Assembly (NCBI GenBank): GCA_965235115.1
Contig: OZ249445.1
Location: 1,054,001 to 1,118,000 of the forward strand
Direction: 5' to 3'
Length of the DNA stretch: 64,000 bases
Origin: Laetmonice hystrix
Taxonomy: Eukaryota
A model generated the notes under the pieces. That model was given only the letters and a program-made list of their open reading frames with translations, searched no databases and was not told the DNA's origin. A program made the translations under genes and the position numbers. Positions 1 through 64,000 of the stretch are shown one piece after another; the stretch's first letter is position 1; every line of letters begins with the position of its first letter.

Positions 1-194
1 TGCAGCAAGGCATCTTTTAACATTCCTCATCACTCTTTAATCCCATAACACAATAAGGTTTCCCTGCGGACACTTACGGATGCGTTTGGCGTAAAACCTA
101 TCGTCATGTGGCATGCAAGAAATAAGAAAGTTCCATCACCCCGGAGCACCGACAGGGGGCGCTACTGCCATTGTACCGCTGTATCATTGGCGTA

Positions 195-1085
195 TCACTA
201 ATGTACGGGATCACTGACGTATCACTTAATATGTAGGCTGATGTGGCTACCACTGATGTAGGCTATCACTTATGTATCACTAATGTAGGCTATCACTGAT
301 GTAGGCTACCACTGATGTAGGCTATCACTGATGTAGGCTATCACTGATGTAGGCTACCACTGATGTAGGCTACCACTTATGTAGGCTGTCACTGATGTAG
401 GCTGTCACTGATGTAGGCTATCACTGATGTAGGCTATCACTGATGTAGGCTACCACTGATGTAGGCTACCACTGATGTAGGCTATCACTGATGTAGGCTA
501 TCACTGATGTAGGCTACCACTGATGTAGGCTACCACTGATGTAGGCTACCACTGATGTAGGCTATCACTGATGTGGCTATCACTGATGTAGGCTATCACT
601 GATGTAGGCTACCACTGATGTAGGCTATCACTGATGTGGCTATCACTGATGTAGGCTACCACTGATGTAGGCTACCACTGATGTAGGCTACCACTGATGT
701 GGCTATCACTGATGTAGGCTACCACTGATGTAGGCTACCACTGATGTAGGCTACCACTGATGTATCCCTAATGTAGGCTATCACTGATGTGGCTATCACT
801 GATGTAGGCTACCACTGATGTAGGCTACCACTGATGTATCCCTAATGTAGGCTATCACTGATGTGGCTATCACTGATGTAGGCTACCACTGATGTAGGCT
901 ACCACTGATGTAGGCTACCACTGATGTATCCCTAATGTAGGCTATCACTGATGTGGCTATCACTGATGTAGGCTACCACTGATGTAGGCTACCACTGATG
1001 TAGGCTATCACTGATGTGGGCTGGCTATCACTGATGTAGGCTACCACTGATGTAGGCTGTCACAGATGTAGGCTATCACTGATGA
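195..1085. repeat. 16-bp tandem array ((T/C)CACTGATGTAGGCTA), ~55 copies
   Basis: Read directly. Confidence 0.95.
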
Positions 1086-1224
1086 ATACACGTATCATGA
1101 AATGCCTTCTCACGACAATACCTACATATCGCTACCAGAGCTGCTCTTACTTCATGCCCCTTGTCTTTTAATGTCCCTACATCCCCGAACCCCATCGCCC
1201 GGCCCTCCCTGTCACAGAAACAGA

Positions 1225-1327
1225 TGCCCATGGAGTAGACGGATGCCCATGGAGTAGACGGATGCCCATGGAGTAGACCATGGAGTAGACCATGGAGTAG
1301 ACCATGGAGTAGACCATGGAGTAGACC
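1225..1327. repeat. 19/12-bp tandem array (CATGGAGTAGAC core)
   Basis: Read directly; source of the spurious MVYS ORF. Confidence 0.9.
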
Positions 1328-2719
1328 ACCCAGAAATAATGCCTGAAGAAGACGGATGGTCTGAGAATTACCATTTACCGAGATAGACTCGTTAGAGTGT
1401 ACTTTAGCTATAGTCGGCGCCTCTCTGATTCACAACCTTTCTCCTCACTGCATACAGACAGACCTCTCTCGGGATACAACAGATGATATCTCGGATACCT
1501 GGCACTGTTTGAATCAACAGACAAAAAGATAAATATTCTGTTTCAAAGACTTAATATAAATCACACAGCTATTAGTTTTACTTCATAAATGTATATAATG
1601 ACTACAAGCTGGAGCCAGATAGCTCGGGCGAGGCTAGTTTACCTCTCTATGTGTAAGTCCCATACATTATGAAGTACGCGGCTGCGACAAATAAAGCTTA
1701 TTTAGCACGTACATGAAAGGGCTTCAAACAAGTTGAGCAGACAACCCAGCCTGCTGCTGCTGGCCCCAGCTCCCATTATCGACGAGAGCACGGGCGCCGG
1801 TAAGCCGCCAGCCTGATTGTAGCCCCGAGGAACCTTTAAGATATCAGAACTATCAAGGCTTCTACTCATTCATCATTAATCCCAGGCCGAAAGGCCTATC
1901 AATATTTAATTGTCAACTAAAACGATATAACTTGGACGGAGTATCAATATGTGTGTAGGTGGTCGCGGAGTTCCTGGAGGGAGTGTAGTCCAGAGAACGC
2001 ATGCCGGTCGGTCCAGGGGAGGTCCTCTGTGACCGGAGGTGCTCTGGGACCAACTGGGGCCAGGATTCTGTAAAACTCTTGCGATCGGGGATATGTGAAG
2101 CACCTGAGTCCAGGGCTATGTAAAACACTCACGACCTGGGCTTCGTGAAGCACCTGAGTCCAGGGCTATGTAAAACACGACCTGGGTTACGTGAAACACC
2201 TGTGTAGGCCTAGAGGGCCAGCTGAGCCACCTGGACGGCCTGTGATAGCCCAGTCGGGAGCGTTGGGAGGCGACGCTAGTCGTGGTAACATGAACTTGGC
2301 CACCTCTGTCTGGGGGCTCTAGGTCACATTAATAGTGATTAGTTAGCTCGGATAGGGAGCACAAGATCATAGTTTGGCGGGCATGCACGTAGATTGTGAT
2401 GTCGGTTTTTACTTGTGCCACAGGGACTGAGTAAAACTGCGCTGACAGTGACCATTTGCCACAGTTGGAAGCTGTCGTCATGTCGGAGCCGTTACTTGAG
2501 AAATGACCTCCCAATCTTGTTGTGAATGACCTCTGGGAGCTGGCCTGACAGCCGAGTAGCCAGATGTCGTTAGGGGTCCTGGCCAATCACCGGCCAGGTT
2601 ACGGGAGAGGTCGGCGACTGATCAGATCAGGGTGTGTGACGTCACTCACGGGTCACCTGGCGACAAGACGTTCCCGGATGTTCATCCGTAAGGCGCATGC
2701 GCCCCAGGCACTTCCTGGG

Positions 2720-3520
2720 GATGGCCTCACTGGCAGACGGATGGCAGCCACTCGCCCGATCTAACATTAGGTTATGTATACACTTGCGATCCGACTGGCA
2801 GACGGATGGCAGCCACTCGCCCGATCTAACATTAGGTTATGTACATACACTTGCGATCCGACTGGCAGACGGATGGCAGCCACTCGCCCGATCTAACATT
2901 AGGTGATGTATACACTTGCGATCCGACTGGCTGCCACTCGCCCGATCTAACATTAGGTTATGTATACACTTGCGATCCGACTGGCTGCCACTCGCCCGAT
3001 CTAACATTAGGTTATGTATACACTTGCGATCCGACTGGCTGCCACTCGCCCGATCTAACATTAGGTTATGTATACACTTGCGATCCGACTGGCAGACGGA
3101 TGGCAGCCACTCGCCCGATCTAACATTAGGTTATGTATACACTTGCGATCCGACTGGCAGACGGATGGCAGCCACTCGCCCGATCTAACATTAGGTTATG
3201 TATACACTTGCGATCCGACTGGCTGCCACTCGCCCGATCTAACATTAGGTTATGTATACACTTGCGATCCGACTGGCAGACGGATGGCAGCCACTCGCCC
3301 GATCTAACATTAGGTTATGTATACACTTGCGATCCGACTGGCTGCCACTCGCCCGATCTAACATTAGGTTATGTATACACTTGCGATCCGACTGGCAGAC
3401 GGATGGCAGCCACTCGCCCGATCTAACATTAGGTTATGTATACACTGACTTGCGATCCGACTGGCTGCCACTCGCCCGATCTAACATTAGGTTATGTATA
3501 GTGACACTTGCGATCTGACT
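2720..3520. repeat. 65/54-bp tandem array (GCAGCCACTCGCCCGATCTAACATTAGGTTATGTATACACTTGCGATCCGACTGG)
   Basis: Read directly; two length variants are interspersed. Confidence 0.95.
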
Positions 3521-5597
3521 GCCTCAGATCCTCATGACGAACCTATGGTTCCTTTGATTTTCACCATTTTTTCTCTACATGCAGCTCTCTGATTTGTTTG
3601 AATGACCAGTTCCGTATTGACACAATTTTCTCTGCACCATCTTTGGTATGTTGACACTCCGAGTTTACCTCCAATCAACTTGTAAAACAAAGGCGTTCCG
3701 AAGATGGCTGATGCCGCAAGCAATCATCGATAGCATTTTAAAACGTCTGTTCCCAATCTAGGGCCGCGCTAAAATCGCTATCAAAGAAACGTCTCCGCTA
3801 ACGGAATCAGACTCGCAGCTGCCGCGTTTATAATTCGTTTAAAAGTGAATCGGTGGACGTGTCTTGGTGGGCGGTCGGGAGTTGGTGGGCGACAGGGAGT
3901 TGGTGGCTGACAGGGAGTTGGTGGCTGACAGGGAGTTGGTGGGCGACAGGGAGTTGGTGGCTGACAGTGAGTATGTGAGTTGGTGGTGGTGGTGAGATGG
4001 GTTGAATCAGATGAAGTATGACAAACTTTGTACTTCACTGATGATGGAGACATCATGGCTACCATTAATCTGTCCTTGGAGCTCTGTCCTGGCCTGGTCA
4101 CATCAATAGATGGGGTCGGTCTACACGGGATGCTCATATCATACTCATCGACTGTCGTTTTGGAGTGCTATGATTGTTCCTTTAGCTCTGCCATCCTTTC
4201 ATATTCCCGTCTCTTGACACAGACTCCCTTGGGCGACACCTCCAGATATTTCGGGTGCTACAAAAGTAGCTTTTCCTTTCTGTTAAACTATATCAAGGGG
4301 CCACTTAGGCGCGGTGGATAATTCTGTCAGTAGATATGAATGCCTATAGAAGATGAATGTTTGGCGGTAGCTCGGACCCCGGCTTAAGGTCCTCATCATC
4401 TGATCCAAAGACTTGTCGTAATCCTATTCCCGGCGGATTACCAACACAAAGCACTCTATAGCGTCGCTGTACGCGTAATTCTTCTTCACTTGTCAGCCGT
4501 TTCTTTTCTCTTCTGCTTTTCCCAGATGAACTTTGACTCGGCTGTCCCGATCAATAAACCAATGTGCCTTGCTCTGGTAATAGAAGTCCTTGCAGTGATG
4601 CCGTCCTTTCTGAGTTTAATTTAGGCAGGATTTCGACTGCAGACTTGGTTTGGAATCGTCTAGTCCCTGAACCGATGGTTAAAACATCGAACCACCTGAG
4701 ACGATAAATTCGCTGGTAGATAGACATACCTCTGGAATGATTTAGAAGATGTGTGGTGTGTTGTAGCCACGGTAACACAACCACTCTCAGTAATTTCTTC
4801 TCTGTGGTGAAATGAGTTGACTTACTCTGACGACAACGGCTCGTGGGAGAAAGTATCTGACGACAGTGCCTGTCGTGTTTATAAATAAACAATGACTTTC
4901 TCATCGCTGTGTCTGTGTGTATATTTCAGTGCCGGTATAATGGCAATAAATCAGTTCTGACAACACCATCAGATTACGGATGGCAATCCGGATGTGAACT
5001 TCGTGAAAAACGAGATTAGTGTTTTCCAGTGAGAATATGCTCGGTGACAAAACTATGGTGGTAACGAATACGAACCTTCACAGTCTCTGTGAATTCATTA
5101 ATTCACAGTCCCTGTGAATTCATTAATTCACAGTCTCTGTGAATTCATTAATTTAAGGCGAAAAGTACGCACATTGACTAGGGACCCAATTTAATAACTC
5201 CAAAATGAACGCCACCCTGTGGTCTCGAGGAACTGACGTGTCTGAAGGAGAGGAAATACGCTGCGCAGCCTTCAGCCCGCAGGCCAACTGCAGCGCTCTG
5301 CGGCCGTGCTCATTGGTAGACGGCACAGCCAATGAACACATGATATTGGCAGTTGCCGCGGGCCACCTAGCGAAGGTCAAGTCACGGACAACGACTGGAA
5401 CATGGTAGGTGGCGATTAGAGCCAGCCCTTTCTGAGCAGATCGCAATGAATGACCACGCGACGCTCAGCCTCAAAACAAAAGTTTTGAATATGTGAGAAT
5501 AATGCTGTAGAGGAATCGTGGGTTCCATGTCAATGGAAGTCCCATGTCATCTGGTGGAGGCTGGCATAGTCTGGATAACAACATATTATAGTATGTG

Positions 5598-5945
5598 GTC
5601 AGACACGGTCGACTGGCCTGTCGGACTGGGTGTTCAGACACGGTCGGGTCGCCTGACGGACTGGGTGTTCAGACACGGTCGGGTCGCCTGACGGACTGGG
5701 TGTTCAGACACGGTCGGGTCGCCTGACGGACTGGGTGTTCACACACGGTCGACTCGCCTGGCGGACGGGGTGTTCAGACACGGTCGGGTCGCCTGACGGA
5801 CTGGGTGTTCAGACACGGTCGGGTCGCCTGACGGACTGGGTGTTCAGACACGGTCGGGTCGCCTGACGGACTGGGTGGTCAGACACGGTCGGGTCGCCTG
5901 ACGGACTGGGTGTTCAGACACGGTCGGGTCGCCTGACGGACTACG
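5598..5945. repeat. 35-bp tandem array, ~10 copies
   Basis: CAGACACGGTCGGGTCGCCTGACGGACTGGGTGTT repeated. Confidence 0.95.
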
Positions 5946-6594
5946 TATTCAGGAGTAAATCTAGAGGGCCTGTTTACTTCAGGCATGTCGCTTACCCACT
6001 GAGGTCACGTGACGAGAGCAATTTGCTGCGCTCCTGCACTTTACGGAGGCCGGATTTCCTGCTAGCGAGCACGACGCTCGCTAGCAGGAATTCCTGCCTC
6101 TGTGTGTTATGTTATTGTTTTTATTAAGGTTAGCTAGAAGGACGCTTGTATTGTGTATGTCTTCTTTTTCCCATTGAAAGAATTGATTTTCCTTTATCAG
6201 ACAGACTTCCGACGGCAATGTGAATTCAGGTCTATGCATCATGCAAAAATGATGCAGCAGAAACCTGCGATCGGCAACCTGATTCAAACATGGACATCTA
6301 AGTCCAGATTAAGAATAGCTTTATGAACGTCAGTCCTACACGGCTAGAGGTAACTGCTGGTCTGGAATCAGTTTGCTCTCCCAAATACTCGTCCATCTGG
6401 AATGCTTTAGCAAAAAGACAACATGACATCTTCCACATCACCAGAGCCACTGCGTATTAATTACCCAAAACAACTGCTGTAAATGTTTAATGTGTTCGCG
6501 GGACGTCGGTATGAACATATTGGTTCAGTTGGCCAACAAACTTAACTGCTATGATCTTCTTTGGAACATCACTAAAAATCTAAAACAAAAACCC

Positions 6595-7250
6595 CCACCT
6601 ACATTGCCGGTAAATGTGGGGTCTGTAGTACGTCTACATTGCCGGTAAAATGTGGGGGCTGTAGTACGTCTACATTGCCGGTAAAATGTGGGGGCTGTAG
6701 TACGTCTACATTGCGGGTATAATGTGGGGGCTGTAGTAGGTGTACATTGCCGGTAAAATGTGGGGGCTGCAGTACGTGTACAATGCCGGTAAAATGTGGG
6801 GGCTGTAGTACGTGTACATTGCCGGTAAAATGTGGGGGCTGTAGTACGTGTACAATGCCGGTAAAATGTGGGGCTGTGGTACGTGTACATTGCCGGTAAA
6901 ATGTGGGGGCTGTAGTACGTGTACAATGCCGGTAAAATGTGGGGGCTGTAGTACGTGTACATTGCCGGTAAAATGTGGGGGCTGTAGTACGTGTACATTG
7001 CCGGTAAAATGTGGGGTCTGTAGTGCGTGTACAATGCCGGTAAAATGTGGGGCTGCAGTACGTGTACAATGCCGGTAAAATGTGGGGCTGTAGTACGTGT
7101 ACATTGCCGGTATAATGTGGGGGCTGTATCTACATTGCCGGTAAAATGTGGGGTCTGTAGTACGTGTACAATGCCGGTAAAATGTGGGGCTGCAGTACGT
7201 GTACAATGCCGGTAAAATGTGGGGCTGCAGTACGTGTACATTGCCAGGAG
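6595..7250. repeat. ~36-bp tandem array (GTACGTGTACATTGCCGGTAAAATGTGGGGGCTGTA)
   Basis: Read directly. Confidence 0.95.
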
Positions 7251-7685
7251 ACAGAGTTGCGTTGGGCTACAAAGGACAGCCATAAATAATTGAGATGGCC
7301 TAATAGCGTTGAGGAATTAGATGTAAGTATTAAGGTTTATTTCACATCGTGCACAGGTCCCCGTGGGGTGGTCTCCTCACTGTCATGCCTGCTTCTAAAG
7401 AACATTGGATGTAGAATCCGGCGCGAAGGCTTTTATAGCACTCCCGACCACTTCAGATATAGTACGGGGGTTTAACTGATCCATTAGTCGCCTTCTCTAG
7501 ACTTCTAGACACATGTTCATACGGTGGTCCCTGGTACGTTACACGCCGAGGCTACGGTTGAAATATTCTTTTAGTTTCAAAAAGAAGAAAAAGCAATGCT
7601 AGGTCTATCAGTGTTTATACTTAGTATTTTCCTTGTGAATTTTCTTAGTCAAAAGTTCACCTTTTTTAGGTGGGGTCGGGTGGGA

Positions 7686-7910
7686 GTGTTTCTCTCGTAT
7701 CAAACTGAACCTCTGCCCAGTGTGGGAGGCAGTGTTTCTCTCGTATCAAACTGAACCTCTGCCCAGTGTGGGAGGCAGTGTTTCTCTCGTATCAAACTGA
7801 ACCTCTGCCCAGTTTGGGAGGCAGTGTTTCTCTCGTATCAAACTGAACCTCTGCCCAGTGTAGGAGGCAGTGTTTCTCTCGTATCAAACTGAACCTCTGC
7901 CCAGTTTGGC
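7686..7910. repeat. 46-bp tandem array, ~5 copies
   Basis: GTGTTTCTCTCGTATCAAACTGAACCTCTGCCCAG... repeated. Confidence 0.95.
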
Positions 7911-8978
7911 AGGATTTGAATCTCCAGAAACTGGAAGTATAGAGTTGTTTACAATTAGTCGGGTTTTTTAGCTCGGAGGTTAGGGGAGGGGTGTGCTGTG
8001 AGGAGGAGAGGGTAGAAGGTGACTCCAGAGAAAGGTGTTACGTGTACCGGCAGGCTGGGGGTGTCGCCCCGAACGAGACGTTCGCGTGCCACTCCACGTC
8101 GTTTTGTCAGCAGTTGATATAGATAATGTTGATATCTAGTTGATACAGATAATGTTGATATCTGGTTGATACAGATCGGTCCCTTTCACTGAGTCCCTTT
8201 CAATTGTCCCACTCAGTCCTCATGCATACACTACAACCTCCACTGAAGGCGCCATTGGCGTCACATTCCACACGGATTACCAGCAGCTCCACTCTTGATA
8301 ATAATTATAGCCTGACCATTCAAATGTCTGTCTGTGGAAGAGATGTGGAAGAAACAAACTTATAGATCAAAATGTAAGGCCTTACTCCCTCTCTCTGGTG
8401 CACTCCCAACAAAAAAAGATTTTTAAATGGGCTAGCCGGTATGTAATTGTTGGTGTGTTGCAGGCCTAGAGAAACGATAATTGAGTGTGGTTATTGTTTG
8501 ACAGACCTCCGTATAATAACACCGCCGGTGTTTGGTTAGGGACACATTGACTGATGTGTACAGGATATTAGAAGCCATTCTCCCGCCGTCATCTCTGAAA
8601 TAACCTTTCACATTTAGAAATGTGATTGGCCATCACGTGATCTCTGCTATTGTTATCACCAGCACATCTATACATCACAGACCCCCATCCGGCATGACAG
8701 TCTACCATTGAAATTTCAAACCATCTGCTGTTAGCCATATCTCCCCCCCCCCTTTTTTGGGGGGTGGGTATAACGTATTGTGAACAATCTTGTTGGATAT
8801 TGAATATTAATCTACCACCTATATCTGTTTGATCAGCCCACCTCCTTGCCGGTGTGCTGTTAAATATGGACCCCAGGGTCAATATTCAGAGAGGTCCATT
8901 TGAAATCCAGTACCATACCGGTGGAATTTGAAGTCATAAAGATCCTGGTCGTGGTGGTACCCTCCCGGGCCGCGAATG

Positions 8979-9219
8979 TTTTTCCCCCAAATAGGTTTGC
9001 CATTTCGTCCAATCAAATGCCGAGTAGGACGCACGTGACAGTTAGCCTAGCTGCTCTCAACTGTGTTGGAATATCACTATCCTTATCCCTAACTAACCGT
9101 ACATCCCTAAGAGTTTAAGTTTTGTAATAACCAATGCTATCCCTAACTCTAACCCTAACTCTAACCCTTTTTGAATAATTTGACTCCAAGCGTCATGGCA
9201 AACCTGTTTGGGGAAAAAA
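8979..9219. mobile_element. Possible non-autonomous element: ~25-bp inverted repeat enclosing a CCTAAC-type microsatellite
   Basis: TTTTTCCCCCAAATAGGTTTGCCAT (8979-9003) is nearly the reverse complement of ATGGCAAACCTGTTTGGGGAAAAAA (9195-9219). The MITE or Helentron-like label is inference. Confidence 0.45.
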
Positions 9220-9764
9220 ATCGCTGCCGGGCCGAGAGACACACCCGGTATCCGACCCCCAAAACCTGTCATGTTTGCCGCATGACGTTCACTCGATACA
9301 CGCCCGCCGGTCAGATTCACCGGAACCAGGAAAGTTGGCAGACTAAAAGCTCCGCCTCTAATTTTAGTTTGTAAATCTCAGTAAATCAAAATTTGCCTGT
9401 AGGCGTTTATATTCATCATATCAGGTTCTTTGATCCAAGGCATGTGAGGAAAACAACACTTCACAAAATGTGTTCATAACCATGATTAGTTTCCCTAATC
9501 TATATTAGTTTCCCCCCATTGGAAGCTACTCTAGCTGTTGACATGTTCAGATGTAACATTTCTCTTTGATTATTTGTATGCTAGAATTAATATTGTGCGT
9601 AAAATACATGTAGAGGATCCGACCACGCGAAGAAAGGACCAAAATGTAATTACGTCTCGATGTTTGTATTTCGGTCCGTATACAGTCTGGAATCCTACAC
9701 TCACTGATGGCTTGGTTTTGATTCCCCTCCATACGTATTCAGTATCACTCAGCGCGGTGAGGGC

Positions 9765-9865
9765 AGGGGGAGTTGCAGGTTAGGGGAGGGGAGTTGCAGG
9801 TTAGGGGAGGGGGAGTTGCAGGTTAGGGGAGGGGGAGTTGCAGGTTAGGGGAGGGGAGTTGCAGG
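9765..9865. repeat. 22-bp G-rich tandem array (GGGGAGTTGCAGGTTAGGGGAG)
   Basis: Read directly. Confidence 0.9.
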
Positions 9866-9921
9866 GGGCCAAGGGGCCAGATATTCACGAAGAACTATAT
9901 TTTATGAGAAATTGCATTGTT

Positions 9922-12681
9922 GACCATGGACTGAGGACGTTATAACCCAGGTGTTGGACCGTCAGACCCGAGGTCGGCCTGGCCATGGACCGAGGACGTT
10001 ATAACCCAGGTGTTGGACCGTCAGACCCGAGGTCGGCCTGGCCATGGACCGAGGACGTTATAACCCAGGTGTTGGACCGTCAGACCCGAGGTCGGCCTGG
10101 CCATGGACTGGGGACGTTATAACCCAGGTGTTGGACCGTCAGACCCGAGGTCGGCCTGGCCATGGACCGAGGACGTTATAACCCAGGTGTTGGACCGTCA
10201 GACCCGAGGTCGGCCTGGCCATGGACTGGGGACGTTATAACCCAGGTGTTGGACCGTCAGACCCGAGGTCGGCCTGGCCATGGACTGAGGACGTTATAAC
10301 CCACGTGTTGGACCGTCAGACCCGAGGTCGGCCTGACCATGGACTGAGGACGTTATAACCCAGGTGTTGGACCGTCAGACCCGAGGTCGGCCTGACCATG
10401 GACTGAGGACGTTATAACCCAGGTGTTGGACCGTCAGACCCGAGGTCGGCCTGGCCATGGACTGAGGACGTTATAACCCAGGTGTTGGACCGTCAGACCC
10501 GAGGTCGGCCTGGCCATGGACTGAGGACGTTATAACCCAGGTGTTGGACCGTCAGACCCGAGGTCGGCCTGGCCATGGACTGGGGACGTTATAACCCAGG
10601 TGTTGGACCGTCAGACCCGAGGTCGGCCTGGCCATGGACTGAGGACGTTATAACCCAGGTGTTGGACCGTCAGACCCGAGGTCGGCCTGGTCATGGACTG
10701 AGGACGTTATAACCTACGTGTTGGACCGTCAGACCCGAGGTCGGCCTGACCATGGACTGGGGACGTTATAACCCAGGTGTTGGACCGTCAGACCCGAGGT
10801 CGGCCTGACCATGGACTGAGGACGTTATAACCCAGGTGTTGGACCGTCAGACCCGAGGTCGGCCTGGCCATGGACTGAGGACGTTATAACCCAGGTGTTG
10901 GACCGTCAGACCCGAGGTCGGCCTGACCATGGACTGAGGACGTTATAACCCAGGTGTTGGACCGTCAGACCCGAGGTCGGTCTGGCCATGGACTGAGGAC
11001 GTTATAACCCAGGTGTTGGACCGTCAGACCCGAGGTCGGCCTGACCATGGACCGATGACGTTATAACCCAGGTGTTGGACCGTCAGACCCGAGGTCGGCC
11101 TGGCCATGGACCGAGGACGTTATAACCCAGGTGTTGGACCGTCAGACCCGAGGTCGGCCTGGCCATGGACCGAGGACGTTATAACCCAGGTGTTGGACCG
11201 TCAGACCCGAGGTCGGCCTGGCCATGGACTGAGGACGTTATAACCCAGGTGTTGGACCGTCAGACCCGAGGTCGGCCTGGCCATGGACTGGGGACGTTAT
11301 GACCCAGGTGTTGGACCGTCAGACCCGAGGTCGGCCTGGCCATGGACTGGGGACGTTATGACCCAGGTGTTGGACCGTCAGACCCGAGGTCGGCCTGGCC
11401 ATGGACTGGGGACGTTATGACCCAGGTGTTGGACCGTCAGACCCGAGGTCGGCCTGACCATGGACTGGGGACGTTATGACCCAGGTGTTGGACCGTCAGA
11501 CCCGAGGTCGGCCTGGCCATGGACTGAGGACGTTATAACCCAGGTGTTGGACCGTCAGACCCGAGGTCGGCCTGGCCATGGACCGAGGACGTTATAACCC
11601 AGGTGTTGGACCGTCAGACCCGAGGTCGGCCTGGCCATGGACCGGGGACGTTATAACCCAGGTGTTGGACCGTCAGACCCGAGGTCGGCCTGGCCATGGA
11701 CTGAGGACGTTATAACCCAGGTGTTGGACCGTCAGACCCGAGGTCGGCCTGGCCATGGACTGAGGACGTTATAACCCAGGTGTTGGACCGTCAGACCCGA
11801 GGTCGGCCTGGCCATGGACTGGGGACGTTATAACCCAGGTGTTGGACCGTCAGACCCGAGGTCGGCCTGGCCATGGACTGAGGACGTTATAACCCAGGTG
11901 TTGGACCGTCAGACCCGAGGTCGGCCTGGCCATGGACTGAGGACGTTATAACCCAGGTGTTGGACCGTCAGACCCGAGGTCGGCCTGGCCATGGACTGGG
12001 GACGTTATAACCCACGTGTTGGACCGTCAGACCCGAGGTCGGCCTGGCCATGGACTGAGGACGTTATAACCCAGGTGTTGGACCGTCAGACCCGAGGTCG
12101 GCCTGGTCATGGACTGAGGACGTTATAACCTACGTGTTGGACCGTCAGACCCGAGGTCGGCCTGACCATGGACTGGGGACGTTATAACCCAGGTGTTGGA
12201 CCGTCAGACCCGAGGTCGGCCTGACCATGGACTGAGGACGTTATAACCCAGGTGTTGGACCGTCAGACCCGAGGTCGGCCTGGCCATGGACTGAGGACGT
12301 TATAACCCAGGTGTTGGACCGTCAGACCCGAGGTCGGCCTGGCCATGGACTGGGGACGTTATGACCCAGGTGTTGGACCGTCAGACCCGAGGTCGGCCTG
12401 GCCATGGACTGGGGACGTTATGACCCAGGTGTTGGACCGTCAGACCCGAGGTCGGCCTGACCATGGACTGGGGACGTTATGACCCAGGTGTTGGACCGTC
12501 AGACCCGAGGTCGGCCTGGCCATGGACTGAGGACGTTATAACCCAGGTGTTGGACCGTCAGACCCGAGGTCGGCCTGGCCATGGACCGAGGACGTTATAA
12601 CCCAGGTGTTGGACCGTCAGACCCGAGGTCGGCCTGGCCATGGACTGAGGACGTTATAACCCACGTGTTGGACCGTCAGAG
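9922..12681. repeat. 59-bp tandem array, ~47 copies
   Basis: CCATGGACTGAGGACGTTATAACCCAGGTGTTGGACCGTCAGACCCGAGGTCGGCCTGG with few variant positions and no spacers. Confidence 0.97.
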
Positions 12682-13454
12682 GTAGACCCCACTCTCTATT
12701 CCGCGTCTTTCCGCGGCGTTCCGTGTGGCTCAGCGTTCGTCACAAAAACCGTAATCTCATATCTCTAATGATGTAACCAAATACCATTCGCTATGGACTC
12801 AGGCAGAACTGCCTTCAAACCGACCTTTAAGTGATAAAAAAAATCTAAAATATGTGCATCTCAAACAGCCTGCTAAAAGGTATTAGTGAAAGAGTTGGTT
12901 TGTGCTGCGCTGCCTTGTAGTCACCCACCGCCTCACTCAATCGTTATTGATTACCATCAATAATGGTGAAACCATTTAATTCTACTTTGTTGCTCCGATC
13001 CGACCATGTGAATGAGCAATCAGCTGCCGCTGTGTTCTTTAGCATGTAGTATGACAGGGGGCGTTTTCTGCCGCCTACCGAGGGGCTTTGCTGAGACTGA
13101 GGCAGCTTGATATTACCGGAGGGGCGGGGGGGGGGGGGTACGGATCCAGGGGTTAAATCATTGGTGATGGTTCGGCATGGGGAGGGGGTATTTTAGGCAT
13201 GAATACATCCTGGAACAATAGCCGAGGAAAGTGTAACGTGTTATTGAACATGTGGAGCTAATGTCCTTGAAATGAACTACAAACTTGTAAATAAAGATAT
13301 TTGTGGTAAGTTCATTAATATTTAAGGATCGAGGCCCAGGCAGAGCGGGAAGGGAATTATTTCAGTCGGTGCCGACCCCCTAAATAACCCCCCCCCCCCC
13401 CACACACACACACACGCCAGATCCGGGTGTCTATTAGCACTGAGCCTGATGCAG

Positions 13455-14330
13455 AGTCCATGAGTTTATACGATCCTGGATCCTGAACCAGAGTCATGAA
13501 TACGATCCTGGATCCTGAACCAGCGTCATGAATACGATCCAAGATCCTGAACCAGAGTCATAAATACGATCCTGGATCCTGAACCAGAGTCATGAATACG
13601 ATCCTAGATCCTGAACCAGAGTCATGAATACGATCCTAGATCCTGAACCAGAGTCATGAATACGATCCTGGATCCTGAACCAGAGTCATGAATACGATCC
13701 TGGATCCTGAACCAGCGTCATGAATACGATCCAAGATCCTGAACCAGAGTCATAAATACGATCCTGGATCCTGAACCAGAGTCATGAATACGATCCTAGA
13801 TCCTGAACCAGAGTCATGAATACGATCCTAGATCCTGAACCAGAGTCATGAACGATCCTGGATCCTGAACCAGAGTCATGAATACGATCCTGGATTCTGA
13901 ACCAGAGTCATGAATACGATCCTGGATCCTGAACCAGAGTCATGAATACGATCCTGGATTCTGAACCAGAGTCATGAATACGATCCTAGATCCTGAACCA
14001 GAGTCATGAATACGATCCTAGATCCTGAACCAGAGTCATGAATACGATCCAAGATCCTGAACCAGAGACCATGAATACGATCCTAGATCCTGAACCAGAG
14101 TCATGAATACGATCCTAGATCCTGAACCAGAGTCATGAATACGATCCTGAACCAGAGACCATGAATACGATCCTAGATCCTGAACCAGCGTCATGAATAC
14201 GATCCTAGATCCTGAACCAGCGTCATGAATACGATCCTAGATCCTGAACCAGAGTCATGAATACGATCCTAGATCCTGAACCAGCGTCATGAATACGATC
14301 CTGGATCCTGAACCAGAGTCCATGCGTTTA
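13455..14330. repeat. 32-bp tandem array, ~27 copies
   Basis: GAGTCATGAATACGATCCTGGATCCTGAACCA repeated. Confidence 0.95.
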
Positions 14331-14710
14331 TCCGAGACCTCGCTCGTTGTTATTCTTACCGATCAATTATATAAAATGGTTCACTAAAACCTCACTGTTT
14401 ACCAGTGCAGCCATTAAGATATAATAATCATTAAGTGCAAATTAAAACATGAGCAATTCTACCCGCTATTATATTATTATCTTTAGCCCATCTCTATGGC
14501 ACAAGTTCCTTTTAACATTCGGAATGTTTATCCCAATATGTCATATATTTTTGTTGGTCTTTACCGTCCCGTGTATTTAGTCATTAATGCCTGAATGCTC
14601 GTCATTTGCATAATCAAAACATTAACAGCCAAAGATGGGGATTGGATGTAATTTATCTTACTTAGTGTTCCAGTCGGCGAATCTTTACCGTTTTAATCCT
14701 TTGTTCAAAT

Positions 14711-15185
14711 AGCACATTTCATAGCGTTACCTCTGAAAGGTAGCCGTCATATCTGGGTTAGCACATTTCATAGCGTTACCTCTGAAAAGTAGCCGTCATA
14801 TCTGGGTTAGCACATTTCATAGCGTTACCTCTGAAAGGTAGCCCTCATATCTGGGTTAGCACATTTCATAGCATTATCTCTGAAAGGTAGCCCTCATATC
14901 TGGGTTAGCACATATTCATAGTGTTACCTCTAAAAGGTAGCCGTCATATCTGGGTTAGCGCATTTCATAGCGTTACCTATGAAAGGTAGCCCTCATATCT
15001 GGGTTAGCACATTTCATAGTGTTACCTGAAAGGTAGCCCTCATTATCTGGGTTAGCACATTTCATAGCGTTATCTCTGAAAGGTAGCTCTCATATCTGGG
15101 TTAGCACATTTCATAGCGTTATCTCTGAAAGGTAGCCGTCCTATTTGGGTTAGCACATTTCATAGCGTTATCTCTGAAACGTAGC
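14711..15185. repeat. 49-bp tandem array, ~9-10 copies
   Basis: AGCACATTTCATAGCGTTACCTCTGAAAGGTAGCCGTCATATCTGGGTT repeated. Confidence 0.95.
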
Positions 15186-17355
15186 TCTCATGATTGTAAT
15201 ATGACTTGAGACAATCTGCAATATTTACATACACCGCTGATTGTCCTGGTATTGTACTAGCGCCAGATATTATGTTTGTGAGACTATCTACTCCTAAAAC
15301 TAGCTAAGCACTTTCTACGAGTAATCCTTTAAAGGGGTCGCTCAAAGCGTTGTATCAGAGAGATGTTCTAGGCACTGTCGGGGTCACGTGGTTGGGCAGT
15401 ACATGCTGGGATGTGACACGATATGGGCGTCCCTCCTTACCGGAAATGTGGTCGCCGCGTCATGCGCACAGATAACGTGGGCCCGTGCCACGCTCTAGGA
15501 TGAGCGATAATTGAGGAACATCTCCGGTCAATTGACATAGCCTCTCCTGTTCCTGATTAAGCTACCGGCCTCACAGAGGGAGGTAAAATGTCTGTAGATT
15601 TGTGTAAACATACAATGACAGGAAATAGACCATTCAGATGGCCACCCCGCCTCTCAGACTGGCCTGGCGATAACTGATGATCAATCCGTGTTGACACTGT
15701 CCGCTACAAGGGAGTTGTGTGTCTAAAACAGTCCGGATTTGTTGCACCACTGTGGGGAGATCGAATCCCGGAACGAGATCGTTCCCTCCTCAATCTCCTT
15801 CTATATACTTGTCGGAGGGGAAGCACATACAGGGATTGTTCTACCCCGCCCCGCCCCTAGAGACGTGTATTCTCTGATCAAGGGGTAGTCATGAGGAGAC
15901 AGACGAGCCTTCTGGAGGGTGTTACAATAAACGCGTCCGTCCGTCCGACTGGCGACCGACAGTCCGTCACTTGGTTGTATGGCCTGCAATGTTTGGTCGG
16001 TCGCCGGTAGGACGGTTATTAAAACACCTCCCTGACCAAGGGCTGGTCATCAAGAAACCTACGAATATTCTGACTTAGGGCTTGTCATGAGGAGGCAGGC
16101 GGGGAGGGGGGTTCTCTGATCCAGCTCATGAAGGACAACCCTTCCTTGATCAAGGTGTTGGCCACAGAATCGAAATGAATCTAATGGTAAAATATTGCCC
16201 GGATAAATCCTCGCATTCGACCAGTGCCCCCGCCACTAATTGGTTGCTGATCCACCTATAAGCCTGCTATAATTCCCGTCATGCCCTGAGCGGGCCTACC
16301 CTTGATTCGCTTCCCATTACTTCCTGTGGGGGCAGACCGACGCTTGACTTCACAGCCTCATTAGGGTTTGCATCACGTGACCAAACGAGATGCAATGATT
16401 GGCTGAGGTAAGAGTGCACCGACCCTCCGGAGGCACGTTTCTCCGGCAACACGAGTGTGCACATGGGTGTGCATGTGCGTGTGCACGTGGGTGTGCATGT
16501 GTGAGTGTGCACATGTCTGGGCGGGTATAACAACCATGATAATTAACACGTGCACATGCGCCCACCCTGTAATTACTGCGCCTTGCCCCCTCTCAGTGAA
16601 AGCTTCTTCCTAACTCAAACCACTCAGAAATCAATGAAAGTTCACCATAATAAAGAGATGTCAAGGAATTATGTACACGTAATATTCTCATAATTCTTTC
16701 CCTTTATTGGTTGTTTTCACCAAAATCACCTACTACTTGAATATTGATCTGACCGACTGCGTCTATATACCCTAGCATATGTCCCAGTCTGGCTGACAAG
16801 ACGCCTGAAGTAGGTCATGACATGGGTCACAGCTGTCAATCACTGGCACACAACAACTCGAACAGCATCATTTTTTCAAACTTTCGATGTTTTTTTTCAA
16901 GATCTTGTTGAACAGATATTCTGGTTGAACACCACTCTTCTACAATAACATACATTCATGCCTGTGCCTAAACAAGAGGATATCATGGGATAAGCGGTCA
17001 AAAGTAGAGAGCTCTGAAGGGATTTAAAGTCTCCTCGGATTGGCTGCCTTTATAGTCCGGCTACCCCTTTAACTGATGCCAAAGAACGGTCACGTGGTGG
17101 AATCAAAGTAGATTTTAACTGACGACGGGAAACGAGCGGGTATTTGAAGGCATCAGGCAACATTTGTGAAGCTGTCGCCGTGCTCATTACTTGTTTTACT
17201 TAAACGCAGCAAATCAAAATGGAGTTTCCGCAGTGTAAATTATTTCTGTTCACGGCAATTCAAAAGAAAACAAATTGTTTCAGATTGTTTGAAATTTCCG
17301 CTTTCATCAGGTAACGTTTTGTGGGAGCTGTCCGGGCTGGTAATATCATTACCAA

Positions 17356-17565
17356 TAGAAGGCTAGCATCAGAAGGCTAGCATCAGAAGGCTAGCATCAG
17401 AAGGCTAGCATCAGAAGGCTAGCATCAGAAGGCTAGCATCAGAAGGCTAGCATCAGAAGGCTAGCATCAGAAGGCTAGCATCAGAAGGCTAGCATCAGAA
17501 GGCTAGCATCAGAAGGCTAGCATCAGAAGGCTAGCATCAGAAGGCTAGCATCAGAAGGCTAGCAC
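17356..17565. repeat. 14-bp tandem array (AGAAGGCTAGCATC), ~15 copies
   Basis: Read directly. Confidence 0.95.
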
Positions 17566-18249
17566 CAGAAAGCCCAGGGCTGGGCGTGCACGGACATGCC
17601 GCGACACCAGTTACCGTCCGTTTGATGTCCGTGCAGTTAGCCGAGGGAGGCAGGTCAGGCGGGGGCGGGGGGGGGGAGGTCAGTAGCCCCCCCCCCCTCC
17701 ACCAGGCCGAGCGTGCGGCGGGACCGAAAGGCTCGATGTCCTTTTCCTCGGAGTATACACGAACAGGCCACCACCGGAAGTGACCGTCAGCGCGTCCCCC
17801 TCTCGCCACTGGTCACGTGCCACGATGAGGTCAGAAAGAGGCAGGTTGACGAGACCGTGCCAGGTGTGTGTGCTGCCATGGTTACCACCCCCCCCCCCCC
17901 CAATCTTCATCGAACGTCACTTTTTCCATTTTTTACATTGGCCATGTATAGATGCGTCTTCTTGAATCAGCCAGGTCGCCTGGTGCGTTCTTCTTTAACA
18001 GTGTTGTACAGGAACAACGGAGGGCTCGGAGTGATATCAACTGATCGTTAAATATAGCGTCCATACATCCCTTGATGTTTGGGTCCAGTCGGTAAATCTG
18101 TAGGCTGACACCAGAGAACTGGTTTCTCTCGTTAAAACAAAACAATTGACCATCATCTCATCATATTTTGTACAACTCATAACGACTAATCACAAAATAA
18201 GTTACAAAAAGGCGAAACCGCACTAATGATAATTTAGTGGTGAGTTTGT

Positions 18250-18253
18250 CCAC

Positions 18254-18285
<32 letters not shown>

Positions 18286-18440
18286 GGAGAGAGAGAGCGA
18301 GAGACAGAGAGAGCGAAAGAGGGAGAGAGAGCAAGAGAAAGAGGGAGAGAGAGCAAGAGAGATAGAGAGACAGAAAGTCAGGGACAGAGAGAGAGGCGGA
18401 GTCAGAGACAGAGACAGATAGAGAGAGACAGAGAGACAGA
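18250..18440. repeat. Degenerate (GA)n microsatellite
   Basis: Read directly. Confidence 0.95.
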
Positions 18441-19142
18441 GTAGAGGTGGCAGATAGATGCATGCTTGGTTCCTAATGCTACAGAGATCTCTTCGTTTAT
18501 CGCAGTCCATGCCCATGTTATTATATTTGTTTATCTGTTTGTTTGCCTATGAAAGCAGAATGGCTGTTTTAAATAACAAACAGTTGGCATGGTTATGTAT
18601 AGACTTGTTTATGCCAGTGACACCAGCTGCTCGGCGGCAGATGGCATCCTTGTGCCGGATTCAGAATGAAGTCACCGCACTGGGTCGTCGTCTGCTGCCG
18701 AGCTGTTGCTTGGCAACAGGTGGACTCAATTAGTCGGAAGCACCAATTACAAGAGGAGAGCAGCGCCACCTTGCGAGCGTCGTTTCCTAACCTCCAATCA
18801 CCGTGATTACCAGGACCGATCTTCATATCTTTTACACAAGTCTAGCTTCGATCGACCTCAAAGTGCCAACACCTCAAGGAGGCATTTCGCGAGCAAACCG
18901 TGTCAAAAAGACACATTCCTAATTTCCGTTGGTGCAATGCTGATGAGACGTTTCGTGAAAAGTGATTGACAAAGACGGCGAAAAATGATCGCCGTGATTT
19001 TCGTTTACACGGTTATAGGAAGGACAGAGAGTGTTAATGTGAAAGTCAGGGTTGAATCGTAGGCAGATTTTCTTACATTCATCCTCCCGTGCCCTTAGAT
19101 ATGTTTACTCTGCCTGTAAGTCATGTCTTATGTGTTGTATGT

Positions 19143-19905
19143 AGATATCGTGTCAAAGATTTGACCTTGACCTAACAAAGGACGTTAAGGTCGTGTACTA
19201 GAATGATGTTTATTGAGATTAGATATCGTGTCAAAGATTTGACCTTGACGTGACAACGATAGGACGTTGAGGTGGTGTAATAGACTGGTGTTTATTGAGA
19301 TTAGATATCGTGTCAAAGATTTGACCTTGACCTGACAAAGGACGTTGAGCTGGTGTAATAGATGTTTATTGAGATTAGATATCGTGTCAAAGATTTGACC
19401 TTGACCTGACAAAGGACGTTAAGGTCGTGTAATAGATGTTTATTGAGACTAGATATCGTGTCAAAGATTTGACCTTGACCTAACAAAGGACGTTGAGGTG
19501 GTGTAATAGACTGATGTTTATTGAGATTAGATATCGTGTCAAAGATTTGACCTTGACCTGACAAAGGACGTTGAGGTGGTGTAATAGACTGATGTTTATT
19601 GAGGTTAGATATCGTGTCAAAGATTTGACCTTGACGTGACAAAGGACGTTGAGGTGGTGTAATAGATGTTTATTGAGATTAGATATCGTGTCAAAGATTT
19701 GACCTTGACCTAACAAAGGACGTTAAGGTGGTGTAATAGACTGATGTTTATTGAGATTAGATATCGTGTCAAAGATTTGACCTTGACCTAACAAAGGACG
19801 TTGAGGTGGTGTAATAGACTGATGTTTATTGAGATTAGATATCGTGTCAAAGATTTGACCTTGACCTGACAAAGGACGTTGAGGTGGTGTAATGTTTATT
19901 GAGAT
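19143..19905. repeat. 74-78-bp tandem array, ~10 copies
   Basis: AGATATCGTGTCAAAGATTTGACCTTGACC... repeated. Confidence 0.95.
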
Positions 19906-20054
19906 AGGACGGCAGGTTTATCCATCAACTCTCCGTCAGACGTTCGTCTCATCGACACCCGTACATCTGGCTCACTGGTTGTTCCAGTCACGTGCGTGAA
20001 ACCAGGTCAGGTGGACGCACGTCAGGGACGTGGTGAGCAGGTTAACTGCTGGTA

Positions 20055-20420
20055 CCGCCTTGTTTGTGGTCCCCTACACTGTAATATACAGTCTGAATAA
20101 TTGATCAGTTCCGCCTTGTTTGTGGTCCCCTGCACTGTAATATACAGTCTGAATAATTGATCAGTTCCGCCTTGTTTGTGGTCCCCTACACTGTAATATA
20201 CAGTCTGAATAATTGATCAGTTCCGCCTTGTTTGTGGTCCCCTACACTGTAATATACAGTCTGAATAATTGATCGGTTCCGCCTTGTTTGTGGTCACCTA
20301 CACTGTAATGTACAGTCTGAATAATTGATCAGTTCCGCCTTGTTTGTGGTCCCCTACACTGTAATATACAGTCTCAATAATTGATCAGTTCCGCCTTGTT
20401 TGTGGTCCCCTTACACTGTT
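20055..20420. repeat. 56-bp tandem array, ~6.5 copies
   Basis: Read directly. Confidence 0.95.
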
Positions 20421-21199
20421 GTAAAACCATCGTTCCTGACGTGAATTCAAATGCGTTTTATTAAGATACGGGAAAGTCTCACATACCTCTGCGTTATACT
20501 GGGTGAAATTTTCGAAGTCGAATATTCCACTGTCATGAGTAGGCAATTTCAATGGAACAGCCAGCATGGCCAACATAGTCAGTGGACTGGGAATAACACA
20601 GGGCATTCCTCCGTAATGATGGCAGTTCCATTGAAATTCCCTACTCCTGATAGTGGCCAATATTTCCGCCAGGTATTAGGCCGAGGTACGTAGGATTTTC
20701 CATTATTTTGATATGTTTTGAGTACCCGTGGGTGTTTTAATGAAGGTCATTCACTTAGAACTACAAGTCGATATCTACGTATTTTGTTATCTACTTAGAT
20801 AGCCAGATAACAGGTAGCTAGATAGATAACACTTGACGATTAGTCAAACAATTATCGCGTAAGACTGATATCTAATTGATGTCTTCGTATCTCGTTGGGA
20901 TTACCGTTTGGACAGTTTGGTTAGGATCCGTTATGGAGGCAGTTTGTGTCCGCGCTGTCGCGGAGTGAAGTCAAATAAGAACTATAAGTGAATGAAAAAC
21001 AAGCTTTTCTAATGAGTATCTGTTGTACGATGATCCCCGCACGCACATTAAACAAGGAAAAATCTTAATGACCAGGCGTTAATTAGTCTCATGAGAGTTT
21101 TCGTCGAACTGTATAATATGATAATTACCACTGCATATATGCATACTCTATGGCAGACGTGCTCTACTACCCCCCCCCCCCCACAGTCTACACCTGTCA

Positions 21200-21560
21200 G
21201 CTCCATCTGCACAAGGACAGTCTACAGGCTAACACAAGGATCTGTCGGCTCCATCTGTACTATAGGACAGTCTACAGGCTAACACAAGGATCTGTCGGCT
21301 CCATCTGTACTATAGGACAGTCTACAGGCTAACACAAGGATCTGTCGGCTCCATCTGTATTATAGGCGGTCTACAGGCTAACACAAGGATCTGTCGGCTC
21401 CATCTGTACTATAGGACAGTCTACAGGCTAACACAAGGATCTGTCGGCTCCATCTGTACTATAGGACAGTCTACAGGCTAACACAAGGATCTGTCGGCTC
21501 CATCTGTACTATAGGACAGTCTACAGGCTAACACAAAGACCGGTCGGCTCCATCTGTATT
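21200..21560. repeat. 50-bp tandem array, ~7 copies
   Basis: Read directly. Confidence 0.93.
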
Positions 21561-22259
21561 CGGGCAGTCTGTACTAACATAAAGACCTGTGACCCCCATC
21601 TATGCGGTCGCCAGTGCTCCCTGTTGATCATGGGGACATACGTGTATCACACCAGAAAATGTGTTTTATCCCAGAGTTGATGATCAGCAGGACATATTAT
21701 CAGGTCGCTGATCAGCAGGACATATTAACAGGTCGGTGATCAGTAGGACATATTAACAGGTCGGTGATCAGCAGGACTAATTAACAGGTCGCGCTGATCA
21801 GTCGATGTTGATCTGTGACGGATGACGGGATCATGTCCCGACTATAGGTGAGGACGATCAGCTCTTAAAGTGAGGACGATCATTAAAGCAGTTTCCATAT
21901 AAGACTATCAAGTTGTTCAGTTCAGTGTAGAGTACCCAAGATGGTGCAGATTATAATACAGCATCCACATGATTGATATCTATGTGGATGGACGAAATTA
22001 TCAAGTTTCATTTATACAACAAGTTATGGCAGAAACGGTTCCGGTTGTATTACACTGAAATTCAGCCTGCCGGGGCGAGATGCAATATAAACGTTTTACA
22101 GCGAAGCTAGTCTGTTGAGGCCCTCGCTATCTAAACACAATAAACCGTCCAGAATGAGAATATGGTTATCGTAATCACTGTAATCCAGCAGCCTTAATGG
22201 TCTCTTAGGTATGTACTTTCTCTTGGTGGATAAAGGTTGCATGTCGTATAGCTCTGACG

Positions 22260-22320
22260 GCAGCGGCCAATCACTTTCAATCTCAGTCACGTGACTGTGT
22301 GCGCCTGCGCAGCGAGCCCT
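22260..22320. promoter_or_regulatory. Promoter-like motif cluster: CCAAT box, GTCACGTGAC E-box, NRF1-like TGCGCCTGCGCA
   Basis: Three housekeeping-promoter-type motifs within 60 bp, followed by a plus-strand GAG|GTGAG donor-like site at ~22329. No linked gene identified. Confidence 0.4.
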
Positions 22321-23532
22321 AAAAGGAGGTGAGAAATGCCGGCCCTGCTCCCCAGGAACACGTAACTGGATGGAGGGAACGCTGCGTGGCGCCTCGATGG
22401 CACACAGACTGGCGTCGCTTGGAAAGCGTCAGGAAAAGCACTTGTCCCTCACCTAAAAAACGGTCATTAGGCCTATAACATTTAGAGCCAGGCCCAGCCA
22501 TGGCGCTTACATACAATGCTTGGCTAGTTTTTATGTAAATCTTTGGGGACAGTAGGTGAAGCAGGAATGAAAGGAACATCAATTTGCCGCCGGGTACCGG
22601 TAGGTGTAAATTCTACCTGTACATGCAAACATTATTGGTTGATCCGACATGAAACAGTCCCCGCAGACATCTCTCAATGTTCATCTTTAGAAGAGATCAA
22701 TTCAAAACGGGGCCTTTCGGCAGACAGAGAACGGTTCCACGTGTGTGTGTGTGGGGGGGGGGCGGTGGATTCCTTTACAGGCCGCGCAGAGCTTCTCCCG
22801 AAATCCCACGCCTAAACCCGATTATGGTCACCATGGCGACGCCCAACGCCTCACAGATGAAGCAGCGTTGCTCCGGGGCGAATTGTGACGACGGCGATGT
22901 CACGTGACGTTCTCAGTTATTGCGGCAACCGGAGTAGAAGGTAAATTTGTTCGCCGCAAGAGGGCGTTAGTGAAGGCGTTATTGATCCCAGACTCTGTGA
23001 TGGACTCTAGGTAGCCCGAATTTCGCCCCAAACACGACGTAAACTGACAAATATAGATACTCGGCCCATCATGTCTAACTGTGGGTGGAGAGGGTTGGGT
23101 GGGCTTGGGTAGGGGTGCACAACTATGTCAATACCTGCCCTTCCTAACTAAGTCCAGCAGGTTTATGGTTGTGACCAGACGTTGGTAACGGGTTACCTTG
23201 GTTACCTTACACTAACTATAGTATGGACGTCCTGGTGACCAGACGTTGGTAACGGGTTACCTTGGCCTAGTCCTTACCTTACACTAATTATAGTATGGAA
23301 GTCCTGGCGAGCTTACATCGCGCTGCTTACCGATGCCCCCTAAATGGAGGTTTGGAAGTCGATTTTGTATTGGTAGTTGCTGGATTGGCGGCGATCATTG
23401 AGCGGGCAGGTCCGCCTGGCAGGCTGAAGACAGCTCCCAACACGTGTTCACGTTTCCTTCCACGGTTGTTGTTATCACTCCCTCGCTGTACATCAATAGT
23501 GTACTGTCTGTAGATTACTACCACCTCGTCAA

Positions 23533-24730
23533 ACACAACGAACGGTCGACAGAACACCTAGTGCGTACTCCCCAGTCGTTTCGATCTCTGTGTGACACAA
23601 CGAACAGTCGACAGAACACCTAGTGCGTACTCCCCAGTCGTTTCGATCTCTGTGTGACACAACGAACGGTCGACAGAACACCTAGTGCGTACTCGCCAGT
23701 CGTTTCAATCTCTCTGTGTGACACAACGAACAGTCGACAGAACACCTAGTGCGTACTCCCCAGTCGTTTCGAGCTCTCAGTGTGACACAACGAACGGTCG
23801 ACAGAACACCTAGTGCGTACTCCCCAGTCGTTTCGATCTCTGTGTGACACAACGAACGGTCGACAGAACACCTAGTGCGTACTCCTCAGTCGTTTCGATC
23901 TCTCTGTGTGACACAACGAACGGTCGACAGAACACCTAGTGCGTACTCCCCAGTCGTTTCGAGCTCTCTGTGTGACACAACGAACGGTCGACAGAACACC
24001 TAGTGCGTACTCCTCAGTCGTTTCGAGCTCTCTGTGTGACACAACGAACGGTCGACAGAACACCTAGTGCGTACTCCCCAGTCGTTTCGATCTCTCTGTG
24101 TGACACAACGAACGGTCGACAGAACACCTAGTGCGTACTCCCCAGTCGTTTCGATCTCTCAGTGTGACACAACGAACGGTCGACAGAACACCTAGTGCGT
24201 ACTCCCCAGTCGTTTCGATCTCTCAGTGTGACACAACGAACGGTCGACAGAACACCTAGTGCGTACTCCCCAGTCGTTTCGATCTCTGTGTGACACAACG
24301 AACGGTCGACAGAACACCTAGTGCGTACTCCCCAGTCGTTTCGATCTCTGTGTGACACAACGAACGGTCGACAGAACACCTAGTGCGTACTCCCCAGTCG
24401 TTTCGATCTCTCTGTGTGACACAACGAACGGTCGACAGAACACCTAGTGCGTACTCCCCAGTCGTTTCGATCTCTCAGTGTGACACAACGAACGGTGGAC
24501 AGAACACCTAGTGCCTACTCCCCAGTCGTTTCGATCTCTCAGTGTGACACAACGAACGGTCGACAGAACACCTAGTGCGTACTCCCCAGTCGTTTCGATC
24601 TCTCTGTGTGACACAACGAACGGTCGACAGAACACCTAGTGCGTACTCCCCAGTCGTTTCGATCTGTGTGTGACACAACGAACGGTCGACAGAACACCTA
24701 GTGCCTACTCCCCAGTCCCGATCTCTCAGT
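23533..24730. repeat. 62/64-bp tandem array, ~19 copies
   Basis: CACAACGAACGGTCGACAGAACACCTAGTGCGTACTCCCCAGTCGTTTCGATCTCTGTGTGA repeated. Confidence 0.96.
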
Positions 24731-25758
24731 GTGATTTGGGTCCACCTTACCGATTGTAAAATGGTCCCTGTTTCACACACAATACATGAACCCGTCCGCC
24801 TTGAAGGTTTTAAAGAAGCTCAGTTATTCTGCTTCGTAGATAGATCAGGTAGGAAAGACGGACCCTGTGTATGGGGAGGGGGGCATTTCCTTATATTGTA
24901 ACATTACCTCCCAGATATAGGAATCCCATTTCGGTCTGATTTCGACCTAAAGTAGCGTTGGCCGGGGGTTCACCTAGGCTCACCTGGGTTTATTGATAGG
25001 GATGCGGGTTTTAGGGAGGTCTCTGGGAGACAAACTATGGCGTACAATTAGGTTTAGGCTAGGAGTCATCTCTAAGTTCTGACTACACAGCACCAGTACG
25101 TGGATATGTTAACCTGGGTGGTAGGATCGCACAGACCTCAGTGAGAATGTGGCCTAACTTGTTTCAATATGTAAAACCGTTTTCTTGTTTAATTCGTTGT
25201 GTGTGTGTCATTTATTTACGGGTTTCAGGTTCCGCCGATAGATTTGCATATTGATGGTTTGTTTGTGCATCTCCTGCTACACGTCAGGACAAGGGGTGAA
25301 CTGTGTGGAGGGGGTACGAGCGCCATTTGGAACACCGGAAGTGACGTCATGAACAGAGAGAACACATTGGGTACTACCGTTTGAGTGACCCCTGACCTGA
25401 CCTAGAAATACCCGTCCGGAAAAAGCCGAACATTGCCGAGCTCGAACATAAATGTATAAATAAATACCTGAGGCACTCTTGTATCTGTCATATTGGGACG
25501 AAATTATGTAGCTAGCCGGAAACACCCAATATATTCCGAATCATCCCGAATTCGCTCTGGCCGATTTTCGACTAACTGATTTTTTTCCGCAAAAGTAGTT
25601 CCTAATATTCCATCACGATATTTCTCTTGTAGGCCTAGGTTGAATAATCCACTCTATACTTCCGGTTTTGGGATTTTGAGATACGGTAAATACATTTACT
25701 ACAAATAGCATACACTCTGGCTAAAATTGGGAACCGCATAGGGGACATTTTCTGCCAT

Positions 25759-25889
25759 AGCCTGGTCCCCTGTGCCTACCATACGCATCCGCTATGTTAG
25801 GCCAGGTGCTGGCTGACCAAAAGCCGCGAACCGGAAGTGATTAAACTCCAAGCACTTCCGCTTCCGTTCAGTTGGTCAGCGTTAACAGA
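25759..25889 (+). mobile_element. Dispersed repeat copy A (inverted homolog at 39511-39626), rich in GGAAGTG motifs
   Basis: About 95 bp align at roughly 90% by eye with the reverse complement of 39511-39603, plus a shared AGCCTGGTCCCCTGTGCCTA end. Confidence 0.75.
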
Positions 25890-27049
25890 GTAACCGACTT
25901 CTGCTTGGAGCGTGGCCGGAAGTGGCCAACATGCCCATGCGTATGCAGACCGTAGCAGGTGTGGGGAACAATGACACTATGTTTACATCCAGAAAAGCGA
26001 GGACATTTAACACTTGTATTTTAAATGGATTGACGAAAATATCTGTATCGTGTTGGAGAAATACGGAGGGTACGGAACTATACGTCGTTTGCGTCCATGT
26101 TTTCGATGGGCCAATCACAATGCTCGCTTTGATTAGCCTTCACCAGGCTCAATATACGTAGTCAATATAGAGCTGGGGACCAGGATATTTCTGCCCGTGA
26201 TTAGGCATGGCAGAGGGTACCGCGGATCAATCCCTCTGCATCATGGGAGATTATGGTTGTTATTCTGGAGGGAATGATTTGGACGACCGGAAGTGAGGTC
26301 GAGGTTGTCTTGGAATGCTGTTCAACATTTTAAAAATTTACAGGCACTATTTCCTGAGGGTTCATACCAGCGCCGAACAGCAAAGTCCAGGATAACGTTT
26401 GGGGAGACAGCTATCGATCCGTGTACGACAGCATGCCCCTGAAACTAAAGTGTACCGTACTAGGGTTTCCAATATTCCCAGGCTATTAGTAGTCAGCAAA
26501 GAGAGGCCACAGCTGGGGCGTGGGTGCAAACAATGCTCCGTTTCATCAGATGGGTCGTGACTATAAACAAACTTCATTGTTTGTGTTCGGGGTTTGTAAA
26601 CGACGACGTGTACCGGTAGGCAGCAACTGATCGACATAGATTGTGACACCTCGGTCGGGTAGGGACACCATGTCTGCGCATGCCCAGGGCAGCCCAGGAC
26701 GGACCAATATAAACACAGCCGCTGGGTCGTGTCATGTTACCTAACAGATGTTCTCCTCCATCGTCATCAGCCCGGCACCTGGACAAACCTCAATATCCTC
26801 CATTAGGGTTTTCAAATATTGCTATCTAGATTTTTGTTTAAATTGTATACACCGCCTTTTAAAATGGCATAAATTCATCGGTTTTCTATAGATCACAATA
26901 TTCATGGACCGGCTTAAAACCTACACGACGACAAACATTACAAGCATGGCGCCCGAAGGTGGAATGAATGGTAACGAGGTGCAACCTGAGTTTGACCCAG
27001 GGTGGATGGGGTTTATTCCACGACCAGTACCAACCCAGAACAGACATGT

Positions 27050-27190
27050 TAGCTATCTCAATACCAGGATCCAGGATAGCTATCTCAATACCAGGATCCA
27101 GGATAGCTATCTCAATACCAGGATCCAGGATAGCTATCTCAATACCAGGATCCAGGATAGCTATCTCAATACCAGGATCCAGGATTCCCA
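27050..27190. repeat. 27-bp tandem array, ~5 copies
   Basis: AGCTATCTCAATACCAGGATCCAGGAT repeated. Confidence 0.95.
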
Positions 27191-27409
27191 GGGGGTGCCT
27201 TTCATTACAATCCCCGCACACCCGAAATCCGCTACTGTATACAGATTCCTTCATGACGGAATCGGTCGTCCCTGACCTCCCCCCGACATTCCCCCAATAC
27301 TCGACAACAGTCCGTCAGTCAGGGCGACCTGAATGTGACCCGGGCTGGGAGGACACAGAGGACTGGTAGCATGTAACAGAAGAAGTTCATGAGAACCTGT
27401 TTGAAAGCC

Positions 27410-27950
27410 CACCGGTTCCTCCCGTCTGACCTCCCTTGGTGGGGGTAGAACTATAAAGTCCATCGGTTCCTCCCGTCTGGCTTCCCTTGGTGGGGGTAGA
27501 ACTATTAAAGCTCATCGGTCCCTCCCGTCTGACCTCCCTTGGTGGGGGTAGAACTATGAAAGCCCATCGGTCCCTCCCGTCTGACCTCCCTTGGTGGGGG
27601 TAGAACTATGAAAGTCCATCGGTTCCTCCCGTCTGACCTCCCTTGGTGGGGGTAGAACTATTAAAGTCCATCGGTTCCTCCCGTCTGACCTCCCTTGGTG
27701 GGGGTAGAACTATTCGGTTCCTCCCGTCTGGCCTCCCTTGGTGGGGGTAGAACTATTCGGTTCCTCCCGTCTGACCTCCCTTGGTGGGGGTAGAACTATG
27801 AAAGCCCATCGGTTCCTCCCATCTGGCCTCCCTTGGTGGGGGTAGAACTATGAAAGACCATCGGTTCCTCCCGTCTGACCTCCCTTGGTGGGGGTAGAAC
27901 TAATCGGTTCCTCCCGTCTGACCTCCCTTGGTGGGGGTAGAACTAATCGT
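27410..27950. repeat. 42-52-bp tandem array, ~11 copies
   Basis: TCGGTTCCTCCCGTCTGACCTCCCTTGGTGGGGGTAGAACTA core. Confidence 0.95.
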
Positions 27951-28554
27951 ATTCGCGGAGAACTAAAACCTGATCAGAAAGCGAGATACATGTCGTCAGG
28001 TTTCTCCGTTTGTCTTTGTGTCTCTCTGGCTGAAACTCCAGATCTGGTCGTAAACTATCGACAGACAACTCCAACCATCTGCAACCCGCTTCCAGACATC
28101 CTACGACTGTCGCTACAATTGATTGTGTTGACATTGTATCTGCATTGCTTTGGATTCTGAAAATAGAGATGGAAAATTGGGAGCGTGGTTTGTGGAGCTT
28201 CCCCGGAGAGCGGGCGGCCCTCCTTGCCGCATGCGGCCCGGCCCATCACGTGACCACGTCTCTGTGATGTAATTGGCTGCCAGCGCTCTGAGTATTGAGT
28301 CTCGCGGAGAGCGAGAGTATCGCGTGACGGGGCGGGTGTTACCTGACGTTTTGATGACAGACGGGTAAAGGTTCAGCATCGCCCTGAACTCGAACGGGCT
28401 TCTGTCTTTACCATACTCTCTCCGTCTTTACCATTCTTTGACAATGATGACGTCAAACATTACAATTAGCAGTTATGACGTCAAACATTAGCAGAAAACA
28501 TTGATTATAATGAATGTAAAATATCGCAGAAGTCCGATTACAGTCTCATGTGAG

Positions 28555-28683
28555 CAAACCTGATACGTTTGCAGGTCTCGGACAAGTAAACCTGATACGT
28601 TTGCAGGTCTCGGACAAGTAAACCTGATACGTTTGCAGGTCTCGGACAAGTAAACCTGATACGTTTGCAGGTCTCGGACAAGT
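28555..28683. repeat. 32-bp tandem array, 4 copies
   Basis: GTAAACCTGATACGTTTGCAGGTCTCGGACAA repeated. Confidence 0.93.
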
Positions 28684-29095
28684 ACCGGAGAACACCATAC
28701 TCCGCCAAGTACCCAGAAAATTTTGATCAAACCCGCTGCAATCAGTTCAAACACAGACAAATGTGTTCAGAATTTGTAAATTATTAAAATAAAATACGGT
28801 GATGGGATTTGTTGTAGCAGGTATATGCAGCAGGATGACCTGATGAGAATTTGAAACCTAAGTAACACTGATCATTCTCTATCGACTCCACAGGTCCACA
28901 CGTAGGGATGTCTGCACAGACCACGTCCACCTGACCTTTGACCTCAGTCACGTGACACATCTGACCTTCACGGACCGGACTTTGAACAGAACCGATAGGT
29001 AAGTCATTTGTTAACGTGGTCGTTACGTGGTGCTATTCTACCGATACACAACATACATACCTGCGTTCCTGCCTGTTGCCATGGTAGCGAGCCGT

Positions 29096-29412
29096 GTTGG
29101 TCAGTCCAACCATAGAGAACTCTATGGTCCAACGAGACTAGGTTCTGTCTAGTCTCGTTGGTCAGTCCAACCATAGAGAACTCTATGGTCTAACGAGACT
29201 AGGTTCTGTCTCGTCTCGTTGGTCAGTCCAACCATAGAGAACTCTATGGTCCAACGAGACTAGGTTCTGTCTAGTCTCGTTGGTCAGTCCAAGCATAGAG
29301 AACTCTATGGTCCAACGAGACTAGGTTCTGTCTAGTCTCGTTGGTCAGTCCAAGCATAGAGAACTCTATGGTCCAACGAGACTAGGTTCTGTCTAGTCTC
29401 GTTGGTCAGTCT
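29096..29412. repeat. 61-bp tandem array of double-hairpin units, ~5 copies
   Basis: Each unit holds two inverted repeats (see findings). Confidence 0.95.
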
Positions 29413-30539
29413 AACCGCCAGGCAGCCTCCTGGCGGAAACGGGGACCCACGCCCCCGGGGGGGGGCAGACCAAACACCCCCTCCGTGTACCCCCCCGGGG
29501 GCAGACCAAACACCCCCTCCGTGTACCCCCCCCCCCCCGCCCCCGCCTCTGGCGTCTTATTTCAGGTTCACTCCATTATGAACGCGTTCGCTGTGGCTCA
29601 CGTCAGTCAGTCCGAAATCTGCGTAATTTGTGACACTAATTAGGAGGTTGAATAATCTCCCTTTTCATTAAGTCCCATTAAGAATACGTTGGGATTGTAA
29701 CTAACAGGATGTTACGCAATCTGACATCTTGATGGTTTAATATTTTATTTGGTGAAGCGATATGGAAGTCTGCTGTTCTCGTTAAGGTCGTTCTACGGCA
29801 GATAACTCGCTATGCTCTTGTCGCCTTTTATAAATTTGTCCTGACTTCGTAGAAAGGTTTTCTGGACTAGCACAGACATCAGACTTAAGGCAGTTAACTT
29901 TCAGAACAATCGGACAGAGAGAATTGAACACGTTTATGACCCATCCTGCGCCCCGTCCTCCTGGAAGAGTGAAGTGGGTCGTGTGTCATGGAATGCTGTT
30001 TACTGCAAGTTTACTTGGCACGTTTATTTTATAGTGAATTACAACAAAATATATTTTTCATACGCCCAGTCGGCTATAGTATCGATGTGTGAGTCAGCGC
30101 CGGTTTGGGAATCGGGGAAGACGCTCCCTAAAACGAGCATGTTATAAACTGCCATGAGTCGGTGTGGGCGTCCGCGGTGGTGTGAACGTGCACTTCCTGC
30201 AGCGTCTGACCCCGACCGACCCCGACCGACCCCCACCGACTCATCACGATTGGCTGACGGTGTGCCGGTACACGGGTAGGGAGGTGGCGGCCCGGAGGCT
30301 CCAATCGCTCGGGGCTCCATCGGCTCCGCTCGGCCGGGAAAACGGGTGGGCATCAACGGCGCTGAAAGGTTCAACTCGGAGGTGGCAGTCGGCTAATAAT
30401 GTCGCATGATTTCATTTAGCCTGCCTAGAACTGGCTGCTGGCCATAGTAAGGGTGTTGTGGAGGGGTGTGGGGGTGAGGGTATGTTAGCGTGTCTGGCTG
30501 AGGAACTATTCTCTGATCGACACGTGACCTTAGCCCGCA

Positions 30540-31250
30540 ACAACAAATCTGCATAGTTTCTTGTATGAACTGAGAAACTCACAACAAATCTACCCTGGTC
30601 CTTGTATGAACTGAGAACTCACAACAAATCTACCCTGGTCCTTGTATGAACTGAGAAACTCACAACAAATCTACCCTGGTCCTTGTATGAACTGAGAAAC
30701 TCACAACAAATCTACCCTGGTCCTTGTATGAACTGAGAAACTCACAACAAATCTACCCTGGTCCTTGTATGAACTGAGAAAATCTCCACAAATCTACCCT
30801 GGTCCTTGTATGAACTGAGAAACTTACAACAAATCTACCCTGGTCCTTGTATGAACTGAGAAACTCACAACAAATCTACCCTGGTCCTTGTATGAACTGA
30901 GAAACTCACAACAAATCTACCCTGGTCCTTGTATGAACTGAGAAACTCACAACAAATCTACCCTGGTCCTTGTATAAACTGAGAAACTCACAACAAATCT
31001 ACCCTGGTCCTTGTATGAACTGAGAAACTCACAACAAATCTACCCTGGTCCTTGTATGAACTGAGAAACTTACAACAAATCTACCCTGGTCCTTGTATGA
31101 ACTGAGAAACTTACAACAAATCTACCCTGGTCCTTGTATGAACTGAGAAACTCACAACAAATCTACCCTGGTCCTTGTATGAACTGAGAAACTCACAACA
31201 AATCTACCCTGGTCCTTGTATGAACTGAAAAATCTACCCTGGTCCTTATA
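30540..31250. repeat. 41-bp tandem array, ~17 copies
   Basis: TCACAACAAATCTACCCTGGTCCTTGTATGAACTGAGAAAC repeated. Confidence 0.96.
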
Positions 31251-31534
31251 ACTTAGAAAGTCGCCGCCAATCCACCGTATTCCTTGTACGTCCCGTGTAA
31301 GTCGATGTTTACGATCAAGCTCGCCATTGTGAGTTTATCATATTCATTGTCATTACTGCCACCATTAAACCATAGATAATCAGACCCGTTCGTATTGTAA
31401 CTAAATGAGCCCGGTGGTGGTACAATGTTCTTGCCTCAATTGTATACTTAATTGTGTGCAGTGTCGCATTTAAATTTATTTTGAGGCCAATATATGAACA
31501 TGCCCGCATACTGGCAGACTGACGAACGTCGCTA

Positions 31535-32165
31535 ATTGATGATATAGGTGATGATTGCCCTCACCATCACTGATCCCATCACTGTATTCACACTCATTCT
31601 GGTATAAGTAAAGTGTGACCTGATATAGGTGATGATTGCCCTCACCATCACTGATCCCATCACTGTATTCACACTCATTCTGGTATAAGTAAAGTGTGAC
31701 CTGATATAGGTGATGATTGCCCTCGCCATCACTGATCCCATCACTGTATTCACACTCATTCTGGTATAAGTAAAGTGTGACCTGATATAGGTGATGATTG
31801 CCCTCACCATCACTGATCCCATCACTGTATTCACACTCATTCTGGTATAAGTAAAGTGTGACCTGATATAGGTGATGATTGCCCTCACCATCACTGATCC
31901 CATCACTGTATTCACACTCATTCTGGTATAAGTAAAGTGTGACCTGATATAGGTGATGATTGCCCTCGCCATCACTGATCCCATCACTGTATTCACACTC
32001 ATTCTGGTATAAGTGTGACCTGATATAGGTGATGATTGCCCTCACCATCACTGATCCCATCACTGTATTCACACTCATTCTGGTATAAGTGTGACCTGAT
32101 ATAGGTGATGATTGCCCTCACCATCACTGATCCCATCACTGTATTCACACTCATTCTGGTATAAT
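31535..32165. repeat. 81/76-bp tandem array, ~8 copies
   Basis: Read directly; source of several overlapping spurious ORFs. Confidence 0.95.
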
Positions 32166-32171
32166 TTCCCT

Positions 32172-32325
32172 CCTGAACTGTGGGCACGTGTACCTGAACT
32201 GTGGGCACGTGTACCTAGACTCTGGGGACCTGTATTTAGACTGTGGGCACGTGTACTTGAACTGTGGAGATCTGTACCTAGACTGTGGGCACGTGTACCT
32301 AGACTGTGGGCACGTGTACCTGACC
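32172..32325. repeat. 21-bp tandem array (CTGTGGGCACGTGTACCTAGA), ~7 copies
   Basis: Read directly. Confidence 0.9.
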
Positions 32326-33572
32326 TTAGGGTTTTCATAAATCCAGGTAAGATGCGGACACAATGGGCAGTGAGCGGCTGGGCCTGTATCATGGAGCTCC
32401 TACAGTGCCGTCAGAATGTGGCTTCATGATTAGAAACACCAGTCGGACCAGGAGGAGACACACATGGCATGATGGGGTGATGAGGAGCGATTATGGGATG
32501 GAGGGGTGTGATGGAAGCAGGGGTGAGGTGAGGATGGGGTAGGGTGGGTGGCTCACCTACAGACACACGCCTCGGGCAGCGTTTAACTCTCTTTACGGCC
32601 GATAGAGGTCTCTGACAGATATATCCTCCGGCCTGCAGTCACAAATCATTAGAATCGTTTCCAAAGTCCAGCGAAAGGTCAGTGAAACTTATAAGCCAGC
32701 CAATGTGCTGTTGTAGGCACGTTGTCCATATAATGTCGGCGTTTTTCTAAACTTGTCCTGGGAGCAGAAAGTCATCAGGGAGTAGGGTAAAATTATTATA
32801 GGTATACACTGTCCGCAGCGGGTACCCCCAGGGGAGTCAGAGATAATGTCAACATAGCCAGGGCATGCAATCATAATGATAGACGGAACCTCGTATCTGA
32901 GTTCTGCTCAGTTCTACGTCCTCGTTAAAAGTGTTTGGAATCCATCTGTCTTTGTACCTATCTCATCTCTAAACCAGTCATGTAAGAAAATAGCTCTTGT
33001 TAGGAAAATAACTATTATCAGTGATAGATCTTATGACCAAACGTCTCTCTTAATTCGCAGAAAGGATGATGACGAGTGAAGTCAATCAAAACTAAAGTGT
33101 CTATCACTGTTGGCATAATGGACTTTCACAGTTATTCTGTTAAAATCTTCCTGTCTCCTGCCTGGAGGAATCCAGTCTCATTCCTCCAGAGGCTAGACTC
33201 TGGAGGCTGGAGCTGCTCCTTTTGAACAGCGAGGCTCGCTGGGCGCAAGCACTAATTATCCTGGGGTAGTTTTTGCTAGTGTACATTTGGTGCCGTGGTA
33301 CCAGAGAAGTATATACCAGCATGGTTAGAAAACTAATCAACACGTTGAAAACTGCGAGGTAATCAGTTGTCATAGCAACTGACATGTGACCTTACAAACG
33401 TAATGTTAGGTTCGTCTTCCAATCCCGTATAATGGGGCCATCTGTGTGTATAATATGCTATAATAGCAGTGCTCTTATTGGCCATTTATATTATGCGGGA
33501 TGTATAATGTGGCACAACAATACCACGATCAAAATGGGGGCAAACAGCACGGGTGGCATATAGGAGGCCGAA

Positions 33573-33830
33573 NNNNNNNNNNNNNNNNNNNNNNNNNNNN
33601 NNNNNNNNNNNNNNNNNNNNNNNNNNNNNNNNNNNNNNNNNNNNNNNNNNNNNNNNNNNNNNNNNNNNNNNNNNNNNNNNNNNNNNNNNNNNNNNNNNNN
33701 NNNNNNNNNNNNNNNNNNNNNNNNNNNNNNNNNNNNNNNNNNNNNNNNNNNNNNNNNNNNNNNNNNNNNNNNNNNNNNNNNNNNNNNNNNNNNNNNNNNN
33801 NNNNNNNNNNNNNNNNNNNNNNNNNNNNNN
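33573..33830. other. Assembly gap (258 N), followed by a GA-rich tract
   Basis: Run of N seen directly. Confidence 0.99.
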
Positions 33831-34947
33831 AGAGAGAGAGAGCTAGAGGGAGAGAGAGAGAGGTGGGAGGAGATGGAGCTATATGTGAGTTGGTGTAGCT
33901 GAATGTAGGAGTTGTTGGGGTACGTGTAGAGGGTGCTGGTATTGTGACGTATAGCAGCGGACGGGGTAGATAGTCCGAACCCCCACCCTCCCAACTGACC
34001 ACGGCCCCCTAACCCCGGTCGGGTGGGTGATGGGAAGTTTGTGGGCCGTGTTGTTGACAAACCAAACCACAGCTCTCAGTCGTTTACTCAGCAATGTCGT
34101 ATGTTTATCGTTCACCCCTGTCGTCTGCTGTGTGGTGACGTTTTACGTTACGTTGTGGGTCAACGCAATGCTGACCAGCGTCGGCGCGCCACAAACATAA
34201 CGCCTACCATCACGGATGCGGCCATCCGGTAACTTTGAAGTTTCAGATAGCGGCTTTCTGAGCCGAACCGATTCTAGGAGAACGCAGTGGGTTCGGTTCC
34301 ACCCCCCCCACCCCCACCCCCACAGCGTCGGTTATTCCCCCATGGTAACTTCCCCACACATTTTTGGGCAGGGGTTCGGGTCAAGGTCAGAGATGGGAAT
34401 AGGGATAGGATAGGGATATGTTTTTGGGAGGTGTAGGGACTGGGGTTAGGGGTTAGGGATAAGGTCAGGGCCATGGATCTTTACTTTCCAACAAATTTCG
34501 TGGGGGTTAAGTTATCACGGGCGATGTACCGCACCCCCCCCCCCTCCCCCGCGCGGTTTCCACATGTGTTCACCATCAGCTTCGATAAACCTTTCATGGA
34601 CCCCTCCCCCATGCAATGTTCCTGAAAGTCGGGCGGGGGTTGAGTATGGGGGTTCCAGGGGCACCCGATAGCGACGTCCGACCCGACCACAAGAGGTGTT
34701 GGTCACCGTCAGATGGCGGTGTGACCCCGGCGTTCGGACAGTGGTTCCTGTGTCAGTGACCGCATATAGAAACCAGGCCACAAACTGGTCATCGTGAGAG
34801 AATGTCCGGGGGGAGCACCCCTTCCACTAGATAAGGTGAAGTTCAAGAGAAAACTCTCCCAAGTGTATATATCCTGGACTGGCTAGGCGCCCTACCCGCC
34901 CGTCAACAAAGTCAGCCGAGAGAACAGGTTATTTGACCTTCCCCTCC

Positions 34948-35050
34948 GGATCATGGTAACGGCCTTGGCAACGGATCATGGTAACGGCCTTGGCAACGGA
35001 TCATGGTAACGGCCTTGGCAACGGATCATGGTAACGGCTTTGGCAACGGT
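34948..35050. repeat. 25-bp tandem array (GGATCATGGTAACGGCCTTGGCAAC), 4 copies
   Basis: Read directly. Confidence 0.93.
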
Positions 35051-35814
35051 TCCAGAGTTTGTCAGAAATCGGCATCCAAACACAACCCAGTTCTCAGCAA
35101 CTATTACTCACACAACGACAGGCCTATATGGAATTCCACGACTTTATGTATAAATTCTACATGCTGTAGTAGCCCTGTCATTAACTTTGACAGCTGTGAC
35201 AGGTATAAGCCTACCTTATCCTTGAAAACTTCTCAACCAGCTGAATGCAATACATTTAAAAGGCATAAGACCATTTTGGCATCATATACGACCCCTACTA
35301 CTGTAAACGAATTAACTTTGACAGGACGCTTGTCTACGTTTCTACTGCGCAGCGAAATATAGATCTCCGACTATCGATGATAAATCTTGGAAAACGTTTG
35401 AGGATAAGGTTGTATTGAAACCCCCACCAACCATTGTATATATACTGCCACGAGGTATACAGGTAAACTATTCACCTAGAGTTAGCACGGTGAACATGCC
35501 AAATAAAAATAACATGCCAAATAAAAATAACATGCCAAATAAAAACAGGTTGATTGTCAGGTTGTACATGATTCTCCGCAGGGCATTGCGACATCCACGA
35601 ACCAGGAAAGTTGTGTTCAGTTCAGTGAGCGCTCTAGATTTATCAGAAAGACTGGATGGGGGGTGGTGGGGTGGGGGGTGGGGTGAAAAATTACCGCGAT
35701 CACGTTTACAATGTACAGACGACATATGAATTTATTAGGGTAGAATAATGAGATCTGTCGCCATCACTGAGAGTTGACCTCACGCGGCGTAAACTCGTGC
35801 TAAACCCCTGCCAC

Positions 35815-36325
35815 ACGGTCCAGCCAAGCTCAGCCCGGTCCGGCCAGGCTCAGACCGGTCCGGCCAGGCTCAGCCCGGTCCAGCCAGGCTCAGTCCGGTC
35901 CAGCCAGGCTCAGCCCAGTCCGGTTAGGCTCAGCCCGGTCCAGTTAGGCTCAGCCCGGTCCAGCCAGGCTCAGCCCGGTCCAGTTAGGCTCAGCCCGGTC
36001 CAGCCAGGCTCAGCACGGTCCAGCCAGGCTCAGCCCGGTCCAGCCAAGCTCAGCCCGGTCCGGCCAGGCTCAGCCCGGTCCAGCCAAGCTCAGCCTGGTC
36101 CAGCCAGGCTCAGCCCTGTCTAGCCAGGCTCAGACTGGTCCAGCCAGGCTCAGCCCGGTCCGGCCAGGCTCAGCCCGGTCCAGCCAGGCTCAGCCCGGTC
36201 CAGCCAGGCTCAGCCCGGTCCAGCCAGGCTCAGCCCGGTCCAGCCAGGCTCAGCCCGGTCCAGCCAGGCTCAGCCAGGTCCATCCAGGCTCAGACTGGTC
36301 CAGCCAAGCTCAGCCTGGTCCAGCA
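35815..36325. repeat. 20-bp tandem array (CCAGCCAGGCTCAGCCCGGT), ~25 copies, in tetraspanin intron 1
   Basis: Read directly. Confidence 0.95.
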
Positions 36326-36504
36326 CCCGGCCCGGTCCGTTCGACCCGAGCTTGGTGCACCTATCAGATGACCGCGTACTCTCTCCAACCTGCCGTGGGG
36401 TTGTTTATCATGGCAAGAAACGGTTGGCCATCCCAGAACAGAAGAATACTGACGAGTGCCTGATTCGTGCACGGGCAGGTACATAGAAACATTACTGGAC
36501 TTAC

Positions 36505-36570
36505 CCAGAAGAGAAAGTTGAAAGCGAACATCAAATACTTGATGCAGCTATAACATCCGCCGAGCCCCAT
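36505..36570 (-). CDS. Tetraspanin, first coding exon (MGLGGCYSCIKYLMFAFNFLFW); exon probably starts at 36602
   Basis: Typical tetraspanin N-terminus (C.KYL.F.FN.LFW) followed by a phase-0 GTAAGT donor right after the Trp, the usual intron-1 position in this family. Upstream acceptor ttttgtttttaccAG. Remaining exons not found. Confidence 0.85.
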
Positions 36571-36639
36571 GTTGAAGTTTGGAGTTTGAAATTATCCAAC
36601 GTCTGGTAAAAACAAAATCCACTGGGAGGAGAGATTCCT

Positions 36640-36912
36640 ATAGGTGAGAATCCAACACTTGGATGACAACTTGGAGAGATTGCTAGGTGAGAATCCAACA
36701 CTTGGATGACAACTTGGAGAGATTGCTAGGTGAGAATCCAACACTTGGATGACAACTTGGAGAGATTCCTAGGTGACAACTTGGAGAGGTTCCTATAGGT
36801 GAGAATCCAACACTTGGATGACAACTTGGAGAGGTTCCTATAGGTGAGAATCCAACACTTGGATGACAACTTGGAGAGTTTCCTAGGTGAGAATCCAACA
36901 CTTGGATGACAA
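36640..36912. repeat. ~41-45-bp tandem array just upstream of the tetraspanin exon acceptor
   Basis: GGTGAGAATCCAACACTTGGATGACAACTTGGAGAG core. Confidence 0.92.
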
Positions 36913-38149
36913 GGATGACGTAGCGAGAAGAGAAGTTAAATCAATCATATATCCAGGAGGTCAGAATGCCAGCGACTGGAGGTAACAAAAGTTAACCGCC
37001 TAACTTTGTTGGCGTGCGCGCGTGGACTGGTGGCGTGCGGGCTGTGGGCGGAGGCTGAGACCGAGGCTGACTGCTGGCAGTCAGGGAGGAGGGGGAGAGG
37101 CGTGGGAATCCGGCGGGCGGGGTACGGGTGGCAAGCAGCGCCGTCTGGCGGGGAGTGAGGGGATAGATGGATGGGACCGACTCCTCCGGCCCCCCGCGGT
37201 GCTGAACCTGGCGGGCCGCCACCCTGGAAGACGTACTGGAGGAGGTCAGTGAGGGCTGGAGGAAGGGGTCCGGTAACCTCCAGGTATTCAAGGTGCTGGG
37301 GGAGGGGTGGGGGAGGGACAGTCGGGACAGACGTTCTGTGACGTGTGAACGTCGCTCCGTGTAACCCAGGTAACCGTGACTCCGGGATGAGGAGGTAAAC
37401 TTCACGCCATCATGCACACACAGGCCCGTCTGGGTCTGTGGGGGGGCGGAGACTGGACACGCTCTCCGGCTCGGTCTGCTCGGGGGGCCGGGCGGTGGTG
37501 GCCGGGCGGTGGTGGCCGGGCGGTGGTGGCCGGGCGGTGGTGGCCGGGCGCTGGCCGGGCCGGGGATGCCACCAGGTACGCTGTATCTAGGTGGGTAGAC
37601 GCCAAGCAGACGCTGCCTGGCGGTGACAGGTAGCGTCTGGGATACAAGCGCCAGATGGCCGTTCGTCTCGGCGCCGCGTTTCTCCAGTCACAAGTCTGAA
37701 CAGGAGGAGGAGCGCCAGGCCAGGGACGCTGGACGGACGCGGTGTGCCACCTGGTGTCGGCACGGAGAAACAGCCGGTGAGCGTCGCCCCGGGGGGCGCC
37801 ACGAGCCGCCGACACTGACGTTAATAACTGACGCCTAATTGCGACGCTATCGCAGTTCACTTGCTTATTTTATCAAATGATGTATCCGTAACAAACAGCA
37901 TGTTTTTGAAGGTCAGTGACAAAATGCGATATTTTTGAAGGTCAGTGACAAAATGCGATATTTTTGAAGGCCATGAACAGAATTCAGTGGGGGAGTTCTT
38001 GTCATGATCGGGCGGGGGCTCCGTGTGAAAGGTGGCTCGGGGGGGGGGGGGGGGGGTTATAATGTTTTATTCTGACTGAGTCGTAGCTATCCCTCCATGT
38101 CTCACCGAATCTCCTTATCCTATCACCCATAACTTGAAACAAAACAAAT

Positions 38150-39222
38150 TGTTAAGTTGTGGCAATAGGCTGGGGTCATGTTGGCAACTGTTTGATTTGT
38201 TAGGTTGTGGCAATTGACTGGGGTCAAAATCTGTTGGCAACTGTTTGATTTGTTAGGTTGTGGCAATAGGCTGGGGTCATGTTGGCAACTGTTTGATTTG
38301 TTAGGTTGTGGCAATAGTCTGGGGTCATGTTGGCAACTGTTTGATTTGTTAGGTTGTGGCAATAGGCTGGGGTCATGTTGGCAACTGTTTGATTTGTTAG
38401 GTTGTGGCAATAGGCTGGGGTCATGATATGTTGGCAACTGTTTGATTTGTTAGGTTGTGGCAATAGGCTGGGGTCATGTTGGCAACTGTTTGATTTGTTA
38501 GGTTGTGGCAATAGGCTGGGGTCATGTTGGCAACTGTTTGATTTGTTAGGTTGTGGCAATAGGCTGGGGTCATGTTGGCAACTGTTTGATTTGTTAGGTT
38601 GTGGCAATAGGCTGGGGTCATGTTGGCAACTGTTTGATTTGTTAGGTTGTGGCAATAGGCTGGGGTCATGTTGGAAACTGTTTGATTTGTTAGGTTGTGG
38701 CAATAAGCTGGGGTCATGTTGGCAACTGTTTGATTTGTTAGGTTGTGGCAATAGGCTGGGGTCATGTTGGCAACTGTTTGATTTGTTAGGTTGTAGCAAT
38801 AAGCTGGGGTCATGATCTGTTGGCAACTGTTTGATTTGTTAGGTTGTGGCAATAGGCTGGGGTCATGTTGGCAACTGTTTGATTTGTTAGGTTGTGGCAA
38901 TAGGCTGGGGTCATGTTGGCAACTGTTTGATTTGTTAAGTTGTGGTAATAGGCTGGGGTCATGTTGGCAACTGTTTGATTTGTTAAGTTGTGGTAATAGG
39001 CTGGGGTCATGTTGGCAACTGTTTGATTTGTTAAGTTGTGGCAATAGGCTGGGGTCATGTTGGCAACTGTTTGATTTGTTAGGTTGTGGCAATAGGCTGG
39101 GGTCATGTTTGGCAACTGTTTGATTTGTTAGGTTGTGGCAATAGGCTGGGGTCATGTTGGCAACTGTTTGATTTGTTAGGTTGTGGCAATAGGCTGGGGT
39201 CATGTTTGGCAACTGTTTGATT
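38150..39222. repeat. 48-bp tandem array, ~22 copies
   Basis: GTTGGCAACTGTTTGATTTGTTAGGTTGTGGCAATAGGCTGGGGTCAT repeated. Confidence 0.96.
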
Positions 39223-39510
39223 TAAACGGATGACTTATGCCACGTGTTACAGGACGGTCGGTGAGGAGGGGCGGAGACTGGAGTGCTCGGTCTGCTCGGG
39301 CCGTTCTGGCGCGCGTATCCCAGACGCTACCTGTCATTCCATGTACAGAGGAAGCGTATCGGTTAAAGCGACACCTAGCGGATACATAGATTGTTAAGTA
39401 CTTAATGATGCCGTCAGGTGTCGCTGGTGTACCGCGAGGTGTCTCACATCCAGGCGCATGCACCCACATGTGCATGTATAAGAAAACTGGTCAAGCAGAA
39501 GTCAGTCAGT

Positions 39511-39626
39511 CTGTTAACGCTGACCAACGGAACGGAAGCGGAAGTGTTTGAAGTTTAATCACTTCCGTTTCGCGGCTTTTAGGCCAGCACCTGGCCTAAC
39601 ATATGTTAGGCACAGGGGACCAGGCT
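39511..39626 (-). mobile_element. Dispersed repeat copy B (inverted homolog of 25759-25889)
   Basis: Reverse-complement alignment by eye. Confidence 0.75.
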
Positions 39627-39982
39627 AGTCGCCTGCCTCGAGAGGAGTGAGGCAGGGGACCAGCCAGGCTCCGTACCTGGCAGGTGGCTCCCCCTGATGG
39701 ACTTTGGCAGAAGTATTCTGGCATTACATGTATTGATATCGGGGAGACGAACCTTGGTAAGCGGAGAGTCAACCTGGGGTCGGGTGAGACCTGTTTCTCA
39801 CACCAGTCGGCGCCACCGGCAAGGCCGAGCTCAGGACTTCAGTGCTAATGATGTAGCTAATAAATGTATTTGGCAGAAAACGAAAAAGGCATGTAGGGGC
39901 CTATCGAACATTTATAAAAAGTTGGATGGGAAGATAATGATGGGATAAGACTGAGACAGGAAATCTATGAAGGAATTCGCCA

Positions 39983-39988
39983 TTTATT
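39983..39988 (-). promoter_or_regulatory. Candidate polyadenylation signal AATAAA of the ETS gene
   Basis: TTTATT on the plus strand, about 500 nt 3' of the stop codon. This rests on the motif alone. Confidence 0.3.
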
Positions 39989-40129
39989 GCACCGGTTATT
40001 TGGGGTTGTCCAATGACGGGGTGGCCCAGTTGGTCGCGACACACAGACACAGATTGTAGAAACCTTGCAGTCAATGCAAGGATGGCGTCCAAATCTGGAC
40101 CTCGCCAGCACGCACCACGTGGTCATCAG

Positions 40130-40267
40130 CGGTCACGTGTTGCCTGTCACGTGTTCACCACCGGTCACGTGTTGCCTGTCACGTGTTCACCACCGGTCAC
40201 GTGTTGCCTGTCACGTGTTCACCACCGGTCACGTGTTGCCTGTCACGTGTTCACCACCGGTCACGTG
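40130..40267. repeat. 32-bp tandem array with two CACGTG per unit, in the putative ETS 3'UTR
   Basis: GTCACGTGTTGCCTGTCACGTGTTCACCACCG repeated ~4 times. Confidence 0.93.
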
Positions 40268-40495
40268 CACGGCCTGCTGACCCCTCGGACTAGGATAAAT
40301 ATCGTGGACCTGTTAGGTCATCGTCCAGTGGACCACATCATCAACCGCATGGACCTGTTAGCTCATCGACCGCATGTCTGGAATATTGCCAAGCACCGCA
40401 TACATATAAAGATAACACCCGTTCGTGTTAATAATATCTCTGAATAATGATTGTGGAATATGTCTGCCGATCGCAGTCTGTTTGTGATAAGGTCC

Positions 40496-41750
40496 TCATT
40501 GGTCAGCCTTACCACTCAGATCTAGAATATCTTTATCGACGTCCTCACCGGAACCAGACCGTCCTGGTTCCGGTAATACGGTCAGCTCCTCTACCTTAAC
40601 TAGGGGATCTCGTATCTCATCACACTCGCCATCCCTAGCGCTGGAATCAGTCTTTGTGACTTCCTCTTGTGACGGTCGTAAAGGTTTCTCACAGCTCGGA
40701 CCGTTTGCCTTGATGTCCATGATGTCAGAGAGCGTTGATGTCACAGCGACGGTGTCGGTGTCGCCATTGACTGTCGGTGGGGACAGATGCCGGGGGTCGG
40801 ACAGTGTCCCGTTTGGTGGGGACAGATGCCGGGTGTCGGTCAGTGTCCCGTTTGGTGGGGACAGATGCCGTGGGTCGGCCAGTGTCCCGTTTGGTGGGGA
40901 CAGATGCCGGGGGTCGGCCAGTGTCCCGTTTGGTGGGGACAGATGCCGGGGGTCGGCCAGTGTCCCGTCTGGTGGGGACAGATGCCGGGGGTCGCCGTTT
41001 GGTGGGGACAGATGCCGGGGGTCGGCCAGTGTCCCGTTTGGTGGGGACAGATGCCGGGGGTCGCCGTTTGGTGGGGACAGATGCCGGGGGTCGCCGTTTG
41101 GTGGGGACAGATGCCGGGGGTCGGCCAGTGTCCCGTTTGGTGGGGACAGATGCCGGGGGTCGGCCGGTGTCCCGTTTGGTGGGGACAGATGCCGGGGGTC
41201 GGCCAGTGTCCCGTTTGGTGGGGACAGATGCCGGGGGTCGGCCAGTGTCCCGTTTGGTGGGGACAGATGCCGGGGGTCGGCCGGTGTCCCGTTTGGTGGG
41301 GACAGATGCCGGGGGTCGGCCAGTGTCCCGTTTGGTGGGGACAGATGCCGGGGGTCGGCCAGTGTCCCGTTTGGTGGGGACAGATGCCGGGGGTCGGCCG
41401 GTGTCCCGTTTGGTGGGGACCGATGCCGGGGGTCGGACAATGTCCTGTTTGACAGACACCGCTGTTCGACCAGTGTCCCTTTTGACGGAGAAGGACCCAT
41501 GATGACACTCGGTGAGCTGACTCTAAACTCACTCGGCGACACGTCACACTCGTGCCGATCCAAACAGCCATTATTCCCGTCAGGCGTCCATTGGGTAACC
41601 ATGACAACAGATGCCGAATTTTCAAACTCTTTACCGGACGTTGAGGTCACTCTGGGCGTGTCCTTGGGTAATGATATCCGGCGTTTGTGGGCGACTCCAG
41701 GCTTGGCACCTTTCTGACCCTTCCGAATACTCTCCGGGGGGTTGACGAAT
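40496..41750 (-). CDS. ETV6: ETS gene terminal coding exon (RF VNPPESIRKG...KADQ*) with 18 copies of DPRHLSPPNG(TLA)
   Basis: Acceptor ccaattgacAG, phase 2, supplies the conserved terminal RF of the ETS domain. It runs in frame into ORF 40496..41650 and its TGA stop. Confidence 0.8.
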
Positions 41751-44700
41751 CTGTCAATTGGAGGAACATATTAATTTTTTGTTAAAAAAATTAGTCAACT
41801 CTATTTGAGGCATGGCAGTAATTATTTGCCCTCCTCGTTATCTTGCTGCCTCGGTTGTTGCCGGAAGGGCGTCATAGTAACCAATACTGAAAGTGACCTT
41901 GTCATTGACCTTGTCATTGACCTTGTCATTGACCTTGTCATTGACCTTGTCATTGACCTTTTCATTGACCTTTTCATTGTGCCAGGTTGTTACTTTCCTC
42001 ACCTGTACGTCAGCCGGCGGGAGGGCACCTTGACAATGATTGTCATTGTGCCAGGTTGTTATTGTCCTCACCTGTACGTCAGCCGGCGGGAGGGCACCTT
42101 GACAATGATTGTCATTGTGCCCGGTTGTTATTTTCCTCACCTGTACGTCAGCCGGCGGGAGGGCACCTTGACAATGATTGTCATTGCGCCAGGTTGTTAT
42201 TGTCCTCACCTGTATGTCAGCCGGCGGGAGGGCACCTTGACAATGATGTTCATTCTGTAGTAGTAGCGCAGTGCCCGGGAAAGTTTCTCATATGTCATGT
42301 TGGCCCTGTTCTTCTGGCGGCCCCAGAGAGACGCTAGGCTGGCTGGGTTCACGATTCGGAAGATAAACTGGGACTCGTCCTCCCATCGTACGCACGAATC
42401 GTAGGCCGGATCCCGCAGTAACTGGTAGATAAACTCCCACAGCAGTTTAGGGTCGCCTGAAAACAATGTCAGGGTTGTCACAGGTAAACTCCTACAGCAG
42501 TTTAGGGTCGCCTGAAAACAATGTCAGGGTTGTCACAGGTGTAAACACAGGTGAACTCCCGCAGCAGTTTAGGGTCGCCTGAAAACAATGTCAGGGTTGT
42601 CACAGGTGAACTACCACAGCAGTTTAGGGTCGCCTGGAAACAATGTCAGGGTTGTCACAGGTGAACTACCACAGCAGTTTAGGGTCGCCTGAAAACAATG
42701 TCAGGGTTGTCACAGGTGAACTCCCACAGCAGTTTAGGGCCGCCTGAAAACAATGTCAGGGTTGTCACAGGTGAACTACCACAGCAGTTTAGGGTCGCCT
42801 GGAAACAATGTCAGGGTTGTCACAGGTGAACTACCACAGCAGTTTAGGGTCGCCTGAAAACAATGTCAGGGTTGTCACAGGTAAATGTTACGTTAACCGT
42901 GACCCTGTTTATGCTACGTTAACAGTACCCCTGTTTATGTTACGTTACCGTGACCCTGTTTATGTTACGTTAACCGTGACCCTGTTTATGTTACGTTACC
43001 GTGGCCCTGTTTATGTTAGTTAACCATAACCCTCTATGGTAGTGGTAAACCTAACCAGCTGTCGTCATTGTCATCAAGCTGGGAGGACAATACTCACCCG
43101 AGTTTCCATCAACATCGACCCCGTCAGCAGTGAAACAGTCTTCCAACCTCTCAGACGCTGCCTTCACAGGTACTGGGATCTGCATCGGCAGTGACCGCAC
43201 TAGGACGAGAAAGTACCCAAAATAAATAGGTTAAATTTTCATCTAACAGATAATATCACGAGCAATATTCTGGGGTGGGGTGAGAGATAACCTCGACCAC
43301 AGTTGTATTATTATAGATATGACAATGCCTACTTGTTCCTGGCGTTCCTTGGTTCAGTCTGTACGTCACCTCACCAGTAGGTGGCGTTGTAATGACGGTG
43401 GGGAGCAGCGAGTGAACGCCACTGTTGACGACATGGCTGTCGTCTGGTGCCGTGTACTTTCGATGTTCACACCCAGCGTCCCAGTCCTCGTCTGGGTCCT
43501 CGTCCTCGTCTCCCGATATGGACTCCATCAGCCGACCGTCGTACGCCGCGTCTCCGTGGGCTGAGGTTACCATAGCAACACCTGTCGAGTCGTGGCGGGG
43601 AGCCGTTACCATAGCAACCCCCGCCGAGTCGTGGCGGGGAGCCGTTAGCATAGCAACCCCCGCCGAGTCGTGGCGGGGAGCCGTTACCATAGCAACACCT
43701 GTCGAGTCGTGGCGGGGAGCCGTTACCATAGCAACACCCGTCGAGTCGTGGCGGGGAGCCGTTACCATAGCAACTCCCGTTGAGTCGTGGCGGGGAGCCG
43801 TTACCATAGCAACTCCCGTTGAGTGGTGGCGGGGAGCCGTTACCATGGTGACTCCTGACGAGTCGTCTCGGCTTGTGAGCCGAGTGATGTATCGGAAGCC
43901 CTCTGTCAGCGATCTGACTGCCTCCGGTGAGCTGCCAAGTTGATAGTCGCCACACGGTGCGATCGTAATGAACCCTGGAGATGACGGTACTGACAACGTG
44001 CCTGAAATTGCGGTGAGTTCGGCATATACAACTCAACCTCGACCAACTCTACTTTTCCACTGACTTTATTTAAATGGATATGTTATAGCTATATAAATTC
44101 AGCATTTTGTACTCACTCCTCTCCTCGTTGTAACTGTTGGCACGGTCCATCCTTGGTTGTTTAGAAGGGGCCTCAGCGTGATGGTAGCCAGTCGGTGAGG
44201 GTCGCCTCATGGGGACACACGGACCCGACCTGGGCGACCCCGGGGACCGATCCCGGCCCGGGGAACCCTGGGGTGAACGCGAGGTCCCTCGACGCATGTC
44301 CGGAGAGCAGGACGAGGTGGCGGACTGGGGCGATAATTGGGGAGACGACATTGAGTGAAAACGAGGCATGCGATGGCCGTCGTTAGTGACGTCATCGCGG
44401 TGAGGTGACATCTGCGGCGACCTGGACTGGGTGGTTCCGTCAGCTCGTCTGGCGAGATGAGGCGAGAGTTGGGGAGGAGAGGGCGTTCTCCCACCGGAAG
44501 TAGAGCTGGGCACGGCCAGGTGGATGGTGGAGGGCCGCGAGAGGTTGAGAGGAACACCCTGGGGTGTGATCTGGTCACTGCTCAACTCGTCATCCGTCTC
44601 GGTCATGGTCATACAAGCTGAAATCAGAAACCACACATAGTTCTACACATTCTCTAGTTCGAACGGACATATTGGAAAGTTAACGAACGGACATATTGGA

Positions 44701-47700
44701 AAGTTAACAAACGGACATATTGGAAAGATAACGAACGAACATATTGGAAAGTTAACAAACGGACATATTGGAAAGATAACGAACGAACATATTGGAAAGT
44801 TAACGAACGAACATATTGGAAAGTTAACGAACGGACATATTGGAAAGATAACGAACGAACATATTGGAAAGTTAACGAACGGACATATTGGAAAGTTAAC
44901 GAACAACCATATTGGAAAGTTAACGAACGGACATATTGGAAAGAAAGGACTAAGCGATGCAGTGGCCGGTAGGTAAACTGAAAAGCCGTGTTTATAAATA
45001 CGGACCGTCATGGGGACGTGGGCTGGTACGGTAGGGAGACGATGGCAGTGTCGACAATGGGGTCGCTCGTCTAGAGATGTCGTGAGGTGACCCCGGAGGT
45101 GTAGAGAATATGTGATTTAGGCCAAACAAAGTGCCATTTCTCAGATCAAGCGAGATCGCCGGCAGCCCATAGGTTCTGACACCTGGAAAATACATGAGGA
45201 TTATTCAGAGACCTCAAAAAATCAGGGGGGGAGAAAAAACAACCCTCAGCAGTCTGGATCAGGTCATAGCCGTTTTATATATTCATCATTTTTTGTCCAT
45301 GTGGACGTACCGTATGGTCCATGTGGACGTACCGTATGGTCCATGTGGACGTACCGTATGGTCCATGTGGACGTACCGTATGGTCCATGTGGACGTACCG
45401 TATGGTCCATGTGGACGTACCGTATGGTCCATGTGGACGTACCGTATTGTCCATGTGGACGTACCGTATGGTCCATGTGGACGTACCGTATGGTCCATGT
45501 GGACGTACCGTACGAGGGAAATGTCATGCGACCTTTCAGCTGTCTCCACTTCCCTCAACAAGGAAGTTCGTTGTGGCGCGCTGGTTATCACTGAAGAGTT
45601 GTTTGAGATCGATAAAAGATGGCTGGGTGGTCATTCGTATAGATATATACGACGGAGTACGTCACCGTTCACCGTAAATAACTTCTAAAAAGGTGAACTT
45701 TGTCTCATCAATATTGATTAATCGATTGGAAAAATCCACGGACAAGGAGCCGTATGCTTCTTGCTGCAGACTGTGTCGTCACGGCACGCAATCACCGCAT
45801 GCCTATAGTTATATATAAGTGTCGTCACGGCACGCAATCACCGTATGCCTATAGTTATATATAAGCGTCGTCACGGCACGCAATCACCGCATGCCTATAC
45901 AACATAGTTATATAAGTGTAGTGTATCGTCACCGCACGCAATCACCGTATGCCTATAGTTATATAAGTGTTGTGTATCGTCACGGCACGCAATCACCGTA
46001 TGCCTATAGTTATATAAGTGTTGTGTATCGTCACGGCACGCAATCACCGTATGCCTATAGTTATATAAGTGTTGTAACTGAGTGAGAATAAATAACCATC
46101 CTGTTCTCATAGTTTTTGTACAACCAGTTTACTGACAATGCTCCTTTTTTAAGATGTTTCCTTTGGGTACTCTGCGCAATATTTTAACGTTTTCACCGTC
46201 ATGTAGGAACGCCATAAAACCACCAACATAAATTATTTCAAAATTAAAGGACATAAAAACATAATGGCCCGCCCGAGTGCCGTCATTATCACCTAGCAAT
46301 CAAGCAGGAAGTACACAGAGTGATTGTGATCGCAGATTGGGGACGATTGAAGTCGGTATACGATACGATCACAGCGATGTGTTAGTCAAGACGGCGGCGG
46401 TATCAGGTACCAGTTTACGCTGGGCCTCTAGTTGTTAAAGAAATGATCAGGTCTGAGATGGAAACATCACTGACTGGGACACAATCTCAGATATATGGTC
46501 AGGGTTGCATGTCTATGGTTACCACCCGGCCAAAGCTGACAGGGGGAAGGGATGATAAACTGGCCCCGGTTTCAGAAAGGCTCTAAGCAGCAAGCTTCAA
46601 GCTAAGTAGGGCTACGGTGGCCCATGACGACACAGGCACTTTAACTTTCTACATTGATTTTAATGGAAATTTTCACGGCAGTGGAAATATCACAACAGTG
46701 AATATATGACCACCACGGTTAAATTATTATTACCGGGGCCGGGGCGCGAAACCGGGGCCTGGTCCACTGCCGATATGACGAATGGTTTCAGAAACCGGGG
46801 CCTGGTCCACTGCCGATATAACGAATGGTTTCAGAAACCGGGGCCTGGTCCACTGCCGATATAACGAATGGTTTCAGAAACCGGGGCCTGGTCCACTGCC
46901 GATATAATGAATGGTTTCAGAAACCGGGGCCTGGTCCACTGCCGACATAACGAATGTTTTCAGAAACCGGGGCCTGGTCCACTGCCGATATAACGAATGG
47001 TTTCAGAAACCGGGGCCTGGTCCACTGTCGATATAACGAATGGTTTCAGAAACCGGGGCCTGGTCCACTGCCGATGTCAGAAACCGGGGCCTGGTCCACT
47101 GCCGATATAACGAATGTTTTCAGAAACCGGGGCCTGGTCCACTGCCGATATAACGAATGTTTTCAGAAACCGGGGCCTGGTCCACTGCCGATGTAACGAA
47201 TGGTTTCAGAAACCGGGGCCTGGTCCACTGCCGATATAACGAATGGTTTCAGAAACCGGGGCCTGGTCCACTGCCGATATAACGAATGGTTTCAGAAACC
47301 GGGGCCTGGTCCACTATACGAACCACTACGACACGAAAAAGTTGTGTGAGCTACCACAATTTCTAACATGTTCAAAACTTCCGTAGCCTCGCACGAACCT
47401 GCGCGAACCGCTCGCCGAACTGCCAGTTCATGACAGTTCGGAATCATAATCGTCTAGGTGGGAGCGGGTGAAAGTTGCGCCTCGACGAAAAAGGGACGAC
47501 GACTTTTTTTGAGAACTATGTACCCACCTTGTGACGCTATGTACCCACCTTGTGACGCTATGTACCCACCTTGTGACGCTATGTACCCACCTTGTGACGC
47601 TATGTACCCACCTTGTGACGCTATACACGACTGCAGCGTGTTAAAGATGACGTCTCCCACGTTTGTGGCACGGTCGTTGAAGTCGTCCTTTGTGAGCATA

Positions 47701-50700
47701 CACAAGGCTTTGCCTGAAACAAGGCGCACCACGTCAGAATACACAAGGCTTTGCCTGAAACAAGGCGCACCACGTCAGAATACACAAGGCTTTGCCTAAA
47801 ACAAGGCGCACCACGTCAGAATACACAAGGCTTTGCCTGAAACAAGGCGCACCACGTCAGAATACACAAGGCTTTGCCTGAAACAAGGCGCACCACGTCA
47901 GAATACACAAGGCTTTGCCTGAAACAAGGCGCACCACGTCAGAATACACAAGGCTTTGCCTGAAACAAGGCGCATCACGTCAGAATACACAAGGCTTTGC
48001 CTGAAACAAGGCGCACCACGTCAGAATACACAAGGCTTTGCCTGAAACAAGGCGCACCACGTCAGAATACACAAGGCTTTGCCTGAAACAAGGCGCACCA
48101 CGTCAGAATACACAAGGCCTTGCCTGAAACAAGGCGCACCACGTCAGAATACACAGGGCCTTGCCTGAAACAAGGCGCACCACGTCAGAATACACAAGGC
48201 CTTGCCTGAAACAAGGCGCACCACGTCAGAATACACAAGGCTTTGCCTGAAACAAGGCGCACCACGTCAGAATACACAAGGCTTTGCCTGAAACAAGGCG
48301 CACCACGTCAGAATACACAAGGCCTTGGCTAAAACAAGCCGCACCACGTCAGAATACACAAGGCTTTGCCTGAAACAAGGCGCACCACGTCAGAATACAC
48401 AAGGCCTTGGCTAAAACAAGCCGCACCACGTCAGAATACACAAGGCTTCGCCTGAAACAAGGCGTACCACGTCAGAATACACAAGGCCTTGCCTGAAACA
48501 AGGCGCACCACGTCAGAATACACAAGGCCTTGTCTGTAACACGGCGCCCCACGTCAGAACGTGGGGGTAGAAATCCACAGGAGGACTGACCATTACAAAA
48601 TGTGGGGGTGGGAATCAACAGGACTGACCATTACAAAATGTGGGGGTGGGAATCAACAGGACTGACCATTACAAAATGTGGGGGTGGGAATCAATAGGAG
48701 GACTGACCATTATAAAATGTGGGGGTGGGAATCAACAGGACTGACCATTATAAAATGTGGGGGTGGGAATCAACAGGAGGACTGACTATTACGAAATGTG
48801 GGGGTGGGAATCAACAGGAGGACTGAGCATTACAAAATGTGGGGGTGGGAATCAACAGGAGGACTGAGCATTACAAAATGTGGGGGTGGGAATCAACAGG
48901 AGGACTGACCATTATAAAATGTGGGGGTGGGAATCAACAGGACTGACCATTATAAAATGTGGGGGTGGGAATCAACAGGACTGACCATTACAAAATGTGG
49001 GGGTGGGAATCAACAGGACTGACCATTATAAAATGTGGGGGTGGGAATCAACAGGACTGACCATTACAAAATGTGGGGGTGGGAATCAACAGGACTGACC
49101 ATTATAAAATGTGGGGGTGGGAATCAGCAGGAGGACTGACCATTACAAAATGTGGGGGTAGAAATCAGCAGGAGGACTAACCATTCATAGCGAACTTCTC
49201 CAGTTGGACTCCATCCAGAGCGTATTCCTCCACGCACCACGTGATCCAGTCACGTACGTCGTCACGTGACCATAGCTGCGGGTGGCAGCCTGAATGAACG
49301 ACGTCACCATAATATATATGACGTCACCATAATATATATGACGTCACTATAACTGTAATCAGTCTGACTCTCATTGTTGGCAGATCGTGTTTGCTATCAC
49401 CCTGACTTCTTTCATTTACAGGCGGGGAACCTACCGCCAAACCTCCCAAAAGTTGTTCATTTTGATGCGTAGTCAAGTTTATTGTGTTGGGATGCACTCC
49501 TTACCTAGAGCTGGGCATGATGTATTATCAAGTTTACTGTGTTGGGATGCACTCCTTACCTAGAGCTGGGCATGATGTATTATCAAGTTTACTGTGTTGG
49601 GATGCATTCCTTACCTAGAGCTGGGCATGGTGTATTATCAAGTTTACTGTGTTGGGATGCACTCCTTACCTATAGCTGGGCATGATGTATTATCAAGTTT
49701 ACTGTGTTGGGATGCACTCCTTACCTATAGCTGGGGATGATGTATTATCAAGTTTACTGTGTTGGGATGCACTCCTTACCTATAGCTGGGGATGATGTAT
49801 TATCAAGTTTACTGTGTTGGGATGCACTCCTTACCTAGAGCTGGGCATGATGTATTATCAAGTTTACTGTGTTGGGATGCACTCCTTACCTAGAGCTGGA
49901 CATGATGTATTATCAAGTTTACTGTGTTAGGATGCATTCCTTACCTAGAGCTGGGCATGGTGTATTATCAAGTTTACTGTGTTGGGATGCGCTCCTTACC
50001 TATAGCTGGGCATGATGTATTATCAAGTTTACTGTGTTGGGATGCACTCCTTAACTAGAGCTGGGCATGGTGTATTATCAAGTTTACTGTGTTGGGATGC
50101 ACTCCTTACCTAGAGCTGGACATGATGTATTATCAAGTTTACTGTGTTAGGATGCACTCCTTACCTAGAGCTGGGCATGATGTATTATCAAGTTTACTGT
50201 GTTGGGATGCACTCCTTACCTAGAGCTGGGCATGATGTATTATCAAGTTTACTGTGTTGGGATGCACTCCTTACCTATAGCTGGGCATGATGTATTATCA
50301 AGTTTACTGTGTTGGGATGCACTCCTTACCTAGAGCTGGACATGGTGTATTATCAAGTTTACTGTGTTGGGATGCATTCCTTACCTATAGCTGGGCATGA
50401 TGTATTATCAAGTTTACTGTGTTGGGATGCACTCCTTACCTATAGCTGGGCATGATGTATTATCAAGTTTACTGTGTTGGGATGCACTCCTTACCTATAG
50501 TTGGACATGATGTATTATCAAGTTTACTGTGTTGGGATGCACTCCTTACCTATAGCTGGGCATGATGTATTATCAAGTTTACTGTGTTGGGATGCACTCC
50601 TTACCTATAGCTGGGCATGATGTATTATCAAGTTTACTGTGTTGGGATGCACTCCTTACCTATAGCTGGGCATGATGTATTATCAAGTTTACTGTGTTGG

Positions 50701-53700
50701 GATGCACTCCTTACCTATAGCTGGGCATGGTGTATTATCAAGTTTACTGTGTTGGGATGCACTCCTTACCTATAGCTGGGCATGGTGTATTATCAAGTTT
50801 ACTGTGTTGGGATGCACTCCTTACCTATAGCTGGGCATGATGTATTATCAAGTTTACTGTGTTGGGATGCACTCCTTACCTATAGCTGGGCATGATGTAT
50901 TATCAAGTTTACTGTGTTGGGATGCACTCCTTACCTAGAGGTGGGCATGATGTATTATCAAGTTTACTGTGTTGGGATGCACTCCTTACCTAGAGCTGGG
51001 CATGGTGTATTATCAAGTTTACTGTGTTGGGATGCACTCCTTACCTATAGCTGGGCATGATGTATTATCAAGTTTACTGTGTTGGGATGCACTCCTTACC
51101 TAGAGCTGGGCATGATGTATTATCAAGTTTACTGTGTTGGGATGCACTCCTTACCTATAGCTGGGGATGATGTATTATCAAGTTTACTGTGTTGGGATGC
51201 ACTCCTTACCTAGAGCTGGGCATGATGTATTATCAAGTTTACTGTGTTGGGATGCACTCCTTACCTAGAGCTGGACATGATGTATTATCAAGTTTACTGT
51301 GTTGGGATGCATTCCTTACCTAGAGCTGGGCATGGTGTATTATCAAGTTTACTGTGTTGGGATGCACTCCTTACCTATAGCTGGGCATGATGTATTATCA
51401 AGTTTACTGTGTTGGGATGCACTCCTTACCTAGAGCTGGGCATGGTGTATTATCAAGTTTACTGTGTTGGGATGCACTCCTTACCTAGAGCTGGACATGA
51501 TGTATTATCAAGTTTACTGTGTTGGGATGCACTCCTTACCTAGAGCTGGGCATGATGTATTATCAAGTTTACTGTGTTGGGATGCACTCCTTACCTAGAG
51601 CTGGGCATGATGTATTATCAAGTTTACTGTGTTGGGATGCACTCCTTACCTATAGCTGGGCATGGTGTATTATCAAGTTTACTGTGTTGGGATGCACTCC
51701 TTACCTAGAGCTGGACATGGTGTATTATCAAGTTTACTGTGTTGGGATGCATTCCTTACCTATAGCTGGGCATGATGTATTATCAAGTTTACTGTGTTGG
51801 GATGCACTCCTTACCTATAGCTGGGCATGATGTATTATCAAGTTTACTGTGTTGGGATGCACTCCTTACCTATAGTTGGACATGATGTATTATCAAGTTT
51901 ACTGTGTTGGGATGCACTCCTTACCTATAGCTGGGCATGATGTATTATCAAGTTTACTGTGTTGGGATGCACTCCTTACCTATAGCTGGGCATGATGTAT
52001 TATCAAGTTTACTGTGTTGGGATGCACTCCTTACCTATAGCTGGGCATGATGTATTATCAAGTTTACTGTGTTGGGATGCACTCCTTACCTATAGCTGGG
52101 CATGGTGTATTATCAAGTTTACTGTGTTGGGATGCACTCCTTACCTATAGCTGGGCATGGTGTATTATCAAGTTTACTGTGTTGGGATGCACTCCTTACC
52201 TATAGCTGGGCATGATGTATTATCAAGTTTACTGTGTTGGGATGCACTCCTTACCTATAGCTGGGCATGATGTATTATCAAGTTTACTGTGTTGGGATGC
52301 ACTCCTTACCTAGAGGTGGGCATGATGTATTATCAAGTTTACTGTGTTGGGATACACTCCTTACCTAGAGCTGGGCATGGTGTATTATCAAGTTTACTGT
52401 GTTGGGATGCACTCCTTACCTATAGCTGGGCATGATGTATTATCAAGTTTACTGTGTTGGGATGCACTCCTTACCTAGAGCTGGGCATGATGTATTATCA
52501 AGTTTACTGTGTTGGGATGCACTCCTTACCTATAGCTGGGCATGGTGTATTATAAAGTTTACTGTGTTGGGATGCATTCCTTACCTATAGCTGGGCATGA
52601 TGTATTATCAAGTTTACTGTGTTGGGATGCACTCCTTACCTATAGCTGGGCATGGTGTAATATCAAGTTTACTGTGTTGGGATGCACTCCTTACCTATAG
52701 CTGGGCATGGTGTATTATCAAGTTTACTGTGTTGGGATGCACTCCTTACCTATAGCTGGGCATGGTGTATTATCAAGTTTACTGTGTTGGGATGCACTCC
52801 TTACCTATAGCTGGGCATGATGTATTATCAAGTTTACTGTGTTGGGATGCACTCCTTACCTATAGCTGGGCATGATGTATTATCAAGTTTACTGTGTTGG
52901 GATGCACTCCTTACCTAGAGCTGGGCATGGTGTATTATCAAGTTTACTGTGTTGGGATGCACTCCTTACCTAGAGCTGGGCATGATGTATTATCAAGTTT
53001 ACTGTGTTGGCATGCACTCCTTACCTAGAGCTGGGCATGATGTATTATCAAGTTTACTGTGTTGGGTTGCATTCCTTACCTATAGCTGGGCATGATGTAT
53101 TATCAAGTTTACTGTGTTGGGATGCATTCCTTACCTATGCTATAGTTGGACATGATGACGGTGACTCATAGGCTTCTTCTTTTTTGCTTGCTAGTCAGAT
53201 TCTTTGAGTGTTATACTGGGCCAGTTCAGTATCCTGATCCCCCCACCCCCACCCCACCTACACACACACTTTCAAAAGAAACTGACGCCCCTGGACGGTG
53301 TATTGTAAAGTTTAAGTTACTGAGATGTTTTGTTACTCCTTACCCAAGGCTGGCAGTCCCCGGGCAGGCCCGCTGTGTTCGGTGGACATCGATCTGTCCA
53401 GAGTCACGGCTGGAGGTCTCTGCCACTGATGCATCTCGTGTACTGTCAGGCCGGTCAGCTGAAAGTGAATGAAAGAACCACAGTTAGAGACACAAGGCTG
53501 ATTCTGCTGTGAACTCATGACTCAAGGACTAATATACACAAAGTAGGAAGCACGGGTCAGTGCGACCTTTATACTGGTTTGGGACTGACCCAGTAGAAGC
53601 AGTTAGATGTTGGAGGTTGGACGATGGCTCAGTCTGAGATTGGTGGACTCAGCGGTTCGTGTTCAGTCTCCCGGGCACTGGGAGGGGAGGGGGTGTGGAG

Positions 53701-56700
53701 AGGTTGATAAGATATCTTGTGTTATCTTATAAATCAACTCGTACCCAGCGCCTATATGACACGACCCCACTTGGGCCCCATCCTTCTATACGCATACACG
53801 CTGGCGTCCGTGCACATTCCCAATTTCAAGTGGAAATCTTGAGAACTGTTTTTATGTTCTTTGCGTTTTTCCCGTCGTATCCATGTGTTTGTATATTGAG
53901 AGAAGGGGGGGGGGGGGGCTCCTCCATCGATTGACCATTAACGAGTGTCCAACGGATCCATATATCATATATTTGGCCTGCCATAAATAGCCAGTCTACC
54001 CCACCCACCCCCAAAAAACAATGATAAGTAAATAAAAGAATGCTCTACCTTTCTCTACTCTATTCCAAAAGACTCAGTAATCTGTGGGTTTCACAACCCG
54101 AGCATATTTTAAAGGACACCGAAGTGAGTGGAAGTCAATGACGTCTGATTGTCGACTACAATGTACACGGCGCGGTATCTGCCGCCATGTGGTCAGCTAT
54201 GATAGTTGTCACCTTACGGATGCCAGGTCCACGTGCGGTATCTGCCGTCATGTGGTCAGCTATGATAGCTGTCACCTTACGGATGCCAGGTCCACGTGCG
54301 GTATCTGCCGTCATGTGGTCAGCTATGATAGCTGTCACCTTACGGATGCCAGGTCCACGTGCGGTATCTGCCGCCAAGTGGTCAGCTATGATAGCTGTCA
54401 CCTTAGTGATGCCAGGTCCACGTGCGGTATCTGCCGTCATGTGGTCAGCTATGATAGCTGTCACCTTACGGATGCCAGGTCCACGTGCGGTATCTGCCGC
54501 CATGTGGTCAGCTATGATAGCTGTGACCTTACAGATGCCAGGTCCACGTGCGGTATCTGCCGCCATGTGGTCAGCTATGATAACTGTCACCTTACGGATG
54601 CCAGGTCCACGTGCGGTATCTGCCGCCATGTGGTCAGCTATGATAACTGTCACCTTACGGATGCCAGGTCCACGTGCGGTATCTGCCGTCATGTGGTCAG
54701 CTATGATAGCTGTCACGGATGCCAGGTCCACGTGCGGTATCTGCCGTCATGTGGTCAGCTATGATAGCTGTCACCTTACGGATGCCAGGTCCACGTGCGG
54801 TATCTGCCGTCATGTGGTCAGCTATGATAGCTGTCACCTTACGGATGCCAGGTCCACGTGCGGTATCTGCCGTCATGTGGTCAGCTATGATAGCTGTCAC
54901 GGATGCCAGGTCCACGTGCGGTATCTGCCGTCATGTGGTCAGCTATGATAGCTGTCACCTTACGGATGCCAGGTCCACGTGCGGTATCTGCCGTCATGTG
55001 GTCAGCTATGATAGCTGTCACCTTACGGATGCCAGGTCCACGTGCGGTATCTGCCGTCATGTGGTCAGCTATGATAGCTGACACCTTACGGATGCCAGGT
55101 CCACGTGCGGTATCTGTCGTCATGTGGTCAGCTATGATAGCTGTCACCTTACGGATGCCAGGTCCACGTGCGGTATCTGCCGTCATGTGGTCAGCTATGA
55201 TAGCTGTCACCTTACGGATGCCAGGTCCACGTGCGTAGGTAGCGTCCAACATGGCGGCAAGTCGAGACAGGAGACGCGTCACTGGAAGTGTTTGTCACAA
55301 CACGGACGTGAACTAGAAGGCGGAATACCAAGAAAAGAGACAACCATTCGACCCCCCCCCCCTCCCTCTCTCATACAATGTACAGGCCGTCCTGCCCGTG
55401 TCCTAGGCTGGCATTGAGTATAGATCCAAGGCGGATCCCATGCCCGGGTAGTTCGTGGTAACGGTGAGGGGGCCTGGCAGGCAGTCCTGACTCACCCGCC
55501 GTTAGCTGTGGAAGTGGACTGTTAGCACACGCACCGCACGGATTAAACGGAGCTCTGAGATCGAGCGGAGAAACACAAAACATAAAAAAAACTGTGGTGA
55601 TTTCAAAATAGTCTGTTTGTGAGTCAACCATGAGAATGTGGCCGAACACTTGACCTGGTTCAGTTTGACTGTTCCTATTATAGACATCCTAACGATCCGG
55701 GTATGGCGTCTAATATCTCTCACATCCTTCAATTTCAAACCAGCAAGGGCGAGAACCAACCTTTATGTTCCAACATGTACGGCCATAAACACATCATAAA
55801 TAGTTTTTAAAAACCTTACTACCTGTATTTCAGTTATATTTTGTTTTCCATAGCTTTTATATGCATCTTCAATGTCTTTGAAATGGTGCGTGTATTGAGA
55901 GCGTCTGTAGTGTCAGTGTGTGCCGGTAGAGGGTGCCAGCTATAGCTCAGCGATCCGTATGGATAACGTAACTGTGTGACGCACACCGTGTCAGCAGTTG
56001 TTCAGCAATCGTCAGAGCGAGAAGAAAACTTCTAAAAGTTGTTCAATCATGGCACACCAGGGGCCCGTTGTGCCCCTGGGGCAAGTACTTCTAAAAGTTG
56101 TTCAATCATGGCACACCAGGGGCCCGTTGTGCCCCTGGGGCAAGAACTTCTAAAAGTTGTTCAATCATGGCACACCAGGGGCCCGTTGTGCCCCTGGGGC
56201 AAGAACTTCTAAAAGTTGTTCAATCATGGCACCATGGGACCCGTTGTGCCCCTGGGGCAAGAACTTCTAAAAGTTGTTCAATCATGGCACACCAGGGGCC
56301 CGTTGTGCCCCTGGGGCAAGTACTTCTAAAAGTTGTTCAGTCATGGCACCATGGGACCCGTTGTGCCCCTGGGGCAAGAACTTCTAAAAGTTGTTCAATC
56401 ATGGCACACCAGGGGCCCGTTGTGCCCCTGGGGCAAGTACTTCTAAAAGTTGTTCAGTCATGGCACCATGGGACCCGTTGTGCCCCTGGGGCAAGAACTT
56501 CTAAAAGTTGTTCAATCATGGCACCATGGGACCCGTTGTGCCCCTGGGGCAAGAACTTCTAAAAGTTGTTCAATCATGGCACACCAGGGGCCCGTTGTGC
56601 CCCTGGGGCAAGAACTTCTAAAAGTTGTTCAATCATGGCACCATGGGACCCGTTGTGCCCCTGGGGCAAGAACTTCTAAAAGTTGTTCAATCATGGCACA

Positions 56701-57168
56701 CCAGGGGCCCGTTGTGCCCCTGGGGCAAGAACTTCTAAAAGTTGTTCAGTCATGGCACCATGGGATCCGTTGTGCCCCTGGGGCAAGGACTTCTAAAAGT
56801 TGTTCAGTCATGGCACCATGGGACCCGTTGTGCCCCTGGGGCCTATAGGGAAGATGGGGATCAAGGGAAACAGAACCCCCACCCCCACCCCCGAAGAACC
56901 CTCTACTTTTTAAATAATGGCAAAAGATCTTGGCATGCCGTGTGGTACAGACCCTGCCCCAGCTGCCGCACAGTATTGTGGAGAACCAGCAAGAACAATA
57001 TACTGGAACTAAAGATTCAGATTCATGTGTGCCATGCAGCGGAGTCTGCAATCCGACACTGGACCACTTCCATGCACCCCAGACATCTCTCCAATCGTCG
57101 CCTCAGGATAAAGTAGAAACGATGAGGGAGCATGTGGTAATCCGGCTTACCTGGATGTTTCGGTTCAT
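40496..57168 (-). CDS. ETV6: Spliced gene model: TEL/ETV6-ETV7/Yan-group ETS transcription factor (PNT/SAM + ETS), 9 coding exons, 1024 aa predicted
   Basis: Exons 57151-57168, 53344-53458, 49182-49289, 47612-47713, 44117-44617, 43375-44001, 43098-43199, 42210-42456 and 40496-41750 all have AG/GT boundaries with compatible phases and sum to 3075 nt (1024 aa + stop). PNT (PQLWSRDDVRDWITW...MNGKALCMLTKDDF...GDVIFNTLQ) and ETS (LLWEFIYQLL...WGRQKNRANMTYEKLSRALRYYY) resemble TEL/ETV6 as I recall it. The symbol denotes the ETV6/ETV7/yan group, not strict orthology. Confidence 0.85.
40775..41440 (-). repeat. Coding minisatellite, 39/30-bp units, 18 copies, in the ETS terminal exon
   Basis: All unit lengths are multiples of 3, so the frame is preserved. 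Confidence 0.93.
41975..42250 (-). repeat. 69-bp tandem array spanning the ETS-exon donor, 4 copies
   Basis: ACAG|GTGAGG recurs at 42209, 42140, 42071 and 42002. A 12-bp array at 41893-41975 abuts it. Confidence 0.95.
42210..42456 (-). CDS. ETV6: ETS gene exon 8, ETS DNA-binding domain
   Basis: ORF 42206..42481 gives DPKLLWEFIYQLLRDPAYDSCVRWEDESQFIFRIVNPASLASLWGRQKNRANMTYEKLSRALRYYYRMNIIVKVPSRRLTYR. Acceptor ttgttttcAG, donor ACAG|GTGAGG, phase 1->2. Confidence 0.95.
42430..42885 (-). repeat. 55-bp tandem array spanning the ETS-exon acceptor, 8 copies
   Basis: cAG|GCGACCCTAAACTGCTG recurs at 42457, 42512, 42579, 42634, 42689, 42744, 42799 and 42854. Confidence 0.95.
43098..43199 (-). CDS. 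ETV6: ETS gene exon 7 (VRSLPMQIPVPVKAASERLEDCFTADGVDVDGNS-G)
   Basis: Acceptor ctttctcgtcctAG, donor TCGG|GTGAGT, 102 nt open frame, phase 1->1. It links in frame to GDPKLLWEF. Confidence 0.75.
43375..44001 (-). CDS. ETV6: ETS gene exon 6, linker with 13-aa repeat (GVAMVTAPRHDST) and an acidic patch
   Basis: ORF 43256..43996. Acceptor caatttcAG; best in-phase donor ACTG|GTGAGG; 627 nt, phase 1->1. The donor choice is less certain than the acceptor. Confidence 0.65.
43565..43855 (-). repeat. Coding minisatellite, 39-bp unit, ~7.5 copies, in ETS exon 6
   Basis: Encodes GVAMVTAPRHDST and contains GTTACCATAGCAAC. Confidence 0.93.
44117..44617 (-). CDS. ETV6: ETS gene exon 5, Ser/Pro-rich linker with PLNLS motif
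   Basis: ORF 44070..44636. Acceptor tttctgatttcAG, donor AGGA|GTGAGT, 501 nt, phase 1->1. Confidence 0.75.
44660..44942. repeat. 24-bp tandem array, ~12 copies, ~40 nt upstream of the exon 5 acceptor
   Basis: GAACGGACATATTGGAAAGTTAAC repeated. Confidence 0.95.
45295..45512. repeat. 22-bp tandem array, ~10 copies
   Basis: GTCCATGTGGACGTACCGTATG repeated. Confidence 0.95.
45775..46075. repeat. ~45-55-bp tandem array
   Basis: CGTCACGGCACGCAATCACCGTATGCCTATAGTTATATAAGTG core. Confidence 0.9.
46750..47315. repeat. 43-bp tandem array, ~13 copies
   Basis: CCGGGGCCTGGTCCACTGCCGATATAACGAATGGTTTCAGAAA repeated. Confidence 0.95.
47517..47625 (-). repeat. 21-bp tandem array spanning the exon 4 donor, 5 donors
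   Basis: CAAG|GTGGGTAC at 47611, 47590, 47569, 47548 and 47527. Confidence 0.95.
47612..47713 (-). CDS. ETV6: ETS gene exon 4, C-terminal half of PNT domain (GKALCMLTKDDFNDRATNVGDVIFNTLQSCIASQ)
   Basis: Lies within ORF 47454..47744. Acceptor ttgtttcAG, donor CAAG|GTGGGT, 102 nt, phase 1->1. It completes the MNGKAL.LTK.DF motif. Confidence 0.9.
47698..48557 (-). repeat. 41-bp tandem array spanning the exon 4 acceptor, ~20 copies
   Basis: CTGACGTGGTGCGCCTTGTTTCAG|GCAAAGCCTTGTGTATT on the minus strand. Confidence 0.96.
48560..49185 (-). repeat. 38/41-bp tandem array spanning the exon 3 donor, ~16 units
   Basis: AATG|GT(T/C)AGTCC recurs in each unit; GT is lost in two copies. Confidence 0.93.
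49182..49289 (-). CDS. ETV6: ETS gene exon 3, N-terminal half of PNT/SAM domain (CHPQLWSRDDVRDWITWCVEEYALDGVQLEKFAMN-G)
   Basis: Translated by hand; not in the ORF track. Acceptor cattcAG, donor AATG|GTTAGT, 108 nt, phase 1->1, with a classic PNT motif. Confidence 0.9.
49482..53140. repeat. 55-bp tandem array, ~66 copies, filling most of ETS intron 2
   Basis: ACTGTGTTGGGATGCACTCCTTACCTA(T/G)AGCTGGGCATG(A/G)TGTATTATCAAGTTT repeated. Confidence 0.97.
53344..53458 (-). CDS. ETV6: ETS gene exon 2 (LTGLTVHEMHQWQRPPAVTLDRSMSTEHSGPARGLPAL-G)
   Basis: Acceptor ttcactttcAG, donor TTGG|GTAAGG, 115 nt, phase 0->1. It joins to give LPALGCHPQLWSRDDV, the start of the PNT domain. Confidence 0.7.
54170..55235. 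repeat. 63/54-bp tandem array, ~17 copies
   Basis: Read directly; source of several spurious ORFs. Confidence 0.96.
56030..56845. repeat. 57/55-bp two-variant tandem array
   Basis: ACTTCTAAAAGTTGTTCAATCATGGCAC...GTTGTGCCCCTGGGGCAAG repeated. Confidence 0.95.
57151..57168 (-). CDS. ETV6: ETS gene putative first coding exon (MNRNIQ); whole exon 57151-57183
   Basis: Acceptor ctcaaccAG follows a long (TC)n tract, and donor CAG|GTAAGC is phase 0, matching the next exon. The frame is also open upstream of this ATG, so the true start could lie further 5'. Confidence 0.5.
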
Positions 57169-57189
57169 GTCTTGGATATGGCACTGGTT

Positions 57190-57190
57190 G

Positions 57191-57221
<31 letters not shown>

Positions 57222-57332
57222 GACAGTGAGAGAGAGACAGAGTAACAGATAGAGTGACACTCTATAGAGAGAGAGGCGCAGAGGCTGACAGAGACAGAGA
57301 GAGAGAAGCAGAGAGAGAGGGGGAGAGAGAAT

Positions 57333-57400
<68 letters not shown>
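57190..57400. repeat. (GA)n/(GACA)n microsatellite forming the polypyrimidine tract of the first ETS coding exon
   Basis: Read directly. Confidence 0.93.
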
Positions 57401-57404
<4 letters not shown>

Positions 57405-58589
57405 GGAAGGAAGTGGGCGGTGGGGTCTCCAAGCCGAGATAGACTACAATGTGTTATCAACTTATCGGCCAACTTACCGTATCAGATCACTGGGACAGTC
57501 AACTTCCGCTCGACCAGCTATAGCTCCAGTAATGATCCACTTCCAAATCCACCCAGCATGTATCTAGGCCTGCACACAGTGTGAAAACTAGCGATACCAT
57601 ATCCTGACATAGTCCTAACGGAATGTCATGTAGGAGAGATTGTTTCCAGGGCTCCACCTACGGTTCATGTATTGTTGTCCCCTCCGTTCTGGTTGATCCG
57701 CTGGTATATAGCGCCGTCCTCGTTCTGTGATCCCGTTTATAGCGGTGACAGTGGTTGTGGTGGTCCCCGTACACGATAAGACCCCTTGTCTGTGTGTGTG
57801 TGTTGTATGGGTGTGTGTGAGTTGTATGTGTGTGTGTGAGTGGGGCGGTAGTAGTTATCCAGTGACACCCGCCCCACGCGGATGTGGAAATAGTCAGGAT
57901 GGTTGTTTGGCTCGTTGACAATAATGGCCTGCTCGGGTCACACTGAGCGAGCTGGGCCGCCCGCCCGGTGGTTCCCCTGCCTCGGCGGGGGGCAGCAGGT
58001 CCCTGAACCTCACGGGACACCCTTTCCCGTACGGAGCACATGGAGAGGGGGTGCCTGAGCGGGGGTGACTACAGGAGTAGTACCCGTACACTGTAGCTCC
58101 ACTTCCTGAGAGAAAATAAAAGATCTATCAGTGATCAGAGGAGTTTTATTAAATCGGCACTAAGAGCAGTCTACCCCTGCAGTTAATGTGGGCGGCTGTT
58201 TGTGTGTATGTGGTAGGGGCCGAGCGGAACCACCTCCCACCTCCCGCTACCAGTCTCCAGTACCGCCGTGTCCCACTAAACCCGGAACTCGGCGCCAGTC
58301 ACGGGTCAACAACACATGTATCGGGGGGGGGGGGGACATTCGGCAACCACCACCACCGTCACCACCACCGCCACCACCACCACCACCACTTCCCCTTTCT
58401 CAGAATCCCTCCGTACTTCTGTCTGTACGACCAGCGGCCAGTCCGCCTCCACCACACGGTGCCTATGTCAGCTGGAAATATAAACATGTCAAATAACTAG
58501 AACCATCATGGATGAAAAGGTCGAGGCCCGTCCTTCACGCTCTGCCTACGTATGTGTGTGGGTACTTAAACAAATATGGGATCCCTTCT

Positions 58590-60155
58590 TATTATAGTCA
58601 ATGTAGGGGCCCTTGAGTGGCCATCCTATACCTCATAGTCAATGTAGGAGCCGTTGAGTGGCCATCCTATACCTCATAGTCAATGTAGGAGCCGTTGAGT
58701 GGCCATCCTATACCTCATAGTCAATGTAGGAGCCGTTGAGTGGCCATCCTATACCTCATAGTCAATGTAGGAGCCGTTGAGTGGCCATCCTATACCTCAT
58801 AGTCAATGTAGGGGCCCTTGAGTAGCCATCCTATACCTCATAGTCAATGTAGGAGCCCTTGAGTGGCCATCCTATACCTCATAGTCAATGTAGGGGCCCT
58901 TCAGTGGCCATCCTATACCTCATAGTCAATGTAGGGCCCTTGAGTGACCATCCTATGCCTCATAGTCAATGTAGGAGCCCTTGAGTGGCCATCCTATACC
59001 TCATAGTCAATGTAGGAGCCCTTCACTGGCCATCCTATACCTCATAGTCAATGTAGGAGCCCTTGAGTGGCCATCCTATACCTCATAGTCAATGTAGGGG
59101 CCCTTGAGTGGCCATCCTATACCTCATAGTCAATGTAGGAGCCCTTGAGTGGCCATCCTATACCTCATAGTCAATGTAGGGGCCCTTCAGTGGCCATCCT
59201 ATACCTCATAGTCAATGTAGGGGCCCTTCAGTGGCCATCCTATACCTCATAGTCAATGTAGGGGCCCTTCAGTGGCCATCCTATACCTCATAGTCAATGT
59301 AGGGGCCCTTCAGTGGCCATCCTATACCTCATAGTCAATGTAGGAGCCCTTGAGTGGCCATACTATACCTCATAGTCAATGTAGGAGCCCTTGAGTGACC
59401 ATCCTATACCTCATAGTCAATGTAGGGGCCCTTCAGTGGCCATCCTATACCTCATAGTCAATGTAGGGGCCCTTGAGTAACCATCCTATACCTCATAGTC
59501 AATGTAGGGGCCCTTGAGTGACCATCCTATACCTCATAGTCAATGTAGGAGCCCTTCACTGGCCATCCTATACCTCATAGTCAATGTAGGGGCCCTTCAG
59601 TGGCCATCCTATACCTCATAGTCAATGTAGGGGCCCTTGAGTGGCCATCCTATACCTCATAGTCAATGTAGGGGCCCTTCAGTGGCCATCCTATACCTCA
59701 TAGTCAATGTAGGGGCCCTTGAGTGACCATCCTATACCTCATAGTCAATGTAGGGCCCTTGAGTGGCCATCCTATACCTCATAGTCAATGTAGGAGCCCT
59801 TGAGTGGCCATCCTATACCTCATAGTCAATGTAGGAGCCCTTGAGTGACCATCCTATACCTCATAGTCAATGTAGGGGCCCTTGAGTGACCATCCTATAC
59901 CTCATAGTCAATGTAGGGGCCCTTCAGTGGCCATCCTATACCTCATAGTCAATGTAGGGGCCCTTCAGTGGCCATCCTATACCTCATAGTCAATGTAGGG
60001 GCCCTTGAGTGGCCATCCTATACCTCATAGTCAATGTAGGGGCCCTTGAGTGACCATCCTATACCTCATAGTCAATGTAGGGGCCCTTGAGTGACCATCC
60101 TATACCTCATAGTCAATGTAGGGGCCCTTGAGTGACCATCCTATACCTCATAGTC
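58590..60155. repeat. 41-bp tandem array, ~38 copies
   Basis: CTCATAGTCAATGTAGGGGCCCTTGAGTGGCCATCCTATAC repeated. Confidence 0.97.
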
Positions 60156-60485
60156 ACCCCTCACCCTCACCTCACCCCACCTCACCCCCGTCACCCCCAC
60201 CTCACCCCACCTCACCCCCGTCACCCCCACCTCACCCCACCTCACCCTCACATCACCCCCACCTCACCCCACCTCACCCTCACATCACCCCCACCTCACC
60301 CCACCTCACCCTCACATCACCCCGACCTCACCTTCACCTCACCCCACCTCACCTCACCCTTACATCACCCCCACATCACCCCCACCTCACCACACCTTCC
60401 CCCCCACACCTCACTCCCTTCACCCCCACCTCCCCCACCCCACCCCTCACCTCCCCACCCCACCCCACCCCACCTCACCCCTCCC
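60156..60485. repeat. C-rich low-complexity tract (CCTCACCCCA-like)
   Basis: Read directly. Confidence 0.9.
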
Positions 60486-60714
60486 CATGCCTCTGTCCCA
60501 TGTCACGGCCCGGTGAAGTGACCCCAGGAGGTCAGCCCATCATGTGGAAACATACACTGTGTACGCCTGGAAGTAGAAACAAGGAAGTATTAACTGGGTG
60601 ATCGCGTTGTTGTAAGAAACCAGTCGACCGAATCAAACCCGTCTCGCCCATCTCCACTTTAAACAGCTGGCAAGCAACAACTGTAAATCAGGTCATTATT
60701 TTGTCAAGCAACGG

Positions 60715-62035
60715 ACTCCAGTATCAGTGTTGTCCTCGGACCTCGTATAACAGTTACTCCAGTATCAGTGTTGTCCTCGGACCTCGTACAACAGTTACTC
60801 CAGTATCAGTGTTGTCCTCGGACCTCGTATAACAGTTACTCCAGTATCAGTGTTGTCCTCGGACCTAGTACAACAGTTACTCCAGTATCAGTGTTGTCCT
60901 CGGACCTAGTACAACAGTTACTCCAGTATCAGTGTTGTCCTCGGACCTCGTATAACAGTTACTCCAGTATCAGTGTTGTCCTCGGACCTCGTATAACAGT
61001 TCCTCCAGTATCAGTGTTGTCCTCGGACCTCGTATAACAGTTCCTCCAGTATCAGTGTTGTCCTCGGACCTCGTATAACAGTTACTCCAGTATCAGTGTT
61101 GTCCTCGGACCTAGTACAACAGTTACTCCAGTATCAGTGTTGTCCTCGGACCTCGTATAACAGTTACTCCAGTATCAGTGTTGTCCTCGGACCTCGTATA
61201 ACAGTTACTCCAGTATCAGTGTTGTCCTCGGACCTCGTATAACAGTTACTCCAGTATCAGTGTTGTCCTCGGACCTCGTATAACAGTTACTCCAGTATCA
61301 GTGTTGTCCTCGGACCTCGTATAACAGTTACTCCAGTATCAATGTTGTACTCCTCGAACCTCGTATAACAGTTACTCCAGTATCAGTGTTGTCCTCGGAC
61401 CTCGTATAACAGTTACTCCAGTATCAGTGTTGTCCTCGGACCTCGTATAACAGTTACTCCAGTATAAGTGTTGTCCTCGGACCTCGTACAACAGTTACTC
61501 CAGTATCAGTGTTGTCCTCGGACCTCGTATAACAGTTACTCCAGTATCAGTGTTGTCCTCGGACCTAGTACAACAGTTACTCCAGTATCAGTGTTGTTCT
61601 CGGACCTAGTATAACAGTTACTCCAGTATCAGTGTTGTCCTCTGACCTCGTATAACAGTTACTCCAGTATAAGTGTTGTCCTCGGACCTCGTATAACAGT
61701 TACTCCAGTATCAGTGTTGTCCTCGGACCTAGTACAACAGTTACTCCAGTATCAGTGTTGTCCTCGGACCTCGTATAACAGTTACTCCAGTATCAGTGTT
61801 GTCCTCGGACCTCGTATAACAGTTACTTCAGTATCAGTGTTGTCCTCGGACCTCGTATAACAGTTCCTCCAGTATCAGTGTTGTCCTCGGACCTCGTATA
61901 ACAGTTCCTCCAGTATCAGTGTTGTCCTCGGACCTCGTATAACAGTTACTCCAGTATCAATGTTGTACTCCTCGAACCTCGTATAACAGTTACTCCAGTA
62001 TCAGTGTTGTCCTCGGACCTCGTATAACAGTTACG
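60715..62035. repeat. 41-bp tandem array, ~32 copies
   Basis: CCAGTATCAGTGTTGTCCTCGGACCTCGTATAACAGTTACT repeated. Confidence 0.97.
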
Positions 62036-62384
62036 GGAATGTTGACGCTTCTAATCCATAAATCGGTAATGTTGACTTTTCTGATCCATGGATTGGGAAA
62101 GGTGACGCTTAATTTTGATCCGTAGATCGTGAAAGTTGATGTTTCTGATCCATTGGAACAACCACATCCGCGTAGTTTGACCCATTTTGTAGAATAATTT
62201 CACGTTTGTATGATACAGTGAAATACTTTTTGCTTTGGTATTTGACTTTTGCAAGGGTCATCTTCTTCAGTTCAGGCTACAATATGCATGATCATTAGGT
62301 CTCGGGCCTGCCTAGGGACTTGAATGTATATTGTGTTTGCTAGATCAGTTCTCTCTGATTGGGGAGATATTGCGACTGTTGGAT

Positions 62385-62567
62385 AATTGGGATATGATAA
62401 TAATTGGGATATGATAATAATTGGATATGATAATAATTGGGATATGATAATAATTGGGATAGTATAATAATTGGGATATGATAATAATTGGGATATGATA
62501 ATAATTGGATATGATAATAATTGGATATGATAATAATTGGGATATTATAATAATTGGGATATGATCA
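62385..62567. repeat. 16/17-bp AT-rich tandem array (TTGGGATATGATAATAA)
   Basis: Read directly. Confidence 0.93.
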
Positions 62568-64000
62568 AAAGTATGCGATAAAGGCAAACAGTCAGAGATG
62601 TTGTACTATTTGATACGAGGACTGTAGCTACCTGTATGCCGGCTTTCTGACCCTCCCAGGCCAACCCACTCAACCGTGTCTGCCTGTCATCGTATCGGAA
62701 TGTTAAGTCAGGCAGTCACGCTCCCTCACTGTAATGATGCATACAGTACGGTTGCCGAAAAGTACAAAGTTCTTACGTTGGTAGATTTCTATCCTACGTT
62801 GCAGGATTGGGTCTTTTGCTGGAATACTTTCTCTCCTACGCTGCACATTTCGCTCTACTTTGGCCAAATTTCCTCTTCTTCACTAGGAATTCTCTATCTC
62901 GGCTTAATTCTCGTGTACGCTGGACCGTTCTTATTTCTCTTCTGTGTTGGACATTTCTCTTCTTTAAGAAATTATAGGTCAGCATGAACGACAACTCCTA
63001 GCGGAGAAGGGAAGTTCTACCAGCGTACTCTTGAGCGAAACGTGCAATGTTGCAGCGAAATAAGAGATAGTCCGACCGGCGCATGATGCATGTACTTATC
63101 GGCCACCGTACATGTAGACCCACATAAACATGTTACATTTACGTCAATAGAACGCATTCGACGGGCCGTAAGTTAGGTCAGGGGATTTTCCTTAAAGGGT
63201 GCGGTTGGTAAGACGTCTATCTTTTTCATGGCTGCTCTACCGTATCAGAATACATAACCCTGTGTAATCGTTCGTCTGACCGTGTCTGCCTAGAGATGGG
63301 GGAATTTTCATCATCAAATGTTAGGTACAAACTCCTAGAATATCTTACATCGAGACAACTCTGGCATGGTTTCTGCAATGTTGATACACTAGTCATTGCC
63401 CGTAATTATATCCTTGCAATGGTCGATTTTTTTCTTCATAAGGTCCTATCCTAACTCAATTATGTTTTAATAATACACTGAAAACATGTCCTGTAAAGTT
63501 GAATGTTTCTGGAAGTTTATCTACCAGTCGTCGCGAGAACCGCATGGTTCACCACGCTTTGTTACATCTTTGTCACCTCTGCAGCTAGTATCTAATGAAG
63601 GTGTGTTTCAAAGGAACATTAGAGGTTTGTATTGTGTGATGTTGGAAGTTAACCAAACATATAATGATTATCTTTTATTTGACATGGAAGCTGACCACCT
63701 CACCTGTCACGGCCAGACGGCTCACTGAGCCGACATACAGACTGATACTCTATTGACACACATTCCTCGATTGTAAGCACCATCACTTCCCAGCTACAAG
63801 GATGTTAAGGAACTTTCGGATCATAAAATTAACTCCGGCACCCCTCCTCGGCACCCGGGGTACCATGACTTGCCACTTATTATGTAGGCTATGTATGTGT
63901 TGGGAGGACGGGGGGGGGGGGGTATAGCAACCAACCCCATGATGTTCAGACCACTGCGCTATACTGAAGCTCCATCTCGCCGCCAGGGGCCCAGTGTATG

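Follow-up and report, generated by a model that had tools for sequence, protein, structure and literature searches.

The minus strand of the window, as we call the whole 64,000-nt stretch of DNA analysed here, carries a gene of the ETV6/Yan type that encodes both a PNT and an ETS domain. Pfam identified SAM_PNT in exon 4 (E 2.7e-6) and Ets in the ETS exon (E 2.4e-31), and exons 3 and 4 matched ETV6 proteins in tblastn. The N-terminal PNT (SAM) and C-terminal ETS domains form one protein, a single open CDS joining them with 1091 open codons from E2 to E10 and a sole, terminal stop codon. The top full-length matches, with 68-71% identity in the ETS domain, are ETV6-like or pokkuri-like proteins from the genera Haliotis, Patella, Gigantopelta, Littorina, Mizuhopecten and Lingula. 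Judged by the annotation of these closest relatives, the gene would belong to the ETV6/Yan (pokkuri) subfamily of ETS factors. The nearest relatives of ETV6 and HSP70 were found in molluscs, annelids, a nemertean and a brachiopod (Lingula), with no ETS match above 71%. No Rfam match was obtained between positions 40000 and 54000. COX1 carries 12 TGA codons.

Authentic exon borders were set by homology, by RNA-type joints and by comparison with a distant orthologue (69% ETS identity), whose ETS exon has an identical donor border and an acceptor in the matching place, the exon itself being unchanged. RNA-type evidence refers to the contigs of run X4, which has no recorded type but behaves as RNA; the four public runs found all come from one sample, and the records list none of them as RNA. 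The X4 contigs contain the GT..AG joints 41750/42210, 42455/43097, 43199/43333 and 44617/45006 as well as the E3-E4 junction at 47714, and one contig links E7, E8, the ETS exon and E10. At least nine coding exons lie inside the window, and the model corrected with these contigs comprises 17 mapped junctions.

All features of the gene are on the minus strand. Coding exon E2 (53344..53458) is predicted from its splice consensus and open frame; the start codon lies farther upstream, as does the first coding exon. The first half of the PNT domain is encoded by E3 (49182..49289), located by tblastn to ETV6 proteins, whose 3′ end (...GAAGTTCGCTATGAAT) forms the free end of the RNA-type contig connected to E4. 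The second half lies in E4 (47612..47713), which holds the SAM_PNT match; the contig piece stops at 47714 with E3 sequence beyond, a 1-nt ambiguity, the first base of E4 being 47713. The linker exon E5 (45006..45182) is bounded by the joint 44617/45006 and, upstream, by a putative acceptor based on consensus and frame, while the Ser/Pro-rich linker exon E6 (44117..44617) has its acceptor at an RNA-type joint and a predicted donor. E7 (43333..44001), an open frame with a coding minisatellite inside, ends at the donor joint 43199/43333, and E8 (43098..43199) has RNA-type joints at both ends. The ETS domain is encoded by E9 (42210..42456; joints 42455/43097 and 41750/42210). The last coding exon, E10 (40496..41750), has its acceptor at an RNA-type joint, the contig going on 335 nt into the exon, up to a coding array, and its frame is open to the stop codon at 40496-40498. 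An earlier, sequence-only reading of this DNA had recognised the PNT/ETS gene. In the corrected model, E5 (45182-45006), missed by a sequence-only reading, is added, and the 39-bp array at 43566-43846 is exonic and coding. An alternative model with an intron at this array, the array start serving as donor and the acceptor lying 10 nt past its end, is ruled out, as it breaks the frame and RNA-type contigs read through the array.

Five splice junctions of the gene form, on the minus strand, the exon-side end unit of a minisatellite: the exon 3 donor, the exon 4 acceptor, the exon 4 donor, the ETS-exon acceptor and the ETS-exon donor. The E3 donor array (48582..49181) holds 15 units of 38/41 bp; TRF places it at 48582-49173 (38 bp x15.1), and by eye a diverged first unit reaches the junction at 49181. 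This first unit begins at the true GT and has AATG in common with the exon end, and the array offers 13 decoy donors (AATG, then gtcagt across the splice site). In the E4 acceptor array (47698..48559; TRF 41 bp x21.0), which displays a polarity gradient, the unit comprises a branch-point-like CTGAC and a pyrimidine tract, along with CAG and 15 exonic nt, and AG is intact in 20/20 decoy acceptors. One intron is almost wholly occupied by these two arrays, first the donor array with its 13 decoys, then the acceptor array with its 20. The E4 donor array (47516..47624; TRF 21 bp x5.2) is made of 100% identical copies with four decoy donors, the use of each of which would add 7 in-frame codons. The ETS-exon acceptor array (42432..42882; TRF 55 bp x8.0) repeats a module of CTGAC, pyrimidine tract and CAG with 24 exonic nt, and has an in-frame stop within 7-26 codons after each of its seven decoy acceptors. 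Finally, the unit of the ETS-exon donor array (41974..42254; TRF 69 bp x4.1) combines 39 nt of exon with 30 nt of intron, and its three decoy donors are of equal predicted strength, inclusion bringing a stop.

The splice dinucleotide is kept in all 47 decoy sites, which match the true sites in strength by a simple consensus score, and 43 of the 47 lead to a stop or a frameshift. The exon part per unit amounts to 4, 15, 11, 24 and 39 nt in the 38/41-, 41-, 21-, 55- and 69-bp arrays, respectively, and an exon share of 0.05-0.76 of the unit argues against a fixed breakpoint at the splice site. The longest words common to the five units measure 5-8 nt and correspond to splice consensus only. Searched against the whole genome, the 69-bp and 41-bp units match only at C11:1.096 Mb and C11:1.1017-1.1026 Mb, respectively; for these two units, the origin is the gene's own locus and not a dispersed repeat. 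Much of this anatomy had been proposed from the letters alone and is confirmed: the places and unit lengths of the five arrays (TRF), the make-up of each unit as splice signal plus a piece of exon with the true junction terminal, the lack of relationship between units, and the location of all five arrays beside the PNT and ETS exons (Pfam, tblastn). The claim that copies differ by substitutions holds for four arrays (90-95% matches) but not for the identical copies of the 21-bp array.

At the four of five arrayed junctions that can be judged from the X4 contigs, the exon-nearest site is used, the E4 donor being uncovered; at the ETS exon, the RNA-type joints take the last acceptor and the first donor. 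No decoy joint was found in these contigs, from which rare forms and those degraded by NMD drop out. Judged from contigs, in which minor isoforms are invisible, splicing of the mRNA is normal at four of the five junctions in spite of the decoys. Choice of the exon-nearest donor may follow 5′-to-3′ scanning as in human F7, and that of the exon-nearest acceptor is assumed to reflect exon definition. The locus represents a natural experiment on how the spliceosome picks one among identical sites, acceptors as well as donors, and a warning to gene predictors run on such genomes.

Two arrays lie within exons, both with 39-bp units: one in E7 (43566-43846; 39 bp x7.2, 13-residue repeats), which the RNA-type contigs enter and leave directly, and one in E10 (40776-41451; 39 bp x18). 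The exon-internal arrays of the gene consist only of such in-frame units in linker or tail regions. A 3.7-kb array of 55-bp units in intron 2 was considered as a sixth junction case, having GGTAAGGAGT in common with the exon 2 donor; it was not counted because its likeness to post-donor sequence was not above that of shuffles (P 0.2).

Tandem arrays make up 47.1% of the window, in agreement with the ~45% previously estimated. The window lies at C11:1.05-1.12 Mb, about 1 Mb from the start of a chromosome-scale contig, the assembly comprising 35 of these. At two other loci less than 1 Mb from chromosome ends, arrays cover 34-51%, whereas 30 interior loci have a median of 1.7% and never exceed 16% (Mann-Whitney P 0.003). 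TTAGGG repeats are present at both ends of C1, so that contig ends are chromosome ends at least on this contig. The arrays fit a regional feature of chromosome ends. Searches for adaptin and V-ATPase returned no genes near chromosome ends.

Comparable structures are known from other animals. Mirage minisatellites of amphioxus occur in Adh3, the globins BflGb6/9, PGBD5 and troponin C (PMC3087553; PMC3902484) and were described in 2002 by Canestro et al., as cited in PMC3087553. As here, the amphioxus unit spans the exon-intron boundary at donors or acceptors, measures tens of bp to ~160 bp and is present in few to many copies; AG/GT is kept in most copies, splicing of the mRNA is normal, the host genome is minisatellite-rich, and edge units are less homogenised than inner ones. 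Unlike amphioxus, the present host is not a cephalochordate, as its ETV6 and HSP70 kin indicate, five arrays are present in one gene, with a donor array followed by an acceptor array in a single intron, and a link to chromosome ends is seen. In 2026, 'exon stuttering' or 'sequence stuttering' was reported on chicken dot chromosomes, where >90% of the source sequences are no more than 1 nt away from an exon border and 3.4% of dot-chromosome introns are concerned (PMC12954441). Both here and in chicken, local gene-specific tandem expansions fill introns, a subset copying the exon edge with its donor or acceptor, and are restricted to a repeat-dense, recombination-rich part of the genome. The chicken case differs in its vertebrate host, in its location on GC-rich microchromosomes rather than ordinary chromosome ends, in repeats described as less regular and in a demonstrated population length variation.

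The 37-bp VNTR in intron 7 (IVS7) of human F7, in which the most upstream donor wins (PMC1557585), resembles the donor arrays: its first repeat spans the exon 7/intron 7 border, so that the true donor is followed by identical pseudo-donors, which stay silent. However, F7 has just one array, such structures being scarce in its genome, and 5′-to-3′ scanning was shown there with 50 minigene constructs, whereas only the outcome is seen here and acceptor arrays exist alongside the donor arrays. Mouse pseudoautosomal genes, located in a terminal, highly recombining region, likewise have minisatellite-filled introns, which passages of the report (bioRxiv 10.1101/2022.03.26.485930) attribute to frequent recombination and unequal crossover; unlike here, most arrays belong to one family (mo-2) and junction-spanning units do not appear in these passages. 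The five arrays, head-to-tail repeats of a minisatellite-size unit (~10-160 bp) in 4-21 copies with 90-100% matches, are mirages or exon stuttering, a phenomenon already described in amphioxus, human F7 and chicken, hence no new kind of element. Their presence in a spiralian host indicates that it is not a chordate peculiarity and that it goes with minisatellite-dense genome compartments. Besides this spiralian occurrence, the locus adds some value through its unusual concentration, with five arrays and 47 decoys within a single developmental transcription-factor gene, and through the RNA-type contigs, which take the exon-nearest site at the four judgeable junctions.

We consider it probable that a repeat-packed chromosome end gave rise to these 'mirage' minisatellites, mostly as a tolerated by-product. 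Tandem duplications of 20-70 bp would arise at essentially arbitrary positions in the repeat-prone zone near the chromosome end and would then expand through unequal exchange or slippage. With the arrays removed, the introns at the affected sites collapse to 109, 147 and 218 nt. Because the original introns would have been so short (~110-220 nt), a large share of the duplications touching an intron should also cover a splice junction. Such a duplication would be harmless as long as the spliceosome keeps the exon-adjacent copy, the first donor or the last acceptor, and would therefore persist and grow into the intron; wholly exonic duplications would be removed by selection, except for those that keep the frame and fall in a disordered region. 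What we infer is how the duplications arise, that the arrays are neutral and how the exon-nearest site is chosen. One of the alternatives raised by the sequence-only reading, local duplication with tolerated outward growth, fits the regional arrays, the locus-specific units, their arbitrary phase, the 39-bp in-frame exonic arrays and junction hits near random placement in short introns. Set against the by-product explanation are the locus-wide excess described below, the location of all five arrays at conserved-domain exons, and RNA evidence that comes from the contigs of a single run of unrecorded type.

Uniform re-placement of each array within its own intron gave 2.98 +/- 1.36 expected junction hits versus 4 (TRF) or 5 (by eye) observed, with P(>=5) of 0.13. 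For 59 HSP70, myosin and CCT introns, 3 hits were observed versus 1.98 expected; pooled, the own-intron excess is not significant (P 0.09-0.20). Under a locus-wide uniform null, the window showed 4 hits versus 1.01, 32 other loci 6 versus 3.06, and all loci 10 versus 4.06, a ~2.5-fold excess whose P of 0.007 is optimistic, as array births are clustered, the arrays abutting one another. The overlap with junctions, which the sequence-only reading had proposed to compare with re-placed positions, is thus enriched over the locus-wide null but not significantly within introns. In unrelated genes (HSP70 family, myosins, CCT), 8 clear and 2 doubtful junction-spanning arrays were counted at 254 exon edges. 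The gene's introns hold 13 arrays per 2.6 kb of collapsed sequence versus 65 per 37.7 kb in the whole window, which suggests that pure random placement may be too simple.

The locus-wide excess and this roughly threefold density would favor exon-intron junctions as preferred birthplaces of minisatellites, the association being mutational and not just tolerated chance, as would the donor side, where 7 arrays extend across the junction, with only 1 beginning at 0-50 nt and 6 at 50-100 nt into the intron. Possible causes would be exon-edge chromatin, transcription-replication or R-loop stress at splice sites, or splice-consensus microhomology. We hold this reading to be unlikely. The pooled own-intron re-placement argues against it, as do the variable phase of the junction within units and the short introns of the control genes, which hold 5 arrays versus ~5 expected from length; moreover, clustered births make the P values optimistic, and the locus-wide null includes unknown exons and constrained DNA, which dilute it. 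There is likewise only a slim chance that junctions in recombination-prone chromosome ends are true hot spots of minisatellite birth, the ~2.5-fold excess being real, and/or that the ladders, with as many as 20 perfect decoys, are used at a low, copy-number-dependent rate. In that case, the output of a dosage-sensitive ETS repressor would be set by array length, a fast-evolving dial.

The strength of the 47 decoys, 43 of which lead to a stop or frameshift, the composition of each acceptor unit as a full module (CTGAC, pyrimidine tract, AG) and the presence of five of five arrays at PNT and ETS exons might suggest regulation, in which unproductive NMD splicing or slowed splicing sets the dose of a dosage-sensitive factor. 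This seems quite improbable, as does the related proposal that the in-frame 21-bp ladder would yield isoforms with 0-4 extra heptapeptides. The RNA-type contigs, blind to rare or NMD-degraded forms, contain no decoy joint, such arrays are also present in housekeeping genes (HSP70 family, myosins, CCT), and normal splicing is reported for the published mirages (PMC3087553, PMC3902484). Being young and homogenised (90-100% identity), the arrays allow no claim of conservation, and the ETS exon of the distant orthologue has no arrays. As a description, the earlier wording (splice sites 'repeatedly amplified into decoy arrays') is fair; the purpose it implies is hypothetical.

Assembly artefacts, from stutter or mis-joined reads, are highly improbable: tandem arrays are hard to assemble and the contig word depth of the 69-bp unit (992 versus ~58 in the flanks) does not match its 4 assembled copies, but unit substitutions follow higher-order patterns, with a polarity gradient in the 41-bp array, two more runs of this sample gave contigs that cover most array bins with elevated word depth, RNA-type contigs enter the coding arrays, structures of this kind occur at many loci, and the assembly has 35 chromosome-scale contigs with telomere repeats on both C1 ends. 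The raised depth of the 69-bp unit and within-array joints in DNA contigs hint at arrays of other lengths, but short-word contigs collapse repeats.

Tandem Repeats Finder (TRF) identified 70 non-redundant tandem arrays, which together occupy 47.1% of the 64-kb window (~45% in the sequence-only reading), and five of these arrays lie exactly where that reading had described splice junctions of an ETV6/Yan-like gene amplified into tandem decoys. The junctions concerned flank, as it had claimed, the exons of the two conserved domains: these exons matched the Pfam profiles Ets (E 2.4e-31) and SAM_PNT (E 2.7e-6), and tblastn searches with ETV6-type proteins gave matches at exactly the PNT and ETS exons plus the start of the last exon.

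All five arrays are described on the minus strand, that of the gene. The first PNT exon (E3) ends in ...CTATGAATG|gttagtcc, and its donor array (48582-49173) consists of 38/41-bp units placed 3′ of the exon, with AATG|gtcagt at the unit end. The second PNT exon (E4) is bordered on its 5′ side by an acceptor array (47698-48559) with twenty extra copies of a 41-bp unit including 15 nt of exon, and on its 3′ side by a donor array with four extra copies of a 21-bp unit including 11 nt of exon. The 5′ border of the ETS exon reads ...ttgttttcag|GCGACCCTAAACTGCTGTGGGAG and is preceded by seven extra copies (42432-42882) of a 55-bp unit in which ~31 nt of intron (CTGAC and a pyrimidine tract) are combined with the initial 24 exon nt. 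The exon ends in ...GACATACAG|gtgaggac, followed by three extra copies (41974-42254) of a 69-bp unit formed by the last 39 nt of the exon and 30 nt of intron. The five units are indeed unrelated, their longest common word not exceeding 8 nt and the common words corresponding to splice consensus, and the two units tested have no other occurrence in the 627-Mb genome. The description of the copies as differing by substitutions applies to all of these arrays except the 21-bp one, whose copies are perfectly identical. The 41-bp array is polar, its ten exon-side units having 0-1 mismatches from the true unit and its distal units up to 5. At 42032-42130, the 69-bp donor unit reaches a contig word depth of 992 in sequencing run X1, for only 4 units in the assembly and no other genome occurrence; this excess may reflect either another haplotype with a much longer array or a collapsed assembly.

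Scanning for further copies of the five junctions yielded 47 decoys (13 for the E3 donor, 20 for the E4 acceptor, 4 for the E4 donor, 7 for the ETS-exon acceptor, and 3 for the ETS-exon donor), with consensus scores equal or nearly equal to those of the true sites. The AG is intact in all acceptor decoys, and every acceptor unit carries, 12-19 nt 5′ of this AG, a CTGAC matching the branch-point consensus, so that the units constitute complete 3′ modules. Use of the decoys is predicted to introduce an in-frame stop or a frameshift everywhere except in the 21-bp ladder, where each step would add seven codons.

The sequence is present in four sequencing runs of a single sample, none of which is recorded as RNA. 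The contigs of one of them, X4 (58 Mb of contigs), omit 41751-42209, 42456-43097, 43200-43332, and 44618-45005, four segments with GT..AG ends on the minus strand. The two larger runs from this sample lack these joints, and we therefore read X4 as RNA-derived. Its joints revealed that, of the four 69-bp donors, the ETS exon uses the first and, of the eight 55-bp acceptors, the last; they also define an exon at 43199-43098 and the end of another at 45006, both on the minus strand. Furthermore, a piece of an X4 contig with its last aligned base at 47714 carries the end of exon 3 (...GAAGTTCGCTATGAAT). This base lies one beyond the first exon base, 47713, because the G fits either side, and the contig thus links the first exon 3 donor with the last acceptor of exon 4. 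No joints at decoys are listed among the X4 contigs. The proposal that the arrays might tune productive versus NMD splicing has so far found no support. The exon 4 donor, the E2-E3 junction, the E6 donor, and the E7 acceptor were placed solely by consensus and frame.

The resulting CDS, from exon E2 to the stop, measures 3276 nt with a sole, terminal stop. It includes two unrelated 39-bp minisatellites on the minus strand, at 43566-43846 (E7, 7 copies) and 40776-41451 (E10, 18 copies), which the open frame on these borders identifies as coding and in frame, with 13 residues per unit, in the linker and the C-terminal tail, respectively. The RNA-type contigs of X4 cross the E7 array uninterrupted and enter the last-exon array. 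These two arrays are the only ones located entirely within exons of this gene, and both units are multiples of three.

To what extent the arrays prefer junctions was estimated by placement tests in which each array was collapsed to one unit. The introns bearing junction arrays, at present 1468 nt (intron 3), 641 nt, and 459 nt long, collapse to 109, 147, and 218 nt, respectively, and a 40-70-bp duplication touching an intron of this collapsed size has a ~45-50% chance of covering a junction. Under uniform re-placement within the own collapsed intron, 2.98 ± 1.36 junction hits were expected in this gene, versus 4 seen with TRF borders (P(≥4) 0.34) and 5 by eye (P(≥5) 0.13). For the controls (59 introns and 17 arrays of HSP70-family, myosin, and CCT genes, with borders from consecutive HMM matches, splice consensus, and frame), 1.98 hits were expected and 3 seen, leading to a pooled P of 0.20 (7 hits) to 0.09 (8 hits). 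Under uniform re-placement over the whole collapsed locus, 1.01 hits were expected and 4 seen in the window (P 0.02), 3.06 and 6 in 32 control loci (P 0.08), and 4.06 and 10 in the pooled set (P 0.007), all these P values being optimistic because arrays often abut and their births are not independent (47698-48559 and 48582-49173; 42432-42882 and 42885-43033), and because unannotated exons dilute the locus-wide null. The two null models thus bracket the junction association, from no more than chance predicts to an enrichment of about 2.5-fold. Two observations favour an arbitrary placement: among 13 junction arrays, exon sequence makes up between 0.05 and 0.76 of the unit (KS versus uniform, P 0.054), and in a tally of the control introns, the number of arrays in short introns does not exceed that predicted from intron length.

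Unrelated arrays are often back to back, 0-22 nt apart (in addition to the two pairs just cited, 41894-41979 with 41974-42254 and 58594-60156 with 60159-60481), a pattern suggesting that arrays are born at the borders of those already present and weakening tests that treat arrays as independent. On the donor side of 67 introns (window and control loci L006-L036), 7 arrays span the donor, 1 begins 0-50 nt inside, and 6 begin at 50-100 nt; a gap in array starts just inside the donor is possible, on small numbers.

Junction-spanning arrays are general in this genome: in the 32 control loci, clear cases were found at 8 of 254 domain-internal exon edges, including a CCT donor (70 bp x17), an HSP70-family acceptor (54 bp x11.6), and a myosin donor (34 bp x13.9), and two more are apparently decayed. 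In the CCT locus L033 (C1:73.11 Mb, minus orientation), arrays of 26 bp x49 and 21 bp x55 (locus positions 21-1276 and 4207-5336) end 27-37 nt 5′ of exons, with units resembling the real acceptor region (e.g. tttgatgag...ggta for tttgatgag...ag|GTA), and may be decayed junction arrays. Another control locus, L016 (C1:61137740-61138380), shows two adjacent myosin-head exon matches on the same profile positions (117/121-152), which look like mutually exclusive alternative exons.

The array share reaches 51% and 34% at two control loci 0.66 and 0.78 Mb from chromosome ends, hence 34-51% at 0.66, 0.78, and 1.05 Mb when the window (C11:1,054,001-1,118,000) is included, versus 1.7% (median) and at most 16% at 30 more interior loci (Mann-Whitney P 0.003, window included, the gradient from the chromosome end resting on 33 points, i.e. 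the 32 control-gene loci and the window). This identifies a repeat-dense terminal compartment comparable to bird dot chromosomes or the mouse PAR. The assembly comprises 35 contigs, including a mitochondrial one in which TGA encodes Trp, and contig C1 bears TTAGGG repeats at both ends.

Among 1.8 billion representatives, the best ETS matches, at 68-71% identity, come from gastropods, bivalves, and Lingula and are proteins of ETV6-like or pokkuri-like type. The large HSP70 exon shares 77-79% identity with proteins of annelids, molluscs, nemerteans, and brachiopods and 83-88% with ENA assemblies. An amphioxus origin of the sequence was rejected on these matches, which place the animal among the spiralians. 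On the ENA contig giving the best fragment match (ETS identity 69%), 1.5 kb separates the PNT and ETS exons, the ETS-exon donor border is the same (...TTACAG|gtacc), and the acceptor (...cacatgcag|CAGACACTCGC) falls at the corresponding point, just 5′ of the conserved LLWEF. No tandem array was found within 5 kb of its PNT and ETS exons. By this comparison with one distant orthologue, the arrays are lineage-specific additions to a conserved exon structure.

Together, the use of exon-nearest copies at four junctions, the arbitrary phase, and the restriction of both tested units to this locus support the other half of the sequence-only reading, tolerated local duplication, for which we propose four steps. 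First, a short tandem duplication would occur, probably between a few bases of microhomology. Array lengths lie within 0.2 unit of a whole unit number in 30 of 48 indel-free arrays (window and L006-L037) versus 19 expected, which fits an origin in a single clean duplication involving microhomology of 0-8 nt; in the exon 3 array, AATG|gt stands at the start and AATG closes each unit. Secondly, array structure suggests expansion and homogenisation by unequal exchange or slippage. Thirdly, the spliceosome takes the exon-nearest copy, as at four junctions in the X4 contigs, leaving the mRNA unchanged. Exon definition via the downstream donor and exonic enhancers is established, and we assume that it governs the choice of the last acceptor. 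The donor choice matches that of the human F7 intron 7 VNTR, where 5′-to-3′ scanning was shown (PMC1557585). Finally, arrays disturbing exons would be removed by selection, the survivors being intronic arrays, outward-growing junction arrays, and coding arrays of in-frame 39-bp units within disordered regions.

The same phenomenon is represented, besides this human parallel, by the amphioxus "mirage" minisatellites of Adh3, globins, PGBD5, and troponin C, genes that are reported to splice normally (PMC3087553; PMC3902484), and by chicken "exon stuttering", seen in 3.4% of the introns on dot chromosomes, where the source sequence lies ≤1 nt from the exon border in >90% of cases and the arrays vary strongly in length (PMC12954441). 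Mouse pseudoautosomal genes, with minisatellite-filled introns in a terminal recombination-rich region (bioRxiv 10.1101/2022.03.26.485930), parallel the regional side. The locus adds a dense example from a further animal lineage and is not a new kind of element; it lends itself well, as a natural test case, to the study of splice-site choice.

Two further repeats of the window deserve mention. A 3.7-kb array in intron 2 (49473-53138) contains 66 units of 55 bp carrying AG|GTAAGGAGT, with a 10-nt identity to the exon 2 donor located 205 nt upstream. Similarity to the sequence after this donor did not exceed that of shuffles (P 0.2), which gives no support to a derivation from the exon 2 junction. 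The ~50-bp segment 46560-46608 (ctggccccggtttcagaaaggctctaagcagcaagcttcaagc...) is a very abundant dispersed element. In the DNA contig sets its word depth is ~27,000, where flanks present in single copy have ~58; in the RNA-type set it is ~270. The element has no Rfam match, and the adjoining 43-bp array holds its complement, aaaccggggcc.
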